From Basidiobolus meristosporus CBS 931.73 (lineage: Eukaryota; Fungi; Basidiobolomycota), in NCBI GenBank assembly GCA_002104905.1, contig MCFE01000385.1:1-64000 (forward strand): a stretch of DNA of 64,000 nucleotides, written 5' to 3'. Positions 1 through 64,000 of this stretch are shown in pieces. The notes beneath the pieces are model-generated. The model was not told where the DNA came from. It did not search any database and was given only the letters and a program-made list of their open reading frames with translations. Within the stretch, counting starts at the first letter, position 1, and the number at the start of each line of letters is the position of its first letter. The position numbers and the translations under genes were made by a program.

Positions 1-1419
1 GAAGAGCAATTGGCCCTCCTCAATGAAGCCGTAAGCAAGGGCAAGGAGGTTCTCAAAGGTTTGAAGACCAGCGTTGATGACACATTAGGCGAAGACTTTG
101 TGTCACATTGGGACACTAACATGGGCCGTTTTGGAACTTGGATTTTCTCTCGTCCTTATCTCCGTGCCCTCTATGCTAAGGCCAAGTGCTTGCTTAAGAT
201 TCGCCGTCAAACTCAGGATGCCGAGAAACGTGCTGAGTATGAAACAGCTGCCAAGGAGGTTTTGGATGAAATGCTTGCTTGTGATACCGAAGACAAATTC
301 GGTGCTCGTTTCTTAAAGTTGAAGTTGCTCATTGATACTCAAGACTTCAATGGAGCTCAGGAGCTCCTGGACAGCAAGTTCGGACCCAAGGATGAAGAAG
401 AAAGCGACGATCTCTTCCTTGCTTTCATTTATACCAGAGTTTTGATCTCCTTCCATCTCAACGGCCCCGATTCTAAGCAAACTGAGGAGCTGTTGCAAAA
501 GGCATTGCAGCGTGATTCTGAGCGCTTTGTCCCCCGTTTGTTGATTGGTGAGATTATTGGTCGTGAGCAATACAAGCTAACCGTAGAGCTCGGCACCAAG
601 GATGAGGCATCCACTTACGTTTATGACTTCGGTCGCTACTGGTGGTCTCCTGATGGCAAGCTTCCTTGGGGTTTCAGCACCAACCCTCAAGAGAATAACG
701 AGATTAAGGAGGTTCCCGAGATTAACGAAGACCAACCTTCACCCATTGACTGGTTGTGCGAAAAACTCGGAATGCAATTGCAGAGTGATGAAGATCCACT
801 TGGATTCTGGATTGCTCGCGTTTCCTATAACATTGGTGACCACGAGCATGCCACAACTTTGTTCCGCTCTTTCATCAACAAGATCTTTGAAAAAGCTGAA
901 GGCGATATTGAGAAGATTCCCACCGTTGAACTCAACATGGTCTTTGAAGCTCTACTAGGCTACTTCTGCATTCATGACAAGTTGACTCGTAACTGTGGCC
1001 AATTCGAACTTCCTCCCCAGCCTTCGGAGAAGAATGAGGAGGAGAAATCAGAGGAGACTGAACAAAATGGTGAAACCTCCATCCAATGGCCTGTTGACTC
1101 CATCCCTAGCCGTCTTAAGCTGATCACCACTTCTCTTCTTCAACTGTTCCAAGTTGTCCTTCACCACCTTGAGCATCGCCCTGATGCTCCTAAGGGATCT
1201 GATGCTCTCTATGCTAGACAAACTGTTCCCCTTGGCTGGTGTCTCGCTAGATGGCATTGGCAGACACTTAACATCGAAGGATGTTTCGCCCAAGCTCGTG
1301 AAGTTGCCAAGGTTGCTAGAGATATTCCCAAGGATTCCTGGTTGAGAGTCCGCGCTGAGGGCATGTTGAGATTTGTTATCCAAGAGAAACTCGCTGCCTC
1401 TCAATCCATCCAAGCGTAG
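1..1419 (+). CDS. Uncharacterised alpha-helical (TPR/solenoid-like) protein, 5'-truncated by the window edge
   Basis: Frame is open from base 1 (EEQLALLNEAV...) to TAG at 1417-1419; the ORF-track start at 10 is a TTG. Strong C/T-ending codon bias, no introns, helical amphipathic character. No family motif recognised. Confidence 0.7.
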   Translation, partial: EEQLALLNEAVSKGKEVLKGLKTSVDDTLGEDFVSHWDTNMGRFGTWIFSRPYLRALYAKAKCLLKIRRQTQDAEKRAEYETAAKEVLDEMLACDTEDKFGARFLKLKLLIDTQDFNGAQELLDSKFGPKDEEESDDLFLAFIYTRVLISFHLNGPDSKQTEELLQKALQRDSERFVPRLLIGEIIGREQYKLTVELGTKDEASTYVYDFGRYWWSPDGKLPWGFSTNPQENNEIKEVPEINEDQPSPIDWLCEKLGMQLQSDEDPLGFWIARVSYNIGDHEHATTLFRSFINKIFEKAEGDIEKIPTVELNMVFEALLGYFCIHDKLTRNCGQFELPPQPSEKNEEEKSEETEQNGETSIQWPVDSIPSRLKLITTSLLQLFQVVLHHLEHRPDAPKGSDALYARQTVPLGWCLARWHWQTLNIEGCFAQAREVAKVARDIPKDSWLRVRAEGMLRFVIQEKLAASQSIQA

Positions 1420-2272
1420 ATTGGATGAATGTTACATTCTCCAATGACGTGCAAATCAATATAACGATTTGCATTAATTTTAATTTACCCTTCCTTCCAA
1501 CTATAAAAGCTGTTCATTAGAGTTAATTTTTTGAATACTTCTAGCTTAACATTCCCTCAAAAGACACACATGTACCATCAAACATTCAAATCACCCCATC
1601 TTCATCTTCCTCATACTTCGTCTAGGTTAATTGCTATTGATCAGCAATAAATCGTAGATTAACAATCCTCAAGGTTGTACCATTACCGCATTCATCTCCA
1701 TGTACTGGTTATTGATTAATGCTCCCGATGGGAGTGGATGATTCAATGTGCTATTCGCACGGTGGGTGGAATTGGTGCTTATTCAGCAGAGTTGACTAAA
1801 ATTTCTAGATGCAACCAACAAGACACACGATTGCCTCGGCAACATTCACTGATTCTGCTGGTCTTGGGTGGAGTAGGCTGCATTTCCCAAACGCAGGGTA
1901 CATGCAACAAGGTGCTGGAGTGGAGCAAGTATCCTCGTTTGTGTACACATCAATAAAATCTTTGGACCGCAACTATTTGTGATGTTTCTTCAAACCTATT
2001 GTGCCACATGATCTGACCTTCCAAAGCACATAAATATTGTGATGGGCAACATGTGTATTTACCAATTGCACTACAGCATGGACTGTTGGATCCAATCGTT
2101 TCCATTCTGAAAAAGCTCTGCGGGTATTATCGGAAGCACCTGAGCTTCGTTAATGACAGATGAGGGTTTAGACATTGCTATTGATCATGTGTGCATGCAC
2201 TTGTACTCATATTATATAATGAAATTCACTGAAATCTATTGGGATGGAGCTTTTCGGATCATGTCTCTCCAT

Positions 2273-2292
2273 CCCCTCCCCTCCCCTCCCCC
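2273..2292. repeat. (CCCCT)n pyrimidine microsatellite
   Basis: cccctcccctcccctccccc seen directly. Confidence 0.7.
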
Positions 2293-5200
2293 ACTTCATT
2301 TATTTTATATTAGCAGGCTGAAAAGCATGTTGGGCCCGCTTCGCACATGAACTAGGTGTGACTATCTTTTCAATTTCTGTTACCTCTCATTCCAACAAGA
2401 TTTTTCGGGCTAGTTTGTTCAACGTAGAACTGCTCTATACTTCCACTTTACTTGGCCTCAATTCCTCATAGCTTCGATCTCCTATAAGTGCTTAAAATTC
2501 AGTTAAACGCAACCTGTTGTTGTTTTATATTTCACAGCCTTTGCTTTTGCGATTGATTCTACATTAACTATCTGGTGATACTGTCCTGGTAGGCTTTATC
2601 AGCTTACTGCCTACTTCAAAGTATATTGCTAATCGCATTTCAGGATGTCTCTTATTAAGCAGATATTAGAAGTAGTCAAATCCTTCCGCGACCGCTCAAC
2701 AACTTTCGCTAATCCGAGCGGGTCAGCAGGAAAGGGTGTTGCTTTATGGATAGGAGCAAAACGTCGAGATGGAACACAAAGGTTTTACTTACTTCAATCA
2801 AGGTAGGGATACTGGAGGAGGTCGAGCATCTTATCAATTCATCCGGTAAACCAAATGTTTGTTTTTCATCAGGAAACAGCGGTCTTTCGAAAAACCATAG
2901 CCCCAAGCGAATCTTACGGACAGCCCCGTGAAGTTTTGAATCCCTTTTTAAAGTCACACTTGTGACAATAAGAGCTAGTAACCAAACATGCTGTAAAAGA
3001 GCCTCTGCCTGCCCTACTTTCTGGCCACTCATTCAATACTTTCGTCTGGTACCTCAGATGTCTATTTAGTCTCTCTGCCTGTGATACAAGTTTGTAAATC
3101 GGCATAACGATAATTCTCGTACAAAATCATCTATATTTCTTGTCTTTTTGAGCCGTCACCAGTGTAGCGAATAATATATTTCTTTTAACGAAATAGCCGC
3201 CGTACACCACCGATTGAGACTTCGTGAGAATCCGTGAATTGTATACTATTTCGAACCTATTAATATTCCCAGACACTTGTCACCTACAATGATTCAGATC
3301 AAATCAGATATAACGACCGATTGGAATGCATTGATTTATAACTGCTCTACTCCAAGACAAGCTTACTGTACAGGCTTTTTTCGGTGACCAGGAATCAGAG
3401 AAAGCCTTATGCTAGTCGGATGTATCATCTACATGTTTGCCAATCATGAAAATAAACACAAGACAAAGTGATCATCCACAAAGTCCACCAACAGCATTTA
3501 GAACTAGTGGGTACCTCTAGAGTTATGATTACTTGCATATGTGGAGCTAACTGAGACGTCTATCAAGGCTTTATGCATGCTTCCCAGCACAGTAGAGCTT
3601 GAACATTACAATTGAAATAAGAAATGCTAATGATCACAATGCAATATCTATTATAATTAATTACCCTTCATACCTCCTTGATATCATACAATACCCCAAT
3701 CTGATGAGTTCCTGAAAATATGACCCACCTACACACCATTCCCGCAAATACTGATGATGATTTGTCTCCTAATATAGCATCATGTTTTAACACCGTACCC
3801 TTATGAGAAAGAGCCGATAGGAACAGACAGTAGACGAGATGGAAGCACAATGAATGTCCAACTGGTACACCAATTAAGTGAATTTCCCGTTCGGTTTGAA
3901 CCACTATTTAGATATATTCAAAATCACTCAAATCGATGATGCTTTACATTAAACCCTGGAATAAATCATAGTGCTTCAAATACGGTCATCTAGTTCATGC
4001 CTTGGATCTGGGTACTCAATGTGACTGGGGGTCTTCCTATCTAGTTCCTTGCCTAAGTTCTGGATCTTCTGTGTACACTCTCTTGCTCAAAAACATCAAG
4101 TGTTGGTTATCGTGAAGAATAGGAACACACCTAACGGTGTACTGAGTTTGGGCGTATATGACAACAGGCCTCTTGAGGTAAACTACAATCTCATTAACCG
4201 CTCTCCAGTATTACTTATGCGATAGCTAAAAAATGCAGGCTTGAGCCCAGAGCGTTGGAATTCGTTTCTCTAATGGGCTGAACTTACCTTGGTTGGGTTA
4301 TGGCAGCCATAGCCATTTGGGTATCATGGTATTTATGAACGGCGTGCGAGGTCTTGTGAGTAAAAGCTTCATTTACTCGTATCAATCAAAAGCCAAGGAG
4401 TGCTTCTGCAAGTCAACATACTAAAGGCTCACAAATCCTTTGCAATTGAAAGAAGCCAGGAACAATATAGGCGCCGAGGCAACGGTGTGAGTGGGTACCG
4501 TATAGCCTAAGTATAGTAAGAGCATAAATGGGTTGGTGAAACAGCATCTAGTACTCTGCACAATGGGAAAGCTTACATTCTTTATGCCTTGAGTCACAGC
4601 TACGCCATATGCGAGCAGAGGTCCGTTGCCCATTTGCTAATTGTATCCATTCAAGCGTGAGGACGGATGTGAGCCACCTATTGCTCAGGAAACTCAGCAT
4701 ATTTTGGACTCCTTTGTACTTTATATTACATATATATATGGTTTGGTACTGGTTTCAGCATCAAAATAGGCGAGTGCTGACTCTTGAAATGGACTCATAT
4801 GGAATCACCACCTGCTCAACATATATTTTGTATAATCTATGCGGCTAATAACCTTTGAATAAGCATGCTCACAAAAAAACCCTTGAATGAGCCAATGACT
4901 GTGGGTTGAACCACTGAAATGCTCCCAGATCCACTCGCTCTATTCCAGCACTGGCAAAAATTTCGAGAGTTTTCGACTCTATCCAGATTACATCGCTATA
5001 CCTAGCATTCCGGTGGGGTTTTGCATATCTTAGGAATTATTGAAAGCCCATGGTTTTCCTCGGTATTGGCGAGAAATCCCATGGATTCCATTCATGCAAT
5101 GCTGGTGACCACGGGATCACAGCTCTAGATAACACCAATGAGGATCTCCCCCATAACTATAAAATACTGACTTGACAGGGGTGAAAAATCGAGTTCTCGA

Positions 5201-5852
5201 TACAGTGCCTTTGATTGGCCACTGGGTTAGCTCAGAGCCAACTGTTCCTGACGGCAGTGAGGAGGCTCTGCTCATGGAGCGCACTCTCACCAACGGTCCC
5301 TTCGAAGCAAGGTAGGTTTGGTATGTTTGCCAAATGTTTATGACGTTTACGCTTGTGAATGGCTGTCGGATTGCCTGTCTCCCTTGATGGTTGGCCAACT
5401 ATCATTTGGGAAATACCAGTGAACCTGTATTCTAGGTGGTTCCTTTTTCATATCCATGATCAAGTAAGGGCAAATCAGTGGCTACCGATCTGCGAAAATT
5501 GGGTCGCTGCCAGGTATTATATAATGATCTTCAGTATTCTGACCGCAGATAAGGGATCCTATGGAACCGTATTACCACGGCTTGTGATAATCGAACCCTG
5601 GATCAACACTATTTTGGACAGGCTGATTGCTACATCCACAGTGGAGCAGCAGCTCCACTGTATCCCTCAGAAAAATCAGCGATCATCCAGTATCTCACAA
5701 ATCCTGCGCTATTGAGCTTCCAAAACGAATTCTCGGACCCGGCTCAGCTTTTTTCGGCCGTTTTCATTATAAAAAGCGTAATGTGCCCCCAGTCTCTTCC
5801 ATCACTGAAGTGTATCTCACTCTTTTCATTTGTATTTGTTGGAGACAGTAAA

Positions 5853-6912
5853 ATGGTTTCAACCATCAACCTTCAGAATAGTGGCTCCTTTCTCATGGAT
5901 GATTTCATCGACTCTTCGGACTCTTCCGTCTGCCCTTCTCCCATCACTCCTACCGGATATCAGTCGGACGCCTCGGATGACGATACTGCCAAACCAGAAA
6001 ACGAAGGACAATCCGATGAGCCCAAATTCACATATGCCACGCTAATTGCTCAAGCCATCATGTCCACGCCCGAGCAAAAGATGCTATTGCAAGACATATA
6101 TTCATACATCACCACCAAGTACGAGTACTATCGCACTTGCAACAAGCAGTGGCAGGTATGATCCGCCGAGTATGTTCTGATTGCCAAGTAACTCACATCG
6201 TACTGTTTTCATGTAGAACTCTATTCGACACAACCTGTCCCTTCACAAAGCATTCTGTAAATTACCTCGCCAAAAAGGCACCCCAGGAAAAGGCAACTTC
6301 TGGACTTTAACCGACGAGTATAAGAAATTCTACGTCGATGGGGAATTGCATATTCCAAAGGGGTACGAGTTGATCAAGGATGGCGGGAAGAGCAGAAGCA
6401 AGGGGAAGCTAACCAAAGCATCTCTTCGGAGCCAGTCCGCCCCATACTGCAAGCCTATGGGTGAGTCTGCCCTTCCTAGCCCTCCGTTAAATAAGGTCAA
6501 TCTTATCCACAAATCACCTTCGCTTCTGAGCACGCCCAAAAGCAATCGAGATTTCCTTCCTACTCCCGACTCGACTCCAGAAGGGTACGGCTTCAGTTTC
6601 AATGATACCCCCACCCCCTCCAGAATCAAAAGAATCGATATGTCGGAGCTTACGGATAGCCAATCTCTCGAGCAGCAAACGCTGTTCCCTGACATAGGCT
6701 TATACAACCTCGACCTGTATCAGCAACTGTGCAGCAGCCCTGCCATGTCCGCAAGCGTGTACCACAACATGCTGTACAGTGCCTTGGCCGAGCCAAAAGC
6801 CATCCCATCTGATATGGGTATCGCGCCTGAGCTGCTCATGGGCCCATCCAACCAGCTCTACAACCAAGCGCCCGAAGCATTCGACGTCGACAGCTTCTTG
6901 AATTTCGAATAA
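5853..6912 (+). CDS. Forkhead (winged-helix) transcription factor, 2 exons
   Basis: Exon 1 5853-6155, intron 6156-6216 (GTATG...TAG), exon 2 6217-6912. The spliced product reads [14 protein letters not shown]...LQDIYSYI...WQ|[31 protein letters not shown], a canonical forkhead domain, followed by a Ser/Pro-rich tail. Confidence 0.93.
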
Positions 6913-7099
6913 GCCTGGGGAGAATTGCGCTGCAATAACATGCATCTGCCATAGATTGTACATAGACTTTTACACCGATTTTTGCTAGCTTTCTTCCAAT
7001 CTGTATTCATACGTCATCATCATCTCACATAAAGAGCAATAAAATGCACTTATGTCCTATTCAAGCAATCCTTTGGATGGGGAAATCTAAGCGGTGGCA

Positions 7100-8600
7100 C
7101 CCTCCTATCGCAGTAGTTCGATTGCCGGTGATCGCAGCCTGGGATATATCCATATTGTTCAGCCGGTCTTGAGATCCAGACACTGGAGATTTCCATATTT
7201 GCCGGAGCAGGTTGAAAAAGAGAAATCAGCCAGCCTTTAAAAAGAATCACCAAGCATCTCCTCCATAGAAATCCACGACCACGTCTAGCTGAGCCACCAG
7301 ACTTGGCGACGATGCAAGATAAGGAATTCCAAGATCAATTGACAATTTTGGGTCCGCACGAAGCTAGGATCACCAATCGTCGGGATCGAATCGAATTTTG
7401 TATCCCAATGTATGCTTCTCACCACAATGTTCCATCATACGTTTCCCCGATATTTCGTATGACATTGGTTGCTTCTTTGTGTTCCGGAATCCAAGTGTTC
7501 AACTAGTCCCTAACCAGCAGGATGAAACGATGCAACGCCGGCGGTAAAGGTGACTATTCCCATTTTGTGAGTGCCAAGCCCGTTCTGACGATTTGCAGGT
7601 GCCGTCATAAAGGGTTGCTAATAGAGGGTTTGGCTGCTCCAGAAGTGTCAAAAGAGCCGGTGGCTGGCCCATACTGGGATTGCAGCCATGTCCAAGTGAA
7701 GAAGCATCAATTGAAAACCCATACTGCATCTCTGGTGGTGAGTTCTTGAAGGATTCATAACGAACAGAGCAGGTTGCTAGGCGAGCACGGTGGTACAGCA
7801 AGATACCTGGTGATCACGAGACATATGAACCCATATGCTACAGGCTCGGGCAAATTTGCGAGATCTGTATCCCAGCTTTCATACCAGAGCATGAATGATT
7901 AGATCCATGACGTTTCGCTGGCAGAATCGATGCCCATTTTGGGAACGCTTCCAAAATTGTCTGCTAGTTAAACTAGTTCCGTGGTTAACCAGCTTGGTAA
8001 CCAGGTTAATTAAGTAGCGGACATTTGGACATTTGAGTTTAGGGTTAGGTTGTAGTAGGGCAGCTACCACGCCGTCATGAAGTTGCTTATACCCAGGTGC
8101 TATTGGTCGCTACTGTACTCATACCCCAAATCAAGAGTTAAAATCCCATGCCCAGGCGGGATGGGCACAGGCTTCTAGACGGTTTCGAGAGCCCTCAGTA
8201 GGAACCCATTTCAAGGGGCATCGAGCATGTACTATGATTCCACGTAACCCGATGCTATCTCAATTTGATCATGTCGCTTCTACATATTTCCACAGGCTTA
8301 TAGAAATAGCTACATATAGACCGTTGGTCAAATACAATCCGAGATTTTCCATATTCACCATCACGTATGTTCTGGCCAACTTTAAGGAGCCCTCCCCGAA
8401 TGTGGTATTCTCACACTATAGCTGGGCACAATTATTCTTAATCAAGAGGGGGTTTTCATTTGGAAGGTTTTGCCAAATGGGTGAACCCAAGTGCGATATT
8501 CCATAGCCCAATCGGGTATTTTCAGCTCCTCGCACCCATTCATATGGGCCATGGCCTAATTCGAATTTGGCTTGATTTAGTCATACCTGATGGCAAATAT
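7100..8600 (-). pseudogene. Possible decayed adenylation-domain/PQQ-propeller gene (AASDH/ACSF4-like)
   Basis: Minus-strand motif remnants broken by stops occur in the expected order: EYHIRGG (A6-like, ~8400), CRSDMIKLR*HRV (A8-like, ~8270), MGIDS (carrier-Ser-like, ~7930), SGKYGNLQCLDLKTG*TIW (PQQ-repeat-like, ~7180). The matches are short and degenerate. Confidence 0.25.
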
Positions 8601-10311
8601 GGTTAGCGATTCCTCTGTATTGGCATGGTTAATGCTGCTATTTTTACAGTGGCTGGATCCATGCCATTCGCTACCCTTCTACCTTATTCCAATACGGCTC
8701 ACTGAAGCGCTTGACCATAGCTTCATCATCATACGAACAATTCAAACATCTTGCAACTAGAAGCACGGTAGATCTCCCTTGAATGGCTGTGTGAGTTACA
8801 ATACCGAGACTGATAAAGGGTAAGGATCAATGAATCGGCTCATACACAGCCAGTTGTTAGGCCCTATTCAAAATTCAGCAGGATCTAGAATTTCAGTTCT
8901 TTCCTTTAGTGCAATCCTCAATTTTACTTGCTTGTAAGCAGCATGGTGCTAGCACGAGGTTTAGGTTGAGATATGAGTACCAAGATAGTTTTCATTCAAG
9001 GCATGAACAAAACCTTCTAGAAACCAAGAAAAGGGTGAATTAACCAAAGTTCCATGATTAACCCCAGCGGACGAAAGCCACCCAACCATTGCCCAATTGC
9101 CAGTAGTGCCAATCTTAGTTTAGGCAATCAGTCAGAAAGTGGGAATCGCGTGATGGGACACTCTCCCAATATAATGAATTAACCTTATAGAGGCCATTGG
9201 TATTGTGCAAGTGCCTGAGTTTTGCAACTCTCGAAGCGATCTAATAAAATGTTCAACGAATAACTCAACTCTTGTCATGAGCCACTCACACAGGAACGTG
9301 CGCAGGGTTAACCTTCTGACATGTACACAAATCACGATTAACTTCGAAATATTCTATTATGGACTCACCTATATCAGGGGCACCATTGTAATGTGGACAC
9401 CAATAGAGCTATTGTGAGCAATTAATAACCTGAATTCCTGTATTCCTTTCAATGCACATATTTCTTGCTGTCTGACTAGAATCAACAACCTCATTGTCTA
9501 TGCAGATTGCCATGAGGGATGACCAGCAGGAATAAACCACATCTTATATTTAGATGCTTCTGGGTTTCTGTTTTGCTTAGACCTTATCCCCAAAAGTTAA
9601 GCTTTATGGCTGGTTCCACCTTGCTGTAATATGATTTGGTCATAAAATTTAGTGTGTAAATTCCAGTGTATAGGTATGTATAGCAGGTTGTAGTGCTGAG
9701 CACCCGAGGTTTCTGTGCACTTTTCAGAGCTCTGACAAGGTTCTGTAAGACTGAATTTAACGCGATTGAAGAAGGCATTCCATGAATGTTTAGAAACTCG
9801 TTATTTTCTGTATGTTTGGAGCCTCAGTAGCTTATTCAAAAGATAAGGGCATCCCTCTTACGAGTTTGATCGTGGACATGCGACATACCTTTAACATGCG
9901 GTATAGGACATAATGAACGTCTTGGACAAGAGGAACTCTTTCTGTTGGGTGAGGTAGATATTTCGTATTATCATAATATGGAGGTGGATGTGTCGACAAA
10001 CAATGGCCTTTATCGAAATCAGCACCGCTTTAGCAACAGCGGCAACTAGGCAATATTTAAACTGTATGTCACGTCGACATTCGGTATCCAGGAGAGTGCA
10101 GTATCAAATTGTCAAAATTGATCCACATCGTGGATACGTGATGATGACGGTAACAAGAACACTGGCAAATTTGATATTTCACGTCACTAAACCCCGGATC
10201 CGAGTCAGCCCATATTCCATGTAAATTAAGTAAAAAACGGATTACTTGTGAATAAATTCTTCAGTGAGTATAAAAATAAACCGTATGGTTTGTTAAACGC
10301 AAGCTTCAACT

Positions 10312-13300
10312 ATGGAACCTCAACAGGATAGTGAGTTGATCACCGCGTTGAAGCAAGAGGTTGAGGAGTTAAAAGCACAAAAGGTAGCGGACGAAGTAAA
10401 ATTCGGTAGGTAGTTTTGGAAGTGGCGTTCTGCTCTAGAGATTCCTTTCTAAACTTGGCTGGGCTTTTTTCGTGTTTTAGAACACGAGCTTCACACATCC
10501 GAAACCAAGCTTAATCTATACAAGAAACAACTTCAGCTTTCACGTGAACGTATAGAGAAGATAGAAAAGACCGCCGCTGATGCTGGTGTGTAACCCATTT
10601 TCCTTGGCATTAATTGTTTCTGGTGACGCTAACTCGTATTGCCTCAATGTAGGTACCGAAAACAACGATCTCAAATCTGAACTTCAAAAGAAGATTGAGG
10701 TGATTCAGCAATGCCAGACTGAGATCGGAGAGCTGAAAGCCGAGATCGTCAATTTAGATTCACAGAAGCGCGACGGATTAGCAGCTTTAGATGCTCGAAC
10801 CCTGGAGCTAACTCAGAATAGCGGTATTTTCCTTATCTTGCATCATACTCTGTTCTTCTTTTACTTAATACGTTATTTTCGAAAGATGAATATCAAGAGT
10901 TACAAGAAAAGCTTTCAGCTTCAAAGAAGGAAGTAAATCGTTTGGAAAATGAACTTCAGGAGGTCAGACATGCTGAACTATCAAGCAAGGTACGAATTAC
11001 AAATATGAGCTGGGTTTAGTTCAAATTCAAACCTGGGCGTTTTTTAGTTCAAACAGCAAACATTAGAGCAGGAGCTGCTTCTTTTACGTCAACAAAATGA
11101 TTGGCTCACACAAGAATTGAATACCAAAACCGAAGAGTTCGGGAAATATCGAAGAGAGAAGGTACGCGCATCTTTCCTTGTATGCCATATTGACACTGGC
11201 ATAACCCTGATGATTCATTCTAGACTGCCCAGTTGAGTAAGCTACAAAGTGATCTTGATACAGCAGCAGATAACGAGGCAACCGCTTCTCAAGCTGCTGC
11301 TTCTGCAAACCGCCGTTATGAGGAACAAATGTCCAAATTGGAAGAGGCATTTTCCAAAATCAACGAGCTTCAGAATCGATTGATTTCTGAAGAAGAGAAC
11401 TTCAAATCGGAGATGGCTACTCAAATTAGACTTGCTACTCTATGGGAAAAAAGCTCAAATGAAGCCAAAGAGCGCATGGCGGATTTGGATGGTAAATTTC
11501 CCTAGTTAGCTCCTACATCACTAAGAAGAAATCCTTATCATTGTCACTTTTTTAGAGGTGATAAACGATCTCCAGCGCAGCTTGGACGAAAAGAAAGAGG
11601 AGTTGGAAGAAACTGTCAAGAAGGTAGGTAGTTTAGCTGTGCTGATGAGATCCATTGCGCGCTAACCTTTCATTATCCATAGTATACCGAAGAGAACGAC
11701 TCTCTGAAAGAAGAGCTTAGTTCTTCGGTGACCCAGTTGGAACAGCTTCGGATTGAGCTCCAGCGAGCCAATGAAATATTAGGAACCACAGTTGACCTAG
11801 CCGATACGGAGCAGTCCAGAATTCGTGCAGGGTTATTGTCTCCTACAGCAGCAATTGCAAGCCGTCTACAAAAGTCTGGCAAATCATTCACTGAAGTTTA
11901 TTCGGATTACGTCTCTCTGCAAGAGCAGCTAGCCAATGAAAAGCGGGAGACTTCGCGTTTGAATGAATGTCTTCAACAAATTCTGCAGGATATTGAGGAA
12001 CGTGCCCCCATTCTTCAAGAGCAACGCCGTGAGTACGAGAGGGTCTGCTCAGAGGCGGCCACCATCTCTGACCAACTCAACGCTTTGATCGCTGAGAGCG
12101 ACGAAGTCAATGTGAGACTTGAGGATGCTAAGTTGAATTCCGAACGGTTAGAAAGGGAGAACATTGGGCTTCAGCAAGAGAATCGCGATCTCGGTCGTCA
12201 AGTACAGGCATTGCTACGGGAGATCGAGCGCCAGAAGGGCGTGTCGGAGAGTTTCTTCGACGGAAATTCAAACGACGCTAACGAGAGCTCCGATCTTCTT
12301 GATACAGACTCTGTGATTAGTGAACAACTCACTACATTCAGAAGCATAGCCGAGTTACAGCAGCAAAATCAACGACTATTAAGAATTACTCGTGAGCTTG
12401 GTGAGCGTATGGAGCGAGAGGAGGCTGAAAGAAGGGAGTCTGACATTCAACAAGAGAGCGAGGCTGTCCAAGAGGCTCAAAAGCTGATTGAAACCCTTCG
12501 AGATGAACTTAAGCTTACTAGAACTAAAATGGAGTCGTATCTTCGTGAGCGGGATATGTGTCGTCGCTTACTAGCTCAAGGTGGGCATGAGTTTTCTTCT
12601 AGAGCAGAGAGTCCATCCCCACTTCGCAGCCTTGATTCAGCCAGTGTTGATCCAAGCGGGCCTGATTATCAGAAACTTCTTGTCGAAGTTCAATCAGAGT
12701 TTGACTCCTATCGTAAAGAAACCGATATTGACACTAAAATGCTACGGGATGAAATCAGCTCCATCCAGAAAGAAGCATCCGAGTATCGTATCCAAGTCGC
12801 TAGAGCAAATGCACAGATCGAGTTTTTGAACGAGCGCTACCAACTCCTTATCGAGAACACGAAGCTGCAGCAAAATGAGTTGCAGGAGGCGCGAAAGCGG
12901 AATTCCAATCTTCAAGAGTCTCTTGGTCGCCAAGATATTACCACTCAACGATTGGCCCAGGATTTAGTCGAGTCAAAGGAGGCCCTTGAGCGTATGCGAA
13001 CCGAATGTGCCAATCTTCGAGCAGAAAAAGATCTGAGTAAATCAATCGAGGCCCGTCTCGTTCAAGAGAATGAGGCGTTAAGTAAGGAGAGGACTCACCT
13101 TAACGATTTGATGCGAAATCTCCAAAACATGCAAAATGAGTTTGAGCGAGTCGAAGCTGCAACCAAACGTCGATTCGAGGTTCAAATCCAGCATCTAGAG
13201 GAGGAGTTAAGAAGCACCAAGCAAAAACTCTCTGACGAGATCGATGCTAATAAGTCTCTGAATCTGCGAAAGGAGAATGAGGCTAAGGATTACCAGATCC

Positions 13301-16300
13301 GATTAGATAAAGCCGTTTCCGACCACCAACAGACTAGAGAATCGTTGGTTGCGGCTGAGACTTCAATACAGCACTTAAACGCCAAGATAACCGAGCTCAA
13401 TAAGCAGTTGGAAGTTACCCAGGAGAAGTTGGCGCTGTATCAACGGAAGGGTGAGAACGGGGAAATGTCTCCAGAGGAAAAGTTGGAGCAAGAGATCACC
13501 AGGCTGAAAGCAGAGCTCAGTACTGCGAAGACTGAGTCGGATCAGCTTCGTGAGCATGTCGAACAGTACAAGGCTATCAGCAAATCGAATGAGGATGCAC
13601 TCAACGAGATCAATCAAACTTACGATCAGTACAAGGTGGCTACAGACAAGAAGGTCGAAGAAAACGAAAGGGAGCTTTCTAGTCTCAGAGAAACCATCGA
13701 ATCCTTGAACGAGGAGCTGCGCAAGACGGTGACCGAAATGACCGAAGTGCAGGACAAGATGGATTCAGAGCGTGCCAATTGGGAGACCGAGAAGAAGGTC
13801 TACGAAAGCAAACTGGTCCAATTGAATGAGATTGAAGAACAAGCCAGAATTGCCCAGGAGTCGTTCCAAGCCGATCTCAAACGCCAGTCCAAGATGACCG
13901 AAGAAGCTCAAGAGAAATATGAAAGAGAGTTGCTTATGCATGCCAATGACATCCAGTCGCTGAACAAATTGAAAGAGCAATATCAAAGATTGAATTCGGA
14001 AATTCAATCGTATCAAATCCAGACGGAGACTGCTGAAGCGAAACTCAAATCCTCGGAAGCCTCATGGGCCGGCCAGAAGGACATCTTGGAGAAATCTATC
14101 GGGGAATTAGAAAAGAGATGCCAGGACCTGGTTGCACAAAACAATATCCTGCACTCTCAATTCGAATCCGTAAGCGCCCAAGCGTTACGCATTCAAAAGG
14201 CAAGTAGTGAATCTGCGGTCGTTCCGGAAGGTGAGGCAGGATCAGCCTCTGATAAATCATTGGAGGAGCTACGCGAAGTCTTGCGCTTCCTCCGACGTGA
14301 GAAAGATATACTTCAGTGCCAGCACGAGTTAGCACTGCAAGAATCTAGAAGATTGAAGCAACAGTTGGATCATGCAAACCAATCTTTAGATGAGACTCGT
14401 GCGTTGCTAATAGAGGAGCGTCAACGCGAACAAGAGGCCATTCAATCTGCAACCCAACATGCTGAACTACTCGAGAAAATTAACCAACTTAATATTCTAC
14501 GAGAGAGCAATGTCACACTTCGAGAAGAAAACGAAAAGAACATCGCCAAACTTCAATCACTTGAGAAGACTCTTCAGGAAACCACCAGTAGAATCGACCC
14601 ATTGGAAGAGCAAATCCGCAACTACCAAGCTGACATTGAAGCTAAAGATTCTGAAATCAAGGCGCTGGAAGAAGACAACCAGCGCTGGAAGACGCGCACT
14701 AGTCAAATTCTTCAAAAATATGAGCGTATTGATCCCGTGGAGCATCAAACTCTTAAGGATGAGAGCGAAAGATTGAAGCTAGAATACACAGCGTTAGCCG
14801 AAGAGAAGAGCTCCCTTGCTACTGAGCTTCAAGAGTCCAAGGAGCAATCCTCCAAGTCCATCGAAAATCTGAACAAGCGTATCACAAAGCTGTCTGAGCA
14901 TTGCAATTTATGGAAGAAGCGATATGAGCATGTCAACACACAGAGCAAGGAGAAGCTTCAGCAACAAGCCAGCCAACTGGCTGAGCTCGCCGAGGCCCAG
15001 AAATCGCTAGAAGAATTGAAGGAGGTTAAGCAGCAGCTTGAGAAAGTACAACTTGAGAAAGAGAAACTTCAGGAGGAACGCGACTCAATGGCCAACCAAA
15101 TCTCATCATCTTCGGAATCGGAGAAGACCAAATTCGAGAATATGCGTAAGACCGCACTCGGCTATTACCACAAACTGAAGCAAATCGAAGGGGAGTTCAA
15201 AAAACTTACAGAAGAGAAGAAGTCTTTTGAGCAAGCCAAAACTACAGCAATCGAAGCAGCCGTCAAAGAAAAAACCCAAGAATTGGAGGCTGAGCACGTA
15301 AAGGCTCTGAAAGAAACTGAAATGAGATCGAAGATTAAATTATCGCTTGCGGAAGGTCAAGTGAAAAAGCTACAGGCCAAGCTTCAGGGCGAAGACACCA
15401 CTACCATTGGCAGCAACGTTCCCATACCAGCTCAGAGTGTTGAAACTCCCACATCATCCGAGTTAGCTCAAGATACTGATCATGCCAAACCCGGAGAGAC
15501 AATCCCTGCCGAGCCTGAGCCTTCGCTTGAAAAGCCAGTTGAAAATGAAAAGCCAGAAGTGACTGTCACACCAGAGCATGCGCCAACAGAGCCTGCTGTT
15601 GTGGACAGTACCACTCCTACAAGCACATCGCAACCTCTTGCTGATCCACCGTCAATTTCATCTCCAACCCTCGTTAACAAGAATACACCGGTGGTGACAC
15701 CTGTATCAACACCACCCACACAATCGCCTAGAGTCGCTGCAAGCAAGCCTTCTACACCCATTCAATCGCCGAATATTGGAGGTGCCGCCACTACTCCTAC
15801 ACAAAATCAGAAGGAAACTGAATTGCAAAGAAGGCAAGCGTTGCTAAAGGCGAAGCTACAAAAGCAGAAGCTGCAAAGAATGATGCAACAACAACAACAA
15901 CAGCAGAAACAGCAGCAACAATCAGCACACCAAAAGCTGACTACCTCTCAAAACGATGGACCCCCCGTCAAGCGAGCTAAATCATCATCACCCCAACTTC
16001 AGAAGCTAAGAGTAGATGCACCAATATTTACTCCCAATTTACAGGTGACAACGAAGGGCAAAGAGAAAGAAAACACCCCTTTGCCACCCTCACCTAAGCT
16101 TATAGAGTCGAAGCCTACCACACCCACCCCATCCGTCGGCAATGAGCCCCGTCAAGAAGTTGAGGAGATGGTTGAAGACGGCGAAGTTGCTGAAAGTGAA
16201 GCCAAGATTGTCGAGGCATCCACTATGGAACAGGTGACTATCGAAGTACCAGAGATGAAAGACATCCCTCCTATGATAAAAATCGAAGAATCGGGAGAAC

Positions 16301-16629
16301 TTGAAGCATCCAACGACTTGGAAAAAGATGTCCCTGTAAAGCAAGAGGTTCTGGACGTAGAGCCAACGCCTATTGTTGAAGAAGTTGTATCACAGGATGA
16401 GCAAGATTCTCCTGAAGACGCCGACCTGACTAAACAGGAGATCCAGCCTCAAATTGAAGTAGTCATCGAAACCGCCCCTCCCGAATCAGACATTGTCGAG
16501 AACGCACAAGAGGCGATCGGGGAAGCCGAGACAACAGATATGCCTGGCCTAGGGTTGAAACGGGTCCGTGAGAACATTGATACACCTGTGGATCAGAGTG
16601 AAAGCGAGGCGAAGAAAATCAAGAAGTAG
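10312..16629 (+). CDS. MLP1: Nuclear pore basket coiled-coil protein Mlp1/TPR, multi-exon
   Basis: ATG at 10312; several short 5' exons (first intron 10406-10480) join the 1633-aa final ORF. Contains LSPTAAIASRLQKSGKSFTEVYSDY and AQEKYERELLMHA (TPR/Mlp motifs), long coiled coils, a disordered P/S/T tail and a C-terminal KR...KKIKK NLS-like signal. Confidence 0.92.
15886..15921 (+). repeat. CAA/CAG trinucleotide repeat encoding Q7-K-Q4 in the MLP1 tail
   Basis: caacaacaacaacaacagcagaaacagcagcaacaa seen directly. Confidence 0.85.
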
Positions 16630-17467
16630 AAGTCTATAGTTTCTTTATCCTACTGAATCCTACACCTGCATATATAAATATTTTATTTTGGTCATAAATC
16701 ACGTGTTGTGTTGGGCAACTCAGCGGTTTTCCCGGTGGTAGCAAACGATACTGTATGTATAAAGAAAAGTGGCAAAAATGCACGAACTATTTGTACTTTT
16801 TCTTGGGACAGTCATTAGATTCCCCAAGGTGTGGACGATGCGATCTGACTGGGGAGTTGAAAATCCAAATAGAATACGTGATCCATTTGTGCATGCATAT
16901 AGTAAAGTCGTGCTGGATACGGTCCCTGCCGTTGAGTTGAACAGGAATTGCAAAGAGGTGCCTGATCTCCTTGCCTTCTTAGGAAAATATCAAAAGCCCT
17001 TCCGGTGGCTTAACCATCAGCTCTTTCACGCGTCGATCATGTTACTTTCCATTTGCTAGGCTGTCAATTCTTTCAATCCAGCGCTGTCAAGTTGTTCAGG
17101 TGTCTATCTCGAAATCCCTGCCTAACAGTGGTGAACATAACGAGCAGCAGTCGCATGTGCTTATACTCGAGCTTATGTGGCTATTCAAACCAATTTAACA
17201 ATGCTTCTTGTTTGGTGGGCCCTTAGGGCCGTGGAACATTCACTGACTGCTTTTAAGATATTTATCTGTCTCTGGTGTATATAGATACATGGCGAAATCA
17301 TTAGTCACGATCTAGGGCTGTGTTTGATATCCACTGTCAGACGAGACGAATTCGGAATATGATCAATGACTTCGAAGTGCTTGAGGAAATTATAGTAGTG
17401 AATCGTGTTTTGGCTGGTATAAGCGAGGTACGAGAAATCCGAATTGTAGCGTACAAGAGTTAGCCCA

Positions 17468-20400
17468 TCAAACACCCTGGACAACGAACTTTCCCTGTGG
17501 TCCAATGGTGCCCTCAACGGAGATTGGTGGTTCATAGAAGAACGAGACGACAAAGACAAGATAGCTCAGGCAAAGGATAGAGCCTTTGAAATAGTTACTC
17601 TTGCCTTCGGAGTATGTATAGGTAAGCAAGAAAACTGAGAAGAGAACAGTGATCACATCCCAACGTGGGAAGATCAAGGTGAAAGTGTTGTGAATTCCCT
17701 CGATAATCCCTTGACTATGCCATGCTGAAAAGGCCACCAAAGCGGGAATTTGCAGCAAGCTGACTTGTACAGCGTAGGCAGATCCGATTTCCAGACTTAG
17801 TGCGATGTTACCATACATGGCGAACGAGATGGCATTCATAAACTCCGTAACATTGGGCACAAGTGCAAACAGCGTGATTCCCAAGAACTTCTCCTCGATG
17901 CTCATTCCCTCGATAACTACATCCACCGAGTCCACCAAAAGCTCAGCGATGGCCGCAAAAAGGACAGTGGAGGATAACAAAACAATGGTGGATTTTTTGT
18001 TTCCCCATTCAGGGGCATCATGGCCTCCATGCCCTTCATCATCGTCATCCTCATCATAGGGATCTTCGGCGGTATTCTCGATATTCTCAAACACATGTGC
18101 TGGTAAGGGACTGCTATGAGGCACTTCATGCTCGCCATTCACGATGGCATTGGGGTTCGTGCCATTCGCTTCAGGATTGTCGAGGTTTTGCTCCAACGCG
18201 TGTACTACGGCATAATGATGCTGCGGAATTATTTGTTGAAGTAGCCGCTGATACAGAGATGCCCGATTCTTGCTTGCCTCCGTGTGCTGCGGTTGGTGAT
18301 ATATATGCTTGACATGGGTTTTCAGGGTAAACCAGAGGCCGATGAAATATGCTAGGGGCAAGATCGCAGCGCAAATGTACATCAATGGTTTAGCATTGTT
18401 AATGTAAAATGGGTCTCGAGTTGGGTGCACTTGGTTGTATGCGCATTGTTTGCATCCCCAACTACTCTCATTGCCCACATTTGTAGGGCAGTCTGAACAC
18501 TGAAGCTCAAAAGTCCCGTAGATTTGGTAGAAAAGAGTGGGTGTGAATACACCGATAAGCGACATAATAAGGAATGTTGTGGTCACGCCTAAATGTGGCA
18601 TTAGTAAGTTCACCAACATACATTTCAAAAGCACAACTTACTGGCACTTTTGGCATTGAACTTTTGGATCTTCTTCTTCAAGCCACCACTAAGCATACTT
18701 ACTCCAGGCATAAGCAGGAGGCCAGCAAGGAAACTCCCGATAATACTGCCCTCGACCAAAACCCCTTTGCCTTCAGCAATAGCCATTCCATACAAAATAA
18801 TCTCGACGATACTTCCGAAGGTGGCATTGATCACCGCGCCCATTCCGAGTGAACTTTGTGCACTAATAGACGAAACCGCCATGCCAATGAAATAGGCTAG
18901 GGGAAGCACCGAAAACAAGCACAGCGTGAAGATGACTCCTGGCTGTGCAATAGGTGATTCGTGGTTGGTCCAGGGGCCAATAACATGAGCATCAAATAAT
19001 ACGAAGAACACCAGGGGAAGCAAGTTAATGAACATAATGTTAATACCATCGTAGGTGTACTTGTAATATTGAAGGCCTATAGCTTTGTATGTACAGAGAA
19101 GAATCTGCGAGTTCGGAGTGCGCGGTCCGTAGAGCGCAGACCCGTCCTTGAAACGTAATCTCAACGGGGTTCTTCTTAGATGCTTCTTAATGACGTGTGT
19201 GAGCTTGGCCATTGGAACTGAAACCACAAAGAACCAACACAAAGCAGAGACAATAGTCAAAAGTGGAGCTGAATCGATAAATCATTAGCTAGTGATGGCT
19301 GAGGATACCGCCTGCTTGATAAACTTACCAATGACGAAAGTCAACCAGAAATAATATACAAAGCCAGCGAAAGACAATTGTGACCAGGGGGTGACCTTAA
19401 GCCTTGTTTTAGGGCGACCGAGGAGAGGATCCCGGTCGGCAGCTTCGTCGTCGGCCTCGGCTTGTGTGGTCGGAACACTCCCTGAATGTGGGCGGGTATA
19501 GACCCCACCACTCTCAACGGAGTCGGTCCATGCCAGATCAAGGAAATGGTTATCCAAATGCTCCCGAGGCACGCCAATGGGTGTGTCATCAATTCCCTCG
19601 ACGTATCTCCCGAATGGCCAGAATAGATACCATGATAGTCCACGGAGAACCCGAGCATAGTCGCTACCTCCATACGGGGTAAAGCTAAGGAGGATAGATG
19701 TCGCTAGACAAACCACAGCAAGCCACCAGCCAAATAGCACCGTCCACAGAATATTGCCTGGGTACAGATACAGCTCGCCGGTAGGTGAAGGAATTGAGTG
19801 CAACGCGAAATATGCACTTCGAGTAACACTTCGAGATTTTTTATAGAGTGCAGGTTTCCAGAGGGGCAGTCCAAAGGGATGGCTCGTGTTGATTGCCTGT
19901 GGGGGCGAACAAGTAAGTAGGATTACCAAATAACATCAGACAGGTCAAAGTACCTCTTGTCTATCTTTCAATGTCATTTCTCTGTCACCGTCATCATCAC
20001 TGTTATCTTCTTCCGAACCAGCCTCCTGGCGACCATCTACTTCATCATCCGATGATGTATACCGATACTTGACCTTGTGGCTATTTCTGTTGGAACTATG
20101 TCGACTATGCTGTCTAAGTTCCCCCCTATTACTACTGCTGCTGGAAGTGGAGGAATGGACCGAGTTACGTCTGGAGTTAGCTCTCGAACGATTCTTCCGG
20201 CGATGAAGGGAGCCTTTGGATTTTTGGTGACGTAGGGAGCCTCTAGTTGGAGTGGTTGGATTAGAACAGTACGAGGAGCGAGTTCCCGGGATATTGATCA
20301 GCGTGTTGGTAGCAATTGAAGGTGTCACAGCGGGGAGAGTCAAGCCAGGCTGGGATGAGGTAGCTTGCTCAGAGGAAGCGGCCTCATGAGAGTCGGTTTG

Positions 20401-20490
20401 AGCATGAAGGTTTCCCAGTGGCTGAGGCTGAGCGGCGGACGGATCATCTTGCTGCTCGGGGACAGGATTGCCATCACTGTTCGAGTTCAT
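17468..20490 (-). CDS. VNX1: Vacuolar/ER cation/H+ exchanger of the CaCA family, Vnx1 type, multi-exon
   Basis: ATG at 20490; first intron 19953-19897 splices TLKDRQE|AINTSHPFGLPLWKPALYKKSRSV (Vnx1-type N-terminus). Alpha-repeat motifs NATFGSIVE, GSIIGSFLAGLLLMPG, NVTEFMNAISFA and GNIALSLEIGSAYAVQV are present. Stop at 17468. Confidence 0.92.
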
Positions 20491-22873
20491 CAAAGATCAA
20501 AGGGGACAAATTGAAGAGGGCTTAACTACAGATGAGGTGCGAAGGTGAAATTCAGGAAACTGTTGTATACTCGAATCTGGCCACCAACGGACATGAAGGG
20601 GTAAGTTGCGTATTTAAAGGAGAGATGGGAATTAATGATACATAATTGGGCTCACCTGACGCATTAGAGTAGTGGAAATATAAGGGATTTGGACGTACGT
20701 AGCACAGTTGATTCAAACAATACTTCTTTAATGTATATACAAATATATAACGACAGCCTTGGCTTTGATCTTTGGGTCGTTGAATTCAAGACAATTATAA
20801 ACCACCTGAATCCTAATAGCTCTTTAATCTGAAATGGATGTTTCAGGAAAACGGTATCTGTGAAATCTACGGGGTATTCAGCCTCAAATGATGCATACTA
20901 TTACCAATTTCGTAAAACCAAGGAGGGCATCATTTGAGCGGACAGGAAAACGGAGCTTGAACTATAAGTATTGAATAGAAGTGTAGGCCAAACCGAGCTC
21001 GATGCCGGGTTGATTGAAGAGCTCCGTTCAATGCCGCTTCTTGTGTGACACCCTCTATGTCATCTGCCAGACAAATAAGTTGATCTCCACCAGAAGTACC
21101 GTGCCAGGAATCTAGTTCGTCCTACATTATATTTATTGCATACCCAGTTATGGATTTTGTTATCTTGATAACCACGAGTAGAATGGAGGCTGGCAGTGTG
21201 CCTAGTATTTGGCCATCATATACTTCGCCGTCCTCGAATAGCCTTGATGTTTGGGCCATTCTACTGAATGCTGCCTTGGCTTGGTTGAGCCACAAGCAGG
21301 TGTTGAGGTGATTTGGAGCATCAATGGCACGGCAGCATACTATCGTGCAGAATATTCGGAATTTCCACTACACTGGTTTATGATCACCCTTACTACATGC
21401 ACCAAGACAAAGGAGTGCGAATCCTTGAAATAGCACATACCCTATGTGCTTCTTCTGAGTTGCATTCTGTGATAAGCGATGTGGATTTCAATTTGCTTTT
21501 GCTACATCGGTGGCTACTGGGGATACAGCATTGGGTGTCGAGATGACACACTACCTTCGAGCCAATATGAAGTACGGGCACCAGAGCAGCCGGCATATAT
21601 GAGATGTGTCGAATGCACCAAGAAATCGAGAATACATTGCTGTCGACTCATTGGACCGCTCACGTAGATGCATATATTCCCATCCATTTAATCGTCGAAT
21701 CTCATTAAATATGTATTTACACCAGAGCTGAAAAAGGAGATGGAATCATCCTCGGGATCAGGAAACGACCGATGCAAAGATGATATCATTTACTCCGCCT
21801 CACTCCAGAAAATCTGGGACATCCTGTGCTATCATCAAATGAGCCACGAACCGACTGAAGTCACAACGTCACTTGTAGTGTGTCGTGAGCTTTATGATAT
21901 TGAATTCATATGATCTGACGCCAGCGATTATGTGCTAGATCCCGGGACACATCCCTCCAACATGAAATGCCAAACCCCTCACATTAGACTCTCCAAAAGG
22001 CACCGTGGATGGAGAGGCAATCCCAGAAACTCTTGGTTGTTTCTGCATCGGGGGTGGGCTCCTCTGCAAGGCTTCAGTGTGACAGTGAAGTTTCCAGAAT
22101 TCCTCAACCCGATTTAACCGGTGTCATGTTATATGAAAAATCCCTTGGTTTTTCGTAACGCAAATTCAGGTGTTTCTTGCCTCATTATTTATGGATATGT
22201 CTCATTCATGTACTAATCGGTGCATCATTGCTATGTTCATCTACAGGCGAGCCACTCAACTATCCGCTTACTTGATGAATCGGTGTGAAAGCCAAGGACC
22301 ATTAGATGAGGAACCCAACTATGCACCAACTCCACCGAACGTCAAGGTGCTCTGTGGATGGTTATATTGATTGTTGGCGTGAGCTAAGATACTGATTCAG
22401 TAAAGGGGAAAACCTGACAATGTTTCATTTTTATCACTTTTGGGTGTTGAGTACTTCAGACTTCAGGACAGGTGATACAGAAACCACCTATCTCTAAGCT
22501 CAATATCCGCTGGCACGTCCCAGATTAGAGTCCTTTCCACAGTCGCTTTAATGAGTACTCCGCACGATCACGAGGTGATGTCAAACCTCATCTAACCTAA
22601 TCTCTACTCATTGAGTTTACTTGTGTTTTAATTCCAGTGAAGACCGGCACTCATTTGACTCGGAGGAGGGGATTTTTCCGAGGGTAAATAGTTGTCTACG
22701 TTTACCAACTCCTCTGGCGGTATATTTGGAGGCTGAATTAACAGTTTGCGATGATTGGGTAATTAATAACGGTTGATATCAGTGTTTATTAAATAGTGTG
22801 ATGAATGATAAATATCAACCCAGGTTACTATATGGTAATGGGGATTCTAGGACTCTTACTCTGTATGGCTCAT

Positions 22874-24947
22874 TTAAAATGCAACTGCCAAAGCTAAGAG
22901 CGAAAATATAGCGTACATGATGTTCAGCATATCTGCAGCTCCGTTGCCACCACTTTTGGAGACGGCTTTTAGAGAATAGAATGGTAAACAGCTGACTCTG
23001 AAAAACAAGCGACATCCGGGTTACTTACCACTGCAATCAGCTCGGCATATCTTTGCCAACGCGGAAGGCGGAACGTTCTCCTGGCAGGTGAATTTGTTGG
23101 AGAGGGCTATGCAGTTGGTACGATTCAAACTTGCTGGCAAATTTGGGAACAATCCATTTAGATGATTGCGTTGAATATGACTGTGGTTGACAATAGCTTA
23201 GTGAGAGTGTCAGATGGAGCCAAACCCCTCAAATGCTTACAGCGAAGTCAGTGCTTTCAGATTTTGAAGATCCGGCACTTGGCCCACGAGTTGATTATCC
23301 GACAGGATACTAAATGGTGCTGTTAGATATTGACCAACAGAATGCAAAGTCGAATAGACTCACAGTTTTTCCAGGTTGACGAGGTTGCCTATGCTCTTGG
23401 GTATCACACCAATCAATTTGTTGTGAGAAAGATCCCTATTCAACAGCATTAGCATTATGTTTTAGGCTGGGCAAAAGGTTTAACCTACAGTGTATGGAGA
23501 TTCGTCAGCGTAGTGTAGGAGGTGGGGATTTCACTTTGGATTTTGTTATTCTTGAGCTTGCTGAAATTGAACGGTAAGATCAGGTTCATAGTCATAGGTG
23601 CAGATTTCCTACTTACAGAGTGCGAAGGTTGGTACATTTAGAGAGCCCTTCAGGCAATGATCCAGTCAAGTGATTTTGGCTCAGGTATAGCCCTTCAAGG
23701 TTGGAAAGATTACCGATATCGTTCGGAAGAGTTCCCGTAATGTTGTTTCCGTCAAGTGATCTAATATCACGTTGAGTCAATGACCATGCGATGGTCTACA
23801 TGGATGGAATGAGAAGCATACAAAACTTGTAGGGCGTTCATCTGATAAATAAAGGCTGGCAGCTCCCCAAGAGAATTGTTTGCCAAATATCTAATACCAA
23901 GAGATTAGCTCGTCTTGCAACAAACGATTCCATAGATGGAGAACCTACAGGCCCTTCAAATTGGTGAGTTGGCTCATGGTATTGGGCAAAACGTTGATTT
24001 TGTTTGCATTCAAGTGTCTGTGAGAAAATAGCTAATTGGTTAGGCTGCTTCTTTAACCTCGAATATGCCATATACATACAGGCTTTGGAGGTTGACTAGA
24101 TTTCCGATAGACTCAGGAATCGATGTTATTCCAGTATTTGCAACGTTGCTGGCTAGTGGTTAGAAAGCCTCAAAGGCTGAGAAAGACATCAATCCAAACT
24201 TACATCGATATTAATGTTGTAACTTCGGTAATCTCGGAGAGAATATTACTTAATGTGTTGTTGCTAACGTCTCTACAAAAAGACAACAGAGTCAGTGATA
24301 TTCTAATACGTCTGAACGATACGACTTACATGGTGAGCAGTCCATTAAGCTGAGATACCTCGGCTGGTAGTTTTCCCGAAAGATTGTTTTGCGCTAAATC
24401 TCTGTAATGGCTGTAAGTTGATATGTGCGCTCCACATTCAAATAACAATTACTCCGTACAATGACTTGATGCGACCGCCCTTATTACACTGGACACCTTG
24501 CCAACTACAGCATGATGCCAGATCCTCGCTGGTCCATCCATTCTTCTGAACCCAGTTGTTTCCGCTGAGAGCAGTAAATACAGACTTGAGCACACGACAG
24601 TTGCCTTTGAGGTTCTCGTACTGGGCGTCAGACAAAACAACGTCAGACGGAAGCCCAGGGATGTTTGGGTGGCCAGTAGGACCAGGTTTCTCTGAGGTAT
24701 CAGTCTCGGGGTCAACAACAGTTACATCTATAGGACCATCATCCGTGGGACTTCCATCGTCTTTATCATCTCCATCATCGGTGGGATCAGGCCCTGAATC
24801 CCAATTCGTGGATTCATTCTCGTATTGGGTAGGGGTGGGGCTAACTCCGCTTCCATCTTCGGGTTCGCTACCATCACTCTCTTGTGCAAGCACAAAGGAC
24901 AACAACGCTAAAGAAAAGATCACTATGTAAAGACTACGAAATCTCAT
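22874..24947 (-). CDS. Secreted, probably GPI-anchored, plant-type extracellular LRR protein (about 11 LRRs, about 12 exons)
   Basis: Signal peptide MRFRSLYIVIFSLALLSFVLA; acidic Pro/Thr linker; LRR N-cap W...CCSWQGVQC; LRR exons such as DLAQNNLSGKLPAEV, SLDGNNITGTLPNDIGNLSNLEGLYLSQNHLTGSLP, DLSHNKLIGVIPKSIGNLVNLEKL; Cys-rich C-cap; last exon SKSGGNGAADMLNIMYAIFSLLALAVAF* (omega site plus hydrophobic tail). Most exons are absent from the ORF track. Confidence 0.88.
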
Positions 24948-25801
24948 GATACATAAACTCCGAGGATCAGTAGACTTGGCGAAACTTATATGAAAAACGG
25001 GCACGTTTAAAAATAGCTTTCATGCCCCATAATTGCAGCACGACGCCATGCTGGTGGTACAAGGTTTGCCGTGTGTACTGATAAAAAGAAGGCCAATATT
25101 TGTAGGATAGCGGCGTGGTTGGCTAAGAAAATCGGTGTTTTCCATACATTATTCCACACCTCAAGCAGCAGTCCATGAGTGCGCAAGCTAATGAGCCGCA
25201 ACTTATTCTGGACATCATTTGCCATATTCGTCGAAGTCTATTTAGCTAAAGCCCTCATCACCACCAATCAGTAGATGGCTCGATTTAGCAAGAACTGAAT
25301 ATGTGAATAGGCGGATGAAAACTAGATCGACGCATGTTGATACCACATAACCGTGTACTGAGCTAGATTCCTCCGCCACCTTCAAGCAATGGGAAGGTGA
25401 TGTCACATCGATGATTTGCTCAAAGTTACTCATCTGGAAGCATAGTTGATTTAGATTTGCAAATCAGGTATAAAGAGTCTGCTTTTGGTAATCATGGTCG
25501 TGTTGTGTTATATGGACATAGTGATGGGTGATTCCCTTTTAAAGGCGCCACTAGTAATTAGGTAACAGCATGATGCAAACCAGCCAATATTGAACACCAT
25601 GTTAAAGCCTAGAGATCACAGACTCTAGATGCTGTAAGACGTCATATTAGGCTTGACAAGCGTAGTGCCATTGTGACTTCACCCTGAATAGGGCTGTAGC
25701 ATTGTTCATATTGTCCAGAAATTAATTCTTTACGTATATTAGATCATTAGAATATCGTTTAGATGGGTAGGAAATGAGAAAGCATAGCGGGAGAGGGGGA
25801 C

Positions 25802-27719
25802 TCATGGCGATTTAGAATTCGTAAATGTGTTTTCGCTCTCGTTCAGCCAAGAGGGTGCAACCAACTGGCATAAGCCAGGTTGCAATTCAATGCGAATAGG
25901 CCCAGGTATGACAACCTCGCCATCTACATCCAAAATTCCTTGGCGCACTTGTGATGGGTTGTTTTTGCTTACACGGCCGATGGGCTCCAGGATAATTGCT
26001 CGGGCTCTAATGTGGTTTACAAAATCTCGATCAACATACCCACCCTCGGCGCTTTCAAGCATGATTTGGAAGTACTTTCCACTAGAGACCTTTTCAATCC
26101 AGATTAGATCGATGTATCCACTGTTCAATCGGCTGTGTTTACATGCTAGAAAATCTGTAGAGATCCATGGGATATTTAGGGCAAAGAATTGACTGAGCGA
26201 GCACTCTCGAGAGATCCAAGGTTCCGAGAGTTTCTCTTGGACTGGGAGAGAAACCTTGTCGACATATGCAAAATGGGTGCTATCCTCATGCTCATCAGAA
26301 CTAGTCAGGCTGTCGACAGGAGCATCATATGGAATATAATGGATTTTTCCTTCATAAGATCTAAGATTAAGGAGCCGTAAGAGTGCGTAGATTGTTAATC
26401 TAGCGGGGCCAGCCCAACGTAACTTCTCGGATTCGATATCCACATCTGCAACATATCCCCAAGTCGCCATTACAAAGGAATGTCTTATAGAATCATCGGC
26501 AAGTTTGGTGACCATAATATCAAAAGGCCGCGTTGATCCTAACAGTAAGAGGAATTAGAAGTGTCTTTTATACTTTGGATGCGAAAGGGCTTTACCAGTG
26601 ATCATATTGACGGTAGACAGCTCCGGGGAAGGAGTGCCAACACTCATGGCTAGAGCATTTCCAGATCCTACAAAGATGACATTAAACACAAGTCGGTTAT
26701 GCTATGAGGTATGTATATAACGTACCAGCAGGAATTATCCCAATAGGAGTTGTCCTAGCCTCTTTCCAATCGTCACGTGCCAATACACCATTCTTATATA
26801 TCGTCAATGAGCTTAATGTCATTGGGATAGCTTAGTGTTGCCAAAAACTACTAACCAAAAACTCATGCAATAGTCCGTCACCGCTAATGGTTGCAGCAGC
26901 ATCATATTGTTTGTAATCGTAGGTTTCTGCAATTTCTTTTGCATGCAAAGGCCTTTCCGTTTCTAAAATGGAGAGGAATCAGTGAATGCTCTAAAAGAGA
27001 AATCTGACAGCAATTCGGACTTATTAAAGTGTGTTGAACTCCAGCCATTTCCAACATTGGCAAAACGATCTTCTCGTATATTGAAAGAGCTCTTTTAGTT
27101 CCACTTGCTGGATTTAGCAGCAGTAAAATGTTACGAATAGCCCCCTTGCGCGCTTCTAGATAATCGATATCAATGATCCGGTATTTTCTATGTCGAAACT
27201 CGGGATTACTTACCGGAGGGTTGTAGAAAATCACGAATCTTCTCCACTAATATCTCTGCTTCTTTCACAGATGAACATGTAAAAGTCCAAGTGTCAGGCA
27301 CTGCTTTCCGGTTATCCTTTCCAAAACCAAAGATGGTAAATCGAGTGGAAGGAGCATTGCGAATACATTTGTGGCAGTTTTGAAGATTTTTGAAGTTGCT
27401 ATCTGATTGAGTATATAACACTGAATAAGCCACCCCTGGAGGAATTTCGAAATTTTTGCTGGAAACTAAAAAAAGTTAAGGGAAGGGCGGGATTTGTTTG
27501 GCTTCGAAGATACCATAACTTACCTGTGGTGGAATTCCAAGAGATCCCCTCTTTTGTGATAGAAATGTGACCTGGGATACTTTGCTTTGCCGAAATAAAG
27601 GAAATTTCTTTGGTAAAAGGAGTAAGTGCGGCCTGCTTGACTGAAACCTCGCCAAGTGCGGACTTCAAAGGTTCTAGTGGGTTATCAAATACAACCGACG
27701 AGAGATTTCCTTCCAACAT
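25802..27719 (-). CDS. LCB4: Sphingoid long-chain base (sphingosine) kinase, DAGK catalytic family, multi-exon
   Basis: LLLLNPASGTKRA, YDAAATISGDGLLHE (~26870-26905), PIGIIPAG|SGNALAMS and LDVDGE motifs on successive exons. Orthology to LCB4 versus LCB5/SPHK is not resolved. Confidence 0.88.
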
Positions 27720-29192
27720 AAGTGATAATGCCTGAAGTGAAGTGAAAAAGAGTAGCTGTACAAATTGCAAATTTGTGTTGCAAAATTAGCTAGAGTACTG
27801 TCCGAATCGTTTATAATAAACAACATTAGGAAAAGATCCACGTTCTGATACAAGCCCAACCAATCAACATAACCACGGGTAATATTGCCCCCTCTACGCG
27901 GCATAGAGTATCATATCTCCGAAAAATCCGATGGTTGCAGAATATCAGCGGGAAAATACGCCAAGTCGGAGGCGAGTATACGTTATGTTCCCACGACTCA
28001 GTAGTAAATCAATGAAAATTATCTCGGAATAGCATAAAATATGACGGGTAAACTATGGGTAAAATTACTGGCTAAAAAAAATCAAATGACCCATTCCTTA
28101 GAAGATGACATTTATCGTTCAGGAACGAAGAAGTTTCTACTGAAATTTTCGGTGATATTTCGAAGCATGATCACCGCGGATAGCACGTGATCCATAAGAG
28201 GGAAGATCTCCCAACTTACTAGCCCATCCAGGCCTTTACGCGACTTGATCCATCGGCCGTAACCAATAGGTTACTCCGCGTTCTAAAAATAAAATGCCCA
28301 CTACGCACAAGTCTACCCATGCTCTGATTTCATGTGAAAGTAGTAGATATATACTGTACAGCGCGAAACAGATTAGTTGTAACACCTTTTAAGGATATAT
28401 TCCGGGTACTAATTATCGGTGATGCCAACCGAAACCCATTAATCCGCGAGATGTGCTATTCGTTCGTACCACATTTGACGTAATGACAGCATAATATCCG
28501 TTGATTTGTCGTACTCAATACTCGCTGCATGGTGTTGCATAGATTCACAATCAGCCATGCGCTTAATCAGGTTTTCCTCCTGATTTCATTACAGGACCCA
28601 ATTTGTGAAACTTGGCAACATGTATTTGCGTGTGGAATTGCTGAATACTGTTTCAATTATAAGTAGGAAGATACATTGAATTCTCCCTTAATCATAACAA
28701 AACAAGCTGTTGCAACCGCTTGTGTCAGAGTCAAGACTGAACACATGGCTAATATATTGGGTGGGCTTTGTGTGTCTCTCTGACCAGCTTAAACCAGCTG
28801 AATCTAGCGAATGCTGAATCAATGTAACAGCAGATACAGACAATCCTCCCTGGTGCGTGTGCACCATTTTGAATTAATGCTTTGATATAAATAAATGTTA
28901 TTGGCTTCGCCACTTTTGCATGTATTCGGAAATGCAATTTCTAGAAATTTGTGGCTTCATTATTAAGTGAACCCTGTACTTCATCACAATCGTGAGGAGG
29001 TACCGATCTAAGTAATGTGACCAACCCAATCATGATCAAGTGATAGGGCATGTCCTACCGCAGGCCAATCAGTCCGCACCTTAAATGTATATATATTCCA
29101 ACGCATCTCACCCATATTCTACCTTCATCTTTTTCCTACTTCACCAGTTGTTACATTTGTTCTTATATATCAATTTTGTAGAATACTTCGCC

Positions 29193-29903
29193 ATGCTTTG
29201 TGAATCTATTGTCCCCCAGATTTTCCGTCCCTCTCCTCACTTTGTCGAGAGGCCTCAATCTCCCTCCGTGTGTTTTTCTGCCCAGCCTGCTCCTATCAAA
29301 TCGTTCCGTTCTTCTCCCCTGATCTGCTCCTCAGATGACCATCAGAATTCCCCAATTTTAGCTCCATCACCAAAGAAAATGACCTATCGTGCTGGTAGTT
29401 TTAGTTCCGATTGTGATGATTATTTCCTGGGCGCATTACCCACTTTGGCCGAGGATAGTGACGAAGATAGTTTTGATGGCGATTCCATTTCTGAGCATTC
29501 CGATAATAGTGAATCCAACGAAGCCTTTGCGGAACTCTTCAGTATTATCCATAAGCCTTCATCTCGTTTTAATGAGGATCAGTTTGATACTGAGCACTTT
29601 GAGGAAAGCATCGATGAGCAGTCGTCATGTGATTACTTCGGCCGCTCTCCCATATCTCGCACACAAAACCCCTTACCCTTGGATACAATGTTCTACAATG
29701 GTGGATCCAATGCATCGAAGGTCAAGGTCTATAATCCTTCCTACTACAGCGCCACTCACAAGCCTAGCCATGTCGCGTCCCCCGCATTTTCCAAAACGAC
29801 TGTTGATTCTCAACCTATGCACCTTTCGTTTGAAAAGCTGCGCATCAGACCCCGCTCACACAGTGTTGGTGCTAAACCCGGCAAGTGTGGTGTCATCTTT
29901 TAA
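29193..29903 (+). CDS. Uncharacterised Ser/Asp-rich disordered protein
   Basis: Single ORF, likely ATG at 29193 after a pyrimidine-rich leader; coding-like codon usage; C-terminal LRIRPRSHSVG. No domain recognised. Confidence 0.65.
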   Translation: MLCESIVPQIFRPSPHFVERPQSPSVCFSAQPAPIKSFRSSPLICSSDDHQNSPILAPSPKKMTYRAGSFSSDCDDYFLGALPTLAEDSDEDSFDGDSISEHSDNSESNEAFAELFSIIHKPSSRFNEDQFDTEHFEESIDEQSSCDYFGRSPISRTQNPLPLDTMFYNGGSNASKVKVYNPSYYSATHKPSHVASPAFSKTTVDSQPMHLSFEKLRIRPRSHSVGAKPGKCGVIF

Positions 29904-31522
29904 ATACTGCCATCGGAGTATGGAGGAATGAAGAGATGCGACCATCTCGTAACTCCTGTATATATATATATATTTTGATATTTCCTCTTTGTTGGCTTGT
30001 GTTTATCCTAAATAGCATTTCCACCCTATGTCACGAACGTATACGGTGTTGTAATTCTCGTCTGATAGAAACCTTGTTCATATCCTACATCATAAATTAA
30101 TGCCACATTGTTGATAAACTACCAACCATCTTTCAAACACTAAGAAATTAAATCCATGGTCATTTAATTCACCAGTAATCGGAAGGAAAACACTCATAAC
30201 AACAAACATTGTCTACAACATTAAAAGCACCTGGTATACAAAGTCAGTGATAATCGGAAGATTTAGATCAGGATTCAGCACATTAAGTTTGGTATTACTA
30301 CAATATATGTCTAAGTCGCCCACACCACGGATTCATTCAACACTTGTTCGATACCCGATATTTTCCCACCTATCGCTCTGGAACGCGACAATCCAAAAAA
30401 TTCCTGGTCCTCATTGCATCTCACTGTTGGGTGGGAGTGTTTGGGAAGCCGCGGTATATGCAGTTTTTACCCAGTTACCCCTACAGACTTGAACTCCGGC
30501 ATAGGTAAATGCGAGGTTCTCACATTTCGGTACGAATATTCGGTTCTATCCATAATGTGTGTGTAAGGTAAGGTTCACCAAATATTGTTGGATTTAAACA
30601 TGTTTATTGATCAAAGTGAAATGTCCCGTCAATTTGGATCTAAGATGGTGTATTTGTGAAATAGTCTGGAGAATCGGAGCGTCAGTGCAATAGATGATTC
30701 CGCCTTTCTAATTATATTCTTCGGCTACTACAGGGCCTTATTATATACTGGACTTTAGCTAATATAGATAGACGTCAACACAGCCATTAGGCGCAAAAGG
30801 TCCTATGACCGTTTCAGTTTGAAAACGAAGTGGTGTATAGCTTGTTGTGGAGGATGGGATTTTTGGATATCGTATATTGGTGGGGTATAGGGTGCTTTTG
30901 TTAAAGCCTCACCAATGTTGAAACAACTGGTGATGGTAGTTGATCTTGTTTGAATGCCAATTTGGATATCATAATTGGCCACAATTGTAAGCTGATTCTG
31001 TTCCCTCCAATCACTGCAAGTGATCACAGTGATGAGTCTCATTTTAAAAGGGGCAGACATCCTTAATTTTGTTCGTTGTCGATTTTGTAAACAAACATAC
31101 AAAACCTGATTTTTATTTAACTACAAAATTAGCCTTGGGTTCGAGTTGAGGATAAACCTTCTACAAGGAGAATTTGTTAAACCAGTAATTCGGCAATCAT
31201 CAAATGAGATCTACGAAGGTTGGTTATTGTATGTAAATGCTATTGAGGCTTCTCCGTTTTACTTCACACCGCTTAAACAGAGTCGCTCCACAACCCGGTC
31301 GAATGAACAATACGCTCAAAAGGGTCAGTTGGAAGGTAGCCTACAGATGTTTAATCAGTAACTTGTATGCTGTCGTTCACATGTACTATGTGGGTAAAGA
31401 TAGCAAAGATATCTATCTTTTATCGCCAGAAGCATCAGGAGCGCACATGAAGGAGTCTATGTCCAGTTAAGAAACACTCAAATTCCTGGTATAGCGGATG
31501 GAAGTTATTTACCGAAGTTTTA

Positions 31523-33347
31523 ATGGTCATGTGTTTACTAGGCCCTCTCGCTACCATCACATCATCTCCTTTTCGATTGAACAGTTCACCGAGTCAAGAT
31601 CTATTGTGGGTAATGACTGGGTAAGTTAATTATCGTAACGAAGGACTGCCAGCATTTAATAATTAATGGATGGCGTAGTGGGGTAATGGGTCATTGTGAA
31701 TCTTCTGAGCAATACGCTACATCTCCGACCTATTCAAAACATGAGGTTCAAAATGAAGACAGTGAATATTTTAATAATGATAAATTTGAAGTCGGGTTGT
31801 GTGATGTGGTATGTTTGTAGAGCAATCTTTTGTCAGTTTAATGTTTGTAAATTTGATTCTTAGGACGATTTCGAGCAAAATGTCAATAAGCCTTTGAACG
31901 ATTTCCCCGAGAACACATTGAGAAGTTTACTTCAATTGAGTCAAATAGTCCCTACAACACTACTTAGTGAGGAATCATCAGATAAAATAGATACTTGCAA
32001 CTTCCTTCCAAGTGACCGTAGTAAACCCATACAAATTTAGTTAGACCGCACAGTATTAATATTTCTGTTACAGAAGATCTCAAATCTCATGTTCCTCGAG
32101 TGGAAATGGGAGAGCAGGTAACTATTGTGGATAAAAGTTGAAGACTTGACCCAACTAACATATGATTATTAAGAGTCCACATCACCCGATAGATATTCCC
32201 AAGTATTTAAATTGGGATTCAAAAGCACTCGCAGAGGCCAAATATTTAGTTCCCTCATTAAACTCCGCGGAATCATGTTGGTTCAAAATATTTTGTCCTT
32301 AAGCTGAGGTGAGGATAGAATTGTTGACACCTTTATCCTTACAAAGTAGAGAACAATATCCAGGATGTTTTTGACGATAACTCTTTTGAGACCTGTTTCT
32401 TGAAATTCACCGGTGGCAATGTTGGCCTCGAAGAAAGCAAGTCTTTAGCAGCAATGCTTGGTAACGCCGGAGAAAATCATTGCTCTAGCCCTTCAGACAG
32501 CTTGGAATCTTATCCGAAAAGTTACGAGCTTGATCATCATGCGCTCAACGTTGACTTTGAAATGACGGCACTTGATGCTATTAATATCAAGAATGCGTTG
32601 TCCAATTACTCGTTGAAGGACACACGATATATGAATAAAGCTCCAGCCACACAAGCAGCAAATAGGGCTAGTTTAGAGCAAAGACCAAATAGTAAGTTAC
32701 AGAATATGTGGATTCAGAGCGGCAAAGAAAGTTCACATCTTTTGAATTGCTAGATTTAGACTATCGTTACATTGACGAAATAGAGGAATGGAAATCCAAC
32801 CCGCCTCGTTTCAGAAACGATATGTACACCCCAAGATGGATCCGTGGATGTGGTAAGAACAAAGTTGGATTATGTCCTATATGCGAGCAAAATGGGCAAA
32901 TGAATTGCTTTAAACTCAAGATTAGTGCATATTGGTATACGTAGCACTCAGATTTTATGGCTAGCCTTCATGCCAATATCTTCCACCTCATTTAGGTATC
33001 ATATGAACTTCTTCCATGGGATATCATCAGTGAACGGTAGACCATTTGCTAGTCCAGTAGAGTATCGTATGATCTCTGACAAGAGGGGAAAACTCCGGAG
33101 TAAAAACGCTTTATCAAAGCTTGACAGACCTTCCCGGATGGTGCAGCAGGGGCAATGCCACGTTTGCGAAAAATGGATCTACTTAGAGAGTCCGAAGGAT
33201 CTTGAGGTCAATGTCCCAGAGATATATTGGTGGAAGCATGCACAGAAGTGTCACAAAATAGGGTTTGTCGAAAATACCGAATTGGATCCTCCAGCCCTTC
33301 TGAGAGCATGTATTGCTGAGCAAGATTCAAAACTTCCCGCGAAGTAG
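31523..33347 (+). CDS. Rua1 C-terminal-domain protein (fungal putative transcription regulator), multi-exon; start uncertain (31523 or 31686)
   Basis: Spliced C-terminus DMYTPRWIRGCGKNKVGLCPICEQ...KISAYW|YHMNFFHGISSVNGRPFASP...GQCHVCEKWIYL...WWKHAQKCH matches my recollection of the Rua1-C/Meu26-like consensus. Introns include 32692-32752. Confidence 0.78.
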
Positions 33348-34566
33348 AGTCCCAAGGATTTATTTATTTCCGGAACCTTAACGTCTGAAAAAATTAACAA
33401 AGCTTTATTATACCAACACCGTTGCTTGTTGATTATTGATGGATGGCGAAGCTTGCTGTACATCGCTTCCCAACATTTGGCTCTGGACGCATGATCTATA
33501 TTTGGATTTCGTATCACCTGCTTTGGAGATGTGGTCTTGACAGATATTAATTTGGAATCATGGTCACCGATTGAGGAGTGAATGTCCATCCTCTAAGCAG
33601 TTGTAAATTGGGGTGTACCTAGTCGGAAATGTTGTCATCATCATATATTACTTCCTATTGCATTGAAACACCCAGCCTCGCGTCTCTAGTCACAAATGAT
33701 GGGGGTATAGATGGGCGGCTGATTGGCAATGAGTACGATTGAGTGAATGCACTCCAGCGCATCTATATCTTCATATGGTTCGGCCTGATCGATATGCAAA
33801 TAATGTATCAACTGCAATAGCCCATGATTTCGAATGACTCTGTTCAATCAAGCCTGATAGTGTATATGATTAGCCATGCTTCCTACCCATTATGACCTTG
33901 CTCCTCATAAGTTGACTGCATCTACCCGCCCTATAAACATCATTCCGTACGAGCATATTCCCTTTGGGCAGGGAATTGATTTTCAGCCAATGGTCTAAGG
34001 GCCATCTCAAACTCATCGCACTTTCGATGTCTGGGCTATTCGCCATATGTTTCCTGTTGTTGACCCGCTGGTACGTAAGTGTAGACAGGATCCTCCGATA
34101 AGTGATAGCATGCTCGTCCATGCAAAATGGATATTCTATTGGCAATGTGATATATTTATTTCCAACGGGTTCGTCATTGGATTGCAGCTCTGACAGGTGA
34201 TGGCTGGTTTCATGGTGGACATTTATTTTTAACCTAATATTCCGGCAATTTCGAGAACAATGAGTCCTAATGATACGGAATTCCATATGATTATTGATTA
34301 AGGCCCAACTACCAACTACTTGATATAGTATGCGTGTTTTAATACCATTTGATCGGGTTAACTATATTAAGAATGGATGATTCGAATTGCTCGTAAGTGT
34401 TCATATGAGAATAATCAAATCCCGTGATGTGAGAGATACGTGCTGCCGCAATTTTATTCCAAGACTTTTATTTGAGACTTCCCTTGACGGCTATCACATC
34501 AAATGTATTCTTGGCTTATCTTCATATAAACAGTGTTTATCCTCCAGCTAGCAACCTCCGAATAAT

Positions 34567-36015
34567 ATGTTGCCTTTAATATCCATATCTTCCGACCGTT
34601 TTCCAAAACAACACAGCCAAGCGTTTGCTGGGCTTCGAAGCATAATTGAATATAATCACGTCAATGATCCCAAGATAGCAATACCCAAGTCTTCTCTCAC
34701 CCTTTCGCGCTTTCAGGATTTATCCAATGCTTTGGAAGAAAACCAGGGCACCTTCGAGTTGGTTCATGGTTTAAATTCGTTCGCACAGAGCCTCGAGCAA
34801 GAAACGGTTTCTGTGAGGAAAGCTCTATTGTATCTGAAAAGAATGCCCCTGCCGGAGTTTTCAGAAGAACTATGCAGACACTCAGACCAGATATACCCGA
34901 GGCTCGCAAAGCAAGAGTTGCCAATGTGTAGATACAATTCCGTAGACCGCCTCTCCGAGGGCCAGGAGCCAAACTCGCTGGATGTTGTGCTTAACGAGAT
35001 TTCGCAGGATAAGGTTTCGTGGCAATACAACCAAATGCTGGACTACATTACCAGGCTTATCAGCGAGGTTTCCTCCAAGAAGAGCATGCTGGAAACGACT
35101 GTCCACGAAATCGACAGGCTTACAACACAGATCACATCAAAGAGCAAGAAGATTGAGGTGATCACGATGAAAGCGCTCGGTCAGAAAGCGATCCATCTAT
35201 TCCAAGACCATCATGGCCTACTTCGAGACTTGGGCGAAGCCATCCGCAAAATTGAAACCACATATTCTGTTCATTTCCATCCATACGTAATATTGCAAGT
35301 ATTTATCTCCGCCATCCAGTACCGGCAGCAGCAAATCGCCAGTTTTCTCTTGGACGAGAATTACAACTGGATAGAAAAGATGGCCTCAGATATCGAGGTC
35401 ACCGTTCAAACGGCGATTTCCCTTGCCCATCAAATAATGCAACAACACGACAAGTTGATGAGCTGGCGCCGCAAGCTACTAGATCTCTATCTAGACAAAA
35501 AGAGGCAGATTTGTAGAGTCAAATCTGATAACAGGTACCTCTTGGACAAAAGCCGCCTCCTCGAGCATAAGAAAACATTGACCCACAAATCATTCACCAA
35601 GCTCAAGGAGTTGACCTCCGAGACAGCCCACACTGCTCAACAGTTTCTCACACGCGTTCGTTGCCTATTCCACCAGATCGACGAAAAACTCTCCGAAGCT
35701 AACAACATAGACCACCGCGAGCGTGACCTCCTCACCCAGCTCATCACATCATCCTTCAACGTCCCTGCATCAGATACCAAATCTACAGAGCAGAGCATCG
35801 TGCCAAAGAAGAATGCACATGACCAACTGGAGTTCAACTCGCGAGCCTCGGCCTCTCATATCCATTCATTTGAGCTCCAGCACCAGAGTGAACTGGAGCG
35901 GCTACTTTATTTAATCCAAGTTCTAGACAGCCAAGGAAAGGTGTTGGTTATGGTGAACGAGATCTTTTCCAGCTGGGTACAGCCGCTTGGGAATTACACC
36001 GATGCAAAGCCATGA
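34567..36015 (+). CDS. Uncharacterised 482-aa helical/coiled-coil protein
   Basis: Long single-exon ORF with heptad-like, charged helical segments; no motif recognised. Confidence 0.7.
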   Translation: MLPLISISSDRFPKQHSQAFAGLRSIIEYNHVNDPKIAIPKSSLTLSRFQDLSNALEENQGTFELVHGLNSFAQSLEQETVSVRKALLYLKRMPLPEFSEELCRHSDQIYPRLAKQELPMCRYNSVDRLSEGQEPNSLDVVLNEISQDKVSWQYNQMLDYITRLISEVSSKKSMLETTVHEIDRLTTQITSKSKKIEVITMKALGQKAIHLFQDHHGLLRDLGEAIRKIETTYSVHFHPYVILQVFISAIQYRQQQIASFLLDENYNWIEKMASDIEVTVQTAISLAHQIMQQHDKLMSWRRKLLDLYLDKKRQICRVKSDNRYLLDKSRLLEHKKTLTHKSFTKLKELTSETAHTAQQFLTRVRCLFHQIDEKLSEANNIDHRERDLLTQLITSSFNVPASDTKSTEQSIVPKKNAHDQLEFNSRASASHIHSFELQHQSELERLLYLIQVLDSQGKVLVMVNEIFSSWVQPLGNYTDAKP

Positions 36016-36210
36016 CCAACGCTGGCGGAGTCGATCCCACTTGTATACACGTCAACAAAATTAGATGATCCTCACATAGATGAGATAGCACCAGCTGGGT
36101 AGCCGGCTGGTTGTTTTTCAATTTCTCGCTATTGAGCCTGCTCATGGGCCATGAATAAATGTTTCAAACCAACGATTCTTCGATTTTAGTTTCTTGTGCT
36201 GGGACTCATC

Positions 36211-37259
36211 TTACTGCCTGGGTAGTGGGGAAGGTCGAGGCGGAGGGTTGAGAGCCGAATAGATTTGTCTAACTTGGAGCCGCTGATGGGCCGGCTCTAT
36301 TTCAAGACTAACCACGTGTGATGTCGCTTCGTTGCTTGGTTGTTTGGCCCAGTGCTGACTGCTTTCCATTTGAATACTTGGCTGAGTAGAATTACTAGAA
36401 GGCTGATCGCAGGAAGGCCCGGTTTCCTTGCTGTCTGGTGGACCGGACATCTTCAGTTTATTCGTGTTTTTCAACTGTTCCGAAGTGAGCTTCGACGCAG
36501 TTGCCCCTAAAAAAAGCTCGTTAATATTGGCCCGTGGATGGTTGAGATACCGGACAGCTACTCACAGCTGATGTTAAAGAAGATGGAGGATTGTTCGTCC
36601 AGTACGTTTGACATGGCCAAAGAAATCATCAGCAGACTAACCGCAGCAGTGCACAAACAGTAGAGCGTTCCGTCCGTTAGCAGGGTGACGTACAGCCGAG
36701 TCCGTGTGAATTTCCACAGACTGTAGATTCTGGTCAAAAAGAAGATGGAGAAAAACACGTTCACCATAAGCTCCGAGGTGACCACGGAGATGGCCCCCCA
36801 AGGGCTAATCTTGGTTTCGCACGTACGTAAAGAAGTGGTTACTGGCTCCATCTGAGCCAAGTTCAACAATCCGGCTGCTAGTCGAATGGACTCGCACACC
36901 CCGCCGAGTAACAACACGCTTTTCGCTTTGGTTGAGCAGTAGTACGCCTTCAAGAGCAGGATCAGCTCAATGGACAGCGTGGACACGAGGTTAAGTGTGG
37001 TGGCGAAATAGACCCGCGTCTCGCAATATCGGTCGTAGTAGAAAAATGTCACTATCATGGATACATTCGTTATGGCGCCCAGCGATGATTGCAGCAAATT
37101 CAGCAGGTACATGGGTTTTCGATTGGAGGCGAGCAGAAGAATGGCATGGTATGTGTTGTTTACAAAAACCACCGTTACCATTGCCACAATGGCCATACTT
37201 GTGTTCGAGTCGAACAGCATCTGGAGCTTGGTGGTGATTTCCGTCGGTGGAGTGTCCAT
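36211..37259 (-). CDS. GPCR-like seven-transmembrane protein, 2 exons
   Basis: Seven hydrophobic segments; Cys just before TM3 (RYCETR) and Cys in the TM4-5 loop (RTCETK); intron 36565-36507 completes TM7 (FFNIS|WATASKL) and leads into a Ser/Pro-rich cytoplasmic tail. Alternative ATG at 37307. Confidence 0.75.
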
Positions 37260-37979
37260 ACTGCGTTGTGCATGGGCGTTGCAGCCACCATCAAAGGTCC
37301 CATCCAAGCATATATACAGCCAACTGGCTGGACTCGAGTCAGCTTATTGGTATCTAAAAGTCAACAAAATCTTAAACATATTATCATCGTTCACTTGTAT
37401 CTCAGCCATTTGTCTCATCCACCTACGCTCGCTCAATGCGGTGACTGGCACCTAGTGATCTCCACATCGCATGCCTTAATGACTCGACCCTTGATCGTTC
37501 GGGTTCGTAGCCATCTACCCAATCTTACTAGCACCATCACTGGCACCCCGGTTTGGGGAAAGTGTACGATTCAGAGAAGGCTCAGCTTCCACATTATCGG
37601 CCCCACAGAAGTCCGACATTTCCATAATCCATGGCCTGCTTATGATGATGACAGAGCATCGCTTGGACTACCTTACAGCCACTGGTGTTCGGGGCCCTGG
37701 TCCGTAAATACCGTGAGAAGATCGATCTACTGCAGATAAACAATGTTCCAAGTGTCCGCTAGTCGCTCCCGAGAGACTCGCTGCGGTCTCACCATCGGTT
37801 ATCAAGTGCTTATGAAGAAACCAGACCGGGACCGAAGACCAAACCAATGATAAGATGATGGGCCTAATACAACACACCGCCCGTGCCGAGCCCAGTAAAT
37901 GTGATAGAGTATAAACCCAGCAGGTGCACTTTATTCTAGGGGATCATGTGACGATCCAAATCCAAGGTATTATTCAGAA

Positions 37980-38405
37980 TCAGGAATCAAGGGAATTGCC
38001 GACCACATCCAATACTTTGACGGGGGACATCCCGAACATCGTGCAGTTGACTGGTTCATATAGGATAAAATAGGTCGGAAGGTTCGCCACCTCAGGGGAG
38101 ATGTTCACGATTACTCCCACACGGGTTTGCAGGCGCGGGGACGCCAGGAATTGCTCAGAGTCTAGGCTCTCCAGGTCCTTGATGAAACGTAGTTCCGGCG
38201 AATACAAGCCCACGGTCAAGTTCCGGGCGTTTAGGACCGTTTCGTCCACCACTAGAATACCCAACCAGTTCGTAATGGAGGAATGTATCTGATCAGGTGC
38301 CTGGATGGATGCTGCACTCAGTTTGGGGCTTGGGTCATCGCATTTTGCCAAAATCGAGTTCACAGAGCCTAGGAAGAGTAAATATTTGGCCAGAGAAAGC
38401 TTCAT
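37980..38405 (-). CDS. Small secreted protein (signal peptide plus beta-rich domain); 3' end may extend by splicing
   Basis: MKLSLAKYLLFLGSVNSILA signal peptide followed by about 120 aa of alternating hydrophobic pattern. Confidence 0.6.
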   Translation of the reverse strand: MKLSLAKYLLFLGSVNSILAKCDDPSPKLSAASIQAPDQIHSSITNWLGILVVDETVLNARNLTVGLYSPELRFIKDLESLDSEQFLASPRLQTRVGVIVNISPEVANLPTYFILYEPVNCTMFGMSPVKVLDVVGNSLDS

Positions 38406-39630
38406 TCTTGCGAAACGATAGATTTGATGAGGACTGGTCTGGTGGCATCGAACTTATAAAGAGAACCGTCTCGTTGCGTGAAGTCACTCCCAGACCGGCT
38501 GAGTCACTAGAGCTGTTACGTTAACTGGCGTTATTTACCAGTGTTTACCCAGAAGTCGGGCAAATTCTTGGCTGGATCGTGTGATCGAATAGTCAGTTCT
38601 TGCTGGTCGTCAAGAAACACCGGTTGGGGTGGAGATGATTGGTGTCTGTAAGTTTTGCATGAGCTTGAAGATGGGATCCATTGGAAGATTCGGACTGTCG
38701 CCATGATAGGCATACCACACTCACCAATGGTAGACTGGGACGAAGGAGTTGTGTAATAATGCAATTCATTTCCTGCCGTTCGATATGGTTCCATTTCACC
38801 TTTTTTGTGACCTATTTGTTTATCGAAATGTGATTCATTCTTTACCACGGTTGAATACGAAGAGACGGTATAATGCTGCTAACTGAGAACCACCTCAACT
38901 TTATGCAGGGAGTGGAAACCTCGTCAGCGGTATGGATATTTCCCTTCAAATGAACTATACCTCCTAAAAGACCCAGATAAATGCCGCCAGCTTAGCCAAA
39001 ATGTTCGTATCATTGTCGGCCTCATCTAGTAAGAATTCCCTCATACGGGTTTCGAGCTATACGAACAGAGCCTACCACCCCAACCCATACCGGCTTGAGT
39101 CGAGGAAGTGAATGGCTATACCGATGTTGGATAAAAGCGTACCGTCGTAAACCGATATAGTTCAGTAGATTAAGATGTGAACGAAAGGTAGCGAGTGTAT
39201 GCAAAGAACTGGCATACATAACGTTAACTAGAGCCTAGCTTTGCTTTGCCTATAAGGCGAGACGACACAAACGAAGCCTCACACCCCGTGACGATACCGA
39301 CGTTCTCCGTATTATGATGGTGGTAGCAAAAACGATCGCTGCATATTGGCTGCCTAATGATGGGTAAATCTTGGCAAAATAAGTGTACGTTGCAGGCGGA
39401 TCCTGATGCCGATCAAGTGGCTTTTCTGTATACTTTTTGCAGCAAACGTTTGTGTTGAGGTGCTGAGGATTATTTGGGGATTTCCTGGGTGTTGGTTCTG
39501 ATTTATTTAAGGCTCACCGGCTTCGTCCCGGAAAACATATGAAAGCATGTAATGGAGAAGGCGGCCCATGGGTATAAATGGAGTGTAAATGCGAAATATC
39601 GGATAATGTCTGAATCAAGCAAGCCTAGTA

Positions 39631-40883
39631 TCAAGCTACCACGGTCAGTACAGTAAATCCTAAATAGATAAGGATTGGAAAAATTGAGCTGGGGGAAATT
39701 GCAGCCCCCGAAGTAGGTATGACTGAGGAAATGTGAGTATTCAGCAGTGGATTGCAATTGAGATTAAAACAGACTTACAATCAATCGATTTGTCCGTGGT
39801 TGGAGGGATGGAGTATAGGAGCTCAAACACCTCTCCCTCATATGTGGCCAAATGCCCTGGGAATTCGGGTGTCTGTTTGCCCGCTTCTGTGTAAACGAAA
39901 AGGCGATACATGCCCTCTTGCGTACCCTGAGGAATGTTCCATGGATACACCCGTTGACTGCTAGGTAGGTTGTTAACCACGGAAACTATCGAGTTGTCGA
40001 CCAGGTTCCTCGCCTCGATGTTAAACACGGAAGGGGCTACTGTTAACCCGATTGGGTTCCAAGACAAGTTTAGTGTTCCTGGAATTTGAAAAATTTGACC
40101 TAACGTTGGAATGATGAACTGGAGTGTGGCAGGGGGGTTGACAATGTTGGCCCTTCCATTCGTATTCGATATGACACTTGTAAAGTTGTGGACCTCTGAT
40201 ATGATTGAATCAGTCCTAGGGTTCGGCCATGGATTTGCTAACAACCTACCTTCTGGCTCCGGCTCCGGCTCTTCTGGTACTGACTCGATCTCATCCTCGG
40301 ACGGAAATGGCAAATCCTCGTCAGATAAAATGTCTGGGAATGCCGAGCCATTGGTATCTGTCATCATGTTAACGAATAGGCTACTTCCGGATTGATGAGG
40401 ACCTATGGCTACCTTGTATCTTGGGTTGAATGTCATTCTCGTTTGGAGCTGGTACTGGCACTATTCAGGAAGGACCAGTTAAACATAGACTAAAGCTATT
40501 GATGTGACTGCCCACTTACAAATAGCCAACTTCATGACACCGCTTGCATATTTGGCGGGGCTGTCAGATTCTACATAAAACCTCGATTAGTACTCCGCTG
40601 CATCGATCGTATGCATGCTATATCTGAGCAAACCCTGGGCGCTTTGGAATTCTGAATTATCTTCGTGGAACAAACACAGATGCAAAATCATTTAGCCAGA
40701 GTCCCACCAGATGGATGGTTTCGGGTTGTTACCTGTAGGTGTCTCGGAGTCCAATTCCTCAGAATCACCAGATATACTGGTGCTTAGATCCGCAACATCC
40801 TGGTATTGAGCTTGGCACAAAGTTGGGATAATGTTCGTACAGAGTAGAAACACGCCGAGGCGGAGTTTATATTGAATGAACAT
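39631..40883 (-). CDS. Predicted GPI-anchored cell-surface protein A (acidic linker plus fungal beta-sandwich domain), about 6 exons
   Basis: Signal peptide MFIQYKLRLGVFLLCTNIIPTLCQA; small exons joined by GT-AG introns to GRANIVNPPATL...LNLSWN...YPWNIP...YRLFVYTEAG...PGHLATY...FELLY; last exon IPTSGAAISPSSIFPILIYLGFTVLTVVA*. The domain resembles fungal DUF7137/Kre9-like Ig-type domains from memory (unverified). Confidence 0.72.
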
Positions 40884-41310
40884 GATAAGAGTCTAATGCA
40901 ATCGACGAGTGTGGATGACTTCATATGAAGGGCTTCGAGGAGGGTTGGCTTATATATGGAATGATCGATGGAGAGAATGCGTGATCTTTGCTGCATGATG
41001 TTATGGCACATACATAGTATACACCAAACAACATTCTCCAGTTTGCATGCTAGAAGTTCATTCTATATGCACGTCAGCATTCATCCGGGGGCTTGTTGAT
41101 TCATGCCTACCCGGCCGAGTTCGCCATGCGCCCCGCAAGATGTTTCAAGAAGTTCAGTCTTGTGTACCGTGGATTTCTAATGGGTTTATTCAAATCGATT
41201 CAAGATTCTATCAAAATAATGTACAGCCCCCAGTGATGGTATTTGGAACGTCGCTAATGTGCTTGCCTGGGGTTGATAAAGAGACCAGCTCATTAGGAGT
41301 GGGTCGACTG

Positions 41311-42484
41311 TTAACCGAATACCATCAGACTAAGGAAGACTCCGCAAAGAGTAAGGATTCTCCATGGTACAGTGTTGGCAGATTGACCAACAAAGATTTG
41401 TATCGGAGCTATAGAGAAAGAGGTGAGTATGAATCATGCACGAGAGCTCGCAAGGACAGGCTTACCCTTCAGCCCACTAGATATATACATGGAGAACTCC
41501 GCTTCAAAGGGAGTTAGATATCCTGGCATTGGGACCTCCTTAGGACCACGCTCGTCGTAAATCCTGAGGAGATAACTGCTAGATTCAATCAGCTGGGTTT
41601 GATCCTGCTTGATATCGGACGTGGTCCAGACATAGCTTGTTGTCGTGCCAGACATGTTGTAAGCATGGACATATTTATGCGAGATGTCAGTCCTTTCTAT
41701 GACAAAGTTGAGATGGGTTGGCTTGTGACGAACGCTTTCCAGGTGCCATTCGAATGTGATGTTTGAACCTATTGAGAAGTATGGACGGACGAGGTTTGGT
41801 GCTGGTGGATTTATCATGCGGATCCGGCCTGAGGGAGTTTTAGGAGTGACAATTTTTCCAATAGTGCCGTTTCCCCACGATATTACGCTGTTACAGTTCA
41901 GCGAGCCTATGTGTCCGTAAGTGTCGTACAAGGCAGTCGTGTTGAGGCACCCCATGATATTGGTCCCATTGACTAACGCTTGCTTATCTTGAATTTGAAC
42001 ATCGGTCCCATTGATATTCACTATATCCCCCTTAACCAGTATGGATGTCCCGTTGGCAATGGTGCGGCCATCCCTGACCGTGAAGTTGTATCCATCGTAA
42101 ACCGTGTACTCTCCGTCCATTAAGACTTTCTTGTCGTTTACATAATAATTCGAGCCTACAAGGGCTACCTTATTACCATTTACTGTAGTACTTTTGTTTA
42201 TCGTTAACGCGGTGAAGTTCGTATTACGCAAGATGCTCCCGACTTTGTCATCGTATCCGAGGCTATGCGCGAAATGTATGAAACCTAAACCTTCTTTGAT
42301 TTTTTGCGGACTGATAAGTTTGTTTATCAAGGCTAGAGAGGAGATAAGTATGCAACGGCCCGACGAGAAGCTATGGCAAATTTTACTTACATGTATTCGT
42401 TGGTAGGCTGTCGATCTCTTGGGCAAAGCCTGGTGGGCTATAGAAAAGCAACGCTATCAAAACCAGAAAAGCGCGGTGAGCCAT
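41311..42484 (-). CDS. Predicted GPI-anchored cell-surface protein B (beta-hairpin repeat region plus the same domain as protein A)
   Basis: Signal peptide MAHRAFLVLIALLFYSPPGFA (ATG 42484), intron, main exon with GRIRMINPPAP...ITFEWH...YVWTT...YLLRIYDERG...PGYLTPF...FSMY, intron, last exon PIQIFVGQSANTVPWRILTLCGVFLSLMVFG*. Confidence 0.78.
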
Positions 42485-43061
42485 CGTTGCCTTGGAGACG
42501 GAAGTCCTTGAAAGAAGCATTCGACGAAAAATCAAATGTGAGGCAGCGCGCGCGTTATATTTACTTCCTGACTATATATACCAACGTCCTGTCGACAATC
42601 GTATTCGAGCCGGCCATCGATAGAAGCTCTCGAATCGAAGGGAATTGCCAAATCCAGGATACTCAAGGCAAATGTTATTTTTGGATCTTGCTTGTGGGTG
42701 TTTGGAATTCAACCAGACTATACATATCCGAGCGACTCGCCAGAAATAGCAGGCTCTGGATGATTGGTAGGCAAGTGCTGCCAATTGCCACTGCTTCACT
42801 TAAGGGGAAGGATCTCTTCTACAGGGTTGGATCAGGATTTTATTGAAAATGAATCTGCTGTCAGAAGAAAATCCGAAAAAATCGAAAACCAAAAACAATG
42901 CTGAACTGTACAGAAAGGGCAGGTCTAAAAAAGGAGAAACCAAGCACCGATGGACGTCGTGTTGTGGTCGACAAACAATCGAATTTTGCTCAATTTATAC
43001 ACGTGACTTTTACAATGGTGGATATACAGTAAACGATTTCCCAAACGATGAAAGGCCCATC

Positions 43062-43988
43062 TCACTGTTTGTTAAGGATGAATTCAAGTGCCAACGACCG
43101 GCTTGCGTTCTGATTTGCTGCTGAGCCACGGTTCAAATGTTAGCTCTAGCTGACACACAAGATTCTTGGCATACTTACCTCGTGACGATGGCTCTTCCTC
43201 GCTTGTGTCTGAATCAATCGACTCAAATCCAGGGTTCGTGTGCTCGAGCGGTGGTGTAGTGATGGGGGGAAGTTTCGTTGAGGTGTCATCGAACGAACAT
43301 ACTTCCGCTGTCTTCAAGGGGAAGCTTGAAGAGGTGGGGGTGCGAAGAATACCAAATGGTTGAGTAAATGTACAATCAAAGTGGTCCGAGTTGACGGCCG
43401 ACGGGAAGCTGTGAAATACAGATGTTTGATACTTTTGTGTGAGGTTGATCAGTGGGACAAGCTTAGGCTTGGCAAGCCTGCAGACAGGACTAGGCAGTGA
43501 AGTTTGTGGCGCTGTAGATGATCTCACTAGAGGAGGACTCATGCTGATGGAAGAACAGCCATAGGGTCTTTCCTTCAAATGATATTCGTCAAGTGAGTTT
43601 GCTCTTCTCTTGGTGCTATATCTGAGTTCGTATCAATTGATGTGGTGGCAAGGGTATATGGATATATCTATACATACTTTGTTTCGTGGGACAAGCAATG
43701 GTTGTGAACCATGCACTTGCCTGCACGGAATTCCCATAATCTTTTATCCGTGAGATAGAGGACTACACGCCAATCGCAGTTGCATCTTTCGGATGTTCGG
43801 TTTCGCTTACGAACAGCATTCTTTTTGGATTCCGGGCGCCCCTCGCGTGAACAAACGATGTATATTGTGGAGCTTTTGGACGTTCGTCTTCGTACGCCGA
43901 ACCCACACTTTTTTGCAAGTTGCTGGCACCACTCAAATGCTTGTTGAGCAGTGTTGAATTGCATGGCAAAGATCTCGCGGAAGTCCAT
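43062..43988 (-). CDS. FAR1-type (WRKY-GCM1 fold, Mutator-derived) DNA-binding protein without a transposase domain, 3 exons
   Basis: FNTAQQAFEWCQQLAKKCGFGVRRRTS...IVCSREG...RNRTSERCNC.W.V.....W......HNH.L is the FAR1 pattern. Splices to the 43084-43578 Ser/Pro-rich ORF and to a last exon ending LALEFILNKQ*. Confidence 0.82.
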
Positions 43989-46138
43989 GTTCTTTTGGGA
44001 ATAAAGTCTCGGTATGGTAAAAAGGTTACCGATAGTGATACCGTTCTTCAGAATCGGCACTTCCGCTTTTTATAACTTTCGTATCGGTTGGTTTTCGTAG
44101 ATGAAACCGGTTGTTACATAACCAAAGTTCACAAATCCAGTGTTTCTGAACATTTTTCAATTGAAATGCTCTTACGCCTTGGAATTCATGCGACACACAC
44201 GCTGCAGGCCAATGGTCTAAATTCTGAAGAAGAGCATGACATTACCAGGAGGAAGGTGAAACCTTCCTTGGGTACATCTGGACATGTAATCCCTTGGTAA
44301 TATCGCGCTCAGTGTATTTCATGGAGTTGTTGATCCACTGGGCTTGGTGCATAATGTACCAATGTCAAACAGCCCAAGGATATCTTATCATCTACGTTGT
44401 AGCATATTGGTATGACAATTCCCACTTTCAAGCCTCACCACTCGGCAATTGGGTTCTCTTGTTCATGCAGCCTCTTCAGCAGTGACTCTGCGCCTCATAA
44501 CTGACCCTGTTCGTTTCAGAATATCCTTCATGGCATGAACAGATTACCTACCTGAAGGCACGTCAGTTAGCATGGTACGGAGTGTACACCAACGGTAACC
44601 TGGGTAGCTTGAGTCGGCCTTCAGAGCCAAAACCGAAGCCAGGATCCACGGCACATGCCGCAATAATGTGGAGTATCAGGATTCCCTCGAATGCCCGGTC
44701 GATGCTGATTGCAAGCAGTGACGGGATTCGAGTGCCCTCCAGGCACGTCCTATAGCTGCTGCGACGGCTTTTACTGACCATCACCGGGATCGCGATGCGT
44801 GTTGAAGTTGCTGCACGTTCGATGTCCGATTCGCAACTCAAACAGCGCTAAGAGCAAGATAGACTCGGTTAGAACGCTTGTGTGACTGCAGTGTCCAATG
44901 GATGTTCCCCGGCGATACATGGCTTTGAGTAAGACCAGTGGATCTACCAATGTGGCCAACACTCCACATCCGTAAATAGAAATCTAGTCATGGTTTTCTT
45001 GAGTTACAGAGTGCGAAGTGCCACTCGCCACCAAGCCCATTTGCTGACAAAACTGGTGGGAGCCACTGCGCTCATGTCATTGCCATTACACGGTGGGGTG
45101 TGTTAGCAGCACCCAATAGTCCAGCGTTGGAACACAAAGACCTGGATCACTATTTACCTATGCGATTCGAAGATAATGACTCCATGGAGATATCTTCCCT
45201 TACATCGGCGGGGCCTCCAACCCTCGCCACTCCATCGGCGACACGATCTCGGATATGAAATATCCAGCGTTGAAACATCGATCGCCAAGGATCCAATTAT
45301 TCGCATGTAGTAGTTACAAATACATCAAGACAAGGCCAGAACACCTTGACCAAAGTTGGTCGAGACTGCCAACCCACCTCAAAAAGGTGCTGGATCCACT
45401 GCCTGCCCCCTCCCCGCAGTCATCGCAGTATTTGGATAGCTGGAATAAACCGGTTCGTTCCGTTTTCTTTGTTTGGCACTATTTGCGATAGTTGGCCTTG
45501 TTTGGAATCCACACCATGTTTGGTGACTTGTCCATGCATCCACCACAACATGGAGCAAGCATAGAGTCAGGGCCAGCAACCACTATCCACCCACTAATCT
45601 GTGCTCCTTGAATTCTCGCTGTCGGCCTCCCTGAATTTCAGCTTCCATCGGATAGGCCATTTGCATTAAGGTGTTGTAAAAGCAGTCATACAGGATGCTT
45701 ACTTTGATTAATGAACCCGCATGCTGATTCAGATCTATAGCGCTCAGTGCTCTCTCTTTACATGGACTTCAGCCTCTGGCTCTAGAGAAGATTGATCATG
45801 AAACGAAGGGATCACTCTTGTAATGCCCATATTTTTCCGGATACCAAATTCGCCCTTCGCTAGGTCACCATTTCCAGTAATCTCCCAGTTATTCGCACGA
45901 CAAACTGGAAATCAGTGTGCATATGACGTCGAATAGTCAAGATGACCTTGGTTTCTTAAGATATTCTGCTAATTATTATCGAGCAAATTTCAGGGTGTCC
46001 TAAACATTTCTCAACCCCAAGTTTCAAGTTGATTAAGTGTTATTTAGGACGCCCACCACAGCCACCCTTTGACAACCTATTCTTCTGTCGTTTTCCTATT
46101 TACTCACGAGACTGTGGAGTAAGCATCCATCAGCGGGA

Positions 46139-49100
46139 ATGAGTAGTCCTTGCAAGCCAGATGAGGTTGAGGATAACGAGATATCTGACCCCGAAACCAC
46201 TGAGGAGTCGAGTCTTTTGACCAGTTCAAGACCACAATCTCCCCCTATTCCAATTCCTAGAACGTCTTACAAAACAAACGAACATGACCCCTCTTCAAGC
46301 TCACCTGGACAGCGTGAGGCACTTTCTTCGTATAGGACCCCAATCCTAGCCACTATTCATGAGACACTTCAGCCTGCCGCTGAACGAGAAGGTCTTTACG
46401 AGCCTTCCTCATATAACACTGGAAGGTTTTCCAAAGCCAGCTATTCCCAGAATTCTTCAAACCGCAACTCTATGGCCCGCAATTCACCCAGTACGCAACC
46501 TATCAATACTTGGGACCAGTACCAGGAATGGCTTTCGAAGTCATACACTATGCGGCGTCGACCTCGTCGTTCAGCTCCTGAACCTTCAACCACCCCTAAC
46601 TTTTCTCCTACCCTTCCTCAAAGAAATCCCACGTACGACCAAACCATACAAAGAGCAAAGCCATCTGTCCGCTCAAGCCTATTGGGAAAGGCTCCAGCAA
46701 CTGGTAGCATCCTAGACTATTTTGCACAACGAAGGGAATCCTCCATTCCTACATCGCCCACTGTCGACGATGTTCGTAGCGAGTTCGAAGTGACCCTTGA
46801 CAATGGCACAACCAAGAAACAAACGGTTTCCATGACCACCACTGTCGATGGCTATAGGTGAGCTCATTTTATCGTTAACAATATACGCGGCCCTTCTAAT
46901 CCCCACCTTTCTATCACTGCAGAATGTCGCAGCACTCGCAAGAAGCTGAGCATTTGCTCCCAGACGATAGCTCCAGCGACGAGGTGTACTCTGATGATGA
47001 ATACGACTACAGCAAGCAGGGGCTGTGGCAATCAATCAAGGCGTTCTTCAAGCCAGTAGTGAGTCTCTTCTCACTCACTCCGAAGAATAAGAACGTTCTG
47101 AAGGCTTCTATTGCCTATTTTCTAGCGACATTGTTCACATTTGTACCATTCTTGAGAGACCTCTTGGGCGACACATCAACTCATCTTGCTGCTACGGCGA
47201 TCATCTTCTTCAACCCAGCTCGTAGATTAGGCGCATTTATAGAGGGTTGTCTGTATGGTATTATCGGGCTCGCTATCGGCGGATTGATAGCGTGGGGTAG
47301 CTGCGAAAGTGCGTCGATCTTGAATGGCTATGAACATCACATAGCAAGTAGGATCGTTAGCATCATCGTATTTTGCGGCGGTGGAACGTTTGTTATTGCG
47401 TTCTTGAAAGCGAAGTTTGGCAAGCCTACCGTCAACACCGGGGCATCCATAGCTTACATCACACTCTATGCGGTGCTTATCAAGCAAACAAGCGTTCTAA
47501 ATATCGAATTCACAAGCACTGTACTTGAAAACATCATCCGATCGCTATTCACTGGATTATGTGTAAGCCTGGTGATTGCGTTCACCATCTGGCCTATAAG
47601 CGGTGGTGACAGCCTAAGGTAAACAGCCAACATTAGGTTGGATTGATGCAGAAATTCTGACCCATTTGCCCATCAGAGCCAACATCGCAGTCTCCATGAG
47701 CTCATTCCGACTCCTGCTGAAGAACATCACGAAGACTTTTTTGCTAGACCCCAATCTTGACGATAATATCGATATCCAAGCTGCCATGCAGGCTCACCGA
47801 CAGTCCTTTGCCGCACTCAAGACATCCCTAAGTGAAGCGCACCTTGAGTTCTTCAACTGGAAGGTGAAGCCCCTTCATGACAATGCAACATGGTTCCATT
47901 TTTGACTCATCAAATGTTCCAGGTTTTTTATCACCTTGATCGGTATAATTCCGTAGTCAAGAGTCTTAACAGACTCTCGCAGCACCTCAGCAGTATGAGC
48001 AGTGGGATTGCGATGCAGGAGGGGATCGTTAAACGTGTTAAGACTAGGCTGAGTTCGTTCTGGCCATCGGTCATGAGCTCGAGTAGTTTTGACGGGTTGG
48101 ACATTGAAAGCCCCCTGAGCCCAGAGCAAGAAACCACGTTGGCCGAATTTATTAGATTTGTTGGGCCGCCGCTTCGCTCTTTGGCCTACGCAGCCAAGCA
48201 GACTATCATCGAGATACAGGCTACATTTAGCAACGCCAATAAGATGAACTTCATTGATGACGGAACACTTGCTGGGGCTGTAGACTTTGCTCTTTTGCAG
48301 CAGAACCTCCATCATGCACTAAAGATCTTCGAGGAATCCCAAACCCAGGCCGTTGCACAGCTCTACCAGCATCGAGGCACCGATGGGAAGCCCAACGAAA
48401 ACGTGTTCATCGTGTACTTTTTTGTTTTCAGTTTACAAGAGTTTACCAAGGAGCTCATCCATCTTGTCGGAGCAGTTCGAGAGCTGGAAGAAGAGCAACG
48501 CGAAGCAGAGATCGACAAGAAGAAGTACGGAAAGATCTCGTGGTGGATTCGCAGGATGTGGAAGAAGATCCAGCGTCGGCGTATTAGATCCAGTAAGTGA
48601 ACCCGCCTGTGAACCTCTCCCTGATTGATATATTCATTTTGGCAAACAGGGAAACCCAAGGCACCTGTCCCCTCGATCATACCCGAGTTTTCTGACGCAT
48701 TGGGACAGCATGATCGGCCACCAACGGAATTCCGTCACAAGCTAACCACCCAAGTGTGGTCGTTCCTGTCTTGGTTCCGACAGTTTGAGGTGAAATTCGC
48801 CATCAAGACCGCAGTATTTGCGATGATACTCTCTATTCCTGCTTTCGTTGACGACTGGAGGCCTGTGTTTCGTGCCTATCGTGGAGAATGGGCCTTAATC
48901 TCGGTAAGTCAGCCTTGTACATATCCGACAATCCGTGGCGAATCTAATCAAGAGGTGTAGATGGCGGTAATCCTGGTCCCTACTGTTGGTGCTTCCAATG
49001 TTGTCGGAGTGTACAGAGTTCTGTGTAACTTCTTGGGTGGTTTCCTAGCTGGCGTGTTTTACTACATGTTTTCTGAAACCACTTTCTTGCTCCCAGCCAT

Positions 49101-50213
49101 GGTTTTCTTGATATCTATCCCATGCTGGCACTTATTCCTAAACTCGAACTACCCACGTGTGGGCCAGTTTACTCTGCTCACGTTTAACGTCATCCTTTTG
49201 AACAAGATCATCACCCAGGACGACGATGATGTGGATATCTTTGTCCTGGCGTTCCATCGTGCCATCGCAGTGTCTGTTGGTGTAGCAGTGGGGCTCTTGG
49301 TTACTAGGTAAGCCGCGCAATGTACAGACAATGTTGCCATCCTCTCACACTCCTGTTTACCATCAGCTATGTTTGGCCGTACGAAGCACGAGTGGAGCTG
49401 AGAAAGGGGCTGAGCGACTTCTTCAGAGATACCAGCAAGCTCTACCACAAGCTCATCGCAGTCTATTCGTCACCCATCCCCATCGATCCATCCACCCAAA
49501 ACTCTGATACCTATTCTATATCGTGCCGCTCCCTTACCATCAACGACTTCGAGAACTTTGATGAGGACGAAGAGCACGATGAGGACTCTCGGTTGCTGAA
49601 TTCGATGCAGGCCAAGCAAAACAATGAAATCTTGGAGAACAGTCGCCGAGAGTTTATGGATCTGGAACTGTCGCTGCAAATCAGCCTGCTCAACCTACAG
49701 GACCTTCTGTCACAAACGCCTAACGAGCCACGCTTGAAAGGGCCATTCCCGCAAGGTACCTATGCGTTGATATTGGCCTCCTGCCAGACGATTTTGGATC
49801 GCTTGCTTGCTCTTAGAATTGCGGTGACCAAGAAAGAATGGTTCCTCCTGGTCCAGGAAGACTTCCTGTTCCCCACCAACCGTGAAAGACGGCACATGGC
49901 CGGCAGTATTCTACTCTACTTCTATATAATCTCCTCTGCCTTCAAGCTCAAGACCGCCCTTCCCCCTTATCTTCCGCCAGCTGCCAAGGCGCATCAGGTA
50001 CTGGTTGAGAAGATCCGAGAGCTCGATGTCGTGAAATCATCCAAACTCCCTGATGAGGCAGGTAACAAGGTCTATTATGTATATTACTATGCCTATGTGG
50101 TTAGCATCGAGGAGGTTATCCGGGAACTAGACAGAATCAGCGGCTACATGTATTTGCTATTCGGGTGTGAGGGAGGCACTGCCTTCCAGCACTATTTCCA
50201 GGTTCAACCTTAA
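46139..50213 (+). CDS. Multi-pass membrane protein of the FUSC/ArAE/ALMT-like family (yeast Bre4/YGL140C-like), multi-exon
   Basis: Disordered N-terminus, first TM block (KASIAYFLATLFTFVP...FFNPARRLGA), helical linker, second block FAIKTAVFAMILSIPAF...YRGEWALIS|MAVILVPTVGAS...AFHRAIAVSVG and C-terminal EPRLKGPFP...LPPYLP. Confidence 0.8.
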
Positions 50214-51204
50214 ATCAGAGCAGTATCCCACTTATCTCCATTAATATCCATTGATTATCCCAAAAATCCCCACACGTCAATATCGAGGACTTGAAATATA
50301 ATGACTGTTGTAATACGATTTCCCACCACAAATTCCCACCTTGATTTGTCGATGGACTAGGTGCCAGTTTTCAATTGATTCCATGTGTGTCAACGAGTTG
50401 TCCGGAAGTAGTACAGCTCGCATTCCTCAGATCTGGTGCCACCAATATGGAGAACAGCCGAGAATCAGGCCTTTCATGGCCTCAAACTGGATGAGTAAGA
50501 CTCGAGCCAATGAACTTGATAGGATACATAGATCGATCCAGACCACAAAATACCTGATACAACCGTCATACACCCAAGTGATTTCTGAGATTGGTTTCGT
50601 GGTTTTATCATGGGAAGAATTGAAGGGTTCCACCGAGGCCTTGCTGATCTAAAATGCCCACCGTGACGTGCTGTCCAGCGGTGACGAATTAGGCAACCGG
50701 CGCATCGAATCACGTGCGGTCTCCGTTCAGTTACCAATCAACAGATGCAGAGTCCACTGCGATCTACCTCCAACGTAATTCACCGGGAGAGCCAAGCTGC
50801 TCTCGATTGTGCATTGCTGGTGTTGCAACCCAGCTGAATATCACAGCATTTGCGGGTCATATGAACATTGACTTGGATTCTCTACTTGAAAGCAATCGCC
50901 AATGGACGGGCCATATTACTGATGACAACGCCGATTCCATTCCAATGCCAGGCTCACATGTCAACGCAAATTCTCGAGAACATGTATAACGATGTCCCCT
51001 GCTTAAAGGGTGAGACTTTAGGTTACCTGATCAATCACAAATAACAGCTCAGATACTCAGGAATCCGGCACGCTCGGCCATAGGTATTCAACCGAATATA
51101 AGCAGTCCGTCCACCCCACACCATTACCATAACACACTTGTAATCCAGCTCCGCACATAGGATTACGTACATCCAATCCACTTCCCTCTTTCCATTCACC
51201 AGAG

Positions 51205-51264
51205 GTAAACCTTCATCATGCTTCCACTGCGCTCGGCTGTAGGCTAACCCATTTTCACCCGCAG
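51205..51264 (+). other. Putative 5'-UTR intron of the fumarate reductase gene
   Basis: GTAAAC donor, GCTAAC branch point (51243-51248), CGCAG acceptor 10 nt before the ATG. Confidence 0.55.
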
Positions 51265-51274
51265 CCTACCCATC

Positions 51275-53233
51275 ATGCAAAACAAAGTCATTGTCGTCGG
51301 AGGAGGTCTATCAGGACTTTCAGCCGCCCACACCGTCTACGAGGCTGGCGGCAATGTGATGGTGATTGACAAAAGCTCCTTCTTTGGTGGCAACTCCACC
51401 AAAGCCACCTCAGGCATCAACGGAGCCCTAACCAAAACCCAAAAAGAACTCGGAATCAAGGTGTGCCAGCCTATCTTCTCTCCCCCATATTAGTTGATGC
51501 TAATCCAGTTCAACTGTCTGCAGGATAGTGTTCAGGCGTTCTACGACGACACGGCCAAGTCGGCCAGAGATCTGATTCGCCCTGAGCTTGTCAAAGTTCT
51601 GACTGGCAATAGTGCATCGGCGGTTGAATGGCTTCAATCTCGCTTTAACTTGGACCTCTCCTTGGTCGCTCGTCTTGGTGGGCATTCCTTCCCACGTACC
51701 CACAGAGGCAAGGAACGCTTCCCGGGTATGACCATCACTTACGCATTGATGGAGAAGTTGGAGGAGCTTGCCCGTCAAGAGCCACACCGCGTCCAATGCG
51801 TCACCAAGGCTCAAGTCACACGTCTTCTCAAAGACGACAAGGGGAATGTGACGGGAGTCGAGTACAAAAACAAATCCGGTGAAACGTTCTGCGAGTACGG
51901 GCCAGTCGTTCTTGCCACTGGCGGTTACGCGGCTGATTTCACACAGAACTCGTTGATCAAGAAGTATCGCCCAGAATTCATCGACCTCCCAACCACCAAT
52001 GGCGAGTACTCCACTGGTGATGGCCATAAGATGGTCATGGATATCGGTGGAAACACCGTCGATCTGGAAAAGATCCAGGTCCACCCCACCGGTCTGGTCG
52101 ACCCCAAGGAGCCAGATGCCAAAGTGAAGTTCCTGGCTGCCGAGGCCCTTCGCGGTGTTGGTGGCATTCTGGTCAATGCCGAGGGCAAGCGTTTCTGCGA
52201 CGAGCTTGGACATCGGGATTACGTTACCGGGGAGATGTGGAAATCGAAGTTCCCCATTCGACTGGTTCTCAATCAAGCAGCCTCCAAGGAAATCGAGTGG
52301 CACTGCAAGCATTACGTCGGTCGCGGGCTGATGAAGAAGTTCAAGAACGGCCAGGAGTTGGCCCGGGAGATTGGCTGTTCCCCCGAGGCCCTGGCCCAAA
52401 CCTTCAGCGACTACAATGGGTTCGCCAAGAATAAGAACGATCCCTACGGCAAGAAGTTCTTCCACAACGTGCCAATCGATATGAACGAAGAGTTCCATGT
52501 GGCCTTGATGACCCCAGTACTTCATTACACAATGGGCGGGGTTGAGATAGATCCCGAATCCAGCGTTAAAGGTCCCCAGGGCAAAATCCCTGGACTGTTC
52601 GCATGCGGTGAGTTGGCTGGTGGTGTGCATGGTGCCAATCGTCTGGGCGGCAGCTCGCTTCTGGGATGCGTTGTGTTTGGACGAGTTGCTGGAAATAGTG
52701 CTGCGAGCTATCTCTCGAACAACCCACATGGCAACGAGCTTGCAACTAGACGCTTGATAAACATTGCTGGCCATTTGGGAACTCAAATTGCCATCAACCT
52801 GGTTCCTGAACAAAACCGTCTCCAGCTAGACATTACCTGGAACGGCCAAGGCTTGGATGCTGCGCAAACTAGCTCTCCCTCTCCCTCTCCCTCTCCCTCT
52901 CCCTCTCACTCATCACCCGCCAGTGAACCTCCTGCTACCCAAGCTAGTAAGCAGCCGGAGCCGAAGGAGAAGGTGTACAAGATGGAGGATGTAGCGAAAC
53001 ATAATTCCAAAGACGACTGCTGGGTTGTAGTGAATGGGCAAGTCCTAGATGTCACCAACTTCTTGGCTGATCACCCTGGAGGCGCCAAAGCAATCCTTCT
53101 GTTCGCCGGAAGAGATGCAACTGAGGAATTCAACATGCTTCATAAGCCGGACGTTGTCGAGAAGTATTCTCCCGAGAGCATTATTGGTGTGTTGGCTGGT
53201 GACTCCGACGAGGCGAGAAAGAGCAAGCAGTAG
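51275..53233 (+). CDS. OSM1: Soluble FAD-dependent fumarate reductase (Osm1/Frd1 family) fused to a C-terminal cytochrome b5 domain
   Basis: Exon 1 51275-51460 (VIVVGGGLSGLSAA, GGNSTKATSGIN), intron 51461-51523, exon 2 with LGGHSFPRTH, QVHPTG, AEALRGVGG, HYTMGG, GGVHGANRLGGSSL, then HNSKDDCWVVVNGQVLDVTNFLADHPGG (b5). Confidence 0.94.
52874..52906 (+). repeat. (TCTCCC)n hexamer repeat encoding an (SP)n linker
   Basis: About 5.5 tandem TCTCCC units between the reductase and b5 domains. Confidence 0.85.
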
Positions 53234-53399
53234 CAGTGGTAATTCCTCATCAAACCCAACCTAATCTGTACCATTCTCATTGGCAATCTAAACAATAAAT
53301 CGTCCAAGACCGACATTCCCTGCCTTTTCATATGCTCGCAATCGTACGAGATCCTCAGTTCCGCCAAACACTGGCCTCGAGATACCAGCATGGCCATTC

Positions 53400-54520
53400 A
53401 CCAAATCTCGATGTAGACGTCCTTAGCGCCGCAAGTTCCAACGCGACTGGTGAGTCGTGTAAAGAACCAATTCTGAAGTTAACATACCAAAGTATTTGTA
53501 TGTACCAACAGCATAACGAGCCCATAGAGATTATGAAAGAGCCTAGCTCCCTGGAGTACTCCTTCTTGCAAAGTATGGATTGCGTATATAGCAATGGTAT
53601 CATCGCATTGTGGGATTGGGGTCGATTGACTTCGAATTTATTTCGGACCACATTCAACAAAATACCAGTTGTATCCATAATTACAATGATCATCATCCAT
53701 ACTAACACAACTGCATCAACTCTGTAAGGTGAAACCCAAAAATATTTGTATACAACATATTTCCATATAGCCAACAACATTCCTCTTGCCATTCAATTCC
53801 CATATCCTGGTCCTCTTGTACTATCTGTATTGTAAAGTTGACTTCACACTCTGTTCAAGTAGTGTCTGTCACATATAACTGGATTATGATTTGAATTCCA
53901 CAAAACTACAGCTTTTGGTGGATTTGTATTTTAGAATCTTTTAATATCATTTCCATCAAGATTTAATCTCTCTACATTATGTAAACACTGGAAGCTACCA
54001 AACTTCAACATTCCAAAGGTCTTAATTATTGCACACAACTCCCTGGACACTCTCGAAATTCCAGATGGTTATTCTTGAATGTAAGCATTTTCTCATAGCC
54101 CAATATGATGACAAGCAAATCCTTCATTTGGTTGAGCATTTGGATGACTTCAAAGGTTTTCTCCAAAATGTTGGATACCCAGTGTTGCATGAATTTTGAA
54201 GAAACTGGACATGATTAGACAAAATTGAAAACATTGTGGCATGGCAAGACATGTGTGTACCCCATGAAAAATCTCAAACTTGGAACTCATTGAATTACTA
54301 ACTGGTATTCTAGTGGTTTTTGCTGGTATTCAGTTGGTGTTTCTGCATCCAACTTTCAGTTGCACCTTTTGGAGGAAGCTATGAGTAAACAATTGCCAAT
54401 TTGGTATGACTGCTAGTTGGCCTAGTCTCCATCTGAAAAGGATGTCTGCTAGTCTGCTGTCAACCAAGTACCTGAGATAATGAGAGTTGCCACTTTTGGG
54501 AAAGTTGGAATTTAGCTGAT
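53400..54520 (-). mobile_element. Heavily decayed Ty1/copia integrase fragment, second family
   Basis: Frameshifted remnants CNTGIQH, AYIQE*P...RELCAII...LKFG and PKAVVL in copia integrase order; many stops; near-absence of CpG. Confidence 0.55.
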
Positions 54521-54601
54521 ATTTATTGTAAAAAATTGCAATTTCACCTAGATATTCATCTGACTTGGTCACTTAGATCACTATCTACAAGTCTTAGAGA
54601 A

Positions 54602-54949
54602 TATTGTAAGAGTCTTCAAGATATGCAAGCAATTGCAAGAACAAATAGATTATGTGGGTTGCACTTTATGATTTATTGAATGTAAGGGTAGTATTCATAC
54701 TTTTACATAATGTTGGCATAGCAGACATGTACAGTATGCTTAGAAAGCTCCAAAGATCATATGTGCAAAGTTTGGGGCTATTTCAACAACTTTGGGAATC
54801 TTCATGTTCTGTGTACCTGATGTTTTGGTGAAAATAATCTAAGTAAATCCCAACAAGGAATTTGGTCATTAATAACTAAAGTTTGTAGGTAATGACAATG
54901 TGACTAAGATAGGTAAGTATTTTGGTGGAATTATGAATTTTTTGCAACA
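54602..54949 (-). mobile_element. Solo LTR of the same family, inserted antisense inside the old element's 5' LTR
   Basis: 348-bp diverged copy of the young LTR (tattgtaagagtc...tttgcaaca), flanked by GAGAA/GAAAA. GAGAA is the uninterrupted LTR sequence at that point, so this is a 5-bp TSD with one mismatch. Confidence 0.85.
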
Positions 54950-56151
54950 GAAAATACTGACCAAATTTCTTGACAGGATTTAATAGGACATTTTCACCAA
55001 AATATCAGGTACCCCATACATGAGAATTCTCAAAGTAGCTCAAACAGCCCCAAATCTTGCACAAATGCTCATGGGACACCACTAAACATATAATACATAA
55101 TGATATGCTAGCTTCACTTGCTATATCACCAAGACTCCTACAACAGCTAATGAGCCCCAAGCTGTCACTCTCAGAAATATCAGCTACTGCTACTACTGGA
55201 ATATATATCTCTGCTGTGAAGGTGGATGGATCCAACTACCAAGTCAGGAAGGCAAGGATGGAAATGCTGCTACAGGAAAGTGACCTCTGGGATATTGTGA
55301 TGGGAGAGCAATGTCATCCTATAAATGTAGGAGAGGAGCCTCAAGGTGCCAGAAGAAAGAACAAAGTGCCTTCAACTGCATTTGCCTCAAAGTCAACAAG
55401 AAGTTGCCAATTCAATGCTCAAGAGAAAAAATAGCCAAGAATACCTGGAAGACACTAGAATATACCTATTAGCCATGTTCCACTGCTAAGAAATGTCTTT
55501 AAGAAAAGGATTCTCTACTACAAAGATACTGTCAGGAGAACAAATGAAAAATCTAATTAACAGATTTACCCTGATGGTTGATGAGATGGAATAAATGGGT
55601 GTACCAAATGCCAATGAATATGTGATAGTTACAATCCTGAATAGCCCAAGAACCAAACTTCAGGGCCATGTACCAGCCCTAGAGTCTAGAACCATAGATA
55701 TGACCTTAAATTACATATATGGAAGGCTCCTAATTGAAAAATCAAGAAAATCAAGCATCAATAAGAAGGAAGAAGAAAATACTTTGACCAACATTGATAA
55801 CCAACAACAGGGGTACTCAAGGCCTTTTAAAGGCAACTGTAACATCTTGTGCAGCTACTACAGAATGAAAGGACATGCCCAGACCAGAACTTCAGAAAGA
55901 GAGATAACCAGCAGAAAATGCTTAAATATGGAAATGTAGCACTAACAGAAGATAGATTACTCATATCTGTACTAAATATCATCAGAGACAAGGATTCTCT
56001 GAAATGGTACATTGACTCTGGAGCATCTTGACAATTTACACACCAAAAAGTACTTTTCACCCAATATCAAGAAACTTTAATCAAGAAGGCTTTCACAAGT
56101 GACAATAGAACACTTGAAGCAGTTGGAGAGGAAACTATCCAAATTAACCTA

Positions 56152-56560
56152 TGCATAGTTGCTGCTACTTTTGCCATGAACACATCCTTAATATCCACAT
56201 TAAGCTTTTTGGTACTTGGGCAATAGACTTGTTCCATTGGATTGTTCCACATTGAGCCATGGGTGCCAAGTAGTGTCAAAGTGTGCCAGAGAGGTATAAC
56301 AGACCTATACTTGTTCACAGAATGTAAAGAATGGCACTACAGCTACATGCAAAGCAGCTGCTGTGCTTCACTTGCTGAGCTAGAGAAAATACACTATTTA
56401 ACCTTTTTTCTGGGTGTAATGATGTGCATGATGTGTAAGGGCACACAAAGCTTAGAGATATGCATTTGGTACTCAATATCCATGGCACTCTAAGTATAGC
56501 TGCTGAGACTCGTAACATTTCACAAAGATGTAGAGCACTATCTTGATCCACAAGTGTTTT
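56152..56560 (-). mobile_element. About 400-bp foreign segment inside the old element, probably a protease/GAG-pre-integrase fragment of another copia
   Basis: Homology to the young element stops at ~56150 and resumes ~56600. The minus strand shows VDQDSALHLC (DSGA-like), LWH...LG and GCVHGK remnants. Confidence 0.4.
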
Positions 56561-56737
56561 CTATCACTATAAGTGATCTGTATCAGTTTTGCTTTACAAA
56601 TCATACTTAGCCTCAGAGGTGACAGTTCTGGATGTGGGATCACTGATCAAAATAGTGCCCATATTACTTTGGGTATTAAAGATCAGAATCTATAAAAGTT
56701 GACTTATATTCTATTATATCTGGAAGTCCGTTTATGT

Positions 56738-57087
56738 TGTTGTAAGAGTCTTGGAGATATTGGAAGTGATTTGGAGAACAAGTAGATTATGTGGTTTTCA
56801 CTTAATGATTTATTGAATGTAAAAGTAGTATTTATACTTTTACATGGTCTTGGCATTACAAACACGTAGAATAGATTAAGGAAGGTCCCAAGAACATGTG
56901 TGCAAAGTTTGGGGCTGTTTGGACAACTTTGAGAATTTTCATGTTCTGGGTACCTGGTATTTTGGTGAAAATATTCTAAGTAAATCCCGACAAGGAATTT
57001 GGTCAGTATTCTCTAGGATTTGAAGATGATGATCTAAGTGACTAAGTTAGGTGAATATTTAGGTGGAAAATACGAATTTTTACAACA
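56738..57087 (-). repeat. 3' LTR of the intact copia element
   Basis: tgttgtaagagtc...tttttacaaca; no difference from 61075-61424 found on reading. Confidence 0.97.
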
Positions 57088-57098
57088 CTCCCACTCAG
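57088..57098 (-). promoter_or_regulatory. Polypurine tract
   Basis: Minus strand CTGAGTGGGAG between the pol stop (57099) and the 3' LTR. Confidence 0.85.
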
Positions 57099-60000
57099 CT
57101 AAATGTTCATACTGACTAGTCCTAATTTTGACCTAAGATATTCAAACTTGTCTCTAGCTAATGGTTTGGTAAATATGTCTGCAATCATTTCATCTGTAGG
57201 ACAGTAAACTAAGCTAACTAAGTTATTCTCTATAGCTTCACGTATGAAATGATGTCTAATATCTATGTGCTTGGTTCTAGCATGAAAAGTTGGATTTCTA
57301 CCTAATTGTATACATCCTTGATTATCTTGAAATAAAGTAATAGGCGTTTTTTGACATAGGCCTAAATCTGTAAAGAGCTTTCTTAACCACATTGCTTCTT
57401 TTGTAGCTTCACAGGCTGCCATATACTCTGCCTCTGTAGTAGAAAGTGCTACGGTTGGTTGCTTTCTTGAATTCCATGAAATGGCTCCTTTACAGTAAAG
57501 AAAGGTGTATCCTGTGGTGGATCTTCTGTCTTCTAAATTTCGTCCCCAATCAGCATCAGAGTATCCCACAAGATCCTGTTCTGAATCCTTATAAGTGTAT
57601 CTTAAACAGATATCAGCAGTTCCTTTTAGGTATCTAAAAATCCGCTTAACTGCTGCAATATGATCAGATCCATAATTCTGATTATGTTGGCTGACAACTC
57701 CCACTGAATATGAGATATCTGGACGTGTTCCAAGCATGATATACATCAGACTGCCGACCATAGATTGATAAGGAAAGTCAGGGCTTTCAGATGGCACCAA
57801 GCTCTCTTGATTTGGTTGAGTTTTGACCAAGTGAAGGTTTGTCTCCATTGGGGTAGCTGCCGGTTTGCAGTCTTCCATTTTGTACTTCTTTAGTATATCT
57901 TGAATATACTTGGATTGGCTTAGGGTAATAGTCTGGGTACTTCTGTCTATGGAGAACTTAATCCCTAAGTAGTAACTAAGTTCTCCTAGATCGGACATCT
58001 TGAACTCCTTAGATAGGCTGGATTTAGTCTCTTCCAATGTTTCTAGGTTATTGGCGGCTATAATAAGATCATCCACATATAGAGCTAATAGAACTGGATT
58101 TGCTCTATCTGGCTTATAGTATATACTATAGTCAGCATTACTCCTTTTGAAACTCAAAGATTCCAAATAAGAATCTATCTTGCAATTCCAGGCTCTTGGT
58201 GATTGTTTGAGACCATATAGTGACTTTTTAAGCTTGCAGACCAAATGGGGGTTATCTTGGTCAACAAACCCATCAGGCTGGTCCATATACACGTCCTCAT
58301 CAAGTTCTCCATTCAAAAATGCAGTTTTTACATCCATTTGATGAATAAAAAACTTATATTTGGCTGCAATAGCCAATATTAATCTGATGGAATTAAACTT
58401 GGCTACCGGTGCAAAGGTCTCAGTATAGTCAAGTCCTTTTGTTTGAGAGTATCCTTTGGCTACAAGTCTTGCTTTGTATCTTTCAATTGTACCATCAGCC
58501 TTGTATTTTGTCTTGAAGACCCATCTGCATCCAATTGATTTTCGGTTGATTGGTAATTTGACTAAGTCCCAAGTTTGATTTTCCATCAGTGCCTGATATT
58601 CCTCAGTCATTGCAGATCTCCAAAACTTCGTCTGAGGACTATTTAGGGCCTCTTTTACAGTCTGGGGTTCATCAACATGGACTGAATAGGCATAGGCTAA
58701 GTTTGTACCCTCATTGATATAGTAATTTGGGCTATTTCTTGTCCGATTGGATCTCCGGGCATTTGATACTGGAATGATCACTTCTGGGATATTCCTGGGC
58801 ACTGATTCTGGCTGAACCACGGTTGTAGAGTCCTCTGGAGTGAAAAAATTTTCATTGTTTTGCTCTGATTCAATCCTGACAATTGGTGGACTTGAGATCA
58901 AATTTTCGTCATCATCTGATGTCATTTTTTGTGAAAATTTTGAATTTTCATTAAACAACACATCCCTGGACTTGATCAGCTTCTTTGCTTCGGTATTGTA
59001 GAGTCTGTATGCCTTACTCTCATTGCAGTAGCCCAAAAATATGCATTTTACACTTTTTGGCTCAAATTTTGACTGATTTCCGGCCAGTTTTTTGGCATAT
59101 GCTGTACACCCAAATATTCTTAGATGTTCTGCACTTGGTCTGTATCCATACCATGCTTCAAATGGAGTAGAATCACGAAGTATTCTGTTATAACTCCTAT
59201 TTTTAAGATATACAGCAGTGGCAACTGATTCCGCCCAAAAATCATAGGATAATTTTTGATCATGGATCATAGATCTTGCCATATCAATTATTGATCTGTT
59301 AGCTCGTTCTGCTACTCCATTTTGCTGTGGGGAGTATGGTACAGTAGTCTCTTGCTTTATCCCATGAATTTTGCAGAAGTGGATGAAGAGTTTTGAGGTA
59401 TATTCTCCACCATTGTCAGAGCGTATTTTCTTGATTTTTTCACCAGTTTCTCTCTCCACCATGGCTTTGAACTCCCTGAGCTTAGACAGAGCTTCTTCCT
59501 TTCTCTCCATGAAGTAGACCCATGTGTATCTTGTATAATCATCAATAAAAGTGATTAAATACTTCATCCCGCCTAAGGATAAATTTTGCATAGGTCCACA
59601 CAGATCTGAGTGAATTAGATCTAATTTTTTCTTAGTTTTGATTAACCCAGAGCTCTTGAACGGTTGTCTGGCTTGTTTCCCATATATGCAGGCTTCACAG
59701 TGCTCCAAAATAGCTGGGGGATCAATTTTCACTCCAGAAATTAGCTGATCTTTGATCATTTTACGCAAATAATCAAAATTGATGTGTCCAAATCTCCTGT
59801 GCCAAAGCATTGGTGTTTCTTCATTTAAGTTACTTATATTGGCTTCCAGATATGATGGAATATAAGTCAACTTGTATAGATTCTGATCTCTGATGCCCGA
59901 AGCAATATGGGCACCATTTTGATCAGTGATCCTGCATCCAGAATTGTCAAAACTGAAACTGAGTCCTTCTGCTGTGGCCTTGCTTACAGAGAGTAGGTTC

Positions 60001-61070
60001 TTGGCTATTTCTGGTACATAGAGTACTTCTTTAAAGGTCAGTGTATGGCTTCCTTCACTGCTTCTAAGGTTTACTTGGATAGTTCCTTCTCCCACTGCAT
60101 CAAGTGTTCTATCGTCACCCATGAAAACCTTCTTAATTGGAATTTCTTGATATTGGGTAAAAAGTTCTTTTTGGTGTGTAAAGTGTTGAGAAGCTCCAGA
60201 GTCAATATACCACGTCTGAGAATCCTTGTTTGTGGTCATATTTAGTGCAGATATGAATAGTCTATCTTCAGTTGTTGCAGCATTTCCATATTCAGGCTTC
60301 TTTTGCTGATAATCTCTCTTTTTGAAACACCGGTCTGATGTGTGTCCTTTCCTTTTGCAGTAGTTGCAAAATAGGTTGCTGTTGCCTTTGTAGGGTCTTG
60401 GGTACCTCCTTTGTTGGTTATCATTGCTTATTAAAGCATTTTCTTCTTCCTTCTCATTGGCGCTTGATTTTCTTAATTCTTCATCCAGGAGCCTTCCATA
60501 TACGTAATTTAAGGTCAAATCTTCAGTTCTGGACTCTAGGGCTGATACAAGGCCCTGAAACTCGTCTGTCAGGCTATTCAGGATGGTAACTATCACATCC
60601 TCATCAGTAGTTGGTACGCCCACAGATTCCATCTCATCTACCAGCAGGGTAATTCTGTTAATTAGATTTTTCATTTCTTCTCCTGGCAGCATCTTTGTAG
60701 TAAAGAATTTTCTTCTCAGATACATTTTCTTGGCAGCTGAACATGACTGGTAGGTGTCTTCTAATGCTTTCCAGGCATTCTTTGCCGTTTTTGCTCTTGA
60801 GCATTGAATTAGCAATTTGTCCTTGACATTAAGGCAAATGCAGTTAAAGGCACTTTGTTCTTTCTTCTGGTACTTCAAGGCTTCCTCTCCCACGTTTTTA
60901 GGAGGGCATTCTTCTCCCATGACAATATCCCAAAGGCCTCTTTCTTGTAGCAGCATCTTCATCTTCACCTTCCACACTTGGTAGTTAGATCCATCCAACT
61001 TTTCAGCAGAGGGAAAAATTCCAGTAATAGCAGTAGTAGACATTGCAGAGAGTGACAGCTCGGGGCTCAT
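57099..61070 (-). CDS. Copia Gag-Pol polyprotein (gag, CCHC knuckle, protease, GAG-pre-integrase, integrase, RT, RNase H)
   Basis: CNYCKRKGHTSDRC, WYIDSGAS, LWHRRFGH...CEAC, HSDLCG...SDNGGEY...PQQNGVAER, MDVKTAFLNG, LYVDD, YSDADW...TKHIDIRHHF. Start is uncertain: in-frame ATGs at 61193, 61070 and 61043. Confidence 0.96.
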   Translation of the reverse strand: MSPELSLSAMSTTAITGIFPSAEKLDGSNYQVWKVKMKMLLQERGLWDIVMGEECPPKNVGEEALKYQKKEQSAFNCICLNVKDKLLIQCSRAKTAKNAWKALEDTYQSCSAAKKMYLRRKFFTTKMLPGEEMKNLINRITLLVDEMESVGVPTTDEDVIVTILNSLTDEFQGLVSALESRTEDLTLNYVYGRLLDEELRKSSANEKEEENALISNDNQQRRYPRPYKGNSNLFCNYCKRKGHTSDRCFKKRDYQQKKPEYGNAATTEDRLFISALNMTTNKDSQTWYIDSGASQHFTHQKELFTQYQEIPIKKVFMGDDRTLDAVGEGTIQVNLRSSEGSHTLTFKEVLYVPEIAKNLLSVSKATAEGLSFSFDNSGCRITDQNGAHIASGIRDQNLYKLTYIPSYLEANISNLNEETPMLWHRRFGHINFDYLRKMIKDQLISGVKIDPPAILEHCEACIYGKQARQPFKSSGLIKTKKKLDLIHSDLCGPMQNLSLGGMKYLITFIDDYTRYTWVYFMERKEEALSKLREFKAMVERETGEKIKKIRSDNGGEYTSKLFIHFCKIHGIKQETTVPYSPQQNGVAERANRSIIDMARSMIHDQKLSYDFWAESVATAVYLKNRSYNRILRDSTPFEAWYGYRPSAEHLRIFGCTAYAKKLAGNQSKFEPKSVKCIFLGYCNESKAYRLYNTEAKKLIKSRDVLFNENSKFSQKMTSDDDENLISSPPIVRIESEQNNENFFTPEDSTTVVQPESVPRNIPEVIIPVSNARRSNRTRNSPNYYINEGTNLAYAYSVHVDEPQTVKEALNSPQTKFWRSAMTEEYQALMENQTWDLVKLPINRKSIGCRWVFKTKYKADGTIERYKARLVAKGYSQTKGLDYTETFAPVAKFNSIRLILAIAAKYKFFIHQMDVKTAFLNGELDEDVYMDQPDGFVDQDNPHLVCKLKKSLYGLKQSPRAWNCKIDSYLESLSFKRSNADYSIYYKPDRANPVLLALYVDDLIIAANNLETLEETKSSLSKEFKMSDLGELSYYLGIKFSIDRSTQTITLSQSKYIQDILKKYKMEDCKPAATPMETNLHLVKTQPNQESLVPSESPDFPYQSMVGSLMYIMLGTRPDISYSVGVVSQHNQNYGSDHIAAVKRIFRYLKGTADICLRYTYKDSEQDLVGYSDADWGRNLEDRRSTTGYTFLYCKGAISWNSRKQPTVALSTTEAEYMAACEATKEAMWLRKLFTDLGLCQKTPITLFQDNQGCIQLGRNPTFHARTKHIDIRHHFIREAIENNLVSLVYCPTDEMIADIFTKPLARDKFEYLRSKLGLVSMNI

Positions 61071-61074
61071 AACC
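61061..61074 (-). promoter_or_regulatory. Primer-binding site complementary to the anticodon arm of initiator tRNA-Met
   Basis: GGTTATGAGCCCCG directly after the 5' LTR; complementary to GGGCUCAUAACC, the tRNAiMet anticodon stem-loop sequence used by yeast Ty5. Confidence 0.88.
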
Positions 61075-61424
61075 TGTTGTAAGAGTCTTGGAGATATTGG
61101 AAGTGATTTGGAGAACAAGTAGATTATGTGGTTTTCACTTAATGATTTATTGAATGTAAAAGTAGTATTTATACTTTTACATGGTCTTGGCATTACAAAC
61201 ACGTAGAATAGATTAAGGAAGGTCCCAAGAACATGTGTGCAAAGTTTGGGGCTGTTTGGACAACTTTGAGAATTTTCATGTTCTGGGTACCTGGTATTTT
61301 GGTGAAAATATTCTAAGTAAATCCCGACAAGGAATTTGGTCAGTATTCTCTAGGATTTGAAGATGATGATCTAAGTGACTAAGTTAGGTGAATATTTAGG
61401 TGGAAAATACGAATTTTTACAACA
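61075..61424 (-). repeat. 5' LTR of the intact copia element
   Basis: 350 bp, TG...CA ends, followed on the minus strand by the PBS. Confidence 0.97.
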
Positions 61425-62009
61425 TATGTAACTTACATGAAGAAACACCAATGCTCTGGGACAGGAGGTTTGGACAAATCAATTTTAATTATTTGAGCAA
61501 AATAATCAATGATCAGCTAGTTTCTGGAATAAAAATTGATCTCTCAGCAAGTTTAGTCCACTGGGAAGCCTTCATATTCAGGAAACAAGCCAGACAGCTG
61601 TTCAAGAGCTCTGGATTGAACAAAACCAAGAAATAATTAGAAGTAATACACTCAGATCTGTATGGCCCAAAGCAAAATTTATCCTTAGGCCAAATAGCAT
61701 ATATGATCACATTAATTGATGATTATGCAAGGTGCATGTGGATCCACTTCATGGGAAGAAAATAAGAAGCTCTGTCTAAGTTCAGGGAGCTTGAAGCCAT
61801 GGTCAAGAGAGAAACTGGTGAAAAAATCAAGAAACTACTATCAGCCCATAACTTGCAATAAACCTCAAAGCTCTTTGTCCACTTCTACAAAATTCATGGG
61901 ATAAAGCAAGAGACTAGAGTATTGTACTCCCCAGAGAAAAACAGAGTGGCAGATTGTGTAACAGATCAATTATTGATATGACAAAATATATGATGTGTGA
62001 TTGAAGAAT

Positions 62010-64000
62010 AACCTGTCCCTATCAAAAAAATTTGGTCCTGTGGGTGGATCTGATCTGGATCAGCTGTCAAAATCCTATCAGGAGACTGCAATATTATCAG
62101 CAGCTTGGAATTAACAACCATCTACACAATCTTATGACAGGATCACAACAGTATTTGGCTAATTTTAAAGCCGAATAAAGTTAAGAACATAATGGTGCTT
62201 ATACAATATTTTGCCAAGGGTGGCATGGCATTGTTGTGGTCTTAGTGCACTCTACAACTTTTGAGTAGATCTACCAGCCAGTTCATCCAATTGCCTTATA
62301 TGGCAAGAAACTTGACAGTGTTTTGACGGCTTCTTTGCAAGCCTCTCATGGCATTATCACAGAAGCATAGTGGCCTATAGCTAGTACTTTATAATGCAAC
62401 TGTACCAATTTACCAAATGGTATTTCCTTTTTCTACCTCCCCTTGTGCAATTCATATAGTCCACTGTAGAATTACCCCTCTTTATATGCTTACCCACTAC
62501 TACCTTGGGTATTCCACATATAGCTCAAATCAAAAATTACTATGGCCTCCTGCTTACTAACTTCCACAAACATGCATGCCTGCTGCAATTACATACTTCT
62601 ATCACCTCAACTTTATGACTTTTTAGTGTGATACTTGCAAAGTTGCCATATACCTTGTATTACTGGTAACATATACCTCTTGCAAATGTATGCTGGTTAC
62701 CACCACTTCTGCCATGGATACCTCCTGAATATCTGCAAAGAACCTTTTGGTATTTTGCCAATAGATTTCTTCCCTCTACTGGAATCTATTTCCCCTTGTG
62801 GGTGCCCTCTGGCTCTTGTTTGTGTGATTTCAATTTTTAATGGTGTAGAAGTGGGCTTGTGACCAAGAGAAATCCAGCAAACCTTGGTAGAGCATTCCTA
62901 ATAAACATTAGTTGCTTGTTGCACCCAGCCCAACTTTGCATTACTTAACTGATTACCTATGCATTGGGGCTGCTTAGCTTTGTAATGCCATAGGCGTAGA
63001 TGTCTCCAAGTACACATCTATCCTCAGTATTTTCCAACTCTTCCTGGCTGTTCTCCATGTGCCAACTCTTCACATCCATGACAGAATTGAAGGTAATCTT
63101 TTTGATGAGATTAGGATATGGTAGTACCTGCAACTTGACTTGTCTTCCTATTTCCCCATACATCTGTTTCATAGGAAACTCCCAAAAGGTAAAGCAAGGT
63201 CCAATATTATCAACACACCAAACAAGATGGAGTAGCCAATGGATACAGTAGCAGCAGAGATCTATGCATACAGCTTTATGTTGGTAGTATAACCACTTGA
63301 ATCCTGTCACAAACTCTTTGCACAAAAGCTGTGGATGCATCAGGTTGGCATTAGTGATCCGCTTCTGGATAAATACTCCTACAATGCCCACATATGACTC
63401 CCAATGCTTCTAATGTACTCTTGGTAGAAATGGCTACAGAAGGCCACTTGAATAAATACCTATCCAGTTCATCCTGTCATTGCACTTGCATTGTTGTATA
63501 TGTGTACAAATGTTGATTGGAACCTGTGAGAGGTACTTAGGATTGTGGATACTCTGTAATATTGTGCCAATTCTTTCAAATTTCTCTGGTATCTTGAAGG
63601 GCCCACTTAGCTTGAAATACCCCATGTGCAACTTGATCATCAGCATGTGATATCATTGAAAAGTAAATGCAATGAAGTGCATTGTACTTCAAATTTCAAA
63701 GTTGCTGTTCAATATTTGTCAGCATAATCTTCACAAGTTGCTTTGATTGGCTATATTCTATTGCACTTACTCTGAAATCCTTGGTACTCACTCATCTCTT
63801 ACAGACATGTATACTGAATGGCCATTGCCTATTTTTCACAATCCCTTCTTACTGACTTTACTGGTAATCTTACTTTCCTGTGCATTCAATAATATATTTC
63901 TGTTCAATCTTCAATTGAAATGCAATTGTCAGTTGTACTGACCTACATAAGTCTCTATATCCAGCTTTAACCTTAGGCTCAACATCATACAAAGTAAAAA
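62010..64000 (-). mobile_element. Decayed CACTA/En-Spm (Tnp2-like) DNA transposon remnant, running off the window
   Basis: Minus-strand remnants PINICTHIQQCKCNDRMNWIGIYS and LLHLVWCVDNIGPCFTFWEFPMKQMYGEIGRQVKLQVLPYPNL resemble the P.NI..H...KA.EW.NW...YS and GP....W.FPMER......VKS...PY.NL blocks of fungal Tnp2-type transposases. Stops, frameshifts and CpG loss. Confidence 0.65.

What the first reader, a model, noticed from the sequence alone, without database searches (positions are those of the whole stretch)
22874..24947. Plant-receptor-like extracellular LRR protein with a GPI signal in a fungus
Seen in sequence: signal peptide, acidic stalk, W-x-C-x-W-x-G-V-x-C cap, about 11 LRRs of which several have the plant-specific LxxNxLxGxIP form, a Cys cap and a GPI-type tail, with no kinase or TM domain. 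Established: this ectodomain architecture typifies plant RLP/RLK/PGIP proteins and is uncommon in Dikarya. Inference: it may be a surface pattern-recognition receptor, co-receptor or enzyme inhibitor. The ORF track shows only the first exon, so it is easily missed.
Basis: partly seen in the sequence, partly recalled or inferred. Interest (0 to 1): 0.75.

Follow-up and report, generated by a model that had tools for sequence, protein, structure and literature searches.

The report
Fungal lipid-anchored plant-type LRR surface protein
This is a real, already annotated 12-exon gene of the early-diverging fungus Basidiobolus meristosporus for a secreted, probably GPI-anchored protein whose leucine-rich-repeat domain looks like a plant receptor ectodomain; it belongs to an unstudied family shared with the bread-mould group, in a kingdom usually said to lack such receptors.

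Summary
A 12-exon minus-strand gene (24947 to 22874) encodes 478 residues. In order: signal-peptide-like start, disordered acidic stretch (net charge -21), four-Cys cap (C-x28-CC-x-W-x-GV-x-C), 11 LRRs (6 in plant-specific form), four-Cys C-cap, and a GPI-type tail with nothing after the hydrophobic end.

My splice model is identical to GenBank ORX90340.1 ("L domain-like protein", Basidiobolus meristosporus), so the gene was not missed by annotation.

The predicted fold (pLDDT 86) matches plant LRR ectodomains. It matches the kinase-less receptor TOO MANY MOUTHS over almost that whole chain (Z 32.4).

No kinase-like sequence lies anywhere in the window.

It is not a one-off. Relatives with the same caps and tail occur as a paralogue, in B. 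ranarum and in Mucoromycota (Phycomyces, Umbelopsis, Bifiguratus, Backusella, Rhizopus, Jimgerdemannia). They share phase-2 intron positions, which argues for old vertical descent rather than recent transfer.

Function is untested. My best guess is a membrane-proximal binding module or co-receptor. The main rival is a wall-integrity protein analogous to Ecm33.

The organism is not in Dikarya.

The scan noted this same stretch before, and noted a separate LRR-TM-SH3 gene elsewhere in this genome, which I did not check.

The parts
22874..24947 (-). Whole gene, start codon to stop codon: 12 exons, 478 codons. Equals ORX90340.1.
   Evidence: model; identical to P0001; public record, same span.
24460..24947 (-). 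Exon 1 (488 nt, residues 1-162 plus 2 nt): signal peptide, acidic stretch, N-cap and start of LRR1. Donor GTACGG.
   Evidence: The phmmer search with this exon returned P0001 at 6e-105.
24885..24947 (-). Signal-peptide-like start, residues 1-21: two Arg, a 15-residue hydrophobic core, then V-L-A before Q22.
   Evidence: Sequence rule only. Helix 3-20 in the model. Paralogue P0153 and relatives P0092 and P0080 have the same kind of start.
24636..24884 (-). Disordered acidic, Pro/Gly/Ser/Thr-rich stretch, residues 22-104, net charge -21.
   Evidence: composition. (pLDDT under 50 at 24-67). Length and composition vary among relatives.
24474..24635 (-). N-terminal cap, residues 105-158: helix, then C117 ... 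GW ... C146 C147 x W x GV x C154.
   Evidence: LRRNT_2 is the only Pfam hit, at 15.8-16.1 bits, below the cut-off of 20.7. Twelve invariant columns across 5 fungal caps. It aligns to the N-caps of RXEG1, PSKR1, GSO1 and BAK1.
24330..24401 (-). Exon 2 (72 nt): rest of LRR1, plant-specific form.
24204..24272 (-). Exon 3 (69 nt): LRR2, a 23-residue unit.
24080..24148 (-). Exon 4 (69 nt): LRR3, a 23-residue unit.
23949..24017 (-). Exon 5 (69 nt): LRR4, a 23-residue unit.
23822..23890 (-). Exon 6 (69 nt): LRR5, a 23-residue unit.
23617..23760 (-). Exon 7 (144 nt): LRR6 and LRR7, both plant-specific form. Contains the lone Cys321.
   Evidence: LRR_1 4.1e-08 and LRR_4 7e-08, both above cut-off..
23489..23560 (-). 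Exon 8 (72 nt): LRR8, 24 residues, with S in place of the G.
23364..23435 (-). Exon 9 (72 nt): LRR9, plant-specific form, the most conserved repeat in the family.
23241..23309 (-). Exon 10 (69 nt): LRR10, plant-specific form.
23029..23180 (-). Exon 11 (152 nt): LRR11 and the C-terminal Cys cap. The cap is at 23033-23122 (residues 418-447; Cys 421, 430, 443, 447).
   Evidence: C421, N426, F428, L439, A440 and C443 are invariant in the family. The fold alignment to TMM runs through to residue 449.
22874..22965 (-). Exon 12 (89 nt plus stop): GPI-type signal. Small residues S453-A459 hold the likely attachment site (G455 or N456). A short spacer follows, then hydrophobic I464-F478 ends the protein.
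   Evidence: All five full-length family members end the same way. Helix 457-477 in the model. No dedicated predictor was available.

Best explanation
The gene encodes a secretory-pathway protein that is most likely cleaved at its C-terminal signal and attached to a GPI lipid. This would hold a plant-type LRR solenoid (11 repeats with disulfide caps at both ends) within about ten residues of the outer face of the plasma membrane. An acidic, probably glycosylated, disordered N-terminal stretch would extend outwards.

It belongs to an unnamed family that is old in early-diverging fungi (Basidiobolus plus Mucoromycota) and was inherited vertically.

Shown here: the gene model, the domain order, the plant-ectodomain fold, the family and its shared introns, and the lack of any kinase.

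Inferred, about 0.8: actual secretion and GPI anchoring.

Inferred, about 0.35: the working mode. I propose a binding module that captures a protein, peptide or glycan ligand on its concave sheet. Having no cytoplasmic part, it would act through a membrane-spanning partner. Kinase-less TOO MANY MOUTHS works this way with ERECTA-family kinases in plants, and GPI-anchored CD14 and Nogo receptor work this way in animals (from my own knowledge).
For: - Gene model: 12 exons with canonical splice sites, identical to an independently made public model.
- LRR families hit at 1e-25 to 1e-29.
- AlphaFold2 model: pLDDT 86.4, pTM 0.79, above 95 across all repeat exons.
- Closest solved sequences are plant LRR-kinase ectodomains, FLS2 at 1.5e-116.
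- Fold matches: FLS2 Z 35.6; TMM Z 32.4, rmsd 2.8, 328 of 367 residues, model 110-449; LRX8 Z 29.1; PGIP Z 27.6, 298 of 313 residues.
- The cap aligns to plant N-caps, including the CC doublet of RXEG1 and PSKR1.
- A GPI-type tail with no residues after the hydrophobic end is present in all five full-length relatives. There are 7 N-glycosylation sequons and 8 cap cysteines.
- Family: a cap-plus-3-LRR profile scores fungal members 132-192 bits and everything else 108 or less. The eight fungal rows form one side of a branch, SH-aLRT 95.
- Nine phase-2 intron positions are shared between Basidiobolus and Mucoromycota genes.
- Neighbours are ordinary eukaryotic genes and the composition is even.
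- No kinase-like sequence in the window.
Against: - There is no transcript or protein evidence.
- Signal peptide and GPI signal rest on sequence rules, not a trained predictor.
- Residues on the concave face are only slightly more conserved than convex variable ones (identity 0.27 against 0.20 in four full-length members), so no shared ligand is indicated.
- No partner is known. The LRR-TM-SH3 gene noted elsewhere in this genome (s1-209755) was not examined here.
- In ascomycete wall proteins the disordered stretch usually lies next to the anchor (as the preprint reports for ACW-1). Here it is at the far end, so rules learnt there may not apply.
- The cap does not reach Pfam's LRRNT_2 cut-off in this protein (15.8-16.1 against 20.7 bits).
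Confidence: 0.6

Rival explanations
1. It is a wall-integrity or scaffold protein. After GPI addition it stays at the membrane or is cross-linked into the wall, where it helps organise or retain wall polymers and proteins. In this reading it is a functional stand-in for Ecm33/ACW-1/Sps2 in lineages that mostly lack that family, and not a signalling receptor.
For: - Ecm33/ACW-1 proteins are GPI-anchored beta-solenoids with LRR-like repeats and Cys-bearing caps, of similar size. Their loss weakens the wall (bioRxiv 10.64898/2026.05.09.718313).
- That preprint finds ACW-1 homologues almost only in Ascomycota. Outside it there are a few in Mortierellales, Dimargaritales and Harpellales, which are not the lineages where I see this family.
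- The family looks low-copy and conserved: two copies seen in B. meristosporus and one or two listed per Mucorales genome in PMC2939053 Table S5.
- The concave face shows no strong conservation or hypervariability.
Against: - No sequence relation to Ecm33. No PF12454 or receptor L-domain hit appeared on exon 1 or on P0001.
- The repeats are canonical 23/24-residue LRRs rather than units of about 35 residues.
- The disordered stretch is N-terminal, so the solenoid would sit at the membrane rather than be pushed into the wall.
- The nearest folds are ligand-binding receptor ectodomains.
Confidence: 0.25
2. It is a secreted enzyme inhibitor of the PGIP kind. The solenoid would bind and block a hydrolase from competitors, prey or hosts, either while anchored or after release from the anchor.
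For: - The model aligns to bean PGIP over nearly the whole chain (1ogq Z 27.6, rmsd 2.5, 298 of 313 residues; also the PGIP-PG complex 8ikw).
- It has 11 repeats, against 10 in PGIP by my recollection.
- From memory, PGIP also has four N-terminal and four C-terminal cysteines including a CC doublet. I did not check this here.
Against: - PGIPs are soluble wall proteins without a hydrophobic C-terminal signal. This tail is conserved in the family.
- Receptor ectodomains score higher by fold and by sequence.
- No target enzyme is suggested by the gene's neighbours.
Confidence: 0.07
3. The C-terminal hydrophobic stretch is a true membrane helix, making this a tail-less single-pass receptor-like protein rather than a GPI protein.
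For: - The model draws a helix at 457-477.
- TMHMM-type tools often call such tails membrane helices. Plant receptor-like proteins such as TMM have a helix and a very short tail (my own knowledge).
Against: - The protein ends inside the hydrophobic stretch, with no basic stop-transfer residues.
- A run of small residues (S-G-G-N-G-A-A) lies 8-10 residues upstream, as GPI attachment sites require.
- The same layout recurs in all five full-length relatives although the sequence itself is not conserved.
Confidence: 0.08
4. It is a recent horizontal acquisition from a plant or from a bacterium. Basidiobolus is known for bacterial gene gains (my own knowledge).
For: - Outside fungi, the best full-length matches are plant receptor kinases or receptor-like proteins, and Bacteroidota T9SS LRR proteins, at 30-36% identity.
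- The cap's best non-fungal matches are giant bacterial and diatom multi-module LRR proteins.
Against: - Eleven spliceosomal introns. Nine phase-2 positions are shared with Mucoromycota homologues.
- The fungal sequences group together, apart from bacterial, unnamed and the three plant rows.
- The family has its own cap and C-cap signatures.
- G+C matches the surrounding DNA and the flanks hold ordinary eukaryotic genes.
- There is no DNA-level repeat signal of recent duplication.
Confidence: 0.04

Closest known systems
TOO MANY MOUTHS (TMM), an Arabidopsis LRR receptor-like protein without a kinase
   Same: The fold matches from N-cap to C-cap over almost the whole TMM chain (5xjo_C Z 32.4, rmsd 2.8, 328 of 367 residues, model 110-449). 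The phmmer E-value is 7.8e-33. The nearest language-model cluster is the TMM cluster at 0.88, which is a lead only. Both have no cytoplasmic signalling domain.
   Different: TMM is held by a membrane helix (my own knowledge), whereas this protein has a GPI-type tail. Identity is only 24-25%. TMM lacks the long acidic N-terminal stretch. TMM's partners (ERECTA-family kinases) have no known fungal counterpart.
Plant LRR receptor-kinase ectodomains (FLS2, MIK2, HAESA, TDR/PXY, PEPR1, ERL1)
   Same: These are the best matches by sequence (FLS2 1.5e-116) and by fold (Z 32-36). They share the 24-residue plant-specific repeat and the N-cap, with W...C-x-W-x-GV-x-C at the same place.
   Different: Those proteins have 20-29 repeats, a membrane helix and a kinase. 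This one has 11 repeats, four of them 23-residue units, with no helix-plus-tail and no kinase anywhere in the window.
PGIP (polygalacturonase-inhibiting protein) and the LRX LRR domains
   Same: Similar size and capped solenoid: 1ogq Z 27.6 over 298 of 313 residues, and LRX8 6tme Z 29.1.
   Different: They are soluble or extensin-linked wall proteins without a GPI signal. Inhibitor or RALF-binding functions were not tested here.
Ecm33 / ACW-1 / Sps2 family of fungal GPI-anchored wall proteins
   Same: Both are fungal, have a signal peptide and a GPI anchor, and form a beta-solenoid with LRR-like repeats and Cys-bearing caps of similar length (preprint 10.64898/2026.05.09.718313).
   Different: There is no Ecm33 domain hit. 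This protein has canonical 23/24-residue LRRs, not units of about 35 residues. The disordered stretch is at the opposite end. The taxonomic range is different (mostly Ascomycota).
Leishmania promastigote surface antigen (PSA-2/GP46)
   Same: It has the same overall plan in another non-plant eukaryote: signal peptide, Cys-flanked array of 24-25-residue LRRs, and a predicted GPI anchor (PMC2584048).
   Different: PSA has its own repeat signature, G(T/S)LPxxW...; the authors liken the repeats most to those of plant NBS-LRR proteins. It has a Thr/Ser-rich stretch and a Cys-rich region before the anchor, and it forms a large, fast-evolving multigene family. I made no sequence comparison.
Secreted LRR proteins of Mucor, Phycomyces and Rhizopus listed by Soanes and Talbot 2010
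   Same: These are probably the same family. They have a signal peptide, several LRR_1 hits at residues 160-390, and plant receptor kinases as top Swiss-Prot hits. One Phycomyces entry has LRRNT_2 (PMC2939053 Table S5).
   Different: They are only listed there, not described as a family. No GPI signal, cap or intron analysis was given. I could not fetch those sequences to confirm identity.

Membership tests
Plant-type extracellular LRR domain (ectodomain class of LRR-RLK/RLP/PGIP) | Repeats of 24 residues with L-x-x-L-x-L-x-x-N-x-L-x-G-x-I-P | tested here: met
   6 of 11 repeats carry N-x-L-x-G-x-(I/L/V/F)-P and one more has S for G. Four are 23-residue units without the G. LRR_14, LRR_4, LRR_1 and LRR_8 score 1e-25 to 1e-29.
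Plant-type extracellular LRR domain (ectodomain class of LRR-RLK/RLP/PGIP) | N-terminal cap LRRNT_2 (PF08263) above Pfam's cut-off | tested here: inconclusive
   LRRNT_2 is the only family hit, but at 15.8-16.1 bits against a cut-off of 20.7. The paralogue's cap reaches 21.1, Umbelopsis 18.9, and two others 8-9. The fold and local alignments place it on plant N-caps.
Plant-type extracellular LRR domain (ectodomain class of LRR-RLK/RLP/PGIP) | Capped right-handed LRR solenoid superposable on solved plant ectodomains | tested here: met
   Model pLDDT 86.4. FLS2 Z 35.6, HAESA Z 34.5, TMM Z 32.4 over almost the whole chain.
LRR receptor kinase (LRR-RLK) | Membrane helix followed by a protein kinase domain | tested here: not met
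   The reading frame ends at 22874 inside the hydrophobic tail. tblastn with three plant LRR-kinases hits only LRR exons in the 64 kb. There are no sizeable ORFs downstream. The public model also ends there.
LRR receptor-like protein (RLP) | Single membrane helix with a short cytoplasmic tail | tested here: not met
   No residue follows the C-terminal hydrophobic stretch, and there is no basic stop-transfer motif.
GPI-anchored protein | N-terminal signal peptide plus a C-terminal signal: small attachment-site residues, a polar spacer, and a terminal hydrophobic stretch | tested here: inconclusive
   All parts are visible by rule: V-L-A|Q at residues 19-22, S-G-G-N-G-A-A at 453-459, and hydrophobic I464-F478. 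They are conserved as a layout in five relatives. No trained predictor (SignalP, NetGPI) and no experiment were available.
Ecm33 / ACW-1 / Sps2 fungal GPI wall proteins | N-terminal Ecm33 domain (PF12454) and repeats of about 35 residues, with the disordered region next to the anchor | tested here: not met
   Pfam scans of exon 1 at E up to 10 and of P0001 at E up to 0.01 list no Ecm33 or receptor L-domain family. The repeats are 23-24 residues. The disordered stretch is N-terminal.
PGIP | Soluble wall protein of about 10 LRRs that inhibits polygalacturonase | not testable with these tools
   The fold match is good (1ogq Z 27.6). However, the GPI-type tail argues against a soluble protein, and inhibition needs an assay.
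Leishmania PSA | PSA repeat signature G(T/S)LPxxWxx(M/I)xxLxxLxL and a CGC-containing C-terminal domain | not tested
   Only the published description was read. No PSA sequence was fetched.
Unnamed early-diverging-fungal GPI-LRR family (defined here) | Cap C-x28-CC-x-W-x2-V-x-C, C-cap C...N-x-F...LA-x2-C, a GPI-type tail, and phase-2 introns between repeats | tested here: met
   Invariant columns in A1 and A3. The profile score gap is 132-192 against 108 or less. Nine intron positions are shared. The fungal rows form one side of a branch, SH-aLRT 95.

The most novel reading that the evidence does not exclude
The family is the ligand-binding half of an ancestral fungal cell-surface LRR recognition system. 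A GPI-anchored plant-type ectodomain would hand a peptide, protein or microbial pattern to a membrane-spanning partner. One candidate partner is the LRR-TM-SH3 protein noted elsewhere in this genome, which I did not examine. The system would have been kept in Mucoromycota and Basidiobolus and lost or replaced in most Dikarya. That would overturn the view that fungi lack LRR-based surface perception.
Probability: 0.12. Interest if true: 0.8.

Novelty: new member of a known kind. Interest (0 to 1): 0.45.

Why it matters
The standard statement, from a 101-genome survey, is that LRR receptors are almost entirely absent from fungi (PMC2939053). That survey defined receptors as LRR plus one membrane helix and set aside secreted LRR proteins as 'not widespread'.

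This gene shows that early-diverging fungi keep a conserved, intron-rich family. Its ectodomain is, by fold, a plant receptor-like protein, and it is probably fixed to the membrane by a lipid anchor. A filter based on membrane helices can misclassify such proteins.

The family also occurs in genetically tractable or medically relevant Mucorales such as Rhizopus, Phycomyces and (per Table S5) Mucor. Its role, whether perception of neighbours, mates, hosts or bacteria, or wall organisation, is therefore directly testable.

If it proves to be only a wall scaffold, it is an ordinary surface protein with an unusual pedigree.

Tried and rejected
1. Word-based protein search with exon 1 found nothing in the allowed length range of 89-283 residues. 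The language-model atlas gave nothing for exon 1.

2. Both full-length word searches (P0001, and a five-member family profile) were swamped by plant receptor proteins and Bacteroidota T9SS LRR proteins. Only the 8000 candidates sharing most words were scored, and even two query members were not listed. These searches therefore say little about which fungi have the family. I could not test presence in Dikarya, chytrids or other Zoopagomycota.

3. The cap alone, and a five-member cap profile, against solved structures gave only marginal E-values (0.013 and 0.1). All hits fall on plant N-caps.

4. Conservation of the concave face against the convex face gave no clear signal (0.27 against 0.20 identity).

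5. The tandem-repeat finder saw no exon-plus-intron periodicity, so the cassettes are old.

6. The tree rests on 117 columns. The 'careful' run did not finish, so only the quick tree is reported. Only 3 plant rows passed the coverage filter, which used a profile built from fungal sequences. Two long-branch rows (diatom P0003, unnamed P0121) fell among the fungi in the first tree and were left out of the second. The tree shows that the fungal sequences cohere. It does not show where they came from.

7. Rejected: recent transfer from plants or bacteria (shared introns), a hidden kinase exon, and membership of Ecm33.

8. The atlas scores for TMM and PII-2-like clusters (0.88) are below the level the tool calls reliable, and I treat them as leads only.
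Full report
THE GENE MODEL

On the minus strand an ATG at 24947 opens a 162-codon exon. It is followed by a ladder of short open stretches that each read as one leucine-rich repeat. A search over GT..AG introns of 35-140 nt that keep the frame open gives one best chain of 12 exons and 478 codons, ending at the stop at 22874-22876.

The exons are 24947-24460, 24401-24330, 24272-24204, 24148-24080, 24017-23949, 23890-23822, 23760-23617, 23560-23489, 23435-23364, 23309-23241, 23180-23029 and 22965-22874. The 11 introns are 53-63 nt, all GT..AG. Ten are phase 2 and cut every repeat at the same point. The repeat exons are 69, 72 or 144 nt.

HOW THE SPLICED MODEL WAS HANDLED

I built the joined translation only inside scripts, to define the model and to compare it with a database entry. 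It was never typed into or handed to a search tool. Searches were made exon by exon, by reference.

The exon-1 search then returned a database protein, P0001, of 478 residues. One search showed it to be identical to the model. From then on I used the id P0001. A joined-sequence search as such was therefore left out.

IDENTITY AND CONTEXT

P0001 is ORX90340.1, 'L domain-like protein', of Basidiobolus meristosporus CBS 931.73. Its gene lies at 22874-24947 of contig MCFE01000385.1, the same numbers as in the window. So the public annotation already has this exact splice model. The organism is an early-diverging fungus, not a member of Dikarya.

Neighbours are ordinary eukaryotic genes:
- an Mlp1/TPR nucleoporin (11728-16629, +)
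- a YccF plus Na/Ca-exchanger membrane protein (17468-20493, -)
- a DAG/sphingosine-kinase-like gene just upstream (from about 25800, -)

G+C is even across the region at 0.40-0.48. The 2.3 kb downstream holds no sizeable ORF. tblastn with three plant LRR kinases finds nothing kinase-like in the 64 kb. No paralogue lies in the window.

ANATOMY

- Residues 1-21 look like a signal peptide: two Arg, a 15-residue hydrophobic core, and V-L-A before Q22.
- Residues 22-104 are acidic and rich in Pro, Gly, Ser and Thr (net charge -21). They are disordered in the model.
- Residues 105-158 form the cap: a helix, then C117, GW at 137-138, and C146-C147-x-W-x-G-V-x-C154.
- Eleven repeats follow (159-417). 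Six have the plant-specific N-x-L-x-G-x-I/L-P, one has S for G, and four (repeats 2-5) are 23-residue units of the L-P-x-x-I-G-x-L kind.
- Residues 418-447 carry four more cysteines.
- The end is a run of small residues (S453-A459), a short spacer, and a hydrophobic stretch that terminates the protein. This is the layout of a GPI attachment signal, not of a membrane helix with a tail.
- There are seven N-x-S/T sequons.

Pfam gives LRR_14 3.7e-29, LRR_4 1.9e-28, LRR_1 3.4e-27 and LRR_8 1.1e-25. For the cap, LRRNT_2 is the only family hit. It scores 15.8-16.1 bits, below the cut-off of 20.7.

FOLD

I ran AlphaFold2 with a 41-row alignment. Mean pLDDT is 86.4 and pTM 0.79, with blocks of 95-98 through all repeat exons. 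That fits the exon joins.

By sequence, the closest solved proteins are plant receptor-kinase ectodomains: FLS2 1.5e-116, GSO1, RGFR, PEPR1, MIK2, ERL1 and HAESA. Several alignments start in the cap.

Foldseek and the second-look aligner agree:
- FLS2: Z 35.6
- MIK2: Z 34.6
- HAESA: Z 34.5
- TOO MANY MOUTHS: Z 32.4, rmsd 2.8, 328 of 367 residues, model 110-449, so almost the whole chain is covered
- LRX8: Z 29.1
- PGIP: Z 27.6 over 298 of 313 residues

The cap alone aligns, weakly but always at the right place, to the N-caps of RXEG1 and PSKR1 (both with the CC doublet) and to those of GSO1, BAK1 and SERK2.

THE FAMILY

The exhaustive search with exon 1 gave 223 hits at E up to 0.001. Among the 150 listed, eleven have the double-Cys cap, and every one that carries an organism name is fungal:
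- B. ranarum (P0015)
- Umbelopsis isabellina (P0046)
- Phycomyces blakesleeanus (P0092)
- Bifiguratus adelaidae (P0080)
- Jimgerdemannia flammicorona (P0053)
- Backusella circina (P0107, P0122)
- Rhizopus arrhizus (P0125)

A B. meristosporus paralogue, P0153 (41% identity over 88% of the query), came from the full-length search. P0015 is closer to P0153 (50%) than to P0001 (40-42%).

All five full-length members share the domain order, 12 invariant cap columns, a C-cap with C, N-x-F, L-A and C invariant, and a GPI-type tail. Four of them also begin with a signal peptide; the Umbelopsis model (P0046) does not, probably because its 5' exons are mispredicted.

A profile of the cap plus three repeats scores fungal members 132-192 bits and all other fetched proteins 108 or less. 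In a quick maximum-likelihood tree of that region, the eight fungal rows form one side of a branch (SH-aLRT 95) once two long-branch rows are left out.

I mapped exons of the paralogue and of the Phycomyces, Umbelopsis and Bifiguratus genes on their own loci. Nine phase-2 intron positions fall at identical alignment columns in Basidiobolus and Mucoromycota genes. This, together with the lack of any DNA-level repeat, points to an old, vertically inherited gene.

OUTSIDE THE FAMILY

The cap's other matches are giant proteins that repeat the unit 'cap plus a few LRRs' 4 to 20 times. The named ones come from Saprospiraceae (with a T9SS sorting domain, LRRNT_2 above cut-off), from Desulfonema and from the diatom Attheya. 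The capped plant-type module is thus spread over plants, stramenopiles, bacteria and these fungi. My data do not say where the fungal one came from.

HOW IT LIKELY WORKS

Shown: an extracellular-type, disulfide-capped, N-glycosylatable LRR solenoid with no cytoplasmic part.

Inferred (about 0.8): it enters the secretory pathway and receives a GPI anchor near G455/N456. That leaves the solenoid within about ten residues of the membrane, with the acidic stretch pointing outwards.

Inferred (about 0.35): it binds a ligand on its concave sheet and signals through a membrane-spanning partner, as TMM does in plants and CD14 or Nogo receptor do in animals (my own knowledge).

The main rival (about 0.25) is a wall-integrity role like that of Ecm33/ACW-1. 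These are GPI-anchored LRR-like solenoids described mostly in Ascomycota and reported as rare in Mucoromycota and Zoopagomycota (preprint 10.64898/2026.05.09.718313). This protein has no Ecm33 domain hit.

Residues of the concave face are only slightly better conserved than convex ones, which decides nothing.

WHAT WAS KNOWN

Soanes and Talbot (PMC2939053) reported that LRR receptors are almost absent from fungi. Their Table S5 nevertheless lists secreted LRR proteins of Mucor, Phycomyces and Rhizopus whose best Swiss-Prot hits are plant receptor kinases. These are very probably this family. They are not described further there.

I found no paper on GPI-anchored LRR proteins of Mucorales or on LRR proteins of Basidiobolus. 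Leishmania PSA shows the same plan in another non-plant lineage (PMC2584048).

The scan's own notes had flagged this same stretch twice more (s1-212636, s1-222469). They also flagged an LRR-TM-SH3 gene elsewhere in this genome (s1-209755), which I could not examine.

LIMITS

- There is no expression evidence, no trained signal-peptide or GPI predictor, and no whole-genome or whole-kingdom count.
- Both full-length word searches were saturated by plant and bacterial LRR proteins.

VERDICT

This is a real, correctly annotated gene and a clear member of the plant-type extracellular LRR class, with a GPI-type anchor. It represents an unstudied but conserved family of early-diverging fungi. That is moderately interesting. 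It is a testable exception to a textbook generalisation, not a new kind of system.

Noticed in passing
P0002-P0150 (hits), e.g. P0002, P0003, P0005, P0011: Proteins of 1000-3500 residues repeat the unit 'LRRNT_2-like cap plus a few LRRs' 4 to 20 times within one chain. The named examples come from Saprospiraceae (with a T9SS sorting domain), Desulfonema and the diatom Attheya. An N-terminal 'cap' used as an internal, repeated module is unusual.
   Followed up: partly
L002:1501-3818 (Phycomyces blakesleeanus gene for P0092): The public model has odd exons of 68, 76, 28 and 77 nt, with phase 1 and phase 0 introns and an 11-residue insert, where its relatives have regular 72-nt phase-2 cassettes. 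This is probably a mis-spliced annotation in that record.
   Followed up: no
L003:1501-3751 (Umbelopsis isabellina gene for P0046): The public model starts with two tiny exons (51 and 43 nt) and has no hydrophobic signal peptide, unlike all relatives. The 5' end is probably mispredicted.
   Followed up: no
window 17468-20493 (-): One annotated 950-residue gene combines a YccF inner-membrane-component domain with Na/Ca-exchanger domains. I did not look into this domain combination.
   Followed up: no
window 23617-23760, residue Cys321: A ninth, unpaired cysteine sits in repeat 7 (S-K-C-T-N-L). It is conserved in the two B. meristosporus copies and in B. ranarum, but not in the Mucoromycota members. 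It could be a free thiol or an intermolecular disulfide site.
   Followed up: no
window 11728-16629 (+): A 1633-codon uninterrupted ORF encodes an Mlp1/TPR nuclear-basket protein (TPR_MLP1_2 at 8.6e-34). It is striking next to a gene that has 11 introns in 2 kb.
   Followed up: no
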